64,000 nucleotides of DNA from Cyclobacteriaceae bacterium (GCA_050306095.1 JBNLGO010000004.1:14-64013); one strand, 5' to 3'. Positions 1 to 64,000 are shown, counted from the first letter of the stretch. The notes: generated from the letters alone by a model not told the origin. Translations and numbers: made by a program.

Positions 1-971
1 GCTTTTTGCCAATAACCTTCTTTATCTTTTTCTGATACCCAGATATCCCGCTTTCCGGAGCCTCCTGCCCTGTCAGAAACAAAATACAGCTTTCGTCCAT
101 CTGCAGACAAACTGGGTTGGGATTCCCATGATTTTGAATTGACATTAGGCCCCAGGTTTTTAGGCACCGTCCATTCAGAACCTACTTTAAAAGTTATATA
201 TAAATCACATCCACCATAGCTCTTTCTGCCCTCACAGGTTGTAAAAATTAAAATCTGACCATCAGCAGAAATGGTGCATGTGCCTTCGTTGAATTGGGAA
301 TTTATATTTTGTGATATGGGCGCAGGAAGAGACCATTTTCCATTTTCATCTTTGTGACAAACATAAAGATCTTCATCATCATAAAAAGAAACCCCGCGCC
401 TACCTGTAAAAAAAATTGTTTTTTGATCAGCAGTTAATACTGGAAAATATTGTAGAGGCAAAGCATTAACCTCTCTTGGCATTTGTTGAGGATCAAAATC
501 TACAGGTTTTTGAATGTTTTCAATGGCATAATTCGTTTTTTCTACCAGCACCTCTGATTCTTTGCGAATTTTATCGTCAATTTTATCCCCTTCCAGAAAA
601 GCGGTAATTAGATCCTTTGACTTCTGATATTCCCCTTGGTGATAATAGACATTCGCCAGTAAATACTTTGAATTTGGGTATTTATTGTTTTTATCCAGCC
701 TTACTACTTCTTCGAGGTGAATTTGTTGATGCTCTTTATCTTTTAAAATTTCAAAACAAAACGCCAGCTTATTATGTGCTTCAATAAAATTTTGATCTTT
801 TTGTAATGCCAAAAATAAAGTATTGATTCCCCTGGTAAAATCTCTTTGGTGAATGTAGGTACTCGCCTGTTCGTAATAATTTATTGCTTTTTTATTCTTA
901 GTAGAATAGCTGTTTTGGGCGTAAATAAAGGATGTGCTAAATAGAAGTAATATTATTAAAGTATATCTCAT
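1..971 (-). CDS. TPR plus PD40/TolB-like beta-propeller repeat protein, N-terminal 323 codons only (3' end lies beyond the window start). Proteins of this kind usually end in an OmpA-like domain.
   Basis: Manual minus-strand translation from ATG 971..969 gives a signal peptide (MRYTLIILLLFSTSFIYAQ) and TPR-like helices (ANVYYHQGEYQKS). PD40-type repeats follow (SQPSLSADGRKLYFVSDR..GKRDIWV). The frame is open to position 1, and the ORF is missing from the track because it is truncated. Confidence 0.6.
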   Translation of the reverse strand, partial: MRYTLIILLLFSTSFIYAQNSYSTKNKKAINYYEQASTYIHQRDFTRGINTLFLALQKDQNFIEAHNKLAFCFEILKDKEHQQIHLEEVVRLDKNNKYPNSKYLLANVYYHQGEYQKSKDLITAFLEGDKIDDKIRKESEVLVEKTNYAIENIQKPVDFDPQQMPREVNALPLQYFPVLTADQKTIFFTGRRGVSFYDDEDLYVCHKDENGKWSLPAPISQNINSQFNEGTCTISADGQILIFTTCEGRKSYGGCDLYITFKVGSEWTVPKNLGPNVNSKSWESQPSLSADGRKLYFVSDRAGGSGKRDIWVSEKDKEGYWQK

Positions 972-973
972 CA

Positions 974-1582
974 TTAAGGAATATCCATAAACTTATGAAT
1001 CTGTAACGATATTTCCCAATGAGGATTTTCTTTCACATGATTAATTATCAAAGGAGTTATTTCTTTAGCCTTCGACCATTCAGGTTGCAAATAAAGATGG
1101 GCATCACTATTCATTTCCCTTCGCAATTCTTCTGCCCACTTTAAATCTGAGGGATGATAGATGACCACTTTTAATTCATTGGCCTTTTCAAAATACACCT
1201 TTTCAGGCTTTTTAAATTTCTTAGGAGAGAAACATATCCAATCCCAATTTCCGGACAAAGGATAAGCACCTGATGTTTCAACGTGCGTCTTTTTACCTGA
1301 TGTCTGTAAAGCAGCAGTAAGTTGATCTAAATTATACATTAAGGGCTCACCTCCCGTAATGATGACAATTTCACTTTTATAATTATTGGCTACTGCTACT
1401 AACTCATCTGTCGTTAAGGATGGATAGCCTTCTGTCTGCCAGGAATCTTTCACATCACACCAAACGCACCCTACATCACACCCTGCTAAACGGATAAAAC
1501 TTGCCGCTTTACCCTGATGAAACCCTTCTCCCTGAATACTATAAAAGGATTCCATCAATGGAAGTTTACCCGTCTCCTCCAT
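974..1582 (-). CDS. queE: 7-carboxy-7-deazaguanine synthase (radical SAM, queuosine pathway)
   Basis: 202-aa ORF with SIQGEGFHQGKAASFIRLAGCDVGCVWCD (CX3CX2C cluster site) and ITGGEP, which is typical of QueE. Confidence 0.9.
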   Translation of the reverse strand: MEETGKLPLMESFYSIQGEGFHQGKAASFIRLAGCDVGCVWCDVKDSWQTEGYPSLTTDELVAVANNYKSEIVIITGGEPLMYNLDQLTAALQTSGKKTHVETSGAYPLSGNWDWICFSPKKFKKPEKVYFEKANELKVVIYHPSDLKWAEELRREMNSDAHLYLQPEWSKAKEITPLIINHVKENPHWEISLQIHKFMDIP

Positions 1583-1589
1583 AAAAGAA

Positions 1590-2462
1590 TTAGGCTTTTG
1601 TGGCTAATAGTGTATTATATAATAATGCGGCGATGGTCATCGGACCAACACCTCCCGGAACCGGAGTGATTTTAGATGCGATTTCTGAAACCTCATCAAA
1701 CTTCACATCTCCTTTTAGCCGGAAACCACTTTTCCTGGTGGCATCTGAAACACGGTGGATACCCACATCAATGATCACAGCATCTTTTTTGACCATATCT
1801 GCCGTCACAAATTCTGGTTGTCCTATGGCTACTACTAAAATATCTGCTTGCTTAGTAATAGAAGCCATATCTTTGGTTCTACTGTGCACTTGGGTTACTG
1901 TGCTATTTCCTGGTTTTGATTTTCTTGATAGAAGAATACTAATCGGGGTGCCAACAGTATGGCTTCTCCCCATAACTACCACATGTTTACCTTCTGTTTC
2001 AATGCCGTTTTTCTCTAATAATAGCATGACTCCCTTTGGAGTAGCTGGTACCATGCCTGGCAAGCCAAGCACCATATTACCCATATTCACAGGATGAAAG
2101 CCATCCACATCTTTTTTAGGATCGATAGCATCCACAACCTTTTGTTCATCAATATGCGATGGAAGTGGAACCTGAACAATAAAACCGTCTATTTCCGGAT
2201 TATTATTTAATTCATCTACTTTTTGAAGTAATTCCTCCTCTGAAGTTGAAGCTGGAAGATGCACTAAAGTTGACCCAAAACCAACTCGTTCGCAAGCCTT
2301 AACTTTTGCATTGACATAAGTCACGCTCGCACCATCATCACCTACTAATACCGCTGCCAGATGAGGAATTTTCCCACCTTGATTTTGAATTATTTTTACT
2401 TCTTCAGCCAGTTCATCCTGGATTTTGAGAGAAGTTGCTTTTCCATCTATTAATTCAGCCAT
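1590..2462 (-). CDS. folD: Bifunctional methylenetetrahydrofolate dehydrogenase / methenyl-THF cyclohydrolase
   Basis: 290 aa with FolD hallmarks LAAVLVGDDGASVTYV, VVVMGRSHTVG and PVPGGVGPMT. Confidence 0.95.
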   Translation of the reverse strand: MAELIDGKATSLKIQDELAEEVKIIQNQGGKIPHLAAVLVGDDGASVTYVNAKVKACERVGFGSTLVHLPASTSEEELLQKVDELNNNPEIDGFIVQVPLPSHIDEQKVVDAIDPKKDVDGFHPVNMGNMVLGLPGMVPATPKGVMLLLEKNGIETEGKHVVVMGRSHTVGTPISILLSRKSKPGNSTVTQVHSRTKDMASITKQADILVVAIGQPEFVTADMVKKDAVIIDVGIHRVSDATRKSGFRLKGDVKFDEVSEIASKITPVPGGVGPMTIAALLYNTLLATKA

Positions 2463-2570
2463 TTTGTATTAGTTATTGAGTTAATATGTGAATAGTTTAT
2501 TTGGGTAAAAGAGTAATATATTATATTTCAAATTCAAAATCGAATTTATAAAAATCCGATTTCTTTAGAA

Positions 2571-4358
2571 TTAATCTAATTTTAAGACTGCCATGAATGC
2601 TTCCTGAGGAATTTCCACATTTCCTACATTACGCATCCGCTTTTTACCTTTCTTCTGCTTTTCTAATAGTTTTCGTTTCCTGGTAATATCACCGCCATAA
2701 CACTTTGCTATCACGTTTTTTCGCAATGCTTTTATGGTTTCCCTTGCAATAATCTTCGTGCCAATTGCCGCTTGTATTGCAATTTCGAACATTTGTCGTG
2801 GAAGTAGTGTCCGTAATTTTTCACATAATCGCTTACCCCAATCATACGCTTTATCCCTATGAACAATAGCTGATAAGGCATCCACCTTTTCGCTGTTTAG
2901 CATTACATCAAGCTTCACCATGCTTGACTGCCGATATCCGATTAATTCATAATCTAATGAGGCATAACCCTTTGAAATAGTTTTCAACTTATCGAAGAAA
3001 TCGAATACTATCTCTGACAATGGTAACTCAAAGATCAACTCTACGCGATCTGTTGTAAGGTAAGTTTGATTGATAATGACTCCCCTCTTATCCATACAAA
3101 GGGCAATAACCGGCCCGATAAAATCACTTTTAGTAATTATTTGAGCTTTGATAAATGGCTCTTCGATATGTGAAATGGTATTGGGTTCCGGCATTTCGGA
3201 TGGTGCGTTTACTGCTTGAAATGTTCCGTCCGTTTTGACTGCTCTAAACTCAACAGATGGTACAGTGGTAATGACCGTCATATCAAATTCTCTTTCAAGA
3301 CGCTCCTGAACGATTTCCATATGGAGCATACCCAGAAAGCCACACCTGAAACCAAAACCTAATGCGGCCGAGGTTTCTGGCTCCCATACTAAAGATGCAT
3401 CGTTTAATTGCAGCTTTTCCATTGAAGCTCGAAGTTCTTCAAATTCACTCGTTTCAACAGGATAAATTCCTGCAAACACCATTGGCTTGACATCTTCAAA
3501 CCCTTTGATAGCTTTTTGGCAGGGTCTCTCCACATGGGTAATGGTGTCCCCAACTTTTACTTCACTTGCTACCTTTATTCCTGAAATCAAATATCCTACG
3601 TTTCCTGAGGAAAGCGAATCTTTTGGTGTGTTTTGTAACTTCATCACACCTATTTCATCAGCGTTGTAGGTTTTACCGGTATTGACAAATTTAACTTTGT
3701 CGCCTTTTTTTAATGTCCCATTGAAGATTCTAAAGATAACTTCTACTCCCCGATAAGAATTGAACTCGGAGTCAAAGATCATCGCCTGAAGCTCACCTTC
3801 TGGCTCACCTGAAGGTGGATCAACTCTCTCTACAATTGCTTTCAGAATATCTTCTATACCTATTCCTTCTTTTCCACTTGCATAAATCACTTCATCTTCC
3901 TCACATCCGATGAGATCCATTACCTGGTCTTTAACCACTTCAGGTTCTGCTCCCGGAAGATCAATTTTATTAAGTACAGGAATTATCTTTAAATCGTGTT
4001 CAAGCGCCAGATAAAGATTAGAAATCGTCTGCGCTTCAATTCCCTGGGAAGCGTCTACTATAAGTAGTGCTCCTTCACAGGCAGCAATCGATCGGGAAAC
4101 TTCATATGAAAAATCCACGTGTCCTGGAGTATCAATGAGGTTAAGAATATAATCCTCCCCCTCGTATTGATAGTTCATCTGAATAGCGTGGCTCTTTATA
4201 GTAATGCCCCTCTCTCTTTCCAGATCCATATCATCTAGCAATTGATTTTGCATTTCCCTTCCTGTAACAGTTTGGGTAGTTTCCAGCAGCCTGTCAGCCA
4301 GGGTGCTTTTACCATGATCTATATGCGCGATGATGCAAAAATTACGAATGTTTTCCAT
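2571..4358 (-). CDS. lepA: Translation elongation factor 4 (LepA)
   Basis: 595 aa with GTPase motifs [14 protein letters not shown] and NKID. The LepA-specific C-terminal region is present ([22 protein letters not shown]). Confidence 0.97.
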
Positions 4359-4427
4359 GCTTATTTATAAAGAAACGCAAAGGTAGTAAAAAGGAAAATT
4401 TTTAAAGGTTGATCAGGGTAATTATTA

Positions 4428-5678
4428 TTAAATCACCCGCTTAAGTTGAAAACGTTTTATAAGCTTATCACCATCTCTGGATATTTCTAACCTCAACCGT
4501 TTTCCATCTTTTGAATTAAAAAACTTGTATGCGGTAGTTAAAGTCAGGTTTTCGCCCATCACATTATTAATAGAAAGCACAATATCATTTTTTTTAATGC
4601 CAGCCTGTTCTGCAGGAGAATTTTTTCGGATACTGGTAACACGCAAACTTTCTAAATCATTTCCGATCGCTTCCAGCTCAATTCCACTCATGTTATACTC
4701 GAAATTATCATCGACCAACCCTGCCTTTTTCAAATATATTTTTTCATTTACATAATCCAACACCACTCTAAAACGGCTTAAAATTTCACCTCCAATAGTA
4801 CCATTTTTATTGAATTGACTTATGGAATCCGGATACTCATCTTTATCAGGAAATGAAGCTATCACTTCCTCAAATGTGTATTTTCCCATTTTCACATGTT
4901 GAATCCTGGCCAAATGACCACGGACTTCACCCGTCAAACCTCTACCTAAAACCGATCGAATGTTTTTATCAGGAATCCGGACATGATCTTCTGATTCAGG
5001 GTGGATAACAATGGAATGACTGGCACCTGTATCTATTAAAAAGTTGCCTTTATAAACTTTTCCACTATCTATACTAAATTCAATATTCACATAGGGTTTT
5101 GTTACTACTAAATCCATATCTAACACTTCCCACCTTCTCTTTGGCTTAAAGCGAGCAGGATCATACAGTACCAACCTTTTTTCATGGTAATTTATTTCTA
5201 CAATAAACCGGCTAAAAATTTCATATCCCAGTATTCCATGTACCTGATGACCAAGCTGATTTTTGAGGTGTAAATAATCTTCTTCTAATGCTAAAATGGA
5301 TTGTTGATATCCTGTAATTCCAGGAAGTTTAATTTCAACTCCTTTTGTAACATATGCTGCAACAGCCGTCTTTTCACCTACTCCTAGAATTGATATCTTT
5401 CTTAGATAACCTACACCTAACAAATCAGTTATTTCTTTCTCAAAGAGAATGGAAGAGCTCACCCCTGTATCAAGGATAAATTTTAAAGGGAGGTGATCAT
5501 TGAGAATTACAGGTATTAGAATTAGATTATTATACGTTTCAAACGGTATTACCCTTCGTCGTGAGCCATCATTGATATTAAAACCAATTTTTTGTGCACA
5601 AACATTTGTGAGGAAGAGACATGAACATGCCAATACAAATAGTCCCTTGAACAAAGTTTCCTTCACTTTTAAGTGCAA
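4428..5678 (-). CDS. Secreted protein with two retropepsin-like aspartyl protease domains and a C-terminal PDZ domain
   Basis: 416 aa with a signal-like N-terminus and two Asp-Thr-Gly active-site motifs (ILDTGVSSS and LIDTGASHS). The C-terminus is PDZ-like (SPAEQAGIKKNDIVLSINN). The track start is a TTG, so the exact start is uncertain. Confidence 0.7.
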   Translation of the reverse strand: MHLKVKETLFKGLFVLACSCLFLTNVCAQKIGFNINDGSRRRVIPFETYNNLILIPVILNDHLPLKFILDTGVSSSILFEKEITDLLGVGYLRKISILGVGEKTAVAAYVTKGVEIKLPGITGYQQSILALEEDYLHLKNQLGHQVHGILGYEIFSRFIVEINYHEKRLVLYDPARFKPKRRWEVLDMDLVVTKPYVNIEFSIDSGKVYKGNFLIDTGASHSIVIHPESEDHVRIPDKNIRSVLGRGLTGEVRGHLARIQHVKMGKYTFEEVIASFPDKDEYPDSISQFNKNGTIGGEILSRFRVVLDYVNEKIYLKKAGLVDDNFEYNMSGIELEAIGNDLESLRVTSIRKNSPAEQAGIKKNDIVLSINNVMGENLTLTTAYKFFNSKDGKRLRLEISRDGDKLIKRFQLKRVI

Positions 5679-5715
5679 TTGGTGATCGAAATGTAAAATA
5701 TAAATTTTATGGTAT

Positions 5716-6240
5716 TTAGGAGGATAATTTATTAAAAACCTCTTTTTTATTCATTTTAAGAAAAACAAATATTTGCCAAAACCCACATAGAGTCAATATA
5801 GCAACAAATACAGAGAGAGGGGGTAAAATATTTAATAAGGTGTATTCCTGGTGATAACTGGTAGAAAATTGATAATGCGTATCAAATATTACGATAGAAA
5901 TAATACCTGAAATGAGAATAATCAATACATGTTCCATAAAAAAGAGCCACAATAGCTTTCTTCTTTTTACACCAAACCACTTCCAAACAAAAATTTCTTT
6001 TAGTCTCAGATGAATAGTTTGACGCTGTATGAAGTTATAACTTAAGCAAGTAACTAATAGAATAGAGACAGGTGCGATAAGTCTGTATTCATTTTCAAGT
6101 ATTTGAATACTGAAAGTGTTTTTAAAAAACCAGAAATACATGAAAAATGAGATCCCAATAATGTTTGAGACTGTCTTGGCAATTGTCAGAGGTAAATAGG
6201 CTCTGAAAAATCGAATATTACTCTTAAACCAAATATTCAT
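5716..6240 (-). CDS. Small multi-pass membrane protein resembling a minimal FtsX-like permease (N-terminal TM plus FtsX-type C-terminal helices, no periplasmic domain)
   Basis: 174 aa. The N-terminus (RAYLPLTIAKTVSNIIGISFF) resembles the first TM of MacB/FtsX-like permeases. KEIFVWKWFGVKRRKLLWLFFMEHVLIILISG resembles the KEIGIRKxLGAxxxxL motif. The call rests on by-eye similarity only. Confidence 0.35.
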   Translation of the reverse strand: MNIWFKSNIRFFRAYLPLTIAKTVSNIIGISFFMYFWFFKNTFSIQILENEYRLIAPVSILLVTCLSYNFIQRQTIHLRLKEIFVWKWFGVKRRKLLWLFFMEHVLIILISGIISIVIFDTHYQFSTSYHQEYTLLNILPPLSVFVAILTLCGFWQIFVFLKMNKKEVFNKLSS

Positions 6241-6463
6241 ATTCGCTATTTAACAATAAGCATGCCCTTTGGATTTATTGCCAGTTTCTTCGGTTTAAAT
6301 GCACTTTGGAATTATAAGATGTTCATTTATTTCATATTGACTGATCAAAACCGAACACAAGTGCATTTTTCATGATCAACCTCACATTATTCATCACTTT
6401 TTTAAGATTATCCACTAAATATTTCAATGATTTATATAATTTACGGGTTGATTTGCACAAAAA

Positions 6464-9409
6464 ATGAAAGTATCGGCATCCAAACCGTTTCAGATAGTTT
6501 ACTCACTTTTTCAGCATGAATACCTGGGGTATTTGTTCGAATCTTTTGTGGTAAAATTAGATGACAACCTTAAGCTCACGCTTCAGCATCAAAATATTTC
6601 ATCGCAAAATGCCCGGGAATTTGCCAAAGGACTGGATGAAAATGATTACCAGTTAATTGAATTGATGGACTCTATGCAGCAAGAGACCGTTATTAAACAC
6701 TTTAACAAACAACGCATTAAACCTCGAATCTTTTTTGATAAGGTGTTTAACGCAGAAAAAAAAGATGATCTTCTTATCGCTGAAATCCATAAATACCTGG
6801 AAAGAAGAAGATCGAAGATATTACCTCTATTAATTGGCAAATTAGTTTTTGAAATGGGTAGAGATGGTGAGCCTACCTGGAAAGAATTGGAAGTACTAAA
6901 AGATAAAGCAACGGTTCTATTTCATTTCAGGAAAAACGAAGATAACACCCATTATTTCCCTACTATTAAATACGGCGATCAAAAGGTGGAATTTAATGGC
7001 AATGGCTCCTATATCATTTGTAAATCACCAGCTTGGTTAGTTGTAGATGGACGTATCTATCACTTTGAAAAAGATGTGGATGGCAATAAGCTGGTTCCAT
7101 TTATCAAGAAAAAGTTCATCGTCATTCCCAAGAATGTAGAAGAAACGTATTATAAAAAATTTGTTGCTCCTTTAATTGCCGCATTTGATGTATATGCCAA
7201 GGGATTTGAAATAAAAACTGAAAAATTTCCTCCTTGCCCGCAATTAAGTTTTTCCGAATTAGCAGAAAACACCACCCTTACCCTATTTAACCAAAATGGT
7301 AATGGCAATGGGCAAAATGATATTCTTGAAAACGATTCAAAAATATTGTTCGAACTCTCCTTTGATTATGGGAAGTATAATTTCTCTCCTGGTCACTCCA
7401 ATGGTGTAACAGTGACAATGGATAAGGTGGATGGTCAGTACATATTTAATCGGGTAAAAAGAAATCTAAGAGAAGAAGAAAATATTATTTCCTTGCTTCA
7501 TGAGTTGGGATTGGAAATTAAGAATTCAAAATGTACCGTAAAAAAAATGCGTGCTTTTGAATGGATGGCCAATCACAAAGAAACACTGGAACAGGCAGGG
7601 TTTAAGATTTTGCAGAAAAACACTTCTAATAAAAAATACTTTTTAGGAACTAGTTCTATCTCCATTGAAGTGAAAGAAAATATTGACTGGTTTGATATTT
7701 TCGCTGTCATTAAGTTCGGTGAATTTGAAATCCCCTTCGTGGAGTTAAGAAAGCTCATTCTTAAAAAGAAAAATGAGTTTGTATTACCTAATGGTGAAAT
7801 CGGTGTCATTCCTGAAAGCTGGATCAAAGAATATTCAGAGCTTTTTGCCTTTAGTGGCGATAACAATGAAAATGAACAGGCAATAACCCTTAAAAAACAT
7901 CACCTGGCATTAGTTCAGGAACTGGAAAGTGGTAATCTGGCGAAAGTCACCATAGATAGAAAGCTACAAAAACTCCGCAACTTCCAGGAAATAGAAGATG
8001 CTCCATCACCTGACCAGTTTAATGGAGACCTTCGTCCTTACCAAAAGGCAGGCTACAATTGGCTGAAATTCCTCAATCAATATCGGTTTGGTGGTTGTCT
8101 TGCCGATGATATGGGACTAGGTAAAACAGTGCAAACTCTTGCGCTAATGCAATCATTAAAAGAATCTGGAGAAACTGTACCATCCCTTTTGATCATGCCT
8201 ACTTCCCTTATTTATAACTGGGAAATGGAAGCAAAAAAATTCACGCCTAATCTAAAAATCTATTGCTACACGGGAACCAACCGTATTAAAGATGTAAAAA
8301 GTTTTGTGGGCAAAGATTTAATTCTAACCAGCTATGGGATTACCCGGCTAGACATCGACATTCTCAAAGAATTTTATTTCAACTATGTAATTCTTGATGA
8401 AAGCCAGGCGATTAAGAACCCAAATTCTATAATCAGTAAATCGGTGAGAGAATTGAATTCTAAACATAAACTCATCCTTACTGGTACTCCTTTGGAAAAC
8501 AGTACCATGGATTTATGGGCACAAATATCATTTATCAACCCCGGGTTATTGGGTGGGAGTACGTTTTTCAGAAATGAATTTTTATTGCCAATTGAAAAGA
8601 AAAAAGACACCAAAAAAACGCAAAAGCTTCATAATATCATTAAGCCCTTTATTCTGAGAAGACATAAATCACAGGTGGCAACGGAACTTCCAGAAAAAGT
8701 GGAAAATGTAAAATACTGCTCTATGACTACCATGCAGGAAGAGTATTATGAGGAAGTAAAATCGCAGTATCGTAATGTAATCCTGGAACAAATAGAGCAA
8801 CATGGAATGGGTAAATCTCAAATGATGCTCTTGCAAGGTCTTACAAAACTTCGTCAAATAGCCAATCATCCTAAAATGATTGACCCTGAATATGGTGGAG
8901 ATTCAGGAAAAATGGAAGACGTCACCTATATGATACAAAGCGCTTTGAGTGAAGACCATAAAATTTTGATTTTCAGTCAATTCGTAAAACATCTGCAGAT
9001 TTTTTCTGATTATTTGAAATCACATAAGATTGACTTTGCTTACCTGGACGGTTCTACGAAAGATCGTATGGGGCAGGTAGAGAAATTCCAGAATGATGAC
9101 AATATCAAATTGTTCCTCATTTCTTTGAAAGCTGGTGGGTTAGGCCTCAACTTAACAAAGGCCGAGTATGTATTCCTCTTGGATCCCTGGTGGAATCCTG
9201 CCATAGAAGCACAGGCAGTTGACAGGGCACATAGAATTGGTCAGAAAAATACGGTCTTTACCTACAAGTTTATTACTAAAAACAGCGTGGAAGAAAAGAT
9301 TTTGGCATTGCAACAACACAAAAGACAATTGGCCACTGATCTTATTGTAACCGAAGATAGCTTTGTAAAAGACTTGTCAAAGGAAGATATTGAATTGCTG
9401 TTTGAATGA
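6464..9409 (+). CDS. SNF2-family (Swi2/Snf2) DEAD/H-box helicase with a large uncharacterised N-terminal region
   Basis: 981 aa. The C-terminal half has SNF2 motifs LADDMGLGKT, ILDESQAIKN, LTGTPLEN, a helicase-C region (LISLKAGGLGLNLT) and DPWWNPAIEAQAVDRAHRIGQ. Confidence 0.9.
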   Translation: MKVSASKPFQIVYSLFQHEYLGYLFESFVVKLDDNLKLTLQHQNISSQNAREFAKGLDENDYQLIELMDSMQQETVIKHFNKQRIKPRIFFDKVFNAEKKDDLLIAEIHKYLERRRSKILPLLIGKLVFEMGRDGEPTWKELEVLKDKATVLFHFRKNEDNTHYFPTIKYGDQKVEFNGNGSYIICKSPAWLVVDGRIYHFEKDVDGNKLVPFIKKKFIVIPKNVEETYYKKFVAPLIAAFDVYAKGFEIKTEKFPPCPQLSFSELAENTTLTLFNQNGNGNGQNDILENDSKILFELSFDYGKYNFSPGHSNGVTVTMDKVDGQYIFNRVKRNLREEENIISLLHELGLEIKNSKCTVKKMRAFEWMANHKETLEQAGFKILQKNTSNKKYFLGTSSISIEVKENIDWFDIFAVIKFGEFEIPFVELRKLILKKKNEFVLPNGEIGVIPESWIKEYSELFAFSGDNNENEQAITLKKHHLALVQELESGNLAKVTIDRKLQKLRNFQEIEDAPSPDQFNGDLRPYQKAGYNWLKFLNQYRFGGCLADDMGLGKTVQTLALMQSLKESGETVPSLLIMPTSLIYNWEMEAKKFTPNLKIYCYTGTNRIKDVKSFVGKDLILTSYGITRLDIDILKEFYFNYVILDESQAIKNPNSIISKSVRELNSKHKLILTGTPLENSTMDLWAQISFINPGLLGGSTFFRNEFLLPIEKKKDTKKTQKLHNIIKPFILRRHKSQVATELPEKVENVKYCSMTTMQEEYYEEVKSQYRNVILEQIEQHGMGKSQMMLLQGLTKLRQIANHPKMIDPEYGGDSGKMEDVTYMIQSALSEDHKILIFSQFVKHLQIFSDYLKSHKIDFAYLDGSTKDRMGQVEKFQNDDNIKLFLISLKAGGLGLNLTKAEYVFLLDPWWNPAIEAQAVDRAHRIGQKNTVFTYKFITKNSVEEKILALQQHKRQLATDLIVTEDSFVKDLSKEDIELLFE

Positions 9410-9518
9410 TACTTTTGTAAAAAAAATTCAGACCTGTTAATTTGTAGAATAATTATATCACACATTGTTCATAATTTTTTACCACAATGATGGTTTACTC
9501 TAGTAATAAACATTAGAC

Positions 9519-10550
9519 ATGAAGTCTGGCATTAGATCAATTCTCATCATTACTATTTCCATTTTTCAATATGCTATCACTCTTGGCCAGATAACCGATG
9601 ACCGGATTGTTGTTGCACAATATGGCGAGGGTATTTTCAGCATTTTGGAGAGAAATGAAATGGAACCCTCCAAATACCTTAATTCTTTCATAGAAATCAA
9701 TCGTAAAAACATTAAAAAAGACAGTAGCCTACTTGCCGGAAACATTTATATCTTGCCTGAAATAGAGGTTGAAGAATTTATAACCCCACCCACTGCTCCA
9801 TCTCCAATCCTAAACCCTTCTAATATTTACTTTGGAGAAAACCAATACCCTACTTTAAAAGACTCTTTACTTGGTGGTGCTGTTTATTATCTGGTTTCAG
9901 GGCATGGCGGGCCAGATCCGGGAGCCCTGGGCACCTATAAAAAACACCAAGTGAGCGAAGATGAATATTCATATGATGTGATCATTCGCCTGGCTAAAAA
10001 TTTAATGGAACACGGTGCGGAAGTCTATATGATTGTGAATGATAATGATGATGGCATTCGGGATGAATATATATTGGATTTAGATAAGTCTGAAACTACA
10101 TACCCTGGTTTAAAAATGCCCCTTAACCAGCGTGCCAGACTTAAACAAAGAACTGAAAGTATCAATAAGCTTTATCATAAAAACCTTTCTAAATATCAGC
10201 GACTCATCGTTACACATATTGACAGCAGAAGTGAAGGGGAAAATATTGATGTTTTCTTTTATCATCATCACCGAAGCAAGAGTGGAAAAAAACTGGCCAA
10301 TGAAATTCACCAGACCATCAAGAAAAAATATGCAATTCATCAACCAAGACGTGCATATAATGGCACTGTAAGCTCCAGAAGTAATTTATATGTTGTAAAA
10401 AACACCTTGCCACCAATGGTCTATATCGAACTTGGCAACATCAAAAATCCCAAAGATCAAAAGCGATTTATACTTCCTGAAAACAGACAAGCGCTTGCCA
10501 ATTGGATAGCAATTGGAATTCTTAATGACTACCAAAATTCCAAAAATTAA
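9519..10550 (+). CDS. N-acetylmuramoyl-L-alanine amidase (Amidase_3 type) with an N-terminal LysM-like segment
   Basis: 343 aa with a signal peptide and SGHGGPDPGA, then a downstream ..IELGN.. pattern typical of MurNAc-LAA amidases. Confidence 0.8.
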   Translation: MKSGIRSILIITISIFQYAITLGQITDDRIVVAQYGEGIFSILERNEMEPSKYLNSFIEINRKNIKKDSSLLAGNIYILPEIEVEEFITPPTAPSPILNPSNIYFGENQYPTLKDSLLGGAVYYLVSGHGGPDPGALGTYKKHQVSEDEYSYDVIIRLAKNLMEHGAEVYMIVNDNDDGIRDEYILDLDKSETTYPGLKMPLNQRARLKQRTESINKLYHKNLSKYQRLIVTHIDSRSEGENIDVFFYHHHRSKSGKKLANEIHQTIKKKYAIHQPRRAYNGTVSSRSNLYVVKNTLPPMVYIELGNIKNPKDQKRFILPENRQALANWIAIGILNDYQNSKN

Positions 10551-10641
10551 ATCATCATTTTTATACAACATAATTCAGTGATAATGAGTTATATTGCTTC
10601 GTTAATCATCTTACTATATAGATGTTTTTTGAAGGCTTAAA

Positions 10642-11313
10642 ATGATACATCCGAACACTGAACTCCGGTTTATCAATCCACAGGTGGGTTACGGAGTGTT
10701 TGCCACTGCTTTCATACCTGAAGGCACCATTGTCTATGTAAAAGACAGTCTTGAAATTGAAGTTTCCCCGGAAGATTTTAACAACCACTCTCAAGAAATG
10801 CAGGATCAAATAGAAAAATATTCCTACATCGATGAGCGCGGATATAGAATCATCAGTTGGGATTTTGCAAAGTATGTAAACCATTGTTGTAATTGTAATA
10901 CAATTTCAACAGGGTATGGCTTTGAAATGGCGATAAGGGATATTTTCCCAAATGAGCAAATTACGGATGAATATGGGATATTCAACCTGGAAAACCCCAT
11001 ACCTCTGATTTGTAAGGAAGGTAATTGTCGAAAGGAAGTAAGACCAGAAGATTTTGATTTATTTTATCCCATTTGGGATGAAAAGATTAAATCATCCCTT
11101 GAAAAATTTTATTTCGTAGATCAGCCGTTATTAAGTTTTGTAGATCAATATACCCAGAAAGAGCTTCATGATTATCGAAATGATCCATTGAAGTATAAAT
11201 CAGTGTATTCATTAAGAAAAAAAGAATTGGGGGAAACATCTATTTTAAAGACGGGTATTGAAGATCTAAAATCAAATGGACTGACAGGAAGTAATGGAAT
11301 AAAGGAAATGTAA
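10642..11313 (+). CDS. SET domain-containing protein (putative protein-lysine methyltransferase)
   Basis: 223 aa with GYGVFAT, YVNHCCNCN (an NHSC-like motif) and EQITDEYG (an ELxxDY-like motif), which together form the SET-domain core. Confidence 0.7.
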   Translation: MIHPNTELRFINPQVGYGVFATAFIPEGTIVYVKDSLEIEVSPEDFNNHSQEMQDQIEKYSYIDERGYRIISWDFAKYVNHCCNCNTISTGYGFEMAIRDIFPNEQITDEYGIFNLENPIPLICKEGNCRKEVRPEDFDLFYPIWDEKIKSSLEKFYFVDQPLLSFVDQYTQKELHDYRNDPLKYKSVYSLRKKELGETSILKTGIEDLKSNGLTGSNGIKEM

Positions 11314-11317
11314 AGTT

Positions 11318-11335
11318 GGGGGAATTCTTTCCCCC
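11318..11335. terminator. Bidirectional hairpin terminator between the convergent SET and lipoprotein genes
   Basis: GGGGGAA-TTCT-TTCCCCC forms a 7-bp GC-rich stem followed by TTATTTTA. It sits exactly between stop codons at 11313 and 11341. Confidence 0.55.
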
Positions 11336-11340
11336 TTATT

Positions 11341-11550
11341 TTAGTCAAGTGTGCATTCAGCATCAAATGCTTCTAAAAACGCTTTAGCTAATTGTAAGTC
11401 TTCTTTTGTTATCGTATTTCCTTCATCATCTTTTTCACCTTCACATACGGTAGTTTCTCCTACGCATCTGAGACATACTTTCTCATCTTTTTTGCAAGAA
11501 TACATCAGTGCAAATGAAGAGATCAACACAAAGAATAGTAATTTTTTCAT
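11341..11550 (-). CDS. Small Cys-rich lipoprotein, function unknown
   Basis: 69 aa with a lipobox-like signal (MKKLLFFVLISSFALMYSC) and five further Cys residues. Confidence 0.5.
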   Translation of the reverse strand: MKKLLFFVLISSFALMYSCKKDEKVCLRCVGETTVCEGEKDDEGNTITKEDLQLAKAFLEAFDAECTLD

Positions 11551-11653
11551 GTTTACGGGTTTAATTGGTTGATTGATTAATGATTAAATATCGCTGAATA
11601 TGAGAAATATAAGTTGAATTTAAAACTATTCAATTGTTTTTATTATAGGCTTA

Positions 11654-12730
11654 TTATCCAAAAATAATAGCATAAACCATCGGAAGGTTATTGTGCAAAC
11701 ACTTCCATGATTCACCCCGGTCATTTGACAGGTATAAATTTCCGGTAGTTGTTCCAAAAACAAGCTGATCTTTGTTTTTTGCTAATGCATGTCGATAGGT
11801 AATGTCAAAAACTCCTTCTTGTGGCAAACCTTCTCTAAACGCTTTCCAAGACTTCCCTCCGTCATCTGTTCGGCAAACACATAATGCTCCATCAACCGCG
11901 ACTCTTATTTCATCGCTAATGCCTGGAACAACCCAGGCCACATTCGGATCATCTTCATCAGCCTGAATAGCAAAACCAAAATTTGCAGGGCCTTTATCTT
12001 CAGAAATATCTTCCCATTTTTCTCCACCATTATCAGTGCGGAAAACACCACAGTGATTTTGTTGCCACATCACTTCAGGCCACTTCAGGCAAAAATCTAA
12101 CAAATGAGGATCCTGGCCAACTTCTGCATTTTGATCTGGAAGAAAATCTGCTTTTAATCCCTTATTTCTTGGCTGCCAGGATTGCCCTCCATCCATTGTC
12201 TCAAAAACTCCTGCTACGCTTATCCCGACAAATAAGTGTTGGTCATCCTTTGGATCAATGAGAATAGAGTGAATTCCTGCTTGGTCTCTTCCGCCGCCAA
12301 ACCACTGATCTTTTCGCGAGGGGTGATTCCAAAGTGATTTAACCAATTCAAAATTTTTACCTTGATCTTCACTTACAAATAATCCTCCCGGTTCTGTGCC
12401 AATATATAGTTTATTTACACCATTATTTTGAGAGGAATTCATAGACCACAGGTATTTTGTGGTGGCTAATTTATCCTCCTTTAAAATAGTACCTTCAGGA
12501 TATTTCGGAGCCTCTACCTCTATCCATCTCTTTCCAAAATCATCTGAATAGTGCAACTTACATCCCCAATGCCCATGGTCGAGGCATGCCCACCAGCGAC
12601 CGGTATATTGATCTGAATAAATGTATGAAACAGGAATCCCTTTAAAATGTACTTCGCTATATTTCCATTCATGGGATTGATTTTTGAAAATCACCAGACC
12701 CTTTCGTGTGGCAATGAGCATTCTTTCCAT
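11654..12730 (-). CDS. BNR/sortilin-like (Ycf48-like) beta-propeller repeat protein, cytoplasmic (no signal peptide)
   Basis: 358 aa with repeated Asp-box-like motifs (SDDFGKRW, SEDQGKNF, TMDGGQSW, TDNGGEKW, TDDGGKSW, SNDRGESW). Confidence 0.6.
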   Translation of the reverse strand: MERMLIATRKGLVIFKNQSHEWKYSEVHFKGIPVSYIYSDQYTGRWWACLDHGHWGCKLHYSDDFGKRWIEVEAPKYPEGTILKEDKLATTKYLWSMNSSQNNGVNKLYIGTEPGGLFVSEDQGKNFELVKSLWNHPSRKDQWFGGGRDQAGIHSILIDPKDDQHLFVGISVAGVFETMDGGQSWQPRNKGLKADFLPDQNAEVGQDPHLLDFCLKWPEVMWQQNHCGVFRTDNGGEKWEDISEDKGPANFGFAIQADEDDPNVAWVVPGISDEIRVAVDGALCVCRTDDGGKSWKAFREGLPQEGVFDITYRHALAKNKDQLVFGTTTGNLYLSNDRGESWKCLHNNLPMVYAIIFG

Positions 12731-12742
12731 AGTTGAATATAT

Positions 12743-13015
12743 TTAGCCTCCAGATAAAGCTTGCATAATGTAAACCTGATCCTTTTCAGTCAATTGATCG
12801 GAAAGTGACGTGCGGTCGTGGATCAACTCATTGCCAATAAAGATATTTACATGCTTTCTTAAACTCCCATCTTCATTGATGATGTAATCTTTTATGCCTG
12901 GATATGATTGATCCAATTCGATCAACAATTCATTGACTGAAGAAGACTTGAAGTTTCCCGTGGTAAGTCCCGGAAAAAACCGTTTTAAGTTTTGAGTGAA
13001 GCTAACGCTCGGCAT
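12743..13015 (-). CDS. MoaD/ThiS-family ubiquitin-like beta-grasp protein with a C-terminal Gly-Gly
   Basis: About 90 aa ending ..VYIMQALSGG-stop, with the size and VNIFIGNE pattern of MoaD/ThiS. The track start at 13021 is a TTG, so I chose the ATG at 13015. The stop lies 12 nt upstream of the propeller gene start. Confidence 0.65.
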   Translation of the reverse strand: MPSVSFTQNLKRFFPGLTTGNFKSSSVNELLIELDQSYPGIKDYIINEDGSLRKHVNIFIGNELIHDRTSLSDQLTEKDQVYIMQALSGG

Positions 13016-13081
13016 AGTCAAATCAGGTAAACTAAATGAATTTACTGATTTGAAAAGATAGAGACAATATTCTGATGTATT

Positions 13082-14215
13082 TTAGAACAAATCGTATTCT
13101 AATAGACGGCACTCAATTTTACCATTGAAAAAAATCTTTTTACTCGAAGTTCGCAATCCCACTTTTTTAGCCGCATCAAAATTACCTGTGAAAATATAAC
13201 CGGTTTTTCCTGTACCCTTTTGCTTAAAAAAATCACCTATTTCCGTGTAATGTTGCTCCAGGTCTTTTTCAGATCCTAATCGCTCACCGTATTCAGGATT
13301 GACAATGATGATTCCTTTTCCATCAGGAATGAAAGTTTGCCGAAAATCACCTACCCTAAAATCTATCAGGCGATCAACTTTAGCCTTTTTGGCATTTTCT
13401 TTTGCTGCTTCTACAGCCCTGCGATTTATATCTGTGGCAATAATTTTAAAAGGTAATCGATCTATTGAACTTGATCGGTGTGTGGATTTTATGGTTTCAA
13501 AATCATTCCGATTATAGGAGCTTGTCTTTTGAAAACAATAGCTCCGGTGGATCTCTCCCGGAAATTTATTGATGGCCATCATGGCTGCTTCAATGGCAAG
13601 TGTACCGCTTCCACACATTGGATTGATAAAATGGGACTTCCTATCCCAATTCGTTGAATTAATGATCCCTGCTGCAAGGTTCTCCTGCATGGGTGCGCCT
13701 GTTGTCGTTTTTCGATAACCGTGCTTGGCAATAGTTTCGCCGGAAGTATCCAAGTAGATTTCAGCTTCCTTCTCAAACCAGTACAAAAATAAGACGATAT
13801 CATCTTTTCTAGGACCACTATCGGGACGCTGTCTATACAAATCCATAAACCGATCTGTAATAGCATCTTTTAAACGAAGGTTAGCGAATCGGGTATCTTT
13901 GATAAATTTATTCCTGACAAATGAATCAATGCTAATATATGATCCTTTATATATAAAATTTTCCCAAGGATATAATTTGGCTTTTTTATATAAATGATCA
14001 GGATGGGTAGCCCCGGTTTGAAACAATTTAAAAAGAACTCTATTCGCCGTTCGAAGCACAAAATTAAGCTTATAACAATCAACAATAGTTCCCTTTGTTT
14101 CTACAGATTTATCCTTTTTTTCAATGATTTCAAATCCATGGGATGATAGCTCATCACTTAGTTGACTGGACAATCCCGGACCACAGGTTACGAGTATTTT
14201 TTCTACTTGATTCAT
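13082..14215 (-). CDS. THUMP domain-containing class I SAM-dependent RNA methyltransferase (RlmL/RlmK-like, COG0116)
   Basis: 377 aa with an N-terminal THUMP-like region, a SAM-binding motif (FINPMCGSGTLAIEA) and a catalytic NPxYG-type motif (VNPEYGERL). Confidence 0.85.
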   Translation of the reverse strand: MNQVEKILVTCGPGLSSQLSDELSSHGFEIIEKKDKSVETKGTIVDCYKLNFVLRTANRVLFKLFQTGATHPDHLYKKAKLYPWENFIYKGSYISIDSFVRNKFIKDTRFANLRLKDAITDRFMDLYRQRPDSGPRKDDIVLFLYWFEKEAEIYLDTSGETIAKHGYRKTTTGAPMQENLAAGIINSTNWDRKSHFINPMCGSGTLAIEAAMMAINKFPGEIHRSYCFQKTSSYNRNDFETIKSTHRSSSIDRLPFKIIATDINRRAVEAAKENAKKAKVDRLIDFRVGDFRQTFIPDGKGIIIVNPEYGERLGSEKDLEQHYTEIGDFFKQKGTGKTGYIFTGNFDAAKKVGLRTSSKKIFFNGKIECRLLEYDLF

Positions 14216-14248
14216 AATAAAAAATGGCTGCCCTACTTGAGGACAGCC
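14216..14248 (-). terminator. Rho-independent terminator-like hairpin downstream of sdhB
   Basis: The minus-strand RNA reads GGCUGUCCUCAAGUAGGGCAGCC (8 bp with one mismatch) followed by AUUUUUUAUUAUG. A second 7-bp hairpin (GGACTAA/TTAGTCC) lies at 14271..14289. Confidence 0.5.
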
Positions 14249-14297
14249 GTTGAATTTACTATTTCTTTTTGGACTAAAATACTTAGTCCTGTTAATT

Positions 14298-15059
14298 CTA
14301 CTTTTCGTCAGTTAAAGAGGCAGAAAGGTATTCTCTATTTAGCCTTGCAATATGGCTTAAATCAATACCTTTTGGGCATTCAGAAGAACATGCTCCGGTA
14401 TTGGTACACGATCCAAAACCTTCGTCTTCCATTTGCTGTACCATGTTCAGTGCCCTTTGTTTTCTTTCCACCTGACCTTGTGGTAACAATGCCAATTGAG
14501 AAACTTTAGCAGCAACAAATAGCATTGCTGAAGCATTCTTACAAGCTGCCACACAAGCTCCACACCCAATACATGCTGCTGCATCCATTGCTTTGTCAGC
14601 ATCGGGCTTAGGAATAGGAATATTATTAGCATCTTGTACTGATCCTGTTCTTACAGAAACATACCCACCTGCCTGCATGATACGGTCAAATGAACTTCTG
14701 TCAACCACCAAATCCTTGATCACAGGAAATGATTTTGCTCTCCAAGGTTCAATGACAATGGTATCACCATCTTTAAAGCTCCTCATATGAAGCTGACAGG
14801 CAGTAATTAAGCTATCCGGACCATGAGGTCTACCATTGATATATAAGCTACACATTCCACAGATACCTTCACGGCAGTCATGATCGAAGTGAACAGGGTC
14901 TTCCCCTTTAGCTAATAAATCTTCATTAAGGATATCTAACATCTCCAGGAAGGAACTTCCCGGCGATACATTATCTATTTTATATGTTTTTAGCTCTCCT
15001 TTACTATTGGCGTCCTTTTGTCGCCAAACTTTAAGTGTATGTGAATGACCTTTTTCCAT
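14298..15059 (-). CDS. sdhB: Succinate dehydrogenase/fumarate reductase iron-sulfur subunit
   Basis: 253 aa with 2Fe-2S (CREGICGMC), 4Fe-4S ([11 protein letters not shown]) and 3Fe-4S ([12 protein letters not shown]) cysteine clusters. Confidence 0.95.
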
Positions 15060-15211
15060 TATTTATAGCTTCTTTGAGTCAGTTTAACATTTTCAAATTC
15101 AAGGATCTCCTTGTGTAGTTCGGCTTGCGTATTGTCGCCTTTATATTCCCATGCTGATACATAAGTGAATTTATCATCGTCACGCTTAGCCTCACCTTCT
15201 TCCGTTTGGGA
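15059..15211 (-). pseudogene. sdhA: Detached C-terminal 50 codons of sdhA, in the same frame as 15212..16993 beyond the internal TAA
   Basis: Manual translation gives [53 protein letters not shown]. This final TAA overlaps the sdhB ATG as TAATG. The whole span 15059..16993 is 645 codons, a normal length for this SdhA/FrdA type. Confidence 0.75.
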
Positions 15212-16993
15212 TTATTCCCTGAAGTGGCCACCACATGATTCATTGCGATTGAGCGCATCATCTACCATCAACTCTCCAAGTTCCATAAAGTCAGCTACTC
15301 TCAGCGCTTTCTCCAGGGTCATATTCAATTCTTCATTGGATCCTATCAACTTAACATCCTTCCAGTACTCCTCGCGAAGTTTTTTGATTTCTTCCTTTGC
15401 TTCCTTGAGTCCTTTTTCGTTCCTGGCCATTCCGCACTTATCCCACATGATCTTCCCTAATTCTTTATGGAATTGATCCACAGTCTTCGAACCATTCACG
15501 CTCAAGAGCTTATCTATTCTCTCTTTTACTGATTTTTCAGCTTCCGCAAAGGCTTCATGATCAGTTGTCAGTTTTGTAGATGGAACATTTGCTAGGTAGT
15601 TACCAATGGTATAAGGCAATACGAAATAACCATCTGCTAAACCTTGCATCAAAGCACTTGCTCCAAGTCGGTTTGCACCGTGATCTGAGAAGTTACACTC
15701 ACCAGCAGCAAACAATCCGGGAACGGTAGTTTGAAGATTGTAATCAACCCAAATACCGCCCATAGTATAGTGAACAGCAGGATAAATCATCATCGGAGTT
15801 TGATAAGGATCGTCAGCAGTAATCTTTTCATACATTTGGAAAAGGTTGCCATATTTCGCCTCGATTACATCGCGCCCATCTCTTTCAATAGCGTCCCTGA
15901 AATCCAGAAATACAGCTAATCCTGTTTCTCCTACTCCTCTTCCTTCGTCACAAACGTTCTTTGCATTTCTTGAAGCCACATCCCTTGGAACCAAGTTACC
16001 AAACGATGGATATATTCTTTCCAAATAATAATCCCGATCTTCTTCAGCTACGTCTCTTGGTCTGATTTCTCCTTTTCGAAGTTTATCAGATACAGCTTTT
16101 TCTTTTGGCACCCATACCCTTCCGTCATTTCTCAGCGATTCTGACATTAGTGTCAATTTCGACTGCTGATCACCATGAACAGGAATACATGTAGGGTGAA
16201 TTTGGGTATAGCAAGGGTTGGCAAAAAATGCTCCTTTTTTATATGCTCTCCAAGCAGCGGTAGCATTACAGCCCATTGCATTGGTAGAAAGGAAAAATAC
16301 GTTACCGTATCCTCCTGTAGCTAAAACTACTGCATGACCCGCATGAGATTCTATTTTACCAGTTACCATATTACGGGTAATGATCCCTTTTGCTTCGCCA
16401 TCAATAAGCACCACGTCCAACATTTCTGTTCTTGGATGCATGGTAACTTTACCAGCGGCTACTTGTCTGCTTAACGCAGAGTACGCACCTAATAAAAGCT
16501 GCTGCCCAGTTTGGCCTCTGGCATAAAATGTTCTTGATACCTGTGCACCACCAAATGAACGGTTGTCTAGTAATCCACCATACTCACGTGCAAAAGGAAC
16601 TCCCTGAGCTACGCATTGGTCAATGATATTAGAGCTTACTTCAGCCAGGCGGTAAACATTTGCCTCTCGGGCACGGTAGTCACCACCTTTGATCGTATCA
16701 TAAAATAGTCTATAAACGCTATCACCATCATTTTGATAGTTTTTAGCCGCGTTTATACCTCCCTGAGCCGCAATACTATGCGCCCTTCGGGGACTATCCT
16801 GATAGCAAAAAGATTTTACATTATAACCCATTTCTGCAAATGAGGCTGCAGCTGATGCTCCGGCCAGACCGGTACCTACCACTATAATGTCATATTTTCT
16901 TTTGTTGGCCGGGTTAACCAGCTTCACATTAAATTTATGTTTTGTCCATTTCTCGGCTAATGGGCCTTCTGGAATTTTTGAATCTAACTTCAT
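15212..16993 (-). CDS. sdhA: Succinate dehydrogenase/fumarate reductase flavoprotein subunit, as delimited by an apparently premature in-frame TAA
   Basis: 593 aa with an FAD-binding N-terminus ([15 protein letters not shown]) and [15 protein letters not shown] and GANRLGA motifs. The ORF ends at ..[13 protein letters not shown], although the homologous frame continues (see the next feature). Confidence 0.9.
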
Positions 16994-17008
16994 ATCAACT
17001 CAAAATTA

Positions 17009-17761
17009 TTAATGAATGAAAAAGAAATAAATAGGTAGCCATGCAAACAGCGCTGAAATGATAATCGAAAACGCTGTTCCGACAAATTTTATGGCCGGGG
17101 TATAGGATTTATGGTTAATCCCCAGTGTCTGAAATGCTGACTGAAAACCATGTGACAAGTGGAAGGCCATGCCTATCATGGATAAAATATAAATAGCTAC
17201 AATCCACCATACTTTAAAAGACTCCGATACCACAAGGTAGAGGTCTTTATATACTCCTTCTTCATGTTTCAATTCTTCGGTAATTTCTACATCAATCAAG
17301 CTTGATTTTTCTACTTCACCCACTGCGCTTACTTCGTATTTGGCAAATGGCATTGCTCCCCAATGATACGTTGCCCAAAAACCTCGTAAATGAACCACTA
17401 GAAAAATAAGGATGATGGTTCCCAAAATTCCCATATTTCGGGATTGCCATACACTGGTAGATTGATTACTTCCTGATTTGTACTTTTCAGGTCGTGCTTT
17501 CTGGTTTTTAACCGTAAGAATTAACGATACAATTACATGCAATAAAATACTAGTGTAAAGAACGTAAGAAACCGTTTTAATCAATGGGTTGGTTGTCATA
17601 AAAACCGAGTATTGATTAAAAGCGTATCCCCCGTCATCCTTAAGCAATTGCAAATTACCGATAAGGTGTACCACCAGAAAGGTGATGAGAAACAGTCCGG
17701 TCAGAGCCATTAGGAACTTTTTTCCCAAGGGACCGGTAAACACTTTTTTTACCTGACTCAT
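17009..17761 (-). CDS. sdhC: Succinate dehydrogenase cytochrome b subunit (b558 family)
   Basis: 250 aa with five predicted TM helices carrying conserved His residues (VVHLIGN, VVHLRG, AFHLSHG). It lies immediately upstream of sdhA. Confidence 0.9.
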   Translation of the reverse strand: MSQVKKVFTGPLGKKFLMALTGLFLITFLVVHLIGNLQLLKDDGGYAFNQYSVFMTTNPLIKTVSYVLYTSILLHVIVSLILTVKNQKARPEKYKSGSNQSTSVWQSRNMGILGTIILIFLVVHLRGFWATYHWGAMPFAKYEVSAVGEVEKSSLIDVEITEELKHEEGVYKDLYLVVSESFKVWWIVAIYILSMIGMAFHLSHGFQSAFQTLGINHKSYTPAIKFVGTAFSIIISALFAWLPIYFFFIH

Positions 17762-17991
17762 TTTAATTTTGTTTACTTGTGATTTATTAATTGGCTTTCA
17801 AATTTAATTTCGGAATTGTTACCAAACAAAATTAGTTTATTATGTGTCTTAATTTTAATACATTCTAAATTGAATAAGTTGACGGTTGTCATTTTAAGTC
17901 TCTGTGACAACAACTTGTTCTTTTTTTGTGTATGATTATATAATAATTAATTAAAAAATTAATTTTAATATTGAGTCAACGTGTGGTCAAA

Positions 17992-20802
17992 ATGAAGCGG
18001 TTTATACTACCCATCTTACTTTTTTTACCCTTTTTAGTTCCCATCAAACTATTCGCTACCCATGTTCGGGCAGGAGAAGTGTTGGCTGAAAAGACATCGT
18101 GCCAATCAAACCGGTACAATATTACCGTAGTAATGTATGTAGATACAGAAGGGGTAGAGCCTGGTTTAGGAAGGATAGATTTTGGTGATGGCACATTTGA
18201 GGATTTGGATCTTCGTAGTTCCAATCCTGATTACCGGGAATTATTAGGAGATAATATCGAAAAAGTCATTTATATAAGAGACCACACTTTTCCGGGCCCA
18301 GGTCAATATAAAATTTCTTTTCGTGAGGAAAACAGAAACCAGGGGATTGTCAACATGGATAATTCTGTCAATACCGCCTTTTATGTGGAAACGGTTATTT
18401 TTATCGATCCAATTATAGGATGTGACAATAGCCCAATACTTTTAAACCCTCCAGTTGATAAAGCTTGTACAGGTGTTGCTTATTTTCATAATCCCGGTGC
18501 TGTAGATCTTGATGGTGATAGCCTATCTTATGAGTTCACTATTCCTAAAAAAGACAAAAACAATACAGTTGACAATTACACCTTTCCTGACAAATACGAT
18601 ATTGAAGTATATGGCACTCAAAACGAACAATTAACCGGGCCTGCTATCTTTACCATTGATCCCGTAACCGGAAATATCAAATGGGATGCTCCTGGTGGAC
18701 AAGGCGAATATAACTTTGCTTTTAAAGTGATTGAGTGGAAGAAATTAAATGGAAAATACCAACAAATAGGGTATGTAGTTAGGGATATGCAGGTGATTGT
18801 TTCAGAATGTGATAATAAACGCCCTGAACTAATTCTTCCTCCAGATACATGTGTAGTAGCAGGAAGTTTGCTGGAAGCTGAAATAATGGCAATAGACCCG
18901 GATACTAATGATGTAAAAATCAGCAGTTTCGGATTAGTCTATGAGTTCTCTAAGTTCCCAGCGGAATTAACTCCGAATCCTCCCATTTATCAGCCAAGCC
19001 CTGCAATCGCCAATTTTTCCTGGCAAACCACATGTGAAAGAATTAATAGCTCGCCCTATTTTGTTTATTTCAAGGCCATTGATACTTTAAATGGTGTTCA
19101 ATTGGCAACTTATGACACCTGGCTAATTAATGTAGTAGGACCTCCTCCGCAAGGGTTAACAACGGAACAGGGGACAGAGAATACAGTACGATTGACCTGG
19201 GATCAGTATGAGTGTAGCAATGCGGAAACGATTAAAATTTATCGAAAGGTCGATAATTATGATTACATGCCTGGCAACTGTGAATTAGGTATTCCTGAAA
19301 ATTCGGGATATGAATTAATCGCAGAAATTCCTGCCTCAAGAACATCTTATCTTGATATTGATGATTTGCTGTATGGCGTGAATTATTGCTATCGGTTAGT
19401 GGCTACATTTAATGCGCCAGAATACATGGAAAGTGTGGTTTCTGATGAGTCATGCGTCTTACTAGTTGAGGAGATTGACGCATTGATGACAAATGTGTCA
19501 ATTACAAACACTGATCCGGCAAATGGAGAGATCTTCATTCGTTGGACATCTCCATTTGGGGTAGATACTGCTATTAATCCGGAGCCATTTTATTATGAGC
19601 TTTATAGGGGAGAAGGTTTTGATACTCCTGGAATTACGCTAGTTACAAATGGACGAATAACAGATACCACATTTGTGGATACAGGGTTAAATACGGAAGA
19701 TCAGATTTATAATTATCATGTGGTGACCTATGATGCCAACTTCGAAGCCATTGATACTTCCGCTGTGGCGTCCTCTGTTCGACTGGAGCCAAATGCATTA
19801 AAAGGGGCAATTGAGTTGAACTGGGAAGCAAATACACCATGGACAAATTTTGCCCAGAGTTATCCTATGCATCTCATTTACCGTGACCATGTGTCGAGTG
19901 ATCCAAATGAACTAGTGTTAATTGATAGCACGAATGTTTTTGTAGATGGGCTGTTTTATATTGATGATGGCTCTGCTACAGGAGAAAGTATTCTGGATGA
20001 TAAAATTGAATATTGTTATTATATAACTACACGTGGGGCCTATGGTAACGACAAAATAACAGAACCTTTTGAAAACAATTCACAGGTTATTTGTGCTCAA
20101 CCAAATGATTCGATTCCTCCTTGCGCTCCCCAGGAATTTTTGATCGTCAATTCTGAATTAAATGGTAACTGCGAAAATATCAAACAGGAACTATGTGACT
20201 TTGACAATTTTGAAAATGTACTTTCCTGGAGCTATGATCTGCAAGATGAATGCGGCTTGGATGTACGTGGGTTTAAAGTATATTTTTCAGAATCAGGGTT
20301 AGAAAAGGATTTTGTTGAATTAGCTCATGTAAGGGATACGTTTTTTGTTCATACAGATATTCCTTCCTATAAAGGCTGCTACCGTATCACAGCAGTTGAC
20401 AGGTCAGGAAATGAAAGTGAGCCGACAGAAATTATGTGCAATGATAATTGTCCAAACTATTATCTGCCAAATGTTTTCACTCCAAATGATGACAGCTTCA
20501 ACGACGTATTCCAGGCATTTGATGATTATCCATCTGACCAGGAAAATCCTTACCAATATTGCCCGAGGTTTGTAGAATCAGTAAAGTTTGAAGTATACAA
20601 TCGATGGGGACAATTGGTTTATGATTTCGATTCCGGTGGTGAGAATTCAATTTTTATTGAGTGGGATGGAGTGGGTTCTAATGGCAAACCAGTAGCTTCC
20701 GGAGTGTATTATTATATTGCTTATGTAACCTTTGACATGCTGGACCCAGACAGGAAGGTAGGTGAATATAAAGGCTGGATCAAAATTGAAAGAGGAAACT
20801 AA
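17992..20802 (+). CDS. Large secreted adhesin-like protein with a T9SS type-B sorting domain (gliding motility-associated C-terminal domain, CHU_C)
   Basis: The C-terminus (YYLPNVFTPNDDSFNDVF ... GVYYYI ... GWIKI) is the type-B T9SS sorting signature. A signal peptide (MKRFILPILLFLPFLVPIKLFA) begins at ATG 17992, whereas the track start at 17971 is a TTG. Confidence 0.85.
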   Translation: MKRFILPILLFLPFLVPIKLFATHVRAGEVLAEKTSCQSNRYNITVVMYVDTEGVEPGLGRIDFGDGTFEDLDLRSSNPDYRELLGDNIEKVIYIRDHTFPGPGQYKISFREENRNQGIVNMDNSVNTAFYVETVIFIDPIIGCDNSPILLNPPVDKACTGVAYFHNPGAVDLDGDSLSYEFTIPKKDKNNTVDNYTFPDKYDIEVYGTQNEQLTGPAIFTIDPVTGNIKWDAPGGQGEYNFAFKVIEWKKLNGKYQQIGYVVRDMQVIVSECDNKRPELILPPDTCVVAGSLLEAEIMAIDPDTNDVKISSFGLVYEFSKFPAELTPNPPIYQPSPAIANFSWQTTCERINSSPYFVYFKAIDTLNGVQLATYDTWLINVVGPPPQGLTTEQGTENTVRLTWDQYECSNAETIKIYRKVDNYDYMPGNCELGIPENSGYELIAEIPASRTSYLDIDDLLYGVNYCYRLVATFNAPEYMESVVSDESCVLLVEEIDALMTNVSITNTDPANGEIFIRWTSPFGVDTAINPEPFYYELYRGEGFDTPGITLVTNGRITDTTFVDTGLNTEDQIYNYHVVTYDANFEAIDTSAVASSVRLEPNALKGAIELNWEANTPWTNFAQSYPMHLIYRDHVSSDPNELVLIDSTNVFVDGLFYIDDGSATGESILDDKIEYCYYITTRGAYGNDKITEPFENNSQVICAQPNDSIPPCAPQEFLIVNSELNGNCENIKQELCDFDNFENVLSWSYDLQDECGLDVRGFKVYFSESGLEKDFVELAHVRDTFFVHTDIPSYKGCYRITAVDRSGNESEPTEIMCNDNCPNYYLPNVFTPNDDSFNDVFQAFDDYPSDQENPYQYCPRFVESVKFEVYNRWGQLVYDFDSGGENSIFIEWDGVGSNGKPVASGVYYYIAYVTFDMLDPDRKVGEYKGWIKIERGN

Positions 20803-21196
20803 ACCCCATTATGATCACCCCATAATTTTCTTTGACGGAGTTTGCAATTTGTGCGAATCTTCTGTGCAATTCACCATAAAACACGATAAAAAAGAAATAT
20901 TTCTATTTGCACAACTTCAATCAGTTCTGGCAGAAAAACTGCTAGACAAACATGCTTCAGGAATGAAAAGCGTGGTACTATACGAAAACAATCAAGTTTA
21001 CACAAAGAGTACTGCTGCGCTTAGAATTGCAAGAAAATTGAACGGTTGGCCAAGATTACTATGGGGCTTTATCATACTTCCCAAATTTATTCGAGATTTC
21101 TTCTACGACATTATTGCAAACAAGCGATATAAGTGGTTTGGTCAAAAAGAAGAATGTATGATCCCTACTCCCGAATTAAACTCCAGGTTTGTTTAG
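20762..21196 (+). CDS. Thiol-disulfide oxidoreductase DCC family protein (DUF393)
   Basis: The FFDGVCNLCESSVQF motif is present. The track start is a GTG inside the end of the upstream gene. A TTG at 20786 (MKEETKPHYDHPIIFFDG) is an equally plausible start. Confidence 0.8.
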   Translation: MNIKAGSKLKEETKPHYDHPIIFFDGVCNLCESSVQFTIKHDKKEIFLFAQLQSVLAEKLLDKHASGMKSVVLYENNQVYTKSTAALRIARKLNGWPRLLWGFIILPKFIRDFFYDIIANKRYKWFGQKEECMIPTPELNSRFV

Positions 21197-21324
21197 GCTT
21201 TACTTCCTAAGAAAAATCATTTTTAGCATCAACTTTTTAAATGTCTTATCCTGATTCCTGTTTATTTGTTTTTTATGCTGATCAAAAAACAACATTTTTG
21301 CATCCAAATTGAAATTGAAAAACT

Positions 21325-22197
21325 ATGAACGCATATGTATTTCCAGGTCAGGGGGCTCAATTTTCAGGAATGGGCAAAGACCTTTATGACAATTCTGAAA
21401 AAGCTAAAAACCTATTTGAGAATGCCAACGACATATTAGGTTATAAAATCACTGATATCATGTTTACTGGGTCTGATGAAGAACTGAAACAAACAAAAGT
21501 GACTCAACCTGCTATTTTCCTTCATTCTGTAATTAATGCTATTATTCATGACGACTTTAAACCAGACATGGTGGCAGGTCATTCATTAGGTGAATTTTCG
21601 GCATTAGTAGCCAATGGCGCTCTTTCATTTGAAGACGGTGTGAAATTAGTTTTTGCCAGGGCTATGGGAATGCAAAAGGCATGTGAACAAAACCCATCAA
21701 CCATGGCCGCTATCATTGGTTTAGATGATGAGGTAGTAGAAAAAATATGTACTGAAATTGATGATGTGGTTGTACCTGCAAATTACAACTGCCCAGGTCA
21801 GCTTGTAATCTCCGGAAGTAACAAAGGAATAGAAATAGCTTGTGAAAAAATGAAAGAAGCCGGAGCCAGAAGAGCTTTACCTCTTCCTGTGGGAGGTGCT
21901 TTTCATTCGCCTCTAATGGAGCCAGCTAGAGTAGAATTAGAACAGGCAATATTAAACACCAAGTTTTCTGATCCTTCATGTCCTATCTATCAAAATGTTA
22001 CTGCAAAGGCTTCTACAGAAATTGAAGTGATCAAGGCAAATTTAATTGCCCAATTAACCGGACCGGTAAAATGGACACAATCTGTTCAGGCAATGGTAGC
22101 TGATGGGGCAACTAGTTTCACTGAGTCTGGTCCGGGAAAAGTGTTACAGGGATTGGTTAAAAAAATCCATCGTGAAGCTGAAGTAAGCAGTCTTTAG
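21325..22197 (+). CDS. fabD: ACP S-malonyltransferase
   Basis: 290 aa with FPGQGAQ, GHSLGEFSAL (active-site Ser) and GAFHSPLM. Confidence 0.95.
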   Translation: MNAYVFPGQGAQFSGMGKDLYDNSEKAKNLFENANDILGYKITDIMFTGSDEELKQTKVTQPAIFLHSVINAIIHDDFKPDMVAGHSLGEFSALVANGALSFEDGVKLVFARAMGMQKACEQNPSTMAAIIGLDDEVVEKICTEIDDVVVPANYNCPGQLVISGSNKGIEIACEKMKEAGARRALPLPVGGAFHSPLMEPARVELEQAILNTKFSDPSCPIYQNVTAKASTEIEVIKANLIAQLTGPVKWTQSVQAMVADGATSFTESGPGKVLQGLVKKIHREAEVSSL

Positions 22198-22231
22198 TAT
22201 TCACTTAATTAATGATAAAATAAACTCATTT

Positions 22232-22267
22232 TCACTCCGGTTCTAATTAATTTTAGAACCGGAGTGA
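22232..22267 (+). terminator. Strong hairpin downstream of fabD (probable terminator, no U-tract)
   Basis: TCACTCCGGTTCTAA-TTAATT-TTAGAACCGGAGTGA is a perfect 15-bp inverted repeat located 35 nt after the fabD stop. Confidence 0.5.
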
Positions 22268-22373
22268 TCACCTCCTCTCTCACTAAAACAGGCAACGACT
22301 CCTTAGTTTGTCACCCTTTTTACAGGCAATTTTTTCAAAAAAAATGTAAATTTCCCGATTAAAGGGAGAAGCT

Positions 22374-24023
22374 ATGCTTGCAATAATTTTTATTTCGGTC
22401 ATCATCATCTTTTTTATTGCCTACCGACTTTATGGTAGGTTTTTAGACAAGACCTTTGAAATTGATAATAATCGAGAAACACCTAGTCATACAGATTACG
22501 ATGGCATTGATAAAGTGCCAACAAAAACGCCTGTGCTGCTCGGTCATCATTTTTCCTCCATAGCGGGGGCTGGCCCTATCGTAGGGCCAATTATTGCAGG
22601 GGCAGCGTTTGGTTGGGTTCCGGCTATTTTATGGATCGTAATAGGTTCAATCTTTGTAGGAGGTGTGCATGATTATTCGTCGCTGGTAGCTTCTATTCGT
22701 CATAAAGCTAAATCTATCGCCGAAATTGCCAACGAATATATGACACCACTTTCCTTCAAATTATTCCTGGCTTTTATCTGGTTGACGATGATATACATCC
22801 TCATCGTTTTTGTTGACCTAACTTCTACCACCATGGTCACAAATCCGGAAGTGGGCACTTCATCTTCGCTTTTTATTTTTCTTGCCTTGATATTTGGCAT
22901 GTTAAGTTATCGAATGAAAATGCCTCTCTTATGGACATCATTGATCTTCGTACCATTATTGTTTTTTGGTATTTATTTCGGTCATTTATTTCCGCTTGAT
23001 GGCAATATTTTACCTGCATTCTTCATGAAAAACCCGGGTATGTCATGGAATGTTATCTTAATAGTTTATGCATTTTTTGCTGCCATATTGCCTGTTTGGT
23101 TTTTATTGCAACCTCGAGACTATTTATCCTCTTTTCTTTTGTACGCATGTATAGGAGGTGCATTTATTGGAATCCTCTTTGGAACTAATACCATAGAATA
23201 TCCGGCATTTACCGTTTGGAAAGACATTAACAGAGGCACACTTTTCCCAATATTATTTATTACCATTGCCTGTGGAGCTTGCTCAGGATTCCATTCAATT
23301 GTGGCTAGTGGTACTACTTCAAAACAATTGAACAGAGAAACTGATGCGAGAAAAATTGGCTATGGGGCAATGCTCATTGAAGGACTTGTAGCGGTGATCG
23401 CATTATTCGGTGTAGTAATGCTGACAAAAGACAATCCATTATTCAAAAGTGATCCTTTATCAATATTTGGTGCAGGAATGGGGTCTTTTCTCAGTACAGT
23501 TGGCCTACCTGTGGAGCTCGGAAAATCTTTTGGAATATTAGCTGTATCGACATTTCTGCTTACTACATTGGACACAAGCACCCGCCTGGGTCGGTATATT
23601 TTTGAAGAGTTCTTTGATTTAAAAGGTAAAAATGTTCGGTTCTTCTCCACTGGAATTACTCTTTTAGCGCCGCTGATATTCTCATTTGTACCAATTTATG
23701 ATGCCATGGGAAATCCAGTTCCTGCTTGGAAAGCCGTTTGGCCGGTGTTTGGAGCTACTAATCAATTACTAGCTGGCCTGGCACTTCTAGTAGTATTTGT
23801 GTGGTTAAAGAAATTAGGCAAGAAAACGATTTTTGTTTCTATACCAATGGTATTTATGCTCGTGATGACTTTGTGGGCATTGGTTCAATTAATTTACCAA
23901 AGTGGTTTTACAGCTATTGGCATCATTGCCATGTTCCTGTTAATACTCGCCATTATCCTGGTATTTGAAGCAATTAGAATTGTATTTTTCTCAGCAAAAC
24001 TAACTTCACCCTCTTCCAATTAG
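22374..24023 (+). CDS. cstA: Carbon starvation protein A (peptide/pyruvate transporter family)
   Basis: 549 aa and highly hydrophobic, with CstA motifs LLGHHFSSIAGAGPIVGP and CGACSGFHS. Confidence 0.9.
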   Translation: MLAIIFISVIIIFFIAYRLYGRFLDKTFEIDNNRETPSHTDYDGIDKVPTKTPVLLGHHFSSIAGAGPIVGPIIAGAAFGWVPAILWIVIGSIFVGGVHDYSSLVASIRHKAKSIAEIANEYMTPLSFKLFLAFIWLTMIYILIVFVDLTSTTMVTNPEVGTSSSLFIFLALIFGMLSYRMKMPLLWTSLIFVPLLFFGIYFGHLFPLDGNILPAFFMKNPGMSWNVILIVYAFFAAILPVWFLLQPRDYLSSFLLYACIGGAFIGILFGTNTIEYPAFTVWKDINRGTLFPILFITIACGACSGFHSIVASGTTSKQLNRETDARKIGYGAMLIEGLVAVIALFGVVMLTKDNPLFKSDPLSIFGAGMGSFLSTVGLPVELGKSFGILAVSTFLLTTLDTSTRLGRYIFEEFFDLKGKNVRFFSTGITLLAPLIFSFVPIYDAMGNPVPAWKAVWPVFGATNQLLAGLALLVVFVWLKKLGKKTIFVSIPMVFMLVMTLWALVQLIYQSGFTAIGIIAMFLLILAIILVFEAIRIVFFSAKLTSPSSN

Positions 24024-26329
24024 TCAAAAGATTGTTTGTTGAAAATTAAATATCCAAAACTAAAGTAGAATATCCAGTTTTGGTTGGGGTCGTCATAGTA
24101 ATTCAGATTGGTACTGATAGGACCAACGGGACTATGATACACCAATGCTGCTGTACCTGAAAAATTCAAATCCGTAAAGGGTTCTGAATACTCTGCTAAT
24201 TGATCTTTGTTAATAATAGATTTATAAGGAGCAAAAGCATAACCTTCCAAACGAATATCAAAATTCCGCTTCACTTTGAAGACATTCATGATTCCTCCTC
24301 CAGCAAAATTATGAGCCCTGAAGTTTTTCAAAAATAGTGTCTTACTATCAGGTAATGGATAAAAAGCCGGGGCCACAATCATGGATGAGTAATAATTAGA
24401 GAAAAACGGTTGATTGGAAATAGCTGCATTTAATCGCCACCCAAAACTATATGATTTAGAAATGTTAAAATATTTCTCTATTTCCAGCTGGGCTATTAAC
24501 CATTTTCTATTATAAACAGCTTTTTCCATTCCAAATATGGAGGTGCTTCCTGGCTCATATTCTTCCTCACCATTAAAATAATATCCCTTCAAACAAAAAC
24601 GTTTACCTTCACTCGGATAAAATTTGCGGTTTAGATTATTGGCTGAAATTCTTATTCCAAACTTCCATCCTTTTAAATAGGTTTGATCTAATGTATCATA
24701 TAAGCTAAGGTTATCACTATTGCTATATGTATAATTATTACTGACATATCCACCTTCTATCTCTCCTCTGAATTTTAACCCAAGTGCAAATCCTGCTGTT
24801 AAGGAGTACTTCCTATCTATCTGTTTTAAAATGGTGGATGGACTTCCATTAAAAATCAAATCTTGACTGTTGATATAGTCCCATTTATTGAGGATAATTT
24901 CAGGCTGAAGATAAATAAAATTGGTGCCTGGAAAATACCCTCTTGTAGAATAACCAATTGACTGATAAAACCTGCCTGAATAAAAATCAAGCTGATGTTC
25001 CATTAATGGACCGGTAAAAGTTTTATAATCAAGACCCAGGTAGATTTCACTAAAACTTCTGGTAGAAATATTCCCACCTAAATCAATATTTAATTTTTTG
25101 TTCTTTTTCCCTTCGAGCGTGAATCTAAAACCCTGGGTTTCTTCGTCATACCTGATCCTTGGGTATACTTCACTAAAAAATTCTTCGGATACAATTTGAT
25201 AGTAGGCCTTTTTAATGTCTTCAAATGTCAAACTTCTTTTCTTATCCAACTTAAAAAATTGATTGAGATATTTTTTTTGAGAAGAGGAAAAACCATTAAA
25301 CTCCACTTTTTTAAAAATTAATTCTTTTTGCCTGGCTTTAAATTCCTCACGCTTTTTATCTACTTCTTCTTTTGTTCGTTTTTGGAGCTGTTCATAAGAA
25401 TTATTTTCTGATAATATCTTTAAAGTAGAGGTATATCCACTATCTATTAAAGCCTTTGCCCTGGTGAAATCCACCCCATTGTATGGCTCAATATTAGGCT
25501 CTATGTATAAGCCATCTTCCTTGATCAATTCCGGATTTGACTTATCAAGCAGTAATAAAAACAATGATTTTTCGATTAATTCAGTATCTTTTTCCTTTGG
25601 GTATTCCTTCCATATCTTTTCGGATACATTAGAGCCAATTACATAATCAGGTTCAAACTCTCCCATTGCAATATCAAGTGGGAAATTATTATAAATCCCA
25701 CCATCAAATAGGTACTGATCATCTACTCTAATAGGTTTATAAATGAGCGGAACCGACATAGAAGCCCTCACCGCATCCTCTAATGGGCCTTGCTTGAGAA
25801 CAAGACTTTTTTGAGTGAATATTTCTGAGGCCATCGCCCGTAAAGGGATCATCAAACTATCAAAATTGTAATGCGACGCTTCAGAGGCTTGTGACAATAA
25901 TTGAGAAAGCGCAAAGTTTAAGGAAATATCGCTGGCTATTTTGGTGGAGATACTCGTGCTAAAAGTACTATCTATTCCTAATCCCACTTGAAATATGGAC
26001 GCAGTATTTTCCTTTTTGTGAAAGAAATAATTATAGTCGTCCTCTAGTTTTCCATTTACCCAGTGGTAAAAATCCTTTGACAATGCCAACTCCTCCATTT
26101 CTTCAGGGGAATATCCCGATGCATAAAAGGCACCAATTATCGCTCCCATTGAGGTGCCAACCACATAATCTATTGGTATATTATTTTCTTCTAAAGCTTT
26201 GATTACACCTATGTGAGCTAATCCTTTGGCGCCACCACCACTTAATACTAAGGCTACCTTTTGTGCTTCTATTTGATGCGCAATGATTAGAAAAATACAA
26301 ACCAATAAAACTGACTGTAATCGAAACAA
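24020..26329 (-). CDS. Patatin-like phospholipase fused to a C-terminal Omp85/surface-antigen-like beta-barrel region
   Basis: 769 aa with a signal peptide, the patatin oxyanion motif (VLSGGGAKGLAHIG), the nucleophile motif (GTSMGA) and DGG. The C-terminal ~400 aa is rich in alternating aromatic beta-strand patterns. The start is a TTG. Confidence 0.85.
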   Translation of the reverse strand: MFRLQSVLLVCIFLIIAHQIEAQKVALVLSGGGAKGLAHIGVIKALEENNIPIDYVVGTSMGAIIGAFYASGYSPEEMEELALSKDFYHWVNGKLEDDYNYFFHKKENTASIFQVGLGIDSTFSTSISTKIASDISLNFALSQLLSQASEASHYNFDSLMIPLRAMASEIFTQKSLVLKQGPLEDAVRASMSVPLIYKPIRVDDQYLFDGGIYNNFPLDIAMGEFEPDYVIGSNVSEKIWKEYPKEKDTELIEKSLFLLLLDKSNPELIKEDGLYIEPNIEPYNGVDFTRAKALIDSGYTSTLKILSENNSYEQLQKRTKEEVDKKREEFKARQKELIFKKVEFNGFSSSQKKYLNQFFKLDKKRSLTFEDIKKAYYQIVSEEFFSEVYPRIRYDEETQGFRFTLEGKKNKKLNIDLGGNISTRSFSEIYLGLDYKTFTGPLMEHQLDFYSGRFYQSIGYSTRGYFPGTNFIYLQPEIILNKWDYINSQDLIFNGSPSTILKQIDRKYSLTAGFALGLKFRGEIEGGYVSNNYTYSNSDNLSLYDTLDQTYLKGWKFGIRISANNLNRKFYPSEGKRFCLKGYYFNGEEEYEPGSTSIFGMEKAVYNRKWLIAQLEIEKYFNISKSYSFGWRLNAAISNQPFFSNYYSSMIVAPAFYPLPDSKTLFLKNFRAHNFAGGGIMNVFKVKRNFDIRLEGYAFAPYKSIINKDQLAEYSEPFTDLNFSGTAALVYHSPVGPISTNLNYYDDPNQNWIFYFSFGYLIFNKQSFD

Positions 26330-26521
26330 AGGAAATGCTGGTTAAAAGTTTGGTTGATCAATTATTAAAATACAAAATCGATAGATCAAATACCTGAAGT
26401 ATCAATAAGTTAAACTAAAAAAGCTCACCTATGTTCTACCTGCTTATCTCCTTAACGCTCATTTTCTTTTAAGAATTCACAAAATCGATTAAAAAATTGT
26501 TAAAAGTTCTCCTTATTAATT

Positions 26522-28399
26522 CTAATTCTTCCAACCCAATAATTCATCCAAAGTGTTTACGGAAACAGAATGATAATTCGGCCTGGCCATTTTATAAATT
26601 TCCATCGCCAGCTCTTTCGTGTTTTCCTTTCCAATTAGCTCTGTATAAATAGGCGTCAATAGTTTTCTCCTTCCTGTATTAATTAAAAATTCTTTCATTG
26701 CAGGATATGCTATTTCATAGTCGTTTTTGATAGCCAATACAAACCATGCGTCCAGGATTTCACTATTTCCACTTTCGGTCAATTTATATTGTTGATCAAG
26801 CTTTGTCAGTTTACCTATTGAAATTTTCTGTGGAAGGTTTTTAATAAAATGCAGCCATTCATGAGTTGTCCATTCTGATGTACCTAATTCGGATGGCTCC
26901 TTTTCACCATTTATAAAAAGGTCAATTTGAGTTTCCACTTTTTTAAATCTATCAGACTTTATAGCAATCAAAGTAGGCGGAAGACCTTCTTGATAAATCC
27001 ATTGTTCTATTTTCTCCTGTGGAAAAGGAATCTCATTCTTTTCAAAAAGATTTAATTGCAAATATGAAATAAAACCTTCTGTAGTCATGGTCTGGAAAGC
27101 ATGACTAGAGAAATATTCCTTTAAAAAAGTATCAAATTTATCCCGGCCAACTACATCTTCTATATATCTTAAAAATGAATAGCCTTTGTCATATGGAATG
27201 GTTGTCACCCCATCATCTGGATTTCTTCCTGTTAGGTCAAGTTTTAGCTTTGTATCCTCACCAGCACCATCGTTAATAAAATTTTCTACTTCTATTTTCA
27301 GGTCTTGTTGGTTAAGGGATGCCAGCATTTCAGCATAGCTTTTCCCATACAATTCCTCCATTATTCTATCTTCGAAATAAACGGTAAAACCTTCATTGAT
27401 CCAGAAGTCATTCCAGGTAGCATTTGTCACTAAATTACCCGACCAGGAATGAGCAAGTTCATGAGCTATCAATGAAACCAGGGAACGGTCACCAGCGATA
27501 ATGGTAGGTGTAACAAAGGTAAGCCGTGGATTTTCCATCCCTCCAAAGGGAAAACTTGGTGGAAGCACTACCATGTCATATCGCTCCCATTTATAGGGGC
27601 CGTAGAGTCCTTCCGCTATTTCTATCATTTTTTCTGTTTCAGCAAATTCATAAGCACTTGCTTCCAATTCAAGAGGTTCTGCATAGACACCTGTCCTGTC
27701 ACCAAGCGATTTAAATTCTAAATTTCCAACCACCAATGCCATTAAATAAGCCGGAATAGGTTGATTCATTTTGAAGTTATACATCCCATCTTCACTTTTT
27801 TGTACGGGATTTTCGGCACTCATTAGCGCTAACAACCCCGAAGGTACTTTTACATGCGCGTTGTAGGTAAACCTAATACCCGGGGAATCCTGCAATGGAA
27901 TCCATGTTCTGGCTAAGATTGCTTGTGATTGGGTAAATAAAAATGGATCGGTCTTACCGGCAGTTTGAACAGGATCCAACCATTGAACTGCTTCTGCTGA
28001 AGGTTCTGACACATAATCTATGATAACCGATGAAGTCGCATTATCAATATTTATTTTTAAGGCAGCCCCTAAAATCGGGTCAGAAACTCCAAGTGTATAG
28101 GGCAATTCATTTCCTTTATCTGTAGTGATGCTATTTATTTTTAGTCCTTTTGTGTCCAGGATTAAATATTCTGCATCGTCAGCCGCTTCAAATGTAAGAG
28201 CTACACTTCCCAGCATGACTTTATTGTCAAAATCCACTTCTAAATCTAAATCAATATGTTTTACCACAGCTTCATTTGGCCGGGCATATGAATGAATATC
28301 ATTTACATATTCCTTTTTTAGTATGTCCATATTTACCGCTTCTTTTTTCACACAGCTAATGGCAAGTATAGCAATTAAAAATAAAATAGTAAGTCTCAT
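26522..28399 (-). CDS. M1-family zinc aminopeptidase (leukotriene A4 hydrolase-like)
   Basis: 625 aa with a lipoprotein-type signal, a GGMEN exopeptidase motif and HELAHSWSGN...WINEGFT (HEXXH-18-E). Confidence 0.9.
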   Translation of the reverse strand: MRLTILFLIAILAISCVKKEAVNMDILKKEYVNDIHSYARPNEAVVKHIDLDLEVDFDNKVMLGSVALTFEAADDAEYLILDTKGLKINSITTDKGNELPYTLGVSDPILGAALKINIDNATSSVIIDYVSEPSAEAVQWLDPVQTAGKTDPFLFTQSQAILARTWIPLQDSPGIRFTYNAHVKVPSGLLALMSAENPVQKSEDGMYNFKMNQPIPAYLMALVVGNLEFKSLGDRTGVYAEPLELEASAYEFAETEKMIEIAEGLYGPYKWERYDMVVLPPSFPFGGMENPRLTFVTPTIIAGDRSLVSLIAHELAHSWSGNLVTNATWNDFWINEGFTVYFEDRIMEELYGKSYAEMLASLNQQDLKIEVENFINDGAGEDTKLKLDLTGRNPDDGVTTIPYDKGYSFLRYIEDVVGRDKFDTFLKEYFSSHAFQTMTTEGFISYLQLNLFEKNEIPFPQEKIEQWIYQEGLPPTLIAIKSDRFKKVETQIDLFINGEKEPSELGTSEWTTHEWLHFIKNLPQKISIGKLTKLDQQYKLTESGNSEILDAWFVLAIKNDYEIAYPAMKEFLINTGRRKLLTPIYTELIGKENTKELAMEIYKMARPNYHSVSVNTLDELLGWKN

Positions 28400-28463
28400 T
28401 TTCCTCCGTATTTTTATTGAATCAAATTACAATTATTTTTACAAGCATCTAATTCAAATTAAT

Positions 28464-29486
28464 TTGACAATTAGCATTTACGATACCTATAATATATTAA
28501 CAAAATTATCCTTTCGAAGAATCACCAATGGGATTCTATTGTTGCTTGGGTATCATTATTCAAGAATTAGAAAAAAAGAATTTCAATGGGGTAAACCCAT
28601 TAGTATATCTGTTGAGCCCACTACGTCCTGTAATTTACGGTGCCCCGAATGCCCCAGTGGACTACGTTCTTTTACCCGAAATACAGGAATGCTAAACAGT
28701 GTACTTTATAAAAAAATCATAGAGGAGAATTACAAGGATCTATTGTACCTCATTCTTTATTTTCAAGGTGAGCCCTATCTTCATAAGCAAATTTTTGAAT
28801 TGATACGTCTGGCCAGCAATAAAAACATTTACACTGCTACATCTACTAATGCACACTATCTGGATCGTGAAAATGCTAGAAAGACGGTTGAAAGTGGACT
28901 AGACCGATTGATCATTTCTATCGATGGTACGACTCAGGACACGTATGAGCAGTATCGTATTGGAGGTGATTTACAAAAGGTAATAGATGGGGCAAAAGAA
29001 ATTATTCATTGGAAAAAGCAATTGAAAAGTAAAACTCCCCAGGTTTATTTCCAATTTCTGGTTGTCAAACCTAATGAGCATCAAGTTAATGAGATTGAAA
29101 AAATCGCCAAAGATATTGGTGTTGACAAAGTACTTTTTAAAACTGCCCAGATCTATGATTATGAAAATGGTTCTCCTTTAATGCCAACAATCGAAAAATA
29201 TGCGCGGTATCGTAAGAATGGTGATGGGAAATTTGAGATTAAAAATAAACTGCTTAATCAATGCTGGAAAATGTGGCATTCTTGTGTCATTACCTGGGAT
29301 GGAAATGTGGTACCCTGTTGCTTTGACAAAGATGCCACACATCTATTCGGAAACATAGAAACAGATCCTCTTCAAACCATTTGGAAAAATCAAAAATACA
29401 GGCAATTCAGAAATGGATTGCTTAAGTCCCGAAAGGAAATTGATATTTGTAAAAATTGTACAGAGGGCACAAAAGTTTGGGCTTAA
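28464..29486 (+). CDS. Radical SAM/SPASM domain-containing protein
   Basis: Contains SVEPTTSCNLRCPECPSG (CX3CX2C) and a Cys-rich SPASM-like C-terminus (CWKMWHSCVITWDGNVVPCCFD ... CKNC). The ORF-track start at 28323 would overlap the divergent peptidase gene. An in-frame TTG at 28464 is more plausible, but the true start is uncertain. Confidence 0.75.
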   Translation: MTISIYDTYNILTKLSFRRITNGILLLLGYHYSRIRKKEFQWGKPISISVEPTTSCNLRCPECPSGLRSFTRNTGMLNSVLYKKIIEENYKDLLYLILYFQGEPYLHKQIFELIRLASNKNIYTATSTNAHYLDRENARKTVESGLDRLIISIDGTTQDTYEQYRIGGDLQKVIDGAKEIIHWKKQLKSKTPQVYFQFLVVKPNEHQVNEIEKIAKDIGVDKVLFKTAQIYDYENGSPLMPTIEKYARYRKNGDGKFEIKNKLLNQCWKMWHSCVITWDGNVVPCCFDKDATHLFGNIETDPLQTIWKNQKYRQFRNGLLKSRKEIDICKNCTEGTKVWA

Positions 29487-29629
29487 TTAGTCGTTTGATT
29501 TGAATTGGGTTCGCATTTGCATGTTCCTCCGCCACAGCTAGACTTTGCTTTTGACTGTCGAATTAAATTCCGAACAATATAGAAAACTGCTCCTGCAAAT
29601 AATACCCCTACAATTATTCCTTGAACCAT
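29483..29629 (-). CDS. 48-aa Cys-rich single-TM peptide resembling the FeoB-associated Cys-rich membrane protein family
   Basis: Manual translation gives MVQGIIVGVLFAGAVFYIVRNLIRQSKAKSSCGGGTCKCEPNSNQTTN-TAA. This is an N-terminal TM helix, a basic stretch, then a CGGGxCxC tail. It is below the ORF-track size cut-off and overlaps the radical SAM stop codon by 4 nt. Confidence 0.5.
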   Translation of the reverse strand: MVQGIIVGVLFAGAVFYIVRNLIRQSKAKSSCGGGTCKCEPNSNQTTN

Positions 29630-29691
29630 AATTTAAAGTTACAAAAATTACATTACCCTCTAACTTTAAAAACTGTAACAGATGAAAATTG

Positions 29692-30516
29692 TTACTTATA
29701 AAATTTTTGAACTGCAGTGGTCATACCCTCATGAACAAAACCATTAGAGGCAACAATTTGACTACCATATAAATAATCATCTTTTCCTTTATAATCTGTC
29801 ACTTTACCTCCTGCCCTTTCTAAAATGAGTGAGCCCGCGGCAACATCCCAGGGGTTTAAACCTACTTCAAAAAACCCTTCTACCCTTCCGCAAGCCACAT
29901 AGGCCAGATCCGCGGCAGCGCTACCCGTTCTTCGAAGCCCATGCGAATGCTGCACAAAATATTTCATGGTATTGGTGAACTGATCAATCTGTGAAAATTC
30001 CCGATATGGAAAGCCCGTGATATACAAACCATCTTTAAAATCTTTCACTGGAGAAACCTTGATTTCCTTTCTATTTAAAAAGGCAGGACTTTCATCGGTA
30101 GCATGAAAACACTCATCTCGGGTAATCTCATATACGACTCCTAAAATTAACTTATCATATTGCGTCAAAGCTATGCTTACAGAGAAAGGAGGAACACCAT
30201 GAAGGAAATTTGTGGTACCATCCAGTGGATCTACTATCCAGTTAAACTCCTTCGCCTTCTCAGTTTCGGTTCCTTCTTCGGTAATAAATCCTGAATCCGG
30301 AATGGTAAACTTTAGGGTCTGAACAATCATTTTTTCAGCCTCAAAATCCACATACGAAACCAAATTGTTAAGGCTTTTCTCTTCAATTTTAGATCGATCA
30401 AAATTTTCTCCTTCATGACGGATAAACTGGCCAGTTCGCTGAGCAATTTTTATAACCTCATTAAGAACATGGTCTTTATCAATGGCTGTGGGTTGTTGTT
30501 TGTTGGTTGACATCAT
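29692..30516 (-). CDS. Inositol monophosphatase family protein (SuhB-like)
   Basis: 274 aa with IMPase motifs WIVDPLDGTTNF and GSAAADLAYVACG. Confidence 0.9.
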   Translation of the reverse strand: MMSTNKQQPTAIDKDHVLNEVIKIAQRTGQFIRHEGENFDRSKIEEKSLNNLVSYVDFEAEKMIVQTLKFTIPDSGFITEEGTETEKAKEFNWIVDPLDGTTNFLHGVPPFSVSIALTQYDKLILGVVYEITRDECFHATDESPAFLNRKEIKVSPVKDFKDGLYITGFPYREFSQIDQFTNTMKYFVQHSHGLRRTGSAAADLAYVACGRVEGFFEVGLNPWDVAAGSLILERAGGKVTDYKGKDDYLYGSQIVASNGFVHEGMTTAVQKFYK

Positions 30517-31202
30517 TTATTCTTTTTACCTTCTATTACGATAACAATTTCGCCTTTCACTGTGTTTTTTTCAAAGTATTTTTTTATTTCCGCTAAAGAT
30601 CCGTTTATCGTCTCTTCATAAATTTTCGTCAATTCCCTGGAAACAGAAGCTTTGCGATCTTCACCGAAAAATTCGATAAACTGTGTTAATGCTTTTACTA
30701 ACCGATGGGGGGACTCATACAATACGATTGTCCTTTCCTCCGCTGCTAATTTTTCGAGCTTGGTTTTCCTTCCTTTTTTATGTGGCAAAAACCCTTCAAA
30801 TACAAATGCTTCGGAAGGTAATCCTGATTTGACCAACGCAGGGACAAATGCCGTGGGGCCTGGTAAACACTCTACTTTTAATCCTGCGCTTATCGTTTCA
30901 CGCGTCAATAAAAATCCTGGGTCAGAAATGGCAGGGGTTCCTGCATCAGAAACCAGCGCCAGCACCTTCCCTTCAAGCATTTGATCAACTAATCCTTCTA
31001 CAGTTTTATGCTCATTATGAATATGGTAGCTCTTCATAGCTCCTTCTATTTCATAATGTTTCAGAAGTTTTCCTGTGGTCCTTGTGTCTTCAGCTAAAAT
31101 GAGATCTGCTTCTTTTAGCACTCTAATTGCTCTAAGAGTTATATCTTCCAGATTTCCAATTGGGGTAGGAACGAGGTATAGAGCTGTCTTTTCCGGTGTC
31201 AA
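30513..31202 (-). CDS. rsmI: 16S rRNA (cytidine1402-2'-O)-methyltransferase
   Basis: 229 aa with LYLVPTPIGNLEDITLRA, AEDTR and SDAGTPAISDPG. The start is a TTG, and the stop overlaps the next gene's start (ATGA). Confidence 0.93.
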   Translation of the reverse strand: MTPEKTALYLVPTPIGNLEDITLRAIRVLKEADLILAEDTRTTGKLLKHYEIEGAMKSYHIHNEHKTVEGLVDQMLEGKVLALVSDAGTPAISDPGFLLTRETISAGLKVECLPGPTAFVPALVKSGLPSEAFVFEGFLPHKKGRKTKLEKLAAEERTIVLYESPHRLVKALTQFIEFFGEDRKASVSRELTKIYEETINGSLAEIKKYFEKNTVKGEIVIVIEGKKNK

Positions 31203-31209
31203 TCAAGTG

Positions 31210-31455
31210 CTATTTTAAGTTACTATAAATTTTCTCAATAGCAGCGGCCAATTGCCGGTCTTTATCAGTAACCACATTACCAGCATCATGCGTAGTCAGG
31301 TTAATTTCAACTTTATTGTACACATTACTCCAATTAGGATGGTGATTTAACTTTTCTGCAATGATGGCTACCTGGGCCATAAACCCAAATGCCTGAACAA
31401 AATCTTTAAATTCGAATGTTGCGGTAAGTTTATTGTCAGCTTCTTTAAACATCAT
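31210..31455 (-). CDS. 4a-hydroxytetrahydrobiopterin dehydratase (PCD/DCoH family)
   Basis: 81 aa with the HHPNW....V.I.L.THD signature. Confidence 0.9.
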
Positions 31456-32162
31456 AGTTCTGCTTTAATAATGTATTGATACTGTAAACTATTCATGTCA
31501 ATTGATATATTGTTAAATCCTGCATCTTCCAACTCGCTTTTCACTTGAGAAGGAGTAACTTTTAATTCCTCTGATGGACCTATTGGCATTTCTCCGGATT
31601 TAAAATCGACAATTAAAATATACCCTCCTTTTTTCAAGCCGGGTATGATCTTTTTTAAATACTCCGACCTGTTTTCAAGGTAGGAATAAACATTGACCAT
31701 GAATGCTATATCCACTTCTCCCGGATTTATATTCGGATCGTTTTCTTCTGTCAAACGAGTGACAATTGAATTTGCAATACGCGGTGGATAATCTACTTTT
31801 TGCTCTTCTATATAATCTAAAAATTTTGAATCAATGTCGATAGCAATCACTTTTCCGGCACGTAATGCAAGGGGAAAAGTAAAATACCCCGTACCAGAGC
31901 CAATATCCGCTATACTTTTATTCTCTATGTCTCCCAATTTTCTTAATACAAGCGCAGGATTTTGCCATTTTTCCCTCTCGGTCCGATCAAATAGCTGGTC
32001 TTCTATGTTCTGATTATTGTCAACAACTTCGATAACGGTATCAGCAGATAATTGTGCGGAATCCAATTCTTCTTCATTTGAAGCGGATCTTTTTGAAGAA
32101 CAAGACCAAAATGCAAATGTCAAAAGCAGGAAAACAAAAGATGTGATTACGTGTTTTATCAA
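31452..32162 (-). CDS. Class I SAM-dependent methyltransferase with a lipoprotein-type signal
   Basis: 236 aa with the SAM motif I ([16 protein letters not shown]). The N-terminus has a lipobox (LTFAFWSC). The start is a TTG. Confidence 0.75.
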
Positions 32163-32220
32163 TGCTTATTAAATGTTAATTTTATTACACATTATTATGA
32201 ATCCTTTTTAAATTGGTTCC

Positions 32221-32658
32221 ATGAATATCAAAGATAACCTTACTCCAGAAGAATATAAATCTATCAAAGATAGTTTTTTTCATATTTACCATCACTTTTT
32301 AAACAAAGGCCCAATATCAAAAGAATATGTGACTTGCCTGTTTAAATGGGGTGTTCAGCTAAATGTAAACGAAGAAGAAGTAGTTAAGTACATTGATACA
32401 GAGGATAATTTAAATCACAACAATGAAAAGGTGAATTTGTTAGAGCATCTGTACAACCTTGTTTACATGATTTACCTTGACAATGTAGTGGAAGACTCTG
32501 AATTAAAAGTTGTGACAGATTTTGCTGAGACACTAGGATTTAAAGCAAGCAGCGTTAATGACTTGCTAAAGGCAATTGTTACTGCTCCGGACGATGGTTT
32601 TGATTATACTAATGTGAAGAACCAACTAAAGGAAATTATTGAAACTGCTGTAGGGTAA
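32221..32658 (+). CDS. Hypothetical cytoplasmic helical protein (possibly TerB-like fold)
   Basis: A 145-aa ORF with an ATG start, in a clean intergenic context divergent from the methyltransferase gene. I recognised no diagnostic motif. Confidence 0.4.
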   Translation: MNIKDNLTPEEYKSIKDSFFHIYHHFLNKGPISKEYVTCLFKWGVQLNVNEEEVVKYIDTEDNLNHNNEKVNLLEHLYNLVYMIYLDNVVEDSELKVVTDFAETLGFKASSVNDLLKAIVTAPDDGFDYTNVKNQLKEIIETAVG

Positions 32659-32662
32659 AATT

Positions 32663-32929
32663 TTAAAGAGCTATGATTCCCGGGATGGTATGTGCCTTCT
32701 GATACACCTCAATCACTTCATCTGTATGATTGATCAGCTTTTTCAAAGTATAACTTAGGTACGAACCGTTTTTAGACTTTTTGATCTGCCATTTCCATTC
32801 ATTTTTTGGAAAAATGTCATACATAAGCTCCTCCTTATCCTGTGGAACAATAAACTTAAACATGTATATGGATGGCCATTTATGCTCAGCATCTAATTTC
32901 TCACGAAATGCCTGATAAGACTTTGCCAT
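32663..32929 (-). CDS. DUF493 (YbeD-like) family protein
   Basis: 88 aa. The size and the FP..Y.FKFIVP pattern are typical of DUF493. Confidence 0.55.
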   Translation of the reverse strand: MAKSYQAFREKLDAEHKWPSIYMFKFIVPQDKEELMYDIFPKNEWKWQIKKSKNGSYLSYTLKKLINHTDEVIEVYQKAHTIPGIIAL

Positions 32930-32955
32930 GCGTCAGGAAGTAAATAGTGAATAAA

Positions 32956-33001
32956 AAAAGCTATAGGTGATTTTGAAGAATTAAAATCACCTATAGCTTT
33001 T
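32956..33001 (-). terminator. Rho-independent terminator of the ppiD-like gene
   Basis: AGCTATAGGTGATTTT / AAAATCACCTATAGCT is a perfect 16-bp stem (extendable by A:T pairs) with an 8-nt loop. On the minus strand it is followed by a U-run. Confidence 0.8.
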
Positions 33002-33018
33002 AATTTTTTTATTATCTC

Positions 33019-35136
33019 TTAAAAGAATTTATATCGATAATCTTTAATATCGGCATTCTCTTTTATTGCTTCTGATATTCCAAATGAAACTCTGCTGGAT
33101 GCCCTTTGCTCCTGCTGGGTTTTATAGGATGAATAATCAGCAATTACCGGTGCTTCTGTAAGCGCCTGAAGTTCAACAATTACCACCCCGTTTTCAGTTT
33201 CAATAGGTTGGCTAATATCTCCTTCTTTCATGCCAAATACTGTCCCTACAACTTCAGGAACAAACCCAACATTTGGAAGGTTATTGGAAGACAATTTCAA
33301 GTCACTCGAAGAATAAACATTCGCATCTTCACCATAAGCTGACGCAATTTCATCAATTGATCCACTTAGGCCTTCTAATTTGCCAGAGATATATTCAGCT
33401 TGTTTTTGAGCAACTACCTTGGTAGTAATTTCATCTTTTACATCCTCAAACCCAGCTTCACCCTCTTCAACTTCACTTGTCAATACAGCTACTACATATT
33501 GATCATCCAATTCAAACACGGTCGAAACATCTCCAACAGATGCATCGCTAAATGCCCATTGAATGATCGATCGTGCATTTCCAAGCACATCGATTCTTCG
33601 ATCATTTTTACCCAGATCATTAGCTGTTTTTACTACCAATGTATCCTCCTGTGCACTTGCAATAAAAGAATCGTAGTTGGTACTTTTACTTGCTAACAAT
33701 TCAGCTTTTAAATAGGCTTCATTTATTGTCTCATCTCCAGGGGTGATTTCTCGTGCTATCGTTGCTACTTTAAATGAAGCATTTTTAGGTGTTTCAGTTA
33801 CATCAATTATATGATATCCAAACTGGCTTTCAATAGCTCGTGGAATTAATCCTTCTTTTGAAGCTCCAAATACTGCTTCTTCAAAAGGCTTAACCATTTT
33901 GTTTTTTCCGAACCACCCCAAGTCACCACCTTTTACAGCTGACCCTGGATCTTCACTATTATCTCTTGCTAACTCAGCAAAATCAGCTCCATTGCGAAGT
34001 TGTCGAATAAGTTGATCAGCTTTCGCTTTGGCTTCTGCCTTGCTTTCGTCACTATTATCTGTCCACTTAATCAAAATGTGTCTTGCTTTAGCTGATTCGA
34101 TGGTATCAGTACTTATTTCTGAAACTTTGTAAAGGGTTAAATAACCATTAACAAAATAGGCGCCTCTCACATCCCCTTCAGTAAGGTTGCTATAGTTACT
34201 TTGGAGATTTCGTGGCAATGTTTCGATTGAATATGTTTGATAAAAGGTTCTTAGATCAGACCTGTTTTTAGCAAACAAAGAATCATTTGTAGAACTTTTA
34301 AATTCAGGGATTAACCGATCCATTTCTTCTTTGAAAAACAACGTATCATAAGATGAAGGAACTACAGGAATTGATACATAACTCAATCCTCTTGATTCTT
34401 CTACTTCATATTCACTTTTATGTTCATTATAGTATGCTTTTAAATCAGCATCGCTATAACTGATATTTGCAGTATCAACCGTATAGTTTTGCACATATAA
34501 GTATTTTACCTCAGCAACGGTTGACTCCTCATTGTAGAAGTTTTCAGCTTCCGCTTCAGTAGCATATATAGATTTAACTAATAGGTTATCAAATTTCAAT
34601 CGTACACGACCTGGATCAAGACTTTCTTCAAACAACCTCCATTGCACTTTATATTGGTTATTGTCAGGTAGTTCAGCCATTTGACGTAAGTAGGCTGTCA
34701 ATTGATTTCTATCGAACTGTCCTGTCTGAGGATTAGTAAATGATTGTTTGATATTAAAATCAATATTATTACCATCAATCATGTCTAAATGTTCCTCCTG
34801 AGTAACCGTAATACCTAATTCATCATATTGCTCCTGAAAAGCATTTTTCACAATCAATAATTCCCAGGCTTGTTGACGAAGTGTATTTTGATCATTTTCA
34901 GTAGGATTTCTCTGGGTATTGATCATGAAACTATTGGTCATATACTCAAGTTCCTGCTGAAATTCATCGTAATTGATTTCATTACCGGCAATTTCGCCAA
35001 TAGTCGTATCATTTTTATTAAAAATACTTGAGGTGGAGCTAAAGAGGTCAGTACCTACTATAAACAACCCCATCGCTACAGCAACGATCCCCACTGCAAG
35101 TCCTGCTCTTTGTCTTATTTTATTGATAAGTGCCAT
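33019..35136 (-). CDS. Periplasmic chaperone / peptidyl-prolyl isomerase (PpiD-like, SurA-N plus parvulin domain)
   Basis: 705 aa with an N-terminal membrane anchor and a parvulin rotamase segment (ARHILIK ... GGDLGWFGKNKMVKPFEEAVF ... SQFGYHII). Confidence 0.85.
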   Translation of the reverse strand: MALINKIRQRAGLAVGIVAVAMGLFIVGTDLFSSTSSIFNKNDTTIGEIAGNEINYDEFQQELEYMTNSFMINTQRNPTENDQNTLRQQAWELLIVKNAFQEQYDELGITVTQEEHLDMIDGNNIDFNIKQSFTNPQTGQFDRNQLTAYLRQMAELPDNNQYKVQWRLFEESLDPGRVRLKFDNLLVKSIYATEAEAENFYNEESTVAEVKYLYVQNYTVDTANISYSDADLKAYYNEHKSEYEVEESRGLSYVSIPVVPSSYDTLFFKEEMDRLIPEFKSSTNDSLFAKNRSDLRTFYQTYSIETLPRNLQSNYSNLTEGDVRGAYFVNGYLTLYKVSEISTDTIESAKARHILIKWTDNSDESKAEAKAKADQLIRQLRNGADFAELARDNSEDPGSAVKGGDLGWFGKNKMVKPFEEAVFGASKEGLIPRAIESQFGYHIIDVTETPKNASFKVATIAREITPGDETINEAYLKAELLASKSTNYDSFIASAQEDTLVVKTANDLGKNDRRIDVLGNARSIIQWAFSDASVGDVSTVFELDDQYVVAVLTSEVEEGEAGFEDVKDEITTKVVAQKQAEYISGKLEGLSGSIDEIASAYGEDANVYSSSDLKLSSNNLPNVGFVPEVVGTVFGMKEGDISQPIETENGVVIVELQALTEAPVIADYSSYKTQQEQRASSRVSFGISEAIKENADIKDYRYKFF

Positions 35137-35212
35137 ATTAGTTTTGATTAAAGTGCGGCAAAAATAGGTACTTCATTGCTTAAAATCAAAAAATTAACTT
35201 TGCTTATTTCTG

Positions 35213-36499
35213 CTAGTTACCTGAAGTTCCGCTTTGGTCAATTGTAAGTTTAACTTTATCTATTCTGTTTTCTTCTATTGAAAGAATTGTGAAGGTAAGA
35301 TGTTCTAATTCAATATTATCATGAATCTCAGGAAAATCTTTGTTGATGGACAAAATTAACCCTCCGAGTGTATCATATTCTCCAAGTGGCAATTCCAAAG
35401 AATACTTGTCATTCAGATGATCAATTTCCTGCCTCGCGCTAAATATATAGGTGTGATCATTTACCTTCACTTCCACCAGATCTTCTTCATCATGCTCATC
35501 CTGAATCTCACCAAATATTTCTTCAATGATATCTTCGATAGTGACAATACCGGATGTTCCACCAAATTCATCAACCACCAGGGCAATACTTTTTCGAAGG
35601 GTGATAAACTGGATCATCACTTCAGAAGCTAATATAGTTTCCGGTACGATGATGATGGGTGACAAAATACTTTCAATGTCAGCGGGCTTTTTGAATAATT
35701 CAACGGAATTACAATACCCGATAATGTTATCAATGGATTCCTTATAGACTAAAATCTTAGAATACCCACTTTTAATAAAAGCCTTTTTAATATCATCAAT
35801 AGTATCCGCTATATCCACTGCTTCAAGATCCGTTCGGGGCACCATACAATCCCGGACTTTTACGGATTTAAACTCCAGGGCATTGGTAAATATCTTTGGA
35901 TACACTTCAAGTTCTTCATCATCTTCGCCTGATTTCACATTGCTTACAATGAAATGATTTAAGTCTGTCAATCCAAACACAGGTTCTTTCTCAGAATATT
36001 CTAATTTAAAGACCTTTTGCAAAAGAATTTTACTTAAAAACGCGATAGTCCAAACTGCCGGATATAATAGGATATAGATGACATAAAAGGGAACGGAAAA
36101 AAACGAAAGCATTTTATTAGGCTTGATTAGAAAAACACTTTTCGGTGTAAATTCTGCCACTACTAATACCAAAATGGTTGCCAACAAACTTTGTACTAAG
36201 AGCTTTACCCAATCATAATGTAGCTCAATAGGCAAATAGGTGTCAATGACCGGAATCAGCAAATACGCCATGAAAATACCATAAATGACCAGCGCTATGT
36301 TATTTCCTATTAAGATGGTGCTTATAAACCAGCTTGGTCTTTTAAGAAATCTGGATATAATACGGTCACTTAGCCTGCCTTGCTGATTTCCTAATTCTAT
36401 TTGTAATTTATCTGCTGATAGATAGGCGATTTCTATACCTGAAAACATGGCAGACAGAATCAAAGATATGATGATGATGACAATGTGCTGTGTTTCCAT
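35213..36499 (-). CDS. Hemolysin-family protein (CNNM/DUF21 membrane domain, CBS pair and CorC_HlyC domain)
   Basis: 428 aa with four N-terminal TM helices, then CBS-like segments (VRDCMVPR.., ALVVDEFGGTSGIVTIEDIIEEIFGEI) and a transporter-associated C-terminus. Confidence 0.85.
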   Translation of the reverse strand: METQHIVIIIISLILSAMFSGIEIAYLSADKLQIELGNQQGRLSDRIISRFLKRPSWFISTILIGNNIALVIYGIFMAYLLIPVIDTYLPIELHYDWVKLLVQSLLATILVLVVAEFTPKSVFLIKPNKMLSFFSVPFYVIYILLYPAVWTIAFLSKILLQKVFKLEYSEKEPVFGLTDLNHFIVSNVKSGEDDEELEVYPKIFTNALEFKSVKVRDCMVPRTDLEAVDIADTIDDIKKAFIKSGYSKILVYKESIDNIIGYCNSVELFKKPADIESILSPIIIVPETILASEVMIQFITLRKSIALVVDEFGGTSGIVTIEDIIEEIFGEIQDEHDEEDLVEVKVNDHTYIFSARQEIDHLNDKYSLELPLGEYDTLGGLILSINKDFPEIHDNIELEHLTFTILSIEENRIDKVKLTIDQSGTSGN

Positions 36500-36502
36500 C
36501 AG

Positions 36503-36730
36503 TTATTTCTTCCGGGATGACTTCTTCTTACCACCTTGATTCTTTTTAGTCTTTTTTTCTTCTTCCTCCTTTTCCTTGTTCTTTTTCAATATACTGTAAA
36601 GAAACAATAATGCTAAACTTAGCATAAACAACCAATAGGATTCATATAAACCAACAGTGAATGTTTGGTGTGCTCCTATGATTAATAAACTTAAAGAAAT
36701 AAAAAAAATAATGGATTGAAAAATGCTCAT
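36503..36730 (-). CDS. Small two-TM membrane protein with a Lys/Glu-rich tail
   Basis: 75 aa, wedged between lptC (1-nt TAATG overlap) and the CNNM gene (3-nt gap), which suggests co-translation. No family was recognised. Confidence 0.4.
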   Translation of the reverse strand: MSIFQSIIFFISLSLLIIGAHQTFTVGLYESYWLFMLSLALLFLYSILKKNKEKEEEEKKTKKNQGGKKKSSRKK

Positions 36731-37257
36731 TATTCTGTCATATCGATTATACCCGTTGTTTTTTTCATGGTCCAGGTGGTAAACTCCTGGTCAGCTTCAA
36801 GCCCCTCCCCTTTTACAATTTGATTTTCGGTTTCAATCATGACGAATTTATCGGTGTAGATTTTCTCCTCTTTGATATTCCAAAATAATTCTTCCGTGAG
36901 AAGTTTTTCTTTCGACACTAATCCAACCATTTCAACATTACCCGTGGCCTTGTATTCGTTATCTTCCTTTGTATAATAACAGTGATTAGAACTCAAGGTA
37001 TTTGTCATTCCCCCTTTCTTATCATAAAATTCAATAAACACACCTTCGGGAAATTCCATATCGCCATTTTCAAAATTCAATCGTACAGGAGTCTCAATTT
37101 TTAATTTTACGACAGCAGAGTCGCTGTAATAATTCACTGCATCATAAACCTCCGAAATTGGCCCTTCATAGACTGGCGCATTCAACACATTTTCATTACC
37201 TCCAGAGCAGGAGTACAAAGCTATTATTGAAAGGATTACTAAGGTGTATTTGATCAT
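36730..37257 (-). CDS. lptC: LPS export ABC transporter periplasmic protein LptC
   Basis: 175 aa with a lipoprotein/anchor N-terminus. The C-terminal pattern (ATGNVEMV...LLTEELFWNIKEEKIYTDKFVMIETENQIVKGEGLEADQEF) matches Bacteroidota LptC. Confidence 0.7.
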   Translation of the reverse strand: MIKYTLVILSIIALYSCSGGNENVLNAPVYEGPISEVYDAVNYYSDSAVVKLKIETPVRLNFENGDMEFPEGVFIEFYDKKGGMTNTLSSNHCYYTKEDNEYKATGNVEMVGLVSKEKLLTEELFWNIKEEKIYTDKFVMIETENQIVKGEGLEADQEFTTWTMKKTTGIIDMTE

Positions 37258-37264
37258 AACAAAA

Positions 37265-37290
37265 AAAGCGGCCTTATATAAGACCGCTTT
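37265..37290 (-). terminator. Rho-independent terminator-like hairpin after the TPR gene
   Basis: On the minus strand, AAAGCGGUC-UUAUAUAA-GGCCGCUUU (with one G:U pair) runs into a U-tract. The hairpin ends 7 nt before the lptC ATG. Confidence 0.55.
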
Positions 37291-37308
37291 AATATTAAGG
37301 TAATATTA

Positions 37309-38628
37309 TTAATCTCTTTTTTGAATTTTTACTGTTTCACCTACCCAACAACCAATCTGAACTTGTTGATCAATTTGATAGTTCCAGGTGAAAATATCCT
37401 CCATAGAAGGGAACTGTTCTTTTGCTTTTGCCATTCCACTGTTATCACCAGCTTTAGCATACCAGTTATATGCAGCTATAAATACCGCTCTGTCATATAC
37501 TGGATCTTTTTCTTCTTTACAGTCATTGTAGCTATTCATATAAAGCGCTCCAATGAAACTAGCTGCTGAAGTGTTTTGTGGATTAATAGAAATTGCCTTT
37601 TTAGCATAATCACGAGCAGAGCTTTTTCGACCTCTTTTTAATTGAATATTAGCTAATGATAAATATGCTTCAGATTCCAATTTATTATCATCCGTAAGAT
37701 TAGCTGCTTCGGTATAATATTTCTCAGCACACTCATAATCTCCTGTTTCATAGCATCTACCTGCAATAAGCTTCGCTAGAGTAAACTCAGGCTTTTCATT
37801 TTCAAAAATGTACTTAGCAGCATCTACAGCTACTGATCCAGCATCTAAACATTTACCAGCAATAGACAATCTTAAGATTGTTTTTGCTTGCTTCAAATCT
37901 GGGTTTTCCATGAATTTAGGCCCTAATGTGTTGCTGATAAAATCGCAATCAACATCGATCATTTCAACCAACATATTATTTATTTGGTCTAAAATAATAT
38001 TAGCTTTTTCCGGATCAGTTTTATTGTTTTCTCTTTTGTAAAGCATGATTCCCTCTACCTGAGCAAAAAGATCTAATACCTCTTCGTTAGAAAAAACGGA
38101 TGATTCTTTTTGATATCTTCTCACCACATCAAAGTATGCCAAGACATTATTATCCCAGGTTTTGTTACCATTTAACTCAACAGATTCCTTAAAAAGCTCA
38201 TAAAGCTCCTTATATTTTGAAGGTTCACTTTTGTGGTATTTATAAGCGGCAAATGCTTTTCTATTTAAAACACTAGCTTTTTTATTAAAATACTTGATTC
38301 TTAAATCATATAACAATAGTGATGAATCCTGATAAACTTTTTTCTTAGCAGCATCTTTCTCTGCATCCGCAAGTTCATCATATATTTTACTACCATTGAT
38401 ATAAATGGAGCTATTTAAGTCAGGAGCTTTTACTAGTAACCAACTCAAATTGTTGGCCGCCTGCCTGTACATTTTTGATTTTAATGCATCTGAGTAAAGT
38501 GCATTTTTTTCTTTGGCTTTTTCAGCTATTGCTTCGTCATCTGGCCATTTCCATCCTGGCTGAGCCTGTACCGCTAACGTAAAAAATGTCAATAACATTA
38601 ATAACGTTATAAAAGTCTTTGATTTCAT
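37309..38628 (-). CDS. Tetratricopeptide repeat protein, secreted
   Basis: A signal peptide (MKSKTFITLLMLLTFFTLAVQAQ) begins at the internal ATG 38628. The track start at 38688 would overlap the upstream gene. TPR-like repeats occur in the C-terminal half (e.g. ECAEKYYTEAANL, RDYAKKAISINPQN). Confidence 0.7.
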   Translation of the reverse strand: MKSKTFITLLMLLTFFTLAVQAQPGWKWPDDEAIAEKAKEKNALYSDALKSKMYRQAANNLSWLLVKAPDLNSSIYINGSKIYDELADAEKDAAKKKVYQDSSLLLYDLRIKYFNKKASVLNRKAFAAYKYHKSEPSKYKELYELFKESVELNGNKTWDNNVLAYFDVVRRYQKESSVFSNEEVLDLFAQVEGIMLYKRENNKTDPEKANIILDQINNMLVEMIDVDCDFISNTLGPKFMENPDLKQAKTILRLSIAGKCLDAGSVAVDAAKYIFENEKPEFTLAKLIAGRCYETGDYECAEKYYTEAANLTDDNKLESEAYLSLANIQLKRGRKSSARDYAKKAISINPQNTSAASFIGALYMNSYNDCKEEKDPVYDRAVFIAAYNWYAKAGDNSGMAKAKEQFPSMEDIFTWNYQIDQQVQIGCWVGETVKIQKRD

Positions 38629-38641
38629 AATTCTAAATCCT

Positions 38642-39910
38642 TTAGTTAAACTTCCTTTGTTTTCTGTACCAACCATAAGACTGATCATTAAAACTAATTC
38701 CCAGGCTTATCTTGTAATAGTTTTCTTTTATTAAGTTATTTTTTGTTGTTCCGAGTTGCCCCGTTGTGAACCCAAGGTTTACCGTTGAACCATTGGCGAA
38801 CGGCAAAGATACTCCAAAATTAATACCAAAATTAAAAATATCCTCATTTTCAAAGGAAAGAGGTGTTTTTGTGTAGTTTGCTCCTGCTAAAAAAGTAATT
38901 CTTTTCCAGTAAGAATTGACAGAGAAAAAGTCAGGTGTGTATTCTCCACCAATTATCCATTTATAAGATTTCTGTAGCCCTTCATTAGAGTCACTAAAAT
39001 TTCGATAATCCGACCAGTTTTGCATATAATAATCAATCCCTACACCCCAATTGTACTCTTTGTAAAAACTGATGCCCATGCCAAGCTTCTGTGGCAAAGT
39101 GAATTTTCCTTTTACATCTAATAGTAGCTCCAATGAATCTGACAATTCAATGTCTGGATTATTTCCAAACCATTCTGAACGTACAGCATTGAGATTGGAA
39201 CTGAGCTCATAAACTGCACCGATACTCAAAAACTTATCATCATCTTTAATCGGCTTGACAAATGCTGCTCCTACACCAAATTGAAATCCATTCAATTTTT
39301 CAGAAATGAAATAGGATGAGGTATAGTTATTGGCAAACTCAGTTTCAGGCTGGATAACAGATTGCTGGGTTTTTCTGCCAAAAATATAAGAGGCTTTTAC
39401 CCCCACGTATAATGGTTTTAAAACTCTATAGCCTGTTTGTAAATAAACCTGATTTAACCCACCATCACCCTGGTAATTATAAAATGCTTGCGTGGTATCA
39501 TTAAAAATCCCCCCGATAGAGCTTATATTATATTTTATAATACTGTAAGGCCTTAACCCTAATGATAATGAAGCTTTTCCTGGTTTAAGTGGAACCGCCA
39601 AAGAAATGTAAGTCAATCCACCACCCTTCGCCTCGTCTTTTAAGGGGCCAGCTGATATTGTTTTACTTTCATATTGAACCCCAAAATCAAAAATGGTAAA
39701 AGTATTCATGGGGAGTAAAGCGGGATTGATATTATTGATGATATAAGATTTCCCACTGCTAATGCCCTGGCCTCCTTTCATTGTATTAAAAGTTACACCA
39801 TCATTAGTTAATGCCCCAACGCCAAAAATTGAATAAGGTGAACCACTTTGCTGTGCAAATGCAGAAAACGCCCCCAAACAAAAAATCAAGATACTACTGT
39901 AAAGCTTCAA
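38642..39910 (-). CDS. Putative outer-membrane beta-barrel protein
   Basis: 422 aa with a signal peptide (MKLYSSILIFCLGAFSAFAQQ) and an N-terminal SPYSIFGVG motif. The sequence has an alternating aromatic/Gly beta-strand composition and a C-terminal aromatic residue near the end (..RKFN). The start is a TTG. The function is not recognised. Confidence 0.5.
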   Translation of the reverse strand: MKLYSSILIFCLGAFSAFAQQSGSPYSIFGVGALTNDGVTFNTMKGGQGISSGKSYIINNINPALLPMNTFTIFDFGVQYESKTISAGPLKDEAKGGGLTYISLAVPLKPGKASLSLGLRPYSIIKYNISSIGGIFNDTTQAFYNYQGDGGLNQVYLQTGYRVLKPLYVGVKASYIFGRKTQQSVIQPETEFANNYTSSYFISEKLNGFQFGVGAAFVKPIKDDDKFLSIGAVYELSSNLNAVRSEWFGNNPDIELSDSLELLLDVKGKFTLPQKLGMGISFYKEYNWGVGIDYYMQNWSDYRNFSDSNEGLQKSYKWIIGGEYTPDFFSVNSYWKRITFLAGANYTKTPLSFENEDIFNFGINFGVSLPFANGSTVNLGFTTGQLGTTKNNLIKENYYKISLGISFNDQSYGWYRKQRKFN

Positions 39911-40637
39911 ATTTATCTATGTTATAAAGTAAAATTCTGTTTAATCCTATCAGCACAAAATTTGCGACTGCAAAGATGTGACCTTTTAATTTAGATTCAA
40001 AAAAATTGGAATCACCCCCGCACAAAATCACCCTCACATCCTTATATTTTAATTGATATTGCTCAATTACACCCTTAACTTCTTCTGTCACTCCATTAAT
40101 CACCCCCGATTCAATTGACCCTTTTGTTGATGCTCCTATTAAAGGTGCCTTGTTAATCTTTTGAACTAACGGCAATTTTGATGTAAAATGATTTAATGAT
40201 TGAAACCGCATATCTACTCCAGGTGAAATACCACCACCCCAATAGGTATTCTGTTGATCAATGAAATCGTAAGTAATACAAGTACCCGCATCAATAACCA
40301 GGCAATTTTCTCCGTGATATAAGTCACTTGCTGCGGCTATAACAGCCATTCTGTCTGACCCAAGCGTTTGAGGAGTTTGGTATTTATTTTTAAATGGAAC
40401 TGGCATTTCACTTGTCAACCGGGCAACCTTAATTGTAGGGGAGAGCTTTTTTATTAACTTTTTGTTTTTTCGCACTACACTACTTATTAACACGTATTCG
40501 GGTGAAAACCCTAAAACAAATGAGATGACATCTTTCCTTTTTTCGTATTCCACCACATCCATTAAGTCCTTCCCTTCAAATACTCCGATTTTGAAGGAAG
40601 AATTTCCCTGGTCGATAACGATATTTTTCATTTGCAT
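39894..40637 (-). CDS. coaX: Type III pantothenate kinase
   Basis: 247 aa with VIDQGNSSFK (the DxGNT/S motif), GSDR and VIDAGTCITYD. Confidence 0.9.
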   Translation of the reverse strand: MQMKNIVIDQGNSSFKIGVFEGKDLMDVVEYEKRKDVISFVLGFSPEYVLISSVVRKNKKLIKKLSPTIKVARLTSEMPVPFKNKYQTPQTLGSDRMAVIAAASDLYHGENCLVIDAGTCITYDFIDQQNTYWGGGISPGVDMRFQSLNHFTSKLPLVQKINKAPLIGASTKGSIESGVINGVTEEVKGVIEQYQLKYKDVRVILCGGDSNFFESKLKGHIFAVANFVLIGLNRILLYNIDKFEALQ

Positions 40638-40719
40638 AGCAAAAACCGCGTAAAAATATAAAATTGTATGATTGTTTATAAACCCCGTTACATCTCAATT
40701 ATTAAAATTTGTTAAATCA

Positions 40720-41817
40720 TTGACAACAGAAGAAAAAACCTACCACCTGATCGGACTTATGTCGGGCACATCTTTAGATGGTCTTGATATAGTGTACAGT
40801 ACTTTTCTATTTAAAAACTCAACATGGCATTTTCAAATCAAATCAGCTACTACAGTTGATTTTCCTGATTATTTATCCAAGAAGCTGAAAAATGCTATCT
40901 CGTATTCAGGGGTACAGTTATCTCTATTAGATGTGGAACTTGGTGAATGGATCGGAAAAAAAGTTGCTGCATTTATAGATATAGAAAAAATTGAGGTGGA
41001 CTTAATTGCTTCTCATGGTCATACCATTTTTCATCAGCCTGACAAAGGGCTCACTTACCAAATCGGAAACCTAACTGCTATATACAAGGAGACTAATATA
41101 CCCGTTATTGGTGACTTCAGGACCTTGGATGTGACATTAGGAGGACAGGGCGCCCCACTTGTACCAATAGGCGATCAATATTTATTCAGCGAATTTGATT
41201 ATTGCTTAAATCTCGGGGGTATATCAAATATTTCTTTTCAACAACATTCCAAAAGGGTGGCATATGATATTTGTCCTGTCAATATCGTTCTCAACCACCT
41301 TGCAAATCTTCAAGGACTACCTTTTGATAAAGATGGTCAAATTGCTGCCCAGGGGATTATTGACCATTCGCTTTTGAATCAACTTAACAACCTTGATTTT
41401 TATCAAGATTTCAAACCCAAATCGTTAGGGATTGAATGGATTAATGAGAAAATTTTTCCCGTATTAAATTCATCTGATATCAGTATTGAAAATAAATTAC
41501 ATACCTTCTGTCACCACATCGGAATCCAATTAAACCGATCGATAGAAAATACATATAATGATACTGGCTCAAAAAAATTGTTAATCTCGGGCGGAGGTGC
41601 TTTTAATAGTTTTCTTATTGAAACAATTAAATCGCACATAGCAAATCACATAAACTGTATAGTACCTGATAAAGAAATTGTAGCATACAAAGAAGCATTA
41701 ATCTTTGGATTAATGGGTTTATTAAGGTGGAAAAACCAGGTAAATGTCTTATCAAGTGTTACCGGGGCTGCCTATGATTCTTCATCAGGAATAATTGTTG
41801 ACAATCTTCTCATTTAA
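40720..41817 (+). CDS. anmK: Anhydro-N-acetylmuramic acid kinase
   Basis: Contains GLMSGTSLDGLDIV, DV(T)LGGQGAPLVP and GGGAFN motifs. The track start at 40672 is a TTG that leaves only 34 nt to the divergent coaX. A TTG at 40720 gives the usual ~11 residues before GLMSGTS. The true start is uncertain. Confidence 0.88.
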   Translation: MTTEEKTYHLIGLMSGTSLDGLDIVYSTFLFKNSTWHFQIKSATTVDFPDYLSKKLKNAISYSGVQLSLLDVELGEWIGKKVAAFIDIEKIEVDLIASHGHTIFHQPDKGLTYQIGNLTAIYKETNIPVIGDFRTLDVTLGGQGAPLVPIGDQYLFSEFDYCLNLGGISNISFQQHSKRVAYDICPVNIVLNHLANLQGLPFDKDGQIAAQGIIDHSLLNQLNNLDFYQDFKPKSLGIEWINEKIFPVLNSSDISIENKLHTFCHHIGIQLNRSIENTYNDTGSKKLLISGGGAFNSFLIETIKSHIANHINCIVPDKEIVAYKEALIFGLMGLLRWKNQVNVLSSVTGAAYDSSSGIIVDNLLI

Positions 41818-41958
41818 ACGGTTATTAACCAGAGATTAATTATGAGACAATTGTCATATTTTAACTTCATTTCTCAACCATACTATTTGTAATTACTTTT
41901 ATTTTTCTCATTTTTAGCCCCCGATTAGAGGCCTTATACGAGGGATAGTTGACAATTC

Positions 41959-43470
41959 ATGAGACACATTAAACGTTTAATTTTTTGCTTGCTGATAGTT
42001 TTCTCAGTTGCATTTCATGCCGAAGCAAATTCGGAAAACACAGTTTTATCTTCTTCTGACAAAGAACTTGTTGATGATCATACTACTGAATCATCAATGG
42101 AAGAAGGGCATGAAAAAGCATCTGATGAATCACATCACCACACCCCTGGATGGGCAGTTATTCCCTTTGTCCTTTTGTTATTAATGATTGCCACTGGCCC
42201 TTTGTTTTATGAACACTTCTGGCATAAAAACTACCCTAAAATTGCTGTTATTCTAGCAGTACTCGTAGTTTCATATTACTTGTTTGGATTAGGTAATTTT
42301 CATGCGCCGGTGCATGCAGGCTTTGAATATGTACAGTTTATTGCTCTGCTCACAGGTCTGTTTATTGCTTCTGGTGGAATTATGATTAATGTGAGCAAGA
42401 GAGCCACCCCCTTGACAAATGCCTCCATTCTGTTATTAGGTGCGGTCTTTGCCAATATCATTGGTACTACAGGAGCCTCTATGCTTTTAATCAGGCCTTT
42501 TATCCGGTTAAACAAGGATCGAATAAAAGCGTATCATATTATCTTTTTTATTTTTATCGTCAGTAATGTAGGTGGTTCATTGACGCCCATTGGTGATCCG
42601 CCATTATTCCTGGGTTTTCTTAAAGGTGTTCCATTTTTCTGGACCCTTACTCACAATTTTGTTCCCTGGTTAACAGGTGTTTTAATGTTGACTGGTTTTT
42701 TCTATTGGTATGATAGTAGAAACAAAGAGGAGCCAGAAACATTACTGGACGGAGAAAATTCTATCTCAGGGAAAGTTACCATTGGAGGAAGTAAGAATTT
42801 TATTTGGCTCGGGTTAGTAGTCGGTGCAGTATTTTTAGATCCGAATGTATTAGATTGGGTCCCTGCTATTCATTACGACGGTCAAAAATTCTCATTTTTA
42901 AGAGAAATAATTATGCTAACGGTAGCTTATCTTTCCTATCGATTTGCTGATAAAGAGGCTTTAAAAACCAACGAATTTAATTTTGAACCTATTCGCGAAG
43001 TAGCTTTTATTTTTATCGGAATATTTGCTACTATGATGCCTGCATTAGAGTTAGTAGGAAATTTTGCTCAATCACCTGCCGGAGCGAAATTGATTACTCA
43101 TAATACCCTATATTGGGGCACAGGACTTCTTTCAGGTTTTTTGGATAATGCTCCAACTTATCTGAATTTTCTAGCAGCAGGAATGGCTTCTGAAAGCGCT
43201 AATATTAATAGCATTGCAGAGGTTACCGCATTTGCAAATGGAAATGGATTTGAGGATTCCATTTTGATGTTAAAAGCCATTTCGGTGGCAGCAGTATTCT
43301 TTGGAGCATTTACTTATATAGGTAATGGGCCAAACTTTATGGTGAAATCAATAGCAGAACAAATAGGTATTAAAATGCCTTCCTTCTTTGGCTATATTGT
43401 TCGATATTCTATCCCAATTTTAGTTCCCTTATTTGTGATCACCTGGTTGATCTATTTTGCTTTTGCATAA
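41959..43470 (+). CDS. Sodium:proton antiporter / ArsB-NhaD-type ion transporter superfamily permease
   Basis: 503 aa with a signal-like N-terminus followed by 10 or more TM helices. It carries the GGSLTPIGDPPLFLGF and FLDNAPTYL motifs typical of this family. Confidence 0.7.
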   Translation: MRHIKRLIFCLLIVFSVAFHAEANSENTVLSSSDKELVDDHTTESSMEEGHEKASDESHHHTPGWAVIPFVLLLLMIATGPLFYEHFWHKNYPKIAVILAVLVVSYYLFGLGNFHAPVHAGFEYVQFIALLTGLFIASGGIMINVSKRATPLTNASILLLGAVFANIIGTTGASMLLIRPFIRLNKDRIKAYHIIFFIFIVSNVGGSLTPIGDPPLFLGFLKGVPFFWTLTHNFVPWLTGVLMLTGFFYWYDSRNKEEPETLLDGENSISGKVTIGGSKNFIWLGLVVGAVFLDPNVLDWVPAIHYDGQKFSFLREIIMLTVAYLSYRFADKEALKTNEFNFEPIREVAFIFIGIFATMMPALELVGNFAQSPAGAKLITHNTLYWGTGLLSGFLDNAPTYLNFLAAGMASESANINSIAEVTAFANGNGFEDSILMLKAISVAAVFFGAFTYIGNGPNFMVKSIAEQIGIKMPSFFGYIVRYSIPILVPLFVITWLIYFAFA

Positions 43471-43473
43471 AAA

Positions 43474-43496
43474 AACCCGGAAGAGTATTCCGGGTT
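43474..43496. terminator. Bidirectional rho-independent terminator between convergent genes
   Basis: AACCCGGAA-GAGTA-TTCCGGGTT is flanked by an A-run upstream and a T-rich tract downstream. Confidence 0.65.
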
Positions 43497-43548
43497 AGAT
43501 GTATTTTTTAAGGAATTAACCATCACAATGATGGACATTTAATTTCAC

Positions 43549-44517
43549 TTACATTAATTGAGTTTTGATTTTATCCCATCGGGCATCATCCATTGTAGCA
43601 CCAATAACTTCCACTACATTGCCACCCAATATTCCGCCGGTAGTCCCGCATTTGTCTAAAGGTTGGTCATTGATTAACCCATAGATAAAGCCCGCTGCAT
43701 ACAGGTCGCCTGCTCCGGTTGTATCAATACAATTAGCAAGAATAGCACTCGACTTATAATTTTTTCCTTTAGATTTAATAAGAGATCCATTTTCTCCAAT
43801 TTTAACCACTGCGATATCTACAATTTCAGCAATTGCTTCTAATGCATCTTCGGGTTCCTTACCGGTAAATGCTTTAGCTTCTTCTTCATTCGCAAAAAGG
43901 ATATCTACGTATTTCTCTACCATTTCCTTAAGAAAATCAAGATTTGCCTCCACTACATTATAGCTGGCCATATCCAGAGAAACTTGCAATCCATTTTCTT
44001 TTGCTAACTCTAATGCTCGTTTTATTAAATCATGGTTAAACACCAAATAACCCTCGATATGAAGTACGTCATACCCTTTAAATATTTCCGGTGTTAAATC
44101 ATCTGCACCTAGCTCTACCGCTGCACCTAAAAAGGTACCAAATGTTCGCTCACCATCCCGGCTGATAAACGTATTTGCCCTGCCCGTATCAACTGTGCCA
44201 TTATAAAGCAATGTCTGAATGTTGTTTTTTTCAAGGTTTTGACGGAACAGTTTTCCAAATTGATCATTACCTATTTTACCTATATAACCACAATCAACAC
44301 CTAACTTGGCAAGACCATTAATTGTATTTGCAGCAGAACCACCAGAAGCAATTTCTTTTGAAAATTTCTGTGTAATTCTTTCAATTTCCATCGCTGCTTC
44401 CTGATCAACTAACTGCATACTTCCTTTGGGTAGTTTGAGTTCTGTCAATATCTGGTCATTGCCAATTTGCATTAAAATATCAACCAATGCATTTCCGATG
44501 CTTAATACTTTTTTCAT
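43549..44517 (-). CDS. PfkB-family carbohydrate/nucleoside kinase (adenosine kinase-like)
   Basis: 322 aa with GGSAANT and the C-terminal TGAGD motif (DTTGAGDLYAAGF). Confidence 0.85.
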   Translation of the reverse strand: MKKVLSIGNALVDILMQIGNDQILTELKLPKGSMQLVDQEAAMEIERITQKFSKEIASGGSAANTINGLAKLGVDCGYIGKIGNDQFGKLFRQNLEKNNIQTLLYNGTVDTGRANTFISRDGERTFGTFLGAAVELGADDLTPEIFKGYDVLHIEGYLVFNHDLIKRALELAKENGLQVSLDMASYNVVEANLDFLKEMVEKYVDILFANEEEAKAFTGKEPEDALEAIAEIVDIAVVKIGENGSLIKSKGKNYKSSAILANCIDTTGAGDLYAAGFIYGLINDQPLDKCGTTGGILGGNVVEVIGATMDDARWDKIKTQLM

Positions 44518-44634
44518 TTATTACTGAATGTTTGTTGTAAAAGATATACTTCGTAGGGTTATAAATTCAATGGACTATGAGGTTAAATAAATTAAACCTG
44601 CCTGCAAAAGTAAGGAAATATTTAAAGTGAGAAA

Positions 44635-45528
44635 CTATTGGTTCATTTTGTCTGGAAATACCTCTTTAAACCGGTCCGGATAATCAGTGATAAGGCCATC
44701 AACTCCCCATTTTACCAATTTCTTCATGTCATCCTTTTCATTTACTGTCCAGGGAATCACCTTTACTCCCATATCAAAAAGCTCTATAATCTTCTTCTTA
44801 TTTAGTAATTTAAAATCAGGACTGTAAATATGAGGATTGAATCCTAACTCTTTAATTGCTTTGGTAGGTGAGGAAATGTTTTCTTCTAGTAATGCCAAGG
44901 TAAATTGAGGATAGCTAATCTTCCAATATTGTAATATCTGGTGATCAAAAGATTGGATGGTAATACGTGTGACGGGTAGATCTTTTATAACCTGGTAAAC
45001 TAAATCGCTAAATTCTTTTGGGTTAGGTTGCGAAACCCCATATTCCTCTTCCTGGCTTTTTATTTCAATATTAAAATTGACCGATCTGAGATTGTTCTTT
45101 TCACAATACTCATCTGCTAGTTTAATTACCTGGGAGAGAAGAGGTTTATACGTTTTTATTTTCTTTTGGCTTGGAAAACGATCATATTCCTTGGATCCAC
45201 AATCGTAATTTTTCACCTCAGCATATTCCAATTGGTAAATGTTGAATGATTTTGATTGCTCTGGGGAGATTTCTTTCCCTTCAGGACCAAGGCAAATATC
45301 CGGATTAAAATAGGGCTCATGAGACACCACCACCTGGTGGTCTTTTGATATAACTACATCAAGTTCCAGGGTAGTTACACCCAATTCCAACGCTTTCTCA
45401 AATGCTTCAATGGAGTTTTCAGGCATCAAACCACGACATCCTCTATGACCTTGTATATCGAAATTTTGCGCCATACTTCCAAAAGAAATAAAATAGATGA
45501 GCAATAATTTTAATTTCAATAGATTCAT
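44635..45528 (-). CDS. Glycerophosphodiester phosphodiesterase family protein
   Basis: 297 aa with a signal peptide and the GDPD motif (QGHRGCRGLMPENS...ELDV). Confidence 0.85.
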   Translation of the reverse strand: MNLLKLKLLLIYFISFGSMAQNFDIQGHRGCRGLMPENSIEAFEKALELGVTTLELDVVISKDHQVVVSHEPYFNPDICLGPEGKEISPEQSKSFNIYQLEYAEVKNYDCGSKEYDRFPSQKKIKTYKPLLSQVIKLADEYCEKNNLRSVNFNIEIKSQEEEYGVSQPNPKEFSDLVYQVIKDLPVTRITIQSFDHQILQYWKISYPQFTLALLEENISSPTKAIKELGFNPHIYSPDFKLLNKKKIIELFDMGVKVIPWTVNEKDDMKKLVKWGVDGLITDYPDRFKEVFPDKMNQ

Positions 45529-45574
45529 TGCTTTAATCTAATTGAAAATTTTGGCAATTGCAGAAAAGGGAAAT

Positions 45575-45606
45575 AAAAAAGCAAGCCTCAATATTGAGCT
45601 TGCTTT
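45575..45606 (-). terminator. Rho-independent terminator of lysC
   Basis: On the minus strand, AAGCAAGCUCAAU-AUUGAGGCUUGCUU (one bulge) is followed by UUUUUAUUU. It starts 7 nt after the lysC stop. Confidence 0.65.
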
Positions 45607-45612
45607 CCTATG

Positions 45613-46932
45613 TTAAAGGTTGAATACTCCTTTATTTAATGATTGCAGGGCTTCCTGCTTATATTGTGTATCAATCAATACAGAAATATTGTACATACTC
45701 CCTCCGTATGAGATCATTCTTACAGGAATTTTTTCTAACGAATCAAATATGTTTCTAACAAGCCCTTTTTGATCTGCGATTTTATTCCCAACAATACATA
45801 CAATGGTTTGATTTTTATCAACTGTCACCTGGCCAAATTGGGAAATTTCCTCCACAATTTTATCCAAATTGGTATCATTATCGATCGTCAAAGAAACCGC
45901 TACCTCAGAGGTAGTGATCATATCAATAGGTGTCTTGTATTTATCAAATACCTGGAAGACTTTGGTTAAAAAACCATATGCCAGGAGCATTCTTGTTGAT
46001 TTGATTTTGATTGCGGTGATATCATCTTTAGCAGCTATCGCTTTGGCGTGTTTCGTCTTTTCTTCTGAGCTGATCCGCGTACCATGTGCTTTTGGGTCCA
46101 TAGTGTTTTTCAATTGTACCGGCACATCATATTGTAATACAGGTAAAATAGAAGATGGATGCAAAATCTTCGCACCAAAATATGCAAGCTCAGATGCTTC
46201 ATGAAATGATAACTCTGCAATCGGATACGTTTTATCTACCACTCGGGGATCATTATTGTGCATCCCATCAATATCTGTCCATATCTCCACAAGTTCGGCT
46301 TCAATGGCTGCACCTACTATGGTAGCTGTGTAGTCACTGCCACCTCTCTTCAGGTTGTCAATTTCCTTAATGGCATTTAGACAGATATAGCCTTGAGTGA
46401 TGTATATATCGGCGTCATTATTCTTTTCCAGTAGCTGCTTAATGTTTTTCTGAATATATGTCATATCCGGCTCATCATTTTCGTTGATGGCCATATATTC
46501 TAATGCCGGAAGCAATACGGCATTTACACCTTGCTCCAAAAGGTATTGATGGAACATCTTAGTGGACATCAATTCTCCTTGAGCAAGCAATTCTTTATTG
46601 AAAACGCCAGAAAAATCCTGGCCCAGAAGAGACCTGATGAAGCCAAAATGTTCATCTACAGCTTCCTTAATGTTAGCTCGAAACTCCTCCTTTTGGACCA
46701 ACTCAGGAATAAATTCCAAATAATGTTGGTAAAGCTCTTCGATCACTTCGCCTGCCTGATCTTTATTTTTATCTTGAAGAAGCTCACCTATTTTAACTAA
46801 AGTATTGGTTGTGCCGGAAAGTGCTGAAAGCACAACGATTTTTTGAGTAGTGTCACTGTTAATAATGGAAGCTACCTGATGCATGCGTTCAGGCTTACCC
46901 ACAGATGTACCTCCAAATTTTAAAACTTTCAT
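45613..46932 (-). CDS. lysC: Aspartate kinase
   Basis: 439 aa with MKVLKFGGTSVG, GGSDYTA and TDIDGMHNNDPR, plus C-terminal ACT-like repeats. Confidence 0.93.
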   Translation of the reverse strand: MKVLKFGGTSVGKPERMHQVASIINSDTTQKIVVLSALSGTTNTLVKIGELLQDKNKDQAGEVIEELYQHYLEFIPELVQKEEFRANIKEAVDEHFGFIRSLLGQDFSGVFNKELLAQGELMSTKMFHQYLLEQGVNAVLLPALEYMAINENDEPDMTYIQKNIKQLLEKNNDADIYITQGYICLNAIKEIDNLKRGGSDYTATIVGAAIEAELVEIWTDIDGMHNNDPRVVDKTYPIAELSFHEASELAYFGAKILHPSSILPVLQYDVPVQLKNTMDPKAHGTRISSEEKTKHAKAIAAKDDITAIKIKSTRMLLAYGFLTKVFQVFDKYKTPIDMITTSEVAVSLTIDNDTNLDKIVEEISQFGQVTVDKNQTIVCIVGNKIADQKGLVRNIFDSLEKIPVRMISYGGSMYNISVLIDTQYKQEALQSLNKGVFNL

Positions 46933-46950
46933 TTATCTATTCTTAAAAAA

Positions 46951-47427
46951 TTAAAATCCTAACATTTTTACCGCGGTTACGGCTGCCTCGTCTCCCTTAT
47001 TCCCATGTTTTCCTCCAGCTCTATCTAGAGCTTGCTGCCTGTTTAAAGTGGTCAATACCCCGAAGATCACAGGCTTATCATATTTAAGACCTACATTGGT
47101 AATGCCATTAGCCACTGCCTGGCATATATAATCAAAATGTGGAGTTTCCCCCTGTATCACACATCCCAGGCAAATTACAGCATCGATTTCATTAGACTTG
47201 GCGAGCATTTGCCCTCCTAATGATAGCTCGAAACTACCCGGCACATACTTTTTTATGATGTTTTCACTTTTTGCCCCAAGGCTTATCAAGGTTTCATATG
47301 CTCCTGAATATAATGATTCGGTGATTTCATCATTCCATTCAGAAACTACGATTCCAAACTTCTTTTCTGCTACCGAATCGAGATTGGTACTGGAAAATGT
47401 GCTTAAGTTTTTAGATGAGGTTGCCAT
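46951..47427 (-). CDS. ribH: 6,7-dimethyl-8-ribityllumazine synthase
   Basis: 158 aa with VPGSFELS, the GCVIQGETPHFDYIC-type motif and GNKGDEAA. Confidence 0.95.
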   Translation of the reverse strand: MATSSKNLSTFSSTNLDSVAEKKFGIVVSEWNDEITESLYSGAYETLISLGAKSENIIKKYVPGSFELSLGGQMLAKSNEIDAVICLGCVIQGETPHFDYICQAVANGITNVGLKYDKPVIFGVLTTLNRQQALDRAGGKHGNKGDEAAVTAVKMLGF

Positions 47428-47444
47428 AATTTTTATATATAAAA

Positions 47445-47475
47445 AAAGGGATAAAGCTTTCTGGCTATTATCCCT
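47445..47475 (-). terminator. Rho-independent terminator-like hairpin upstream of ribH
   Basis: AAGGGATAA / TTATCCCTT is a 9-bp stem with a 13-nt loop. On the minus strand it is followed by UUUUUUAUAUAUA. Confidence 0.6.
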
Positions 47476-47500
47476 TCTTCGCTTTATGTTATTAAATTCT

Positions 47501-48208
47501 TTATCCTTTCTTCTTCATTTCCAATCTAGCCTTTTGCTTCAGGGCATTAGGGTATTCTGCAGAATCCTTGTGCTCTTTGATGATGGTTTCATACGTACTG
47601 ATTGCACTTTCTACATCACCTGATTTTTCATAAGCAATAGCCGCTTTAGAAAGATAAATTGGAGTGGTATAATCATTTGGCTTATAATTAGCCGCCTTTT
47701 CATAATGTTTAATAGCCTCGTCATATTTTTCCAATTCCATATTAGCATCTCCAATCAAACTATAAGATCGTGGAGTAACTAATAGGTCTTCACCTTCAAA
47801 ATGGTTTAAATATTCAATTGCCAATTCATACTCTCCCTTTTTAAGGTAGATAACCCCAGCGTAAAAGTTTGATAGATTAGCAGATTTACTCATTGGATAT
47901 TCATTGATGATATCCAGGAAACCGAAGTTGTTTCCATCCCCAAGAAGGGCTTTGTCGAGACTATCTTGCTCAAAATAATATTGCGCTTGAAAAATATCTA
48001 CAAGCGCCTGCTCATTTTGGGAAGTTTTATAATAATCAAAAATAAAGAAGGCCGCTAAAATGACAGCAACTGCGCCACCAATGATAAACACCATCTTCCT
48101 ATTTTTTTCTAAAAATTGCTCCCCTTTGATTACCTGTTCAGCAATCGCCTCCGAACTTTCAAGAAGTTCGTTTCCACTTTCTTGTGTCTTTTTACTTTTT
48201 GTTGCCAT
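47501..48208 (-). CDS. Membrane-anchored tetratricopeptide repeat protein (YfgM-like)
   Basis: 235 aa with a single TM (VFIIGGAVAVILAAFFIF) followed by TPR-like repeats (AGVIYLKKGEYELAIEYL, AIKHYEKAANYKPND). Confidence 0.6.
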   Translation of the reverse strand: MATKSKKTQESGNELLESSEAIAEQVIKGEQFLEKNRKMVFIIGGAVAVILAAFFIFDYYKTSQNEQALVDIFQAQYYFEQDSLDKALLGDGNNFGFLDIINEYPMSKSANLSNFYAGVIYLKKGEYELAIEYLNHFEGEDLLVTPRSYSLIGDANMELEKYDEAIKHYEKAANYKPNDYTTPIYLSKAAIAYEKSGDVESAISTYETIIKEHKDSAEYPNALKQKARLEMKKKG

Positions 48209-48263
48209 TATGCTTGAAAAAATTCAGGGTGCAAAAATAGTATTTTATCTGAAAAACCATTGA

Positions 48264-49295
48264 TTATTCCTTAAGAAATGGGTAGTCTGCCTCTGCATAA
48301 ACATCTTTATACAGTTCTGATGGATCCGGAAATGGAGATTCTTCTGCAAATTTCACAGATTCTGCAACGGTTTCCTTTATTTTATCTTCCACTTTTTTCA
48401 GATCTTCCTCTGTAGCAAATTTTTGTTTCAAAATGGTTGACTTCACCTGCTCCAATGGATCTTGCTTCTTGTAATCAGCTACTTCTTCTTTGGTTCTGTA
48501 TTTAGCGGGGTCAGACATAGAGTGACCTTTGTATCGATAGGTTCTAAATTCTAATAGCGATGGTCCTTCTCCTGCACGAGCTCTTTCTGCTGCTTCCGCC
48601 ACAGCCTTATGAACTTCTTCTACTTTCATTGCATCTACTGCTTTTGAAGGCATATAGTATGCATCACCTAATTTATACAGGTCATGAACATTAGAAGTTC
48701 TCTTCACACTGGTACCCATGGCATAACCATTGTTCTCGATGACAAAAATTACAGGTAGGCTATAGTGCATTGCCAGGTTTAGTGCTTCGTGAAAAGCTCC
48801 CTGACGTACAGCTCCATCACCCATGTAGGTCATGCATAAATTGCCGGTTTTGTTATATTGCTCTGAAAATGCAATTCCAACACCAAGTGGTACCTGCGCA
48901 CCTACAATTCCATGACCACCGAAAAAACCATTTTCCTTATCAAACATGTGCATGGATCCACCTTTACCTTTCGAAATACCGGTAGCTTTTCCGTAAAGTT
49001 CAGCCATGATAGCTTTAGGATCAGATCCCAAAACCAATGGGTGTGCGTGGTCTCTATATGCTGTTATATATTTATCACCTTTTTTTAATGCAGATACACT
49101 TCCTGCTGCACAGGCTTCCTGCCCAATATATAAATGACAAAATCCTCTTATTTTTTGTTGGCCGTACATTTGTCCTGCCTTCTCTTCAAATCTTCTCATC
49201 AAAAGGATATCTTCATACCATTTAAGATAAGTTTCCTTTGAGAATTCCACCTTTGTGGAAGTTTTTTTCTTTTTATTTTGAGTTGTACTTGCCAT
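48264..49295 (-). CDS. pdhA: Pyruvate dehydrogenase (acetyl-transferring) E1 component subunit alpha
   Basis: 343 aa with the TPP-binding GDGA...NN region (YMGDGAVRQGAFHEALNLAMHYSLPVIFVIENNGYAMGT) and YRYKGHSMSDP. Confidence 0.92.
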   Translation of the reverse strand: MASTTQNKKKKTSTKVEFSKETYLKWYEDILLMRRFEEKAGQMYGQQKIRGFCHLYIGQEACAAGSVSALKKGDKYITAYRDHAHPLVLGSDPKAIMAELYGKATGISKGKGGSMHMFDKENGFFGGHGIVGAQVPLGVGIAFSEQYNKTGNLCMTYMGDGAVRQGAFHEALNLAMHYSLPVIFVIENNGYAMGTSVKRTSNVHDLYKLGDAYYMPSKAVDAMKVEEVHKAVAEAAERARAGEGPSLLEFRTYRYKGHSMSDPAKYRTKEEVADYKKQDPLEQVKSTILKQKFATEEDLKKVEDKIKETVAESVKFAEESPFPDPSELYKDVYAEADYPFLKE

Positions 49296-49334
49296 AAAAG
49301 AAATCTTAATAATTATTTTGTGATCCGTAAAAAG

Positions 49335-49358
49335 AAACCCAGGGAACGAGCTGGGTTT
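49335..49358. other. Terminator-like hairpin inside the divergent pdhA/recF promoter region
   Basis: AAACCCAG-GGAACGAG-CTGGGTTT is flanked by an A-run on the left and TTAATTT on the right. Confidence 0.3.
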
Positions 49359-49404
49359 TAATTTGCCGTGCGAAGTTAAATAAAATCATTCAACAAAGAA
49401 ATTA

Positions 49405-50517
49405 ATGCATATTGAAAATCTAAAATTGGCTCAATTCAAAAATTTTAAAGAATGCTCAATTTCTTTTTCAAAAGACATTAATTGTCTGGTAGGTGAGAAT
49501 GGAAGTGGTAAGACTAACCTACTGGATGCCATCTACTATTTATCAGCTACAAAAAGTGCATTCAACTCCATTGATTACCTGAATATTCAACATGATGAAG
49601 ATTTCTTTTCCGTAATTGGTATATTCAATAATACTGATAGAAACACTACAGTTAGATGCACATTAGTGAAAAATGAAAAGAAGAAGGTTTTTCAGGATAA
49701 GCATCAAATAGAAAAAGCAAGTGAGCATGTTGGACAGTTTCCTGTAGTCTTAATTGCACCAAGCGATGGAGATTTGATACTTGGGGGGAGTGAAGTACGA
49801 AGAAAGTTTTTTGACAGCCTAATTGCTCAATTTGACCGGCAATACCTTGATCAGTTAATTTCTTATAATCATGCTTTAAAACAGCGAAATGAATTAATTA
49901 AACAGTTTGCTGAAAAAAATAAGGTAGAATATGATTTTCTGGAGCCTTTTGATGAATTGATTATTTCCTTATCAATGGCTATAAATAGTAAAAGAATCAG
50001 TTTTACTCAAGAGTTTGCCCCTATCTTATTGCGTCATTATCAAGATCTTTCAGAAAACAGGGAGACGATCAACCTGAAGTATTCTTCCTTTGTGTCAAAT
50101 GAAGATTTCGCCATCAATTTTAAAAACTCCTTAAAAAAGGATCTCGCGCTTCAGCGAACCACCATGGGGGTACATCGCGATGACTATTTATTTGAGATTG
50201 ATTCTTATCCATTAAAAAAATTTGGTTCACAAGGACAACAAAAATCATTTTTAATTGCCATAAAATTAGCGCAATTTGAGGTGCTAAAAGAGAAGAAAGG
50301 ATTCAAACCTATATTACTTCTGGATGATATTTTCGATAAGTTGGATGACCGACGGATTGAAAAACTTGTGAAAATGATCAATGACCATCAATTCGGACAA
50401 GTATTTATTACAGATGCACGGCCAGAAAGAACAATTCATTTCACCAATGACCTAGATTCTGAAGTAAAGGTAATCCAGGTAATCAAAGGAACAGTAGCAG
50501 ATTATGAGCATATATAG
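49405..50517 (+). CDS. recF: DNA replication/repair protein RecF
   Basis: 370 aa with a Walker A motif (GENGSGKTNLLDA), an SMC signature (GSQGQQKSF) and a Walker B motif (ILLLDDIFDKLD). Confidence 0.95.
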   Translation: MHIENLKLAQFKNFKECSISFSKDINCLVGENGSGKTNLLDAIYYLSATKSAFNSIDYLNIQHDEDFFSVIGIFNNTDRNTTVRCTLVKNEKKKVFQDKHQIEKASEHVGQFPVVLIAPSDGDLILGGSEVRRKFFDSLIAQFDRQYLDQLISYNHALKQRNELIKQFAEKNKVEYDFLEPFDELIISLSMAINSKRISFTQEFAPILLRHYQDLSENRETINLKYSSFVSNEDFAINFKNSLKKDLALQRTTMGVHRDDYLFEIDSYPLKKFGSQGQQKSFLIAIKLAQFEVLKEKKGFKPILLLDDIFDKLDDRRIEKLVKMINDHQFGQVFITDARPERTIHFTNDLDSEVKVIQVIKGTVADYEHI

Positions 50518-50818
50518 AAGAAAAAACGAACGAAAAGCTGAAGCAAGCCCGGTAAAAAATGTGATAGAAGACTTGCTAAAAAGCTACCGGATCAAGGATA
50601 AGTTTGATGTAAACAAGCTCATTGCAAATTGGGAACAAATCATGGGCACTGTCATCGCCAACCGCACAGATAGACTCTATGTGAAAAACAAAGTGCTCTA
50701 TGCCCAAATTAATTCTCCTTCCCTCCGTAATGAATTAAATATTGCCAAGCAAAAAGTAATGGACTTGTTACGAGAACATGTAGATGAGAATGCGGTAAAG
50801 GATGTGAAGTTTGTGTGA
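50504..50818 (+). CDS. DUF721 domain-containing protein
   Basis: 104 aa, overlapping the recF end by 14 nt, which is the conserved position of the DUF721 gene after recF. It has the W..I.G......T....... pattern. Confidence 0.7.
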   Translation: MSIYRRKNERKAEASPVKNVIEDLLKSYRIKDKFDVNKLIANWEQIMGTVIANRTDRLYVKNKVLYAQINSPSLRNELNIAKQKVMDLLREHVDENAVKDVKFV

Positions 50819-51093
50819 GGATTTAAACTACCAAAATTGAAAATAGACATTTATAATTTCAATCAATTATCTTCTAAAAAATCTACAATACATAAATATA
50901 TCCCTTATAGTAATATTGCTAAATAGTAGTGGTGCGAAAAAACAAACAAAGGAATACATAAACACTAACCTTATGCCAATTAAAGGCACATCAATGAATT
51001 AAGATTTCCTAAGTAGGTTTCAATTATACTAACCCAAATTTTCGAGCCATTTTTCAAAAATAGTTATCTTTATAAAAGGTTAAATAAATTTTT

Positions 51094-51626
51094 ATGCGCA
51101 CCTCAATAAAAGAACGTCCTCCCCGCACTTTAATGGAAGTTTTTAATAGCCTCCCAGAGGGTACTTTGGCGCAGCTTATTGAAAATAAAATCATCCTGTC
51201 ACCCGCACCAACCGAGATCCATCAGAAAGTTCTTTCGGACCTTCATTTATATTAGGTCATTTTATCAAAAAAAATGAATTGGGTGAAATAAGAATGGCTC
51301 CTTACGATGTTTTTTTTGATAAGAAAAATGCTTTCCAACCTGATATTCTTTTTTTAAGTAAAGAACGCTTAAACCTGATTAAAGGAAATGGTCTTCATGG
51401 AGCGCCTGATCTGATTATCGAAATTCTTTCCCCTTCCACTGCAAAATATGATCTGGAAGAAAAAAAAGATGTATATGAGCGATACGGTGTGAAAGAATAT
51501 TGGATTGTTGATCCATCTACTAAATCTGCTACCGGTTACTTTCTGGAAAATGGGGTTTTTATTGAGATTGGAAAGGAAACCGGAGCGATCAATTCAAGAC
51601 TATTCGATTCCGAATTTAGTTTTTGA
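51094..51626 (+). pseudogene. Uma2-family (DUF820) endonuclease gene disrupted by a 1-nt frameshift
   Basis: Frame A (51094..51255) reads MRTSIKERPPRTLMEVFNSLPEGTLAQLIENKIILSPAPTEIHQKVLSDLHLY-TAG. Frame B continues ..LGHFIKKNELGEIRMAPYDVFFDKKNAFQPDILFLS...APDLIIEILSPST...KKDVYERYGVKEYWIVDP to 51626. One missing T near 51252 would fuse the two frames. Confidence 0.75.
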
Positions 51627-51631
51627 ATCAA

Positions 51632-51865
51632 TTACTTCAACCTCCCTTTGATAGCCTTCACTCTGTTATAAAGATCAAGGTCGTGTTCTATCCAATAATC
51701 AAAGTTATTTTTTATTTGTCGATATCCATCCGGATCAATTCGGTGCAAGGTCTCATCTTCCCTTATGCCGATACACATGCTGTCATGCAACAAGAAGGTT
51801 AGCCCCTGAAACATTTTTATTTCCGGTACAATTGGTAAATGAACATATCCAATTCTATAATTCAC
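51632..51865 (-). CDS. Short TfoX/Sxy N-terminal-domain-like protein, possibly a remnant
   Basis: 77 aa with a GTG start directly after an in-frame stop. KMFQGLTFLLHDSMCIGIREDETLHRIDPDGY resembles the TfoX_N MFGG...G.M..gv......R.dp pattern with a shortened N-terminus. Confidence 0.35.
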   Translation of the reverse strand: MNYRIGYVHLPIVPEIKMFQGLTFLLHDSMCIGIREDETLHRIDPDGYRQIKNNFDYWIEHDLDLYNRVKAIKGRLK

Positions 51866-51896
51866 TCAATCGCAAAATCACCAATTCACTAAATAC

Positions 51897-54704
51897 TTAA
51901 TGCGCCTCCAACCAATTATTCCCAAAGCCTAATCCGACTTCCATTGGAACTTCCAGCTCGATGGCGGATTTCATGAATTCAGGAATTTTCTTCTCCATTA
52001 AACCCTTTTCACTATTATGGACATCAAAGACCAATTCATCATGTACCTGTAGGATCATCTTTGATTTAAGTTTTTCCTTTTTCATCCAGTTCCGAATATT
52101 GATCATTGCTACTTTAATCATATCGGCTGCACTTCCCTGGATGGGGGCATTGATGGCGTTACGCTCTGCAAAGCCTCGCATGGTCGCATTTTTAGAATTG
52201 ATATCCCGTAAATACCTTCTTCTTCCCAGGATCGTTTCCACATATTCATTTTCGCGAGCTTCATTAATTACCTTGTCCATGTACTTTTTAACTGCCGCAA
52301 ATTCGGTGAAATAAGCCTCGATAATTTCAGCAGCTTCACCCCTTGGAATATTTAACCGCTGTGAAAGTCCAAAAGCAGAAATCCCATAAATAATTCCAAA
52401 ATTAGCTGTTTTAGCCTTTCTACGCATATCACTGTCAACTTCTTCTAATGGAACTTTATAAATTTTACTGGCAGTTGTTGCATGGATATCCCGGCCATTT
52501 TTAAAAGCTTCTATCATACTTTCATCTTTCGAGAAGGCCGCCATGATACGTAATTCTATTTGTGAATAATCAGCTGCCATTAAGGTGAAATCATCCGATC
52601 GGGGAATAAAAGCTTTTCTTATTTCCCTACCTTTTTCTGTTCGGATAGGAATGTTTTGCAAATTAGGATTAGTCGAGCTCAATCGGCCCGTAGCAGCCAC
52701 AGCCTGATTGTAAGAAGTATGGATCAGCCCATCTACTTTACTTACCAATTGAGGTAATGCATCAATGTAGGTGGATTTCAATTTCTGGAATTGGCGGAAA
52801 TCGAGAATTTTTTGCGCAATCTCATGCTCGTTTGACAATTGATTTAAAATCTCTTCGCCAGTAGCGTATTGTCCTGTCTTTGTTTTCTTTGGTTTATCAA
52901 CCAATTTTAATTTATCGAAAAGCACTTCACCCAACTGTTTTGGGGAAGCAATATTAAACTGAACTCCTGCAATTTCATAGATTTCCTTTTCCACCCTTCG
53001 GCTTTCATCCTCCATTTCTTTGGAAAGATCCCCTAATGTATTGATGTCAATTTTCACTCCTTCATATTCCATTTCACCCAGAACTTTGAGTAAAGGAACT
53101 TCTACATCATAAAATAGTTTTTCCAGTTTTTTCTCTTTTACTATTGGCTCAAAAAGCTCTTTCAATTGAAATGTGATATCAGCATCCTCTCCTGCATATT
53201 CAGTGACTTTATTAACATCAGCATCTCTCATATTCCCCTGCTTTACCCCTTTTTTACCAATGAGAGTTTCAATTGATACAGGTGTGTAATTCAGGAAATT
53301 TTCGGCCATCACATCCATATTATGTCGAGAATCCGGTTCAAAAAGATAATGTGCCAACATAGTGTCAAATAATTTCCCCTTTACCTCCACCTGATAATTT
53401 TTGAGGATCATCAAATCATATTTGATGTTTTGGCCAATCTTACCAACTTCTTCATTCTCAAACACAGGTCTAAAAACATCCACTACCTTTTGAGCCTCTT
53501 TTTGATCTCCGGGAACAGGTACATAATAAGCCTCACCTTTTAAGTATGAAAAAGACATCCCCACTAATTCGGCATCCCGCGCATTGATATCCGTTGTCTC
53601 CGTATCGAAGCAAAATTCCTTTTGGGCTGACAGATGATCAACAAGGCTATGCATTAATTCTGGAGTGTCAATAAGGTGGTATTCATGAAAAGTATTTAGA
53701 ATATGCTTTTTTTCTTCAGGAACTGCCTCCTCTTCATTTGAAACTACTGTTGTCGGTGCTGCTTTGACAGAGCTACCTCCAAAAAGGGATAATTGCTCAC
53801 TCTCACCGCTTACAACTTGCCCTGTATTCCCGAATAATTTTTTTGATAGCGTTCGGAATTCCAGGTCTTCAAATATGGCTTTCAATTTTTCTTCGTCCCA
53901 GCCGTCGTATTTTAATTCGTCAGAATTAATTTTTACAGGCACATCGGTAATAATTGTTGCTAATTCCTTGGATAGAATTCCTTGCTTTCCAAAGTTCTCC
54001 ACATTTTCCCGTTGCTTGCCTTTTAACTTATCGGCATTAGCCACAATGTTTTCAACCGAACCAAATTCATTTAATAATTTAACTGCTGTCTTGGCTCCAA
54101 CACCGGGAATTCCAGGAATATTATCAGAAGCATCGCCTTGCAAACCAAGTACATCACGCACCTGATCTACTTTCGCTATGTCAAATTTTTTCAATACTTC
54201 ATCAATTCCCAATACATCTACCGCATTACCCATATAAGCGGGTTTATAAAGCAGAATATTTTCTTCTACTAACTGGGCATAATCCTTATCGGGCGTCATC
54301 ATATACACCTTAAATCCCTCTTTAACTTCCTGTTTTGCCAACGTACCTATGATGTCATCCGCTTCAAAACCTTGCATCTCAATCACTGGAATGTTAAATG
54401 CCCGTACAATGTCTTTTACAATGGGGATAGCAATTTTGAGATCTTCAGGAGCTTCCTCTCTTTGGGCCTTGTATTCTGGAAACATTTCATGCCGAAAAGT
54501 GGGCCCGGGCATATCAAATGCTACTCCTATGTGAGAAGGTTTTTCTTTGTTGATTATTTCAAGCAGGGAGTTGGTAAATCCCAACATCACTCCGGTGTTG
54601 ATACCTTTACTATTAATTCGTGGATTTTTACTGAAAGCAAAATGCGCCCTGAAAATAAGGGCCATTGCATCCAGTAGAAAGAGTTTTTTTTCTGCGTCAG
54701 CCAT
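51897..54704 (-). CDS. polA: DNA polymerase I
   Basis: 935 aa with a 5'-3' exonuclease N-terminus (LLDAMALIFRAHFA, GDASDNIPGIPGVG) and a 3'-5' exonuclease domain (FDTETT). Pol A motifs are DYSQIELRI, RRKAKTANFGIIYG and QVHDE. Confidence 0.97.
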   Translation of the reverse strand: MADAEKKLFLLDAMALIFRAHFAFSKNPRINSKGINTGVMLGFTNSLLEIINKEKPSHIGVAFDMPGPTFRHEMFPEYKAQREEAPEDLKIAIPIVKDIVRAFNIPVIEMQGFEADDIIGTLAKQEVKEGFKVYMMTPDKDYAQLVEENILLYKPAYMGNAVDVLGIDEVLKKFDIAKVDQVRDVLGLQGDASDNIPGIPGVGAKTAVKLLNEFGSVENIVANADKLKGKQRENVENFGKQGILSKELATIITDVPVKINSDELKYDGWDEEKLKAIFEDLEFRTLSKKLFGNTGQVVSGESEQLSLFGGSSVKAAPTTVVSNEEEAVPEEKKHILNTFHEYHLIDTPELMHSLVDHLSAQKEFCFDTETTDINARDAELVGMSFSYLKGEAYYVPVPGDQKEAQKVVDVFRPVFENEEVGKIGQNIKYDLMILKNYQVEVKGKLFDTMLAHYLFEPDSRHNMDVMAENFLNYTPVSIETLIGKKGVKQGNMRDADVNKVTEYAGEDADITFQLKELFEPIVKEKKLEKLFYDVEVPLLKVLGEMEYEGVKIDINTLGDLSKEMEDESRRVEKEIYEIAGVQFNIASPKQLGEVLFDKLKLVDKPKKTKTGQYATGEEILNQLSNEHEIAQKILDFRQFQKLKSTYIDALPQLVSKVDGLIHTSYNQAVAATGRLSSTNPNLQNIPIRTEKGREIRKAFIPRSDDFTLMAADYSQIELRIMAAFSKDESMIEAFKNGRDIHATTASKIYKVPLEEVDSDMRRKAKTANFGIIYGISAFGLSQRLNIPRGEAAEIIEAYFTEFAAVKKYMDKVINEARENEYVETILGRRRYLRDINSKNATMRGFAERNAINAPIQGSAADMIKVAMINIRNWMKKEKLKSKMILQVHDELVFDVHNSEKGLMEKKIPEFMKSAIELEVPMEVGLGFGNNWLEAH

Positions 54705-54788
54705 TAACTTTTAATTCTAAGAATTTTAAAGGTAAAAGCGCACAGGTTTCTTTCCAAACAGAATCTGTTTTTACAAGCTTTTATTTTT

Positions 54789-56414
54789 TTATTCTAAAAA
54801 CGGATATTGGTAATCTGTTGGTGGCACAAAATTCTCCTTGATATTTCTGGGAGACACCCATCGCAATAGATTCAACTTGGAGCCAGCTTTATCATTAGTG
54901 CCGGAACCTCGCGAACCACCAAATGGCTGTTGTCCAACTACCGCTCCTGTAGGCTTATCATTGATGTAAAAATTTCCTGCCGCATTAACCAGTTTCTTTG
55001 TCGCTAATTCGATGGCATATCTATCCTGTGAAAATATGGCGCCAGTTAAAGCGTAAACAGAAGTATTATCTACCAAATAAATGGCTTCCTCAAAGCGCTC
55101 AGCCTGGTAAACATAGATCGTTAAAACAGGTCCAAATATCTCCTCACACATGGTAGTATAATTAGGATCCTTCGCCAACAGAACTGTTGGCTCTATAAAA
55201 TACCCTTTGCTTTTATCATAATTACCCCCTGCTATTACCTCTACTAACTTACTTTTCTTAGCCTCATCTATGTATTTGGTGATTTTATCAAAAGCCCGCT
55301 CATCAATTACAGCGTTAATAAAGTTTCCAAAATCTTCTACCCCACCCATTTTCATACTCTTTAGATCAGATAACAGATGATCTTTGACTTCATCCCAGAT
55401 ATTATCAGGAATATAGGCACGGCTAGCCGCTGAGCATTTTTGTCCCTGGTATTCGAATGCGCCTCTCGATAATGCAGTAGCTACTTGTTTAGGCATAGCA
55501 GATTTATGTGCCAACACAAAATCTTTACCGCCTGTTTCACCTACTATTCTCGGATAGGTTTTGTAGGTTGAAATATTTGTACCAATTGTTTTCCAGAGCT
55601 GTTGAAATACTCCGGTACTACCTGTAAAGTGCAACCCCGCAAAATCCGGATGATTAAAAACTACTTCACCAGCATCAGGGCCATCCACAAAAATTAAATT
55701 GATTACTCCATCCGGAACACCAGCTTCACGGAAGACTTCCATTAATACATGGGCAGAATATATCTGCGTCAACGCTGGCTTCCACACTACTACATTGCCC
55801 ATCATTGCTGGAGCAGCAGGTAGGTTTCCTGCGATAGCAGTGAAATTGAAAGGAGTGATGGCAAATACAAATCCTTCCAGCGGGCGGTGCTCCAATCGAT
55901 TCCAAATACCGGCCGAAGACTGTGGTTGCTCAGCATAAATCTCCGTCATGAATTGCACATTAAACCTGAGAAAATCTATAATCTCACAAGCCGAATCTAT
56001 TTCTGCCTGAAAAGCATTTTTCGATTGCCCCAACATGGTAGCGGCATTGATTTTCGCCCGATAAGGACCCGCTATTAAATCGGCTGCTTTCAAAAAAATA
56101 CTTGCCCGATGTTCCCATGACATATTTGCCCAATCTTCTTTTACATTGAGCGCAGCTTTCACTGCCAATTGCACATGGATTTGGTCACCAAAATGGTAAT
56201 GACCAAGCAGAAGCTGATGATCATGCGGAGGGTTTATTGGTTTTAAGTCACCAGTTCGTACTTCCTCTCCCCCAATGAACATAGGAATGTCAACTTGTTT
56301 TGATCTTGCATCCTGAAGCGCTGATTGTAATCTCTCCCTTTCAGGAGTATTTCTTGCATAACTTAATACGGGTTCATTGATAGGTGGAGGAACATTAAAA
56401 AAACCTGTGGCCAT
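54789..56414 (-). CDS. pruA: L-glutamate gamma-semialdehyde (1-pyrroline-5-carboxylate) dehydrogenase
   Basis: 541 aa of the aldehyde dehydrogenase family with ETGGKD and GQKCSAASR (catalytic Cys). The size and termini are typical of PruA. Confidence 0.9.
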   Translation of the reverse strand: MATGFFNVPPPINEPVLSYARNTPERERLQSALQDARSKQVDIPMFIGGEEVRTGDLKPINPPHDHQLLLGHYHFGDQIHVQLAVKAALNVKEDWANMSWEHRASIFLKAADLIAGPYRAKINAATMLGQSKNAFQAEIDSACEIIDFLRFNVQFMTEIYAEQPQSSAGIWNRLEHRPLEGFVFAITPFNFTAIAGNLPAAPAMMGNVVVWKPALTQIYSAHVLMEVFREAGVPDGVINLIFVDGPDAGEVVFNHPDFAGLHFTGSTGVFQQLWKTIGTNISTYKTYPRIVGETGGKDFVLAHKSAMPKQVATALSRGAFEYQGQKCSAASRAYIPDNIWDEVKDHLLSDLKSMKMGGVEDFGNFINAVIDERAFDKITKYIDEAKKSKLVEVIAGGNYDKSKGYFIEPTVLLAKDPNYTTMCEEIFGPVLTIYVYQAERFEEAIYLVDNTSVYALTGAIFSQDRYAIELATKKLVNAAGNFYINDKPTGAVVGQQPFGGSRGSGTNDKAGSKLNLLRWVSPRNIKENFVPPTDYQYPFLE

Positions 56415-56517
56415 AGCTTTAACTTTATTTTGTGTTTAAATATGTAAAGAAAACTCAGGTTCTGGTGGTTTGAGGAATTCGTTGAAAAGTTAAGAATACA
56501 CAATTGAATAACCAATT

Positions 56518-57210
56518 TTAAAGGATACTCATTATCTGTGATAATGAAGATATTTGATAGGTGGGTCTAAAACTGATTTCTTCCTCTTTAAAGTTGCAAT
56601 AAACCTGATCCATACCAACTTCACTTGCTCCTATGACGTCCGCCTCCAGGTCATTACCTATCATAATGGAATTCTTATTATTCGCGCCTGATTGTTGAAA
56701 GGAATATTGAAATATCCGGGGATTAGGTTTTTTGGCACCTGATATTTCGGAAGTAAAAATGTTTTTGAAATATTTTTCCAATCGGGATGACTGAACTTTA
56801 ATGTGAGCTATTTCTTCAAAACCATTCGTTATCACATGAAGCTGGTATTTTGGAAACAAATATTCGAGCAACTCAATAGTCCCATCTACTAATTGTGAAT
56901 TATAGGGGCAACTTTTTAAATAATCATGACCAAATTTAGTGATGGTACTTTCGTCCTCATATCCCAATTCATTAAAGATCATTTTAAAACGCTTAGTTCG
57001 CAGAAACTCCTTATCAATTCTGCCAAAACTATATTGCTTCCACAATCTTTCATTGATGGTGTGAAAGGTGCTTAGAAATGGTTTTAACTGTATTTGAAAT
57101 TCAGAAAGCCGATATTTTTCAAATAAATGTGAAAGGGTTTCTGTTGAATTTTTTTGAAAGTCCCACAGTGTATCATCCAGATCAAAAAAGATATGTTGGT
57201 ATTGTTTCAA
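56518..57210 (-). CDS. HAD-family hydrolase, YjjG-like noncanonical pyrimidine nucleotidase
   Basis: Contains the HAD motif I (IFFDLDDTLWDF), ITNG, KKPNPRIF and GNDLEADV. I placed the start at the in-frame TTG 57210 (MKQYQHIFFDLDD), 4 nt after the ArsR stop. The track ATG at 57297 would overlap the ArsR gene by 83 nt. Confidence 0.8.
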   Translation of the reverse strand: MKQYQHIFFDLDDTLWDFQKNSTETLSHLFEKYRLSEFQIQLKPFLSTFHTINERLWKQYSFGRIDKEFLRTKRFKMIFNELGYEDESTITKFGHDYLKSCPYNSQLVDGTIELLEYLFPKYQLHVITNGFEEIAHIKVQSSRLEKYFKNIFTSEISGAKKPNPRIFQYSFQQSGANNKNSIMIGNDLEADVIGASEVGMDQVYCNFKEEEISFRPTYQISSLSQIMSIL

Positions 57211-57214
57211 TGTT

Positions 57215-57598
57215 TTATGCCATGTATTTTCTTGACTGTATTTTATAAGCCGCGAGTTCTCTGTTGGAATACATGATTTCATAGCTCTCAAGGTCATTGA
57301 CCAGAACAGGATCTTTTTTTACGAAACTGAGCACTTGACTTATGAAATCATACGCTTCCTCACGAATGCTATAAAATACCCATTGATTTTCCTTTCTGAT
57401 ATTTACAATGCCTGAATTTTTCAAATAAATGAGATGGCGGGATGTTTTAGTTTGTGTGAAATCCAAAATCTGCTCTAAATCAGTAATACACATTTCTTTT
57501 TTTTCTATCAATAGATTCAAAATGCGCACGCGTGCTTCATCTGACAATGCTTTAAATACAGGCATCCCAAAAGCCAAACTAAAACTTTTAAGTCTCAT
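57215..57598 (-). CDS. ArsR/SmtB-family transcriptional regulator
   Basis: 127 aa with FKALSDEARVRILNLL...MCITDLEQILDFTQTKTSRHLIYLKNSGIV, a winged helix-turn-helix of the ArsR type. Confidence 0.8.
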   Translation of the reverse strand: MRLKSFSLAFGMPVFKALSDEARVRILNLLIEKKEMCITDLEQILDFTQTKTSRHLIYLKNSGIVNIRKENQWVFYSIREEAYDFISQVLSFVKKDPVLVNDLESYEIMYSNRELAAYKIQSRKYMA

Positions 57599-57635
57599 AT
57601 TTGTTAGAATTTAAAAGTGCATAAATGCCGAAATC

Positions 57636-57671
57636 CTTCATTTAAGTTAAATAATGTTAAATCAAATGAAG
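57636..57671. promoter_or_regulatory. Candidate operator (36-nt imperfect palindrome) upstream of the ArsR-family gene
   Basis: CTTCATTTaAgTTAA..TTAAaTcAAATGAAG pairs at 13 of 18 positions, with perfect outer 8-mers. It lies 38-73 nt upstream of the regulator's ATG. Confidence 0.3.
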
Positions 57672-57762
57672 TGTTTCATTGGGGGTTCAATTTATTAAAT
57701 AAGATGCATTAAATTGCCCGCAGTTTATAATTCATGTATATTTACTTTTATTTTTTAGTGTA

Positions 57763-58401
57763 GTGGGAAGAAAAATAACAATAGCAGTCGGATTAATTAT
57801 CGCTCTATTTCTAGTGACGAGCAACTATGTGCATGCACAGGATAGCAGAGCCGTAATTCAATTTAGCGGTGTGGTGGTCGAGATGGACAGCACACAGGGG
57901 ATTCCCGGCGTACACGTGTATGTGCCAGGACAGCGAAGAGGAACCTCTGCTAATTTTTATGGCTATTTCTCATTTCCCGTGCTTGAAGGTGATACGGTAA
58001 TTTTTAGCTCTGTTGGATACCAGAAAAAGACTGTACGCATTCCATATGGAAATGAAGATGATAAATTTACAGTTATCATTCCTTTAAAGTCTGATACTAT
58101 TGTTCTGGATGAAGCTACGGTAATGCCATATCCTACCGAGGAACTTTTTAAAGAAGCGGTGCTTGCCATGCGGCCAATGCAGGACGACAATTATGTCTCT
58201 ATGCGAAACAATATAGATCCGATGATCCTGGCACAGATGTATAGGGAGCTACCCAATGATGGAAGCATGAATTACACCTACTTCACAAATCAGAATTACA
58301 CCTACATGTTTGATGGATATAGCGCCCGTACAAATCAACTGTTAAATCCTTTTGCCTGGGCTAACTTCTTTAAATCCCTTAAAAAGAATAAAAAGAAATA
58401 A
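57763..58401 (+). CDS. Carboxypeptidase-regulatory-like domain protein, secreted
   Basis: 212 aa with a GTG start and a signal peptide (..LVTSNYVHAQD). The CarboxypepD_reg-like segment is FSGVVVEMDSTQGIPGVHVYV...GYFSFPVLEGDTVIFSSVGYQ. Confidence 0.6.
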   Translation: MGRKITIAVGLIIALFLVTSNYVHAQDSRAVIQFSGVVVEMDSTQGIPGVHVYVPGQRRGTSANFYGYFSFPVLEGDTVIFSSVGYQKKTVRIPYGNEDDKFTVIIPLKSDTIVLDEATVMPYPTEELFKEAVLAMRPMQDDNYVSMRNNIDPMILAQMYRELPNDGSMNYTYFTNQNYTYMFDGYSARTNQLLNPFAWANFFKSLKKNKKK

Positions 58402-59763
58402 TTAAATCGCTTTAGAATATCGGGGTTCCTCAGTTTTATTAGCTGCCATTCTTAGATCAAATACTGAGCAAATATTTCGAATAAATATTTTTCCGATTTC
58501 GGAAATGGATATTTCGTTTTCATCAAAATCCAATAGCCCTTCCTCCTTCATTTGAACCAGTTTATTTCGATTTTCATTGGGTAACTTCTCCAATGAGAAA
58601 CCATCAAACTTGGCACTTCCATTACAAATCAAGCTTTTGATCAACGCTCTGATCTGAAGGTCTTCCTCAGTTAAAACATGACCATTGATTAAGAGTGATT
58701 CTCCATGAACGATCGCATCCTGGTATTCCTTTACTTTCTTAAGGTTTTGCGCGAAAGCACCTTTTGCATCACTTATTGACGAAGCTCCTAAACCAATTAA
58801 TAATTCAGTATTGGTAACAGTATAGCCCATAAAGTTGCGATGCAACTGCCCGTTTTGCTGCGCGATGTAAAGATCGTCATGAGGCAAAGCAAAATGATCC
58901 ATTCCTATCTCATGATACCCTTCTTTCATCAGCATTTCCTTGCCAATATCATAGAGTCTTCTTTTCAGATCATTGTTAGGCAAGTCCTTTTCTGTATATC
59001 TCCTTTGGCCTGGTCTTTTCCATGGCACATGGGCATAACTATAATACGCAATTCGCTCTGGTCTAAGAGCCAACACTTTTTTAAATGTGGTCTCCACAAT
59101 TTCTTCTGTTTGGAATGGAAGGCCATATACCAGATCAAAATTCACTGATTTATACCCGATATCACGGGCGTCTTTGATTGAGCGCTCTACATTTTCATAA
59201 GGCTGAATACGGTTAATCACATGCTGGATCTTTTCATCAAAATCCTGTACACCAAAACTCACCCTTCTAAATCCTAAATCAAATAAAGTTTGAAGATGTT
59301 CCCGTTTCGTATTATTTGGATGCCCTTCAAAGCTAAACTCAGGATCAAATTTATTTCCTGACGCACCTGTGATTGAGGTTATTAATCTATTGAGATTTTC
59401 AGGAGAAAAGAAAGTCGGCGTACCTCCACCCAAATGTATTTCTCTGATTTCTGGTTTCTCATCAAATAGTTTTAAATACTGAGACCATTCTTCCAATAGG
59501 CAGTCAATATATTTACCTTCAACAGCGTGATTAATTGTGATATGCTGAAAGCACCCGCAATAGGTACATAAACTTTCACAAAATGGCAGGTGCATATAAA
59601 GGCTTATTCCTTTTTCAGTATTTGTTGCCTTGAAAGTAGATTGAACAATTTCCGGCCAACTTTCAGCCAGGTTTGATGGATTTTCCCACAGCGGAACGGT
59701 GGGGTAACTCGTGTACCTCGGAACAGGCACATTGTACTTTTTTATTAACTCACTTACACTCAT
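58402..59763 (-). CDS. hemN: Oxygen-independent coproporphyrinogen III oxidase (radical SAM)
   Basis: 453 aa with YMHLPFCESLCTYCGC (CX3CX2C plus an extra Cys), GGGTPTF and the HemN C-terminal domain. Confidence 0.93.
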   Translation of the reverse strand: MSVSELIKKYNVPVPRYTSYPTVPLWENPSNLAESWPEIVQSTFKATNTEKGISLYMHLPFCESLCTYCGCFQHITINHAVEGKYIDCLLEEWSQYLKLFDEKPEIREIHLGGGTPTFFSPENLNRLITSITGASGNKFDPEFSFEGHPNNTKREHLQTLFDLGFRRVSFGVQDFDEKIQHVINRIQPYENVERSIKDARDIGYKSVNFDLVYGLPFQTEEIVETTFKKVLALRPERIAYYSYAHVPWKRPGQRRYTEKDLPNNDLKRRLYDIGKEMLMKEGYHEIGMDHFALPHDDLYIAQQNGQLHRNFMGYTVTNTELLIGLGASSISDAKGAFAQNLKKVKEYQDAIVHGESLLINGHVLTEEDLQIRALIKSLICNGSAKFDGFSLEKLPNENRNKLVQMKEEGLLDFDENEISISEIGKIFIRNICSVFDLRMAANKTEEPRYSKAI

Positions 59764-59811
59764 ACCAGGTCAAATTCAATGCAAATAAATAAGAATTCCT
59801 TGAAAATCCCT

Positions 59812-59825
59812 ATGATTTAAATCAT
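59812..59825. promoter_or_regulatory. Perfect 14-nt palindrome ATGATTTAAATCAT, a candidate Crp/Fnr-family binding site upstream of hemN
   Basis: The core TGAT-N4-ATCA matches 8 of 10 positions of the FNR consensus TTGAT-N4-ATCAA. It is centred about 55 nt upstream of the hemN ATG. Confidence 0.3.
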
Positions 59826-59831
59826 GATGAT

Positions 59832-60659
59832 TTATACGTGGGGTAATAATATGGTATAGCAATAAACAACCAATAATTGGATGATTATTAATCCGTCAAT
59901 CAGAAATATATAGTAATAGTTAGGTTTGGAAGCATTTGCGTTTTTAATAAATAAAAAAACCATTCCGGAAAAAGGCAGATAAATATAAATGATGTATGGC
60001 TCCAATATTAAGAACCCAATCGTGTGTGCTCCCAAGAACGTATAAGCTAATATTTTTGTGTTCTTAATGCCTATTACTCCCGGAAGCGTTTTCAGTTTAT
60101 TTTTAATGTCTTTATAAAAATCCCGAATATCAAAAGGAAGGGTAATGGAAAGGATAAAGAAAAATTGTGATAAAATCAGTACAACAAATTGCTGTGAATC
60201 AATTGATTTTACACTTAAAGAAGGTAGAACCACTCCTACCCCTGCCCACACGAATGAAATTAAAAATACTTTAAGTAAAGGAATGCTTCTAAGCGGAATG
60301 AAGAAATTTTTTTTGACGCCAATTGCATTATATAAAAAGGAAATAACACCGAGAATCCCCAGTACAACAATTATCTCTTTACTCAAACCATATGATAAAT
60401 ATATAATTAGCAGCATTGCCAACATGAGGGCTAATCTGTCAAAGGAAATTTTCTTTGGAAAAAATATCTCCATGGAAAATGGTTTTTGACTAATGGAGTA
60501 AATCACAAACGTGCTTAAAAATAGCACCGCTAATATATTAATAGATGGAAAATCCGGTTGATCTTGCATCAAAAAAGAACCCGTCAAGTAGAATGAACAC
60601 GCACTTATCCCGATAAACAGGTTGGTTTTAACAATATTTGTATAAAAAAAATTCGCCAA
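59832..60659 (-). CDS. Polytopic membrane protein, UbiA prenyltransferase-like
   Basis: 275 aa with 8 or more TM helices. LPFDIRDFYKDIKNKLKTLPGVIG resembles the second Asp-rich motif region of the UbiA superfamily. I did not recognise the first Asp-rich motif. The start is a TTG. Confidence 0.4.
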   Translation of the reverse strand: MANFFYTNIVKTNLFIGISACSFYLTGSFLMQDQPDFPSINILAVLFLSTFVIYSISQKPFSMEIFFPKKISFDRLALMLAMLLIIYLSYGLSKEIIVVLGILGVISFLYNAIGVKKNFFIPLRSIPLLKVFLISFVWAGVGVVLPSLSVKSIDSQQFVVLILSQFFFILSITLPFDIRDFYKDIKNKLKTLPGVIGIKNTKILAYTFLGAHTIGFLILEPYIIYIYLPFSGMVFLFIKNANASKPNYYYIFLIDGLIIIQLLVVYCYTILLPHV

Positions 60660-60865
60660 TTAATATTCTGTTTTTCGAGACAAGCCCATATTTATTTTTG
60701 TACCAACACCTACCGTAAAATTTTATTTTTACAAGTTACCCACTTGCAAAATTAGTAGAATAAACCGGTTAGAGATATTTGTCCAATTTTTACTGTGGAT
60801 TTTTTTCTATACCGAAATGGATTAAATTTGCCCCCCTAATCTAAAACAAAAAAATTACCTGTCAC

Positions 60866-62260
60866 ATGGCATCAAAATACGATTTAATAGTAATTGGTAG
60901 TGGCCCGGGAGGCTACGTAGCAGCTATAAGAGCAGCTCAATTAGGCATGAATGTAGGCGTTGTAGAAAAAGCTGAAATAGGCGGTATTTGTCTCAATTGG
61001 GGATGTATACCTACCAAAGCTTTATTAAAAAGCGCGCAGGTATTTGAATATATCCAACATGCGAAGGATTACGGCATTGATGTAAAAGATGCAACAGCAG
61101 ATTTTTCAGCCATGATCAAGCGAAGCAGAGATGTGGCTGCTGGAATGAGCAAAGGAGTTCAATTTCTTTTTAAGAAGAATAAAATTGAAATGATCAATGG
61201 GTTTGGGAAATTGGTAAAAGCTAAGACAGTAGAAGTTACTGATGATGCTGGTAAAACATCCCAAATTCAAGCAGACAATATCATCCTGGCAACAGGAGGA
61301 AGATCGAGGGAATTACCTAACCTACCTATCGATGGCAAAAAGATCATTGGCTATCGACAAGCTATGTCTCTTGACAAGCAGCCTAAGAAAATGGTGATAG
61401 TTGGTTCTGGAGCTATAGGTGTAGAATTCGCATATTTCTATCATTCGATTGGAACTGAAGTGACGATTGTAGAATTTATGCCAAAGGTAGTTCCGGTAGA
61501 AGATGATGATGTTTCAAAACAACTGGAAAGGAACTTCAAAAAAGCAGGCATGACAGTTATGACCAGTTCGGAGGTGACAAATGTAGACACCAAGGGTAAA
61601 GGCTGCAAAGTAACTGTAAAAACACAAAAAGGCGAAGAAATAATCGATTGTGACATTGTACTTTCTGCAGTAGGTGTAAGTACAAACATTGAAGGGCTTG
61701 GCCTGGAAGATGTAGGAGTAGCAACCGATAAAGGCAAAGTATTGGTAGATGATTATTATAAAACCAATATGCCTGGAATATATGCAATAGGCGATATCGT
61801 GAAAGGTCCTGCTCTGGCACACGTAGCTTCTGCTGAAGGGATTATATGCGTGGAGAAAATGGCCGGACAAAATCCAGAGCCTTTAGATTACAATAACATA
61901 CCAGGGTGTACCTATTGCAGTCCTGAAATTGCTTCTGTAGGATACACAGAAAAAGCTGCTAAAGAAGCAGGGTATGATATCAAAGTGGGTAAATTCCCAT
62001 TCTCAGCCAGCGGAAAAGCTAAAGCTGCCGGCGCATCAGATGGGTTTGTAAAAGTAATTTTTGACGCAAAATATGGTGAATGGCTAGGCGCTCATATGAT
62101 TGGCGCAAATGTGACTGAAATGATTGCCGAGGTAGTTGCTGCAAGAAAGCTTGAAACTACCGGACATGAAATTATTAAAACAGTTCACCCTCACCCAACC
62201 ATGTCAGAAGCTATAATGGAAGCGGCTGCAGATGCATATGGTGAGGTAATCCATTTATAA
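60866..62260 (+). CDS. lpdA: Dihydrolipoyl dehydrogenase (E3)
   Basis: 464 aa with GSGPGGYVAAIRAAQLG, the redox-active GGICLNWGCIPTK, GSGAIGVEFA and a C-terminal HPHPT(M)SE motif. Confidence 0.95.
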   Translation: MASKYDLIVIGSGPGGYVAAIRAAQLGMNVGVVEKAEIGGICLNWGCIPTKALLKSAQVFEYIQHAKDYGIDVKDATADFSAMIKRSRDVAAGMSKGVQFLFKKNKIEMINGFGKLVKAKTVEVTDDAGKTSQIQADNIILATGGRSRELPNLPIDGKKIIGYRQAMSLDKQPKKMVIVGSGAIGVEFAYFYHSIGTEVTIVEFMPKVVPVEDDDVSKQLERNFKKAGMTVMTSSEVTNVDTKGKGCKVTVKTQKGEEIIDCDIVLSAVGVSTNIEGLGLEDVGVATDKGKVLVDDYYKTNMPGIYAIGDIVKGPALAHVASAEGIICVEKMAGQNPEPLDYNNIPGCTYCSPEIASVGYTEKAAKEAGYDIKVGKFPFSASGKAKAAGASDGFVKVIFDAKYGEWLGAHMIGANVTEMIAEVVAARKLETTGHEIIKTVHPHPTMSEAIMEAAADAYGEVIHL

Positions 62261-62284
62261 AATAGAATTACATACCAATATTTT

Positions 62285-62310
62285 AAAACCCCGTTTATCG
62301 GGGTTTTTTT
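62285..62310 (+). terminator. Rho-independent terminator of lpdA
   Basis: AAAACCCCG-TTTAT-CGGGGTTTT is followed by a T-run, 25 nt after the stop codon. Confidence 0.85.
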
Positions 62311-62391
62311 ATGCCTTTTTGCCAATAATCGCAATGTAATTTTCACAGAAAGATTAAATTTTCTTCCCAAGAGGAATGTTGGCATAATATT

Positions 62392-62399
62392 TATCTTTG
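62392..62399 (+). promoter_or_regulatory. Bacteroidota-type -7 promoter element (TAnnTTTG)
   Basis: TATCTTTG lies 35 nt upstream of the ATG at 62434. I found no well-spaced -33 TTG. Confidence 0.3.
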
Positions 62400-62433
62400 T
62401 TAAAGCTCTTTGGGGGAATTAATTTAAAAGACA

Positions 62434-64000
62434 ATGAGGCAAAGTATTTTAGTTTTTTTATTGACCATCAGCATTTCATCACTTTTTGCGCAAGGTGGAT
62501 TTAAAAGTTTTGAAAAATCAGTCGTTAGAATAATCTCATTTAAGAATGACAGTTCCATAATCAATGAAGGATCTGCCTTTTTTATGGATGGAAGGAGTGC
62601 TGCAATCACCCACACTTCCGTCATTGAAAAAGCTGATTTTGCAGTAGCCATCACGCTTGACAGCACCATCCATCGAGTAATGGGAATTACGGCATATGAC
62701 AAGTCAACAGGCATCGTTGAGTTAAACCTGGACAATACACTATCAGGAAAATTTATAAAACTTAAAAAGTCAAATGGAAATCCAGCTGCCGGAGGTGCTG
62801 GTATTATCTATTCTACAGGCATTCAACAAAACAAAAGTGATAACCTTCAAATTAGCGATGTAAAGCCCATAGAGACATACGGAAGTGTCATTTTATCTAA
62901 CTACAACTTTTCAAAAGAACATGCCGGAGCACCAATAATTAGTAGTTCAGGAAGTTTAATTGGTGTCTGCATACCAATAAAAGGTGGTTTTTTTCTTCTT
63001 GATGGTAAATTCATTGAAAACACACCTTCCTCAAACACCCAATTAGCCGCCTTTTCAAAAAGCATAAAAAATAATGAGAACTTTTTGGCTGGCCTTCAGG
63101 CATTTGCTAAAGGTAATACAGATCAATACGACAAACTCCTTGCGGCTGAACTGGATGCAAATCCAAATAACCTAACGGCCAATTATATTTTGGGAACCCT
63201 GCATTATGAGCAAAAGAAATATGGCCTTGCGCAGAAGGAGCTTTCCAAGGCGCTGGAATTAAATAAAAATCTAGGGAAAGCATATGCCTATCTTGGCTTT
63301 ACCAATATGTATTATGAAAAATATGATCAGGCACTGGCCAACCTAAAAAATGCTGAAGGACTGAATTTTAAGGAGATTGAAGTTTATGAAAATAAAGGAA
63401 TTGCCAATTACCAGTTAAAAAATTACGAAGCGGCCATTGCTGATTTTGCAGCAGCAGAAAAGGCTGGTAGTAAAAACCCTGAAGTGTTTTATAATAAAGG
63501 AAACGCGCAATTTATTTTAAAAAACTACCAGGAAGCGATCAATGCCTATGACCAAGCGGTCAACCTCAATTATAAAAATGATTTACTGTTTAATAATCGT
63601 GGAAAGGCCAAATATATTCTTGGTCAGGTAGAAGGAAGTATTAGCGATTATAACCAGGCGTTGACCATCAACCCTAACTATGGTAAGGGTTATCAAAATA
63701 GAGGGACAGCTTATTTTGATTTGAAAAAATATCCGGAAGCATCAAAGGATTTAACGAAAGCAAAAGAATTAGGCGCTAATAGCAAGGAGCTGTATTATAT
63801 GCTCGCTCTTTCAGCATATATAGCACTGGATTATGACAAGGCCTTGGAGAATTTTAATACTGCCGAGCGAATGGGACTTCGTGACAGTTTGATCCATTGG
63901 TACAGAGGAAATATTTTTCATTCTAAAAAACAATATGAAGATGCCGTTTCAGATTTGTCCAAGGCTATGTCAATGGGTGTAGATGATCCATCAGCATTTT
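62434..64000 (+). CDS. Secreted protein with an N-terminal trypsin-like (Trypsin_2-type) domain and multiple TPR repeats (5' part; continues beyond the window end)
   Basis: Manual translation shows a signal peptide (MRQSILVFLLTISISSLFAQ) and GSAFFMDG..AITHTSVI ... EHAGAPIISSSGSLIGVCI, a chymotrypsin-fold pattern. At least 8 TPR-like repeats follow (e.g. ANYILGTLHYEQKKYGLAQKELSKALELN). The frame is open to position 64000, and the ORF is missing from the track because it is truncated. Confidence 0.6.
   Translation, partial: MRQSILVFLLTISISSLFAQGGFKSFEKSVVRIISFKNDSSIINEGSAFFMDGRSAAITHTSVIEKADFAVAITLDSTIHRVMGITAYDKSTGIVELNLDNTLSGKFIKLKKSNGNPAAGGAGIIYSTGIQQNKSDNLQISDVKPIETYGSVILSNYNFSKEHAGAPIISSSGSLIGVCIPIKGGFFLLDGKFIENTPSSNTQLAAFSKSIKNNENFLAGLQAFAKGNTDQYDKLLAAELDANPNNLTANYILGTLHYEQKKYGLAQKELSKALELNKNLGKAYAYLGFTNMYYEKYDQALANLKNAEGLNFKEIEVYENKGIANYQLKNYEAAIADFAAAEKAGSKNPEVFYNKGNAQFILKNYQEAINAYDQAVNLNYKNDLLFNNRGKAKYILGQVEGSISDYNQALTINPNYGKGYQNRGTAYFDLKKYPEASKDLTKAKELGANSKELYYMLALSAYIALDYDKALENFNTAERMGLRDSLIHWYRGNIFHSKKQYEDAVSDLSKAMSMGVDDPSAF

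Follow-up and report, generated by a model that had tools for sequence, protein, structure and literature searches.

The sdhA gene of a Cyclobacteriaceae bacterium is interrupted by an in-frame TAA that occupies the place of an invariant glutamate codon, and the codons following this stop specify the normal C-terminus of the succinate dehydrogenase flavoprotein. No other sign of decay is present in the gene. The feature is not a new decoding or regulatory mechanism. It is of an ordinary, known kind: the otherwise intact sdhA is a young pseudogene, or else the assembly is wrong at one base. The DNA analysed here, referred to as the window, is a stretch of 64,000 nucleotides (GCA_050306095.1, JBNLGO010000004.1:14-64013).

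Organization of the sdhCAB operon

The affected gene lies between sdhC and sdhB. All three genes are located on the minus strand in the order sdhC, sdhA, sdhB, which is also the order found in relatives. The features are as follows.

17009..17761, minus strand: sdhC, single cytochrome b558-type membrane anchor, 250 aa (TIGR02046 profile match)
15212..16993, minus strand: 5' ORF of sdhA, 593 codons and the premature TAA (ORF list, family profiles)
15212..15214, minus strand: premature TAA replacing the invariant Glu-594 codon (GAA) (homologue comparison)
15062..15211, minus strand: 50 in-frame sense codons, the normal SdhA C-terminus, ending ..TQRSYK (homology)
15057..15061, minus strand: TAATG junction, formed by the natural stop of sdhA (15061-15059) and, sharing one base with it, the start of sdhB (15059-15057)
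14298..15059, minus strand: sdhB, iron-sulfur subunit, 253 aa, intact (NF005746, PF13085, Fer4)

The sdhC product is matched by NCBIfam TIGR02046 (sdhC_b558_fam) with 157.6 bits against a cutoff of 96, and the gene holds the same position in related loci. The sdhB product scores 433.6 bits with NCBIfam NF005746 and contains both PF13085 and Fer4 domains. The 593-codon ORF of sdhA encodes the FAD-binding, capping and helical domains together with the first 65% of the C-terminal domain, PF00890 being matched over positions 1-414 of 414. Its translation also carries the histidine of what we take, from E. coli SdhA/FrdA, to be the covalent-FAD motif (..R-x-H-S-x-x-A-x-G-G..).

These matches identify sdhCAB as the operon for a succinate:menaquinone oxidoreductase of type B, with a single dihaem anchor, in a Cytophagales bacterium. 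A structurally described counterpart is the Chloroflexus aurantiacus complex, CaSDH (PDB 9LAY). Its three subunits correspond to those encoded here, SdhC being a dihaem protein with five helices, and its SdhA is built of four domains including a C-terminal domain (PMC12663545). The window resembles it in having sdhC, sdhA and sdhB with a single b558-type anchor.

The premature stop codon and its reading frame

Translation of sdhA starts with the ATG at 16993 and proceeds through 593 codons to the TAA at 15214..15212, which directly follows ..GGHFRE. Positions 15220..15209 of the minus strand read AGG GAA TAA TCC (15220-15218, 15217-15215, 15214-15212 and 15211-15209, respectively). Past the TAA, exactly 50 sense codons follow in the same frame before a second TAA at 15061-15059; the final A of this TAA also begins the sdhB ATG, which gives TAATG. 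Re-reading and translation reproduced every coordinate of the original prediction, namely the stop at 15212..15214, the 50 codons, the second TAA at 15059..15061 and the TAATG. An uninterrupted ORF over the whole SdhA model, including a complete PF02910 domain, is absent; the remainder is found in frame beyond the TAA.

A 593-aa protein 100% identical to the sdhA product of the window is present in the public protein collection (P0004, NCBI, from a contig of 65,831 bp). The TAA therefore belongs to the deposited contig itself and did not arise in extraction of the window.

The sequence beyond the stop is the SdhA C-terminus

When compared alone with PDB sequences, the 51-residue tail matches residues 607-657 of 9lay_A (E = 5.4e-13), the extreme end of Chloroflexus aurantiacus SdhA. 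A 158-residue query spanning the stop aligns gap-free to 9lay_A residues 502-657, which pair with the C-terminal 156 residues of the conceptual SdhA. The match is far beyond chance, and it bears out the earlier recognition of the tail as an SdhA/FrdA C-terminus.

Family profiles give the same picture. Inclusion of the tail extends the match to PF02910 (Succ_DH_flav_C) from positions 1-84 of 130 (100.4 bits) to 1-130 of 130 (131.9 bits). With NF005749, the truncated product scores 1123.5 bits (positions 5-590 of 641) and the read-through product 1202.2 bits, a gain of 78.7 bits, while coverage rises from 590/641 to 641/641 positions. With TIGR01811 (sdhA_Bsu), the scores are 925.5 and 989.9 bits and coverage rises from 553/603 to 603/603. 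Truncated and read-through products alike score above the respective cutoffs of 866 and 541.

The conceptual product of 644 aa, whose alignment to orthologues had been proposed as a check, thus matches the models of the CaSDH/NF005749 family end to end. It differs from the members of this family in that its frame is cut by a TAA at codon 594, which is the case in 0 of 119 full-length homologues. Orthologues ending naturally at ..GGHFRE were not encountered: in all 82 related loci, GGHFRx is followed by 49-51 residues. The arginine, serine and tyrosine of the terminal ..TQRSYK are each 98% conserved in the alignment of 119 proteins.

The stop replaces an invariant glutamate

Two sets of homologues were used to determine which residue the stop replaces. 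The protein set comprises the best-scoring 120 clusters, 119 of which are essentially full length (617-649 aa, 105 of them exactly 644); the sole short member is the window's own product. In the alignment of the 119 full-length proteins, the column of the stop is 100% Glu. The genomic set consists of 80 related loci kept from a scan of 185,579 species genomes, and the aligned residue is again Glu in every one of them (56 GAA, 24 GAG).

The seven closest loci that were checked all read ..AGG/AGA GAA/GAG GAA.. at the stop site. L082 and L083, with 91% protein identity to the window, read TTCAGGGAA GAA TCCCAGACA, and L085, with 93% protein identity, reads TTCAGGGAG GAA TCCCAAACC. The corresponding sequence of the window is TTCAGGGAA TAA TCCCAAACG. 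Since the closest relatives carry GAA, in the context AGG GAA GAA TCC, the lesion amounts to one G>T transversion (C>A at 15214 on the plus strand). The mutated base is the minus-strand T at 15214, an A on the plus strand, where the ancestral base is C. The proposal that the stop sits on an expected Glu codon through a single GAA to TAA change is in full agreement with both sets of homologues.

The substitution is located inside a GAA-GAA-T direct repeat and converts it to GAA-TAA-T. This outcome would fit transient primer-template misalignment, which could operate in an in-vivo mutation and in an amplification artefact alike.

The lesion is not accompanied by other decay

The sdhA sequences of the window, L085 and L083 are 1932 nt each and colinear without any indel. 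Relative to L083 and L085, pN is 0.044-0.059 upstream of the stop and 0.066-0.070 in the tail; pS in the tail is 0.41-0.75, synonymous sites being saturated at pS of about 0.8. In a three-taxon comparison of the tail, 3 amino-acid changes fall on the branch of the window, and 4 and 4 on those of the two intact relatives.

Residues of the window were also compared with those of the 119 homologues column by column. None of the 50 tail residues is unseen in the same column of the homologues, and the same holds for all but one of the 593 upstream residues. The stop aside, the window sdhA carries the conserved residue at every column of the gene with an invariance of 98% or more. The in-frame codon-usage score of the tail is 0.31, as compared with 0.27 +/- 0.07 for window genes and -0.88 for the other frames. 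No extra stops, frameshifts or relaxed dN were detected in the window sdhA in comparison with L083 and L085.

Normal constraint and lack of foreign residues in the tail indicate that selection kept it until very recently. On the evidence of these comparisons, the stop would be either extremely recent or absent from the organism altogether. Like young bacterial nonsense pseudogenes, the window sdhA has a single-base in-frame stop at a conserved sense codon with homologous sequence continuing behind it. In contrast to them, it contains no second lesion, no relaxed substitution and no indel. The lesion is thus at the youngest possible stage of a pseudogene, and a sequence error looks the same.

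Real allele or sequence error

We consider it nearly an even chance, though not quite, that the TAA is a very young, real nonsense (null) allele of sdhA. Should the base be real in the DNA of the organism, loss of function would be likely, and coupling to sdhB would probably be lost as well. Selection should act strongly against null alleles in so central a respiratory enzyme, and those of complex II should be rare.

The main alternative is an error of sequencing, amplification, polishing or consensus calling, in which case sdhA of the organism is intact with GAA, and TAA exists in the deposited contig only. We regard such an error as a serious possibility, somewhat short of even. Over 644 codons, a lone substitution is all that is abnormal in the gene, exactly as a consensus error would look, and the normal constraint on the tail points the same way. 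Further, the contig is unannotated and its proteins lack nr entries, which suggests a metagenome-assembled genome, a type of assembly in which consensus errors and captured minority alleles occur. None of seven other window proteins that were looked up has a name or accession in the protein collection, nor has P0004. G>T also belongs to the substitution class associated with oxidative damage of template DNA, which counts for an error.

Several observations speak against an error. The 64 kb contain no frameshift and no other broken gene, implying a low error rate of the contig. The window is densely coding, and ten of ten neighbouring genes checked have full-length domain matches; such a clean neighbourhood is not what a contig full of errors would show. 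By a rough estimate, no more than a few percent of random erroneous substitutions yield a stop codon. No systematic miscalling of GANTC to TANTC is evident: the ancestral GAATC is a GANTC site, and GANTC and TANTC are both mildly under-represented in the window, which is uninformative on miscalling.

Independent sequence of the same species was found in one source. Look-ups of sdhB and of an RlmL-like gene both led to the same Logan contig, L001 (run SRR36185838), which is 1982 bp long, 99.85% identical to the window, and encodes an identical sdhB. It differs from the window at 3 positions, all of them third-position synonymous, and ends 1 nt before sdhB without reaching the stop site. A second genotype of the species therefore exists, and purifying selection is visible in these differences. 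That the species lives as a natural population under such selection counts for a real allele. Strain-level variation of this kind (3 SNPs in 1982 bp) makes consensus mix-ups possible and is to that extent a point in favour of an error. Cluster-mates of the sdhB product (P0242-P0244) were considered as closer strains and rejected, being only 92-94% identical.

Other searches for the stop site in the same species were negative. In JGI metagenomes, an exact search with 56 nt, the mutated base set to N, had 0 matches, and exact look-ups of the 593-aa product, of P0004 and of the sdhC product yielded no record. Protein queries of 81 aa and 127 aa from around the stop retrieved no same-species fragment; their best hits, which extend over most of the query, are 89% and 82% identical, and the 127-aa search is a weak negative, as it did not list even P0004. 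Two presumed fragments of 78 and 72 aa, each beginning with Met and closing with ..HFRE, gave no match either.

Read-through, gene fission and codon reassignment

Bacterial programmed recoding includes insertion of selenocysteine at UGA and pyrrolysine at UAG, as well as leaky UGA of the kind found in the A1 gene of phage Q-beta. The window sdhA shares with such systems a conserved coding sequence after an in-frame stop. A tolerated or programmed read-through, in which the TAA is decoded by a near-cognate or suppressor tRNA, would keep both full-length SdhA and the coupling to sdhB. The tail is indeed perfectly preserved in frame up to the conserved TAATG and its codon score is gene-like, but both observations are equally expected of a very recent lesion.

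The context of the stop argues against read-through. Read-through is lowest at UAA, and termination in bacteria is expected to be strongest at UAAU (PMC5289835). Of 48 window ORFs, none shorter than 100 codons, that were taken as genes, 34 end in TAA and 17 of these in TAA-T. The latter is the same tetranucleotide as the sdhA stop and terminates more of these genes than any other. Unlike programmed recoding sites, the stop thus combines a UAA in the strongest termination context with conservation in no relative: a stop at this site occurs in 0 of 80 loci and in 0 of 119 proteins. A degenerate DNA pattern that requires TAA, TAG, TGA or TGG at the site, CGGHFR(E/D)-[TAA/TAG/TGA/TGG]-..T.EGEA, had 0 matches in JGI metagenome contigs.

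A recoding element or matching tRNA was not seen in the 64-kb window. A 141-nt segment that includes the stop and extends beyond it has no significant RNA structure (z = -1.5; 14 of 200 shuffles fold at least as well), and neither tRNA genes nor Rfam matches are located within the window. Other window genes have no convincing coding extension past their TAA. Their long open extensions measure 41 to 112 codons. The longest, 112 codons after the RlmL-like gene, was rejected as read-through, for it is the next gene, encoding a ThiS-family protein in the same frame. The remaining ones have codon scores of 0.09-0.23, below the 0.31 of the sdhA tail.

The original prediction had left a tolerated stop open as one of three explanations. 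With the UAA-U context, the lack of any relative with a stop and the lack of significant downstream structure, this option is disfavoured and we judge it very improbable. This low probability covers the reading of a real, fixed TAA at which efficient read-through of UAA-U still yields full-length SdhA, for example by means of an ochre-suppressing tRNA encoded elsewhere in the genome. If that were true, a free-living Bacteroidota bacterium would depend on natural suppression of UAA for an enzyme central to its respiration.

Natural fission of the gene, in which the 593-aa protein would combine with a C-terminal peptide of 50 aa, initiated on its own, to give a working flavoprotein, is exceedingly unlikely. 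The intact reading frame of the tail is all that speaks for it. In-frame ATG, GTG and TTG are all missing from the tail, whose only start-like codons are ATC (codon 36) and CTG (codon 44), with TAA as codon 0. No examined homologue is split at the site of the stop. Since the tail lacks an in-frame start codon, a separately translated C-terminal piece is effectively refuted.

Reassignment of TAA to sense in this organism, for which no point was found and which had already been called unlikely, is scarcely conceivable, as TAA ends 34 of the 48 window ORFs at normal protein lengths (for example, the RlmL-like protein has 377 aa as in relatives) and also forms the natural end of sdhA.

The TAATG junction and coupling to sdhB

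The TAATG junction noticed at the outset is conserved in the closest relatives: it also occurs in L002-L005, L082, L083 and L085. If the premature stop is real, the sdhB start would lie 150 untranslated bases downstream of it and would not be reached by ribosomes terminating on TAATG. The expectation that the stop uncouples sdhB translation needs some softening. Presence of the overlap in the closest relatives is in its favour, but in the family as a whole the overlap is found in just 14 of 82 related loci, which indicates that sdhB initiation is not generally dependent on coupling.

Predicted consequences for SdhA

Under the reading that the base is real, a single G>T transversion in GAA-GAA-T would have turned the invariant Glu-594 codon into TAA-T, and ribosomes would terminate after residue 593. 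The product would lack the last 51 residues, which amount to 35% of the C-terminal domain and include the conserved ..R-S-Y end. In terms of PF02910, the truncation removes positions 85-130.

The role of the tail can be approached through eukaryotic SDHA/Sdh1, the flavinylation and assembly of which reportedly depend on the C-terminal tail (Kim et al. 2012, JBC 287:40670, going by its title). The window resembles eukaryotic tail mutants, among them human R662C (PMC9953674), in that the conserved extreme C-terminus is affected (..TQRSYK as compared with human ..AIRSY), the ..RSY ends being equivalent as judged by inspection. It differs from them in that the enzyme is of bacterial type B and menaquinone-linked, and the truncation, at 51 residues, is much larger. 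R662 of human SDHA is reported to influence FAD binding, the salt bridge to the assembly factor SDHAF2 and stability of the complex (PMC9953674). In CaSDH, the N-helix embraces the C-terminal domain, which contributes to the trimer interface (PMC12663545). By analogy with these tail roles and domain contacts, the truncated SdhA most likely could not mature or assemble, and a truncation of 51 residues would most likely be a null allele.

Significance

As it stands, the feature is of little biological weight. We advise annotation of sdhA as a gene with an internal stop (pseudo or low-quality) rather than as a short SdhA variant. If the base is wrong, the case reduces to a single bad base in a public contig, from which gene callers emit a truncated 593-aa SdhA, as has already happened with P0004. 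If the base is real, a core gene would have lost its function through a fresh mutation, a case of modest interest, and the strain or population carrying it would be without working complex II, its TCA cycle and menaquinone link being broken.

Sequence around the substitution

On the minus strand, positions 15209..15220 ancestrally carried a GAA-GAA-T direct repeat that contains the G>T site of sdhA. The outcome, GAA-TAA-T, fits what transient primer-template misalignment would be expected to produce. At the changed codon, the ancestral GAATC is also a GANTC site. Since both GANTC (136 observed vs 215 expected) and TANTC are mildly depleted, their counts across the window give no sign of systematic miscalling at GANTC.

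Other open frames

Frames of 41-53 open codons, with codon scores of 0.09-0.23, also follow the TAA of three other genes in the window:

60866..62419, plus strand, region of a gene with open codons past its TAA
33019..32896, minus strand, open codons past the gene's TAA
24019..23897, minus strand, open codons past the gene's TAA

A conserved junction was found at the end of none of the three, and these extensions were taken as chance or antisense-of-gene effects. A longer frame lies 3' of an RlmL-like gene:

13082..14215, minus strand, RlmL-like methyltransferase gene
12743..13021, minus strand, gene of a small ThiS-family protein with a C-terminal GG

Here 112 codons are open in the same frame (region 12743..14215, minus strand). 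They were rejected as an extension of the RlmL-like gene: the neighbouring ThiS-family gene shares its frame by chance, and the RlmL-like protein has the same length (377 aa) as in relatives.

Two mechanical ORFs overlap the sdhA tail in frames other than that of sdhA:

15079..15261, minus strand, ORF of 60 aa
15165..15476, plus strand, ORF of 103 aa

Because both lie wholly within conserved sdhA coding sequence, they were taken as spurious. The start of the 60-aa ORF, 15261, is also the end coordinate of the feature in the original prediction (15059-15261).

SdhA fragments in protein searches

Many matches to the 81-aa and 127-aa queries are C-terminal pieces of SdhA with a length of precisely 123 or 129 aa, which begin at Met residues of one 11-residue stretch. 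These pieces resemble products of gene prediction at contig edges, where an internal Met had to serve as the start; some sit on contigs >100 kb. Neither the 593-aa protein identical to the truncated product (P0004) nor any full-length SdhA is among the matches listed for the 127-aa query, and this search therefore favours short fragments.

Relatives of the window

Upstream of the sdh operon, a gene is found in divergent orientation:

17971..20802, plus strand, 943-aa protein with C-terminal CHU_C type IX secretion signal domain

The closest relatives belong to Cytophagales, Roseivirgaceae and Cyclobacteriaceae; taken with the CHU_C-domain protein, they assign the window to Bacteroidota. Among the sequences searched, the only contig of the same species was L001 (Logan, run SRR36185838), whose positions 1..1982 correspond to window 15060..13079. 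It starts 1 nt ahead of the sdhB ATG and stops 3 nt beyond the RlmL-like gene stop, so that both ends fall at gene borders. L001 differs from the window at three positions (14949, 13151 and 13112); all three differences are third-position synonymous, and the comparison of the two sequences points to the existence of a second genotype within the species.
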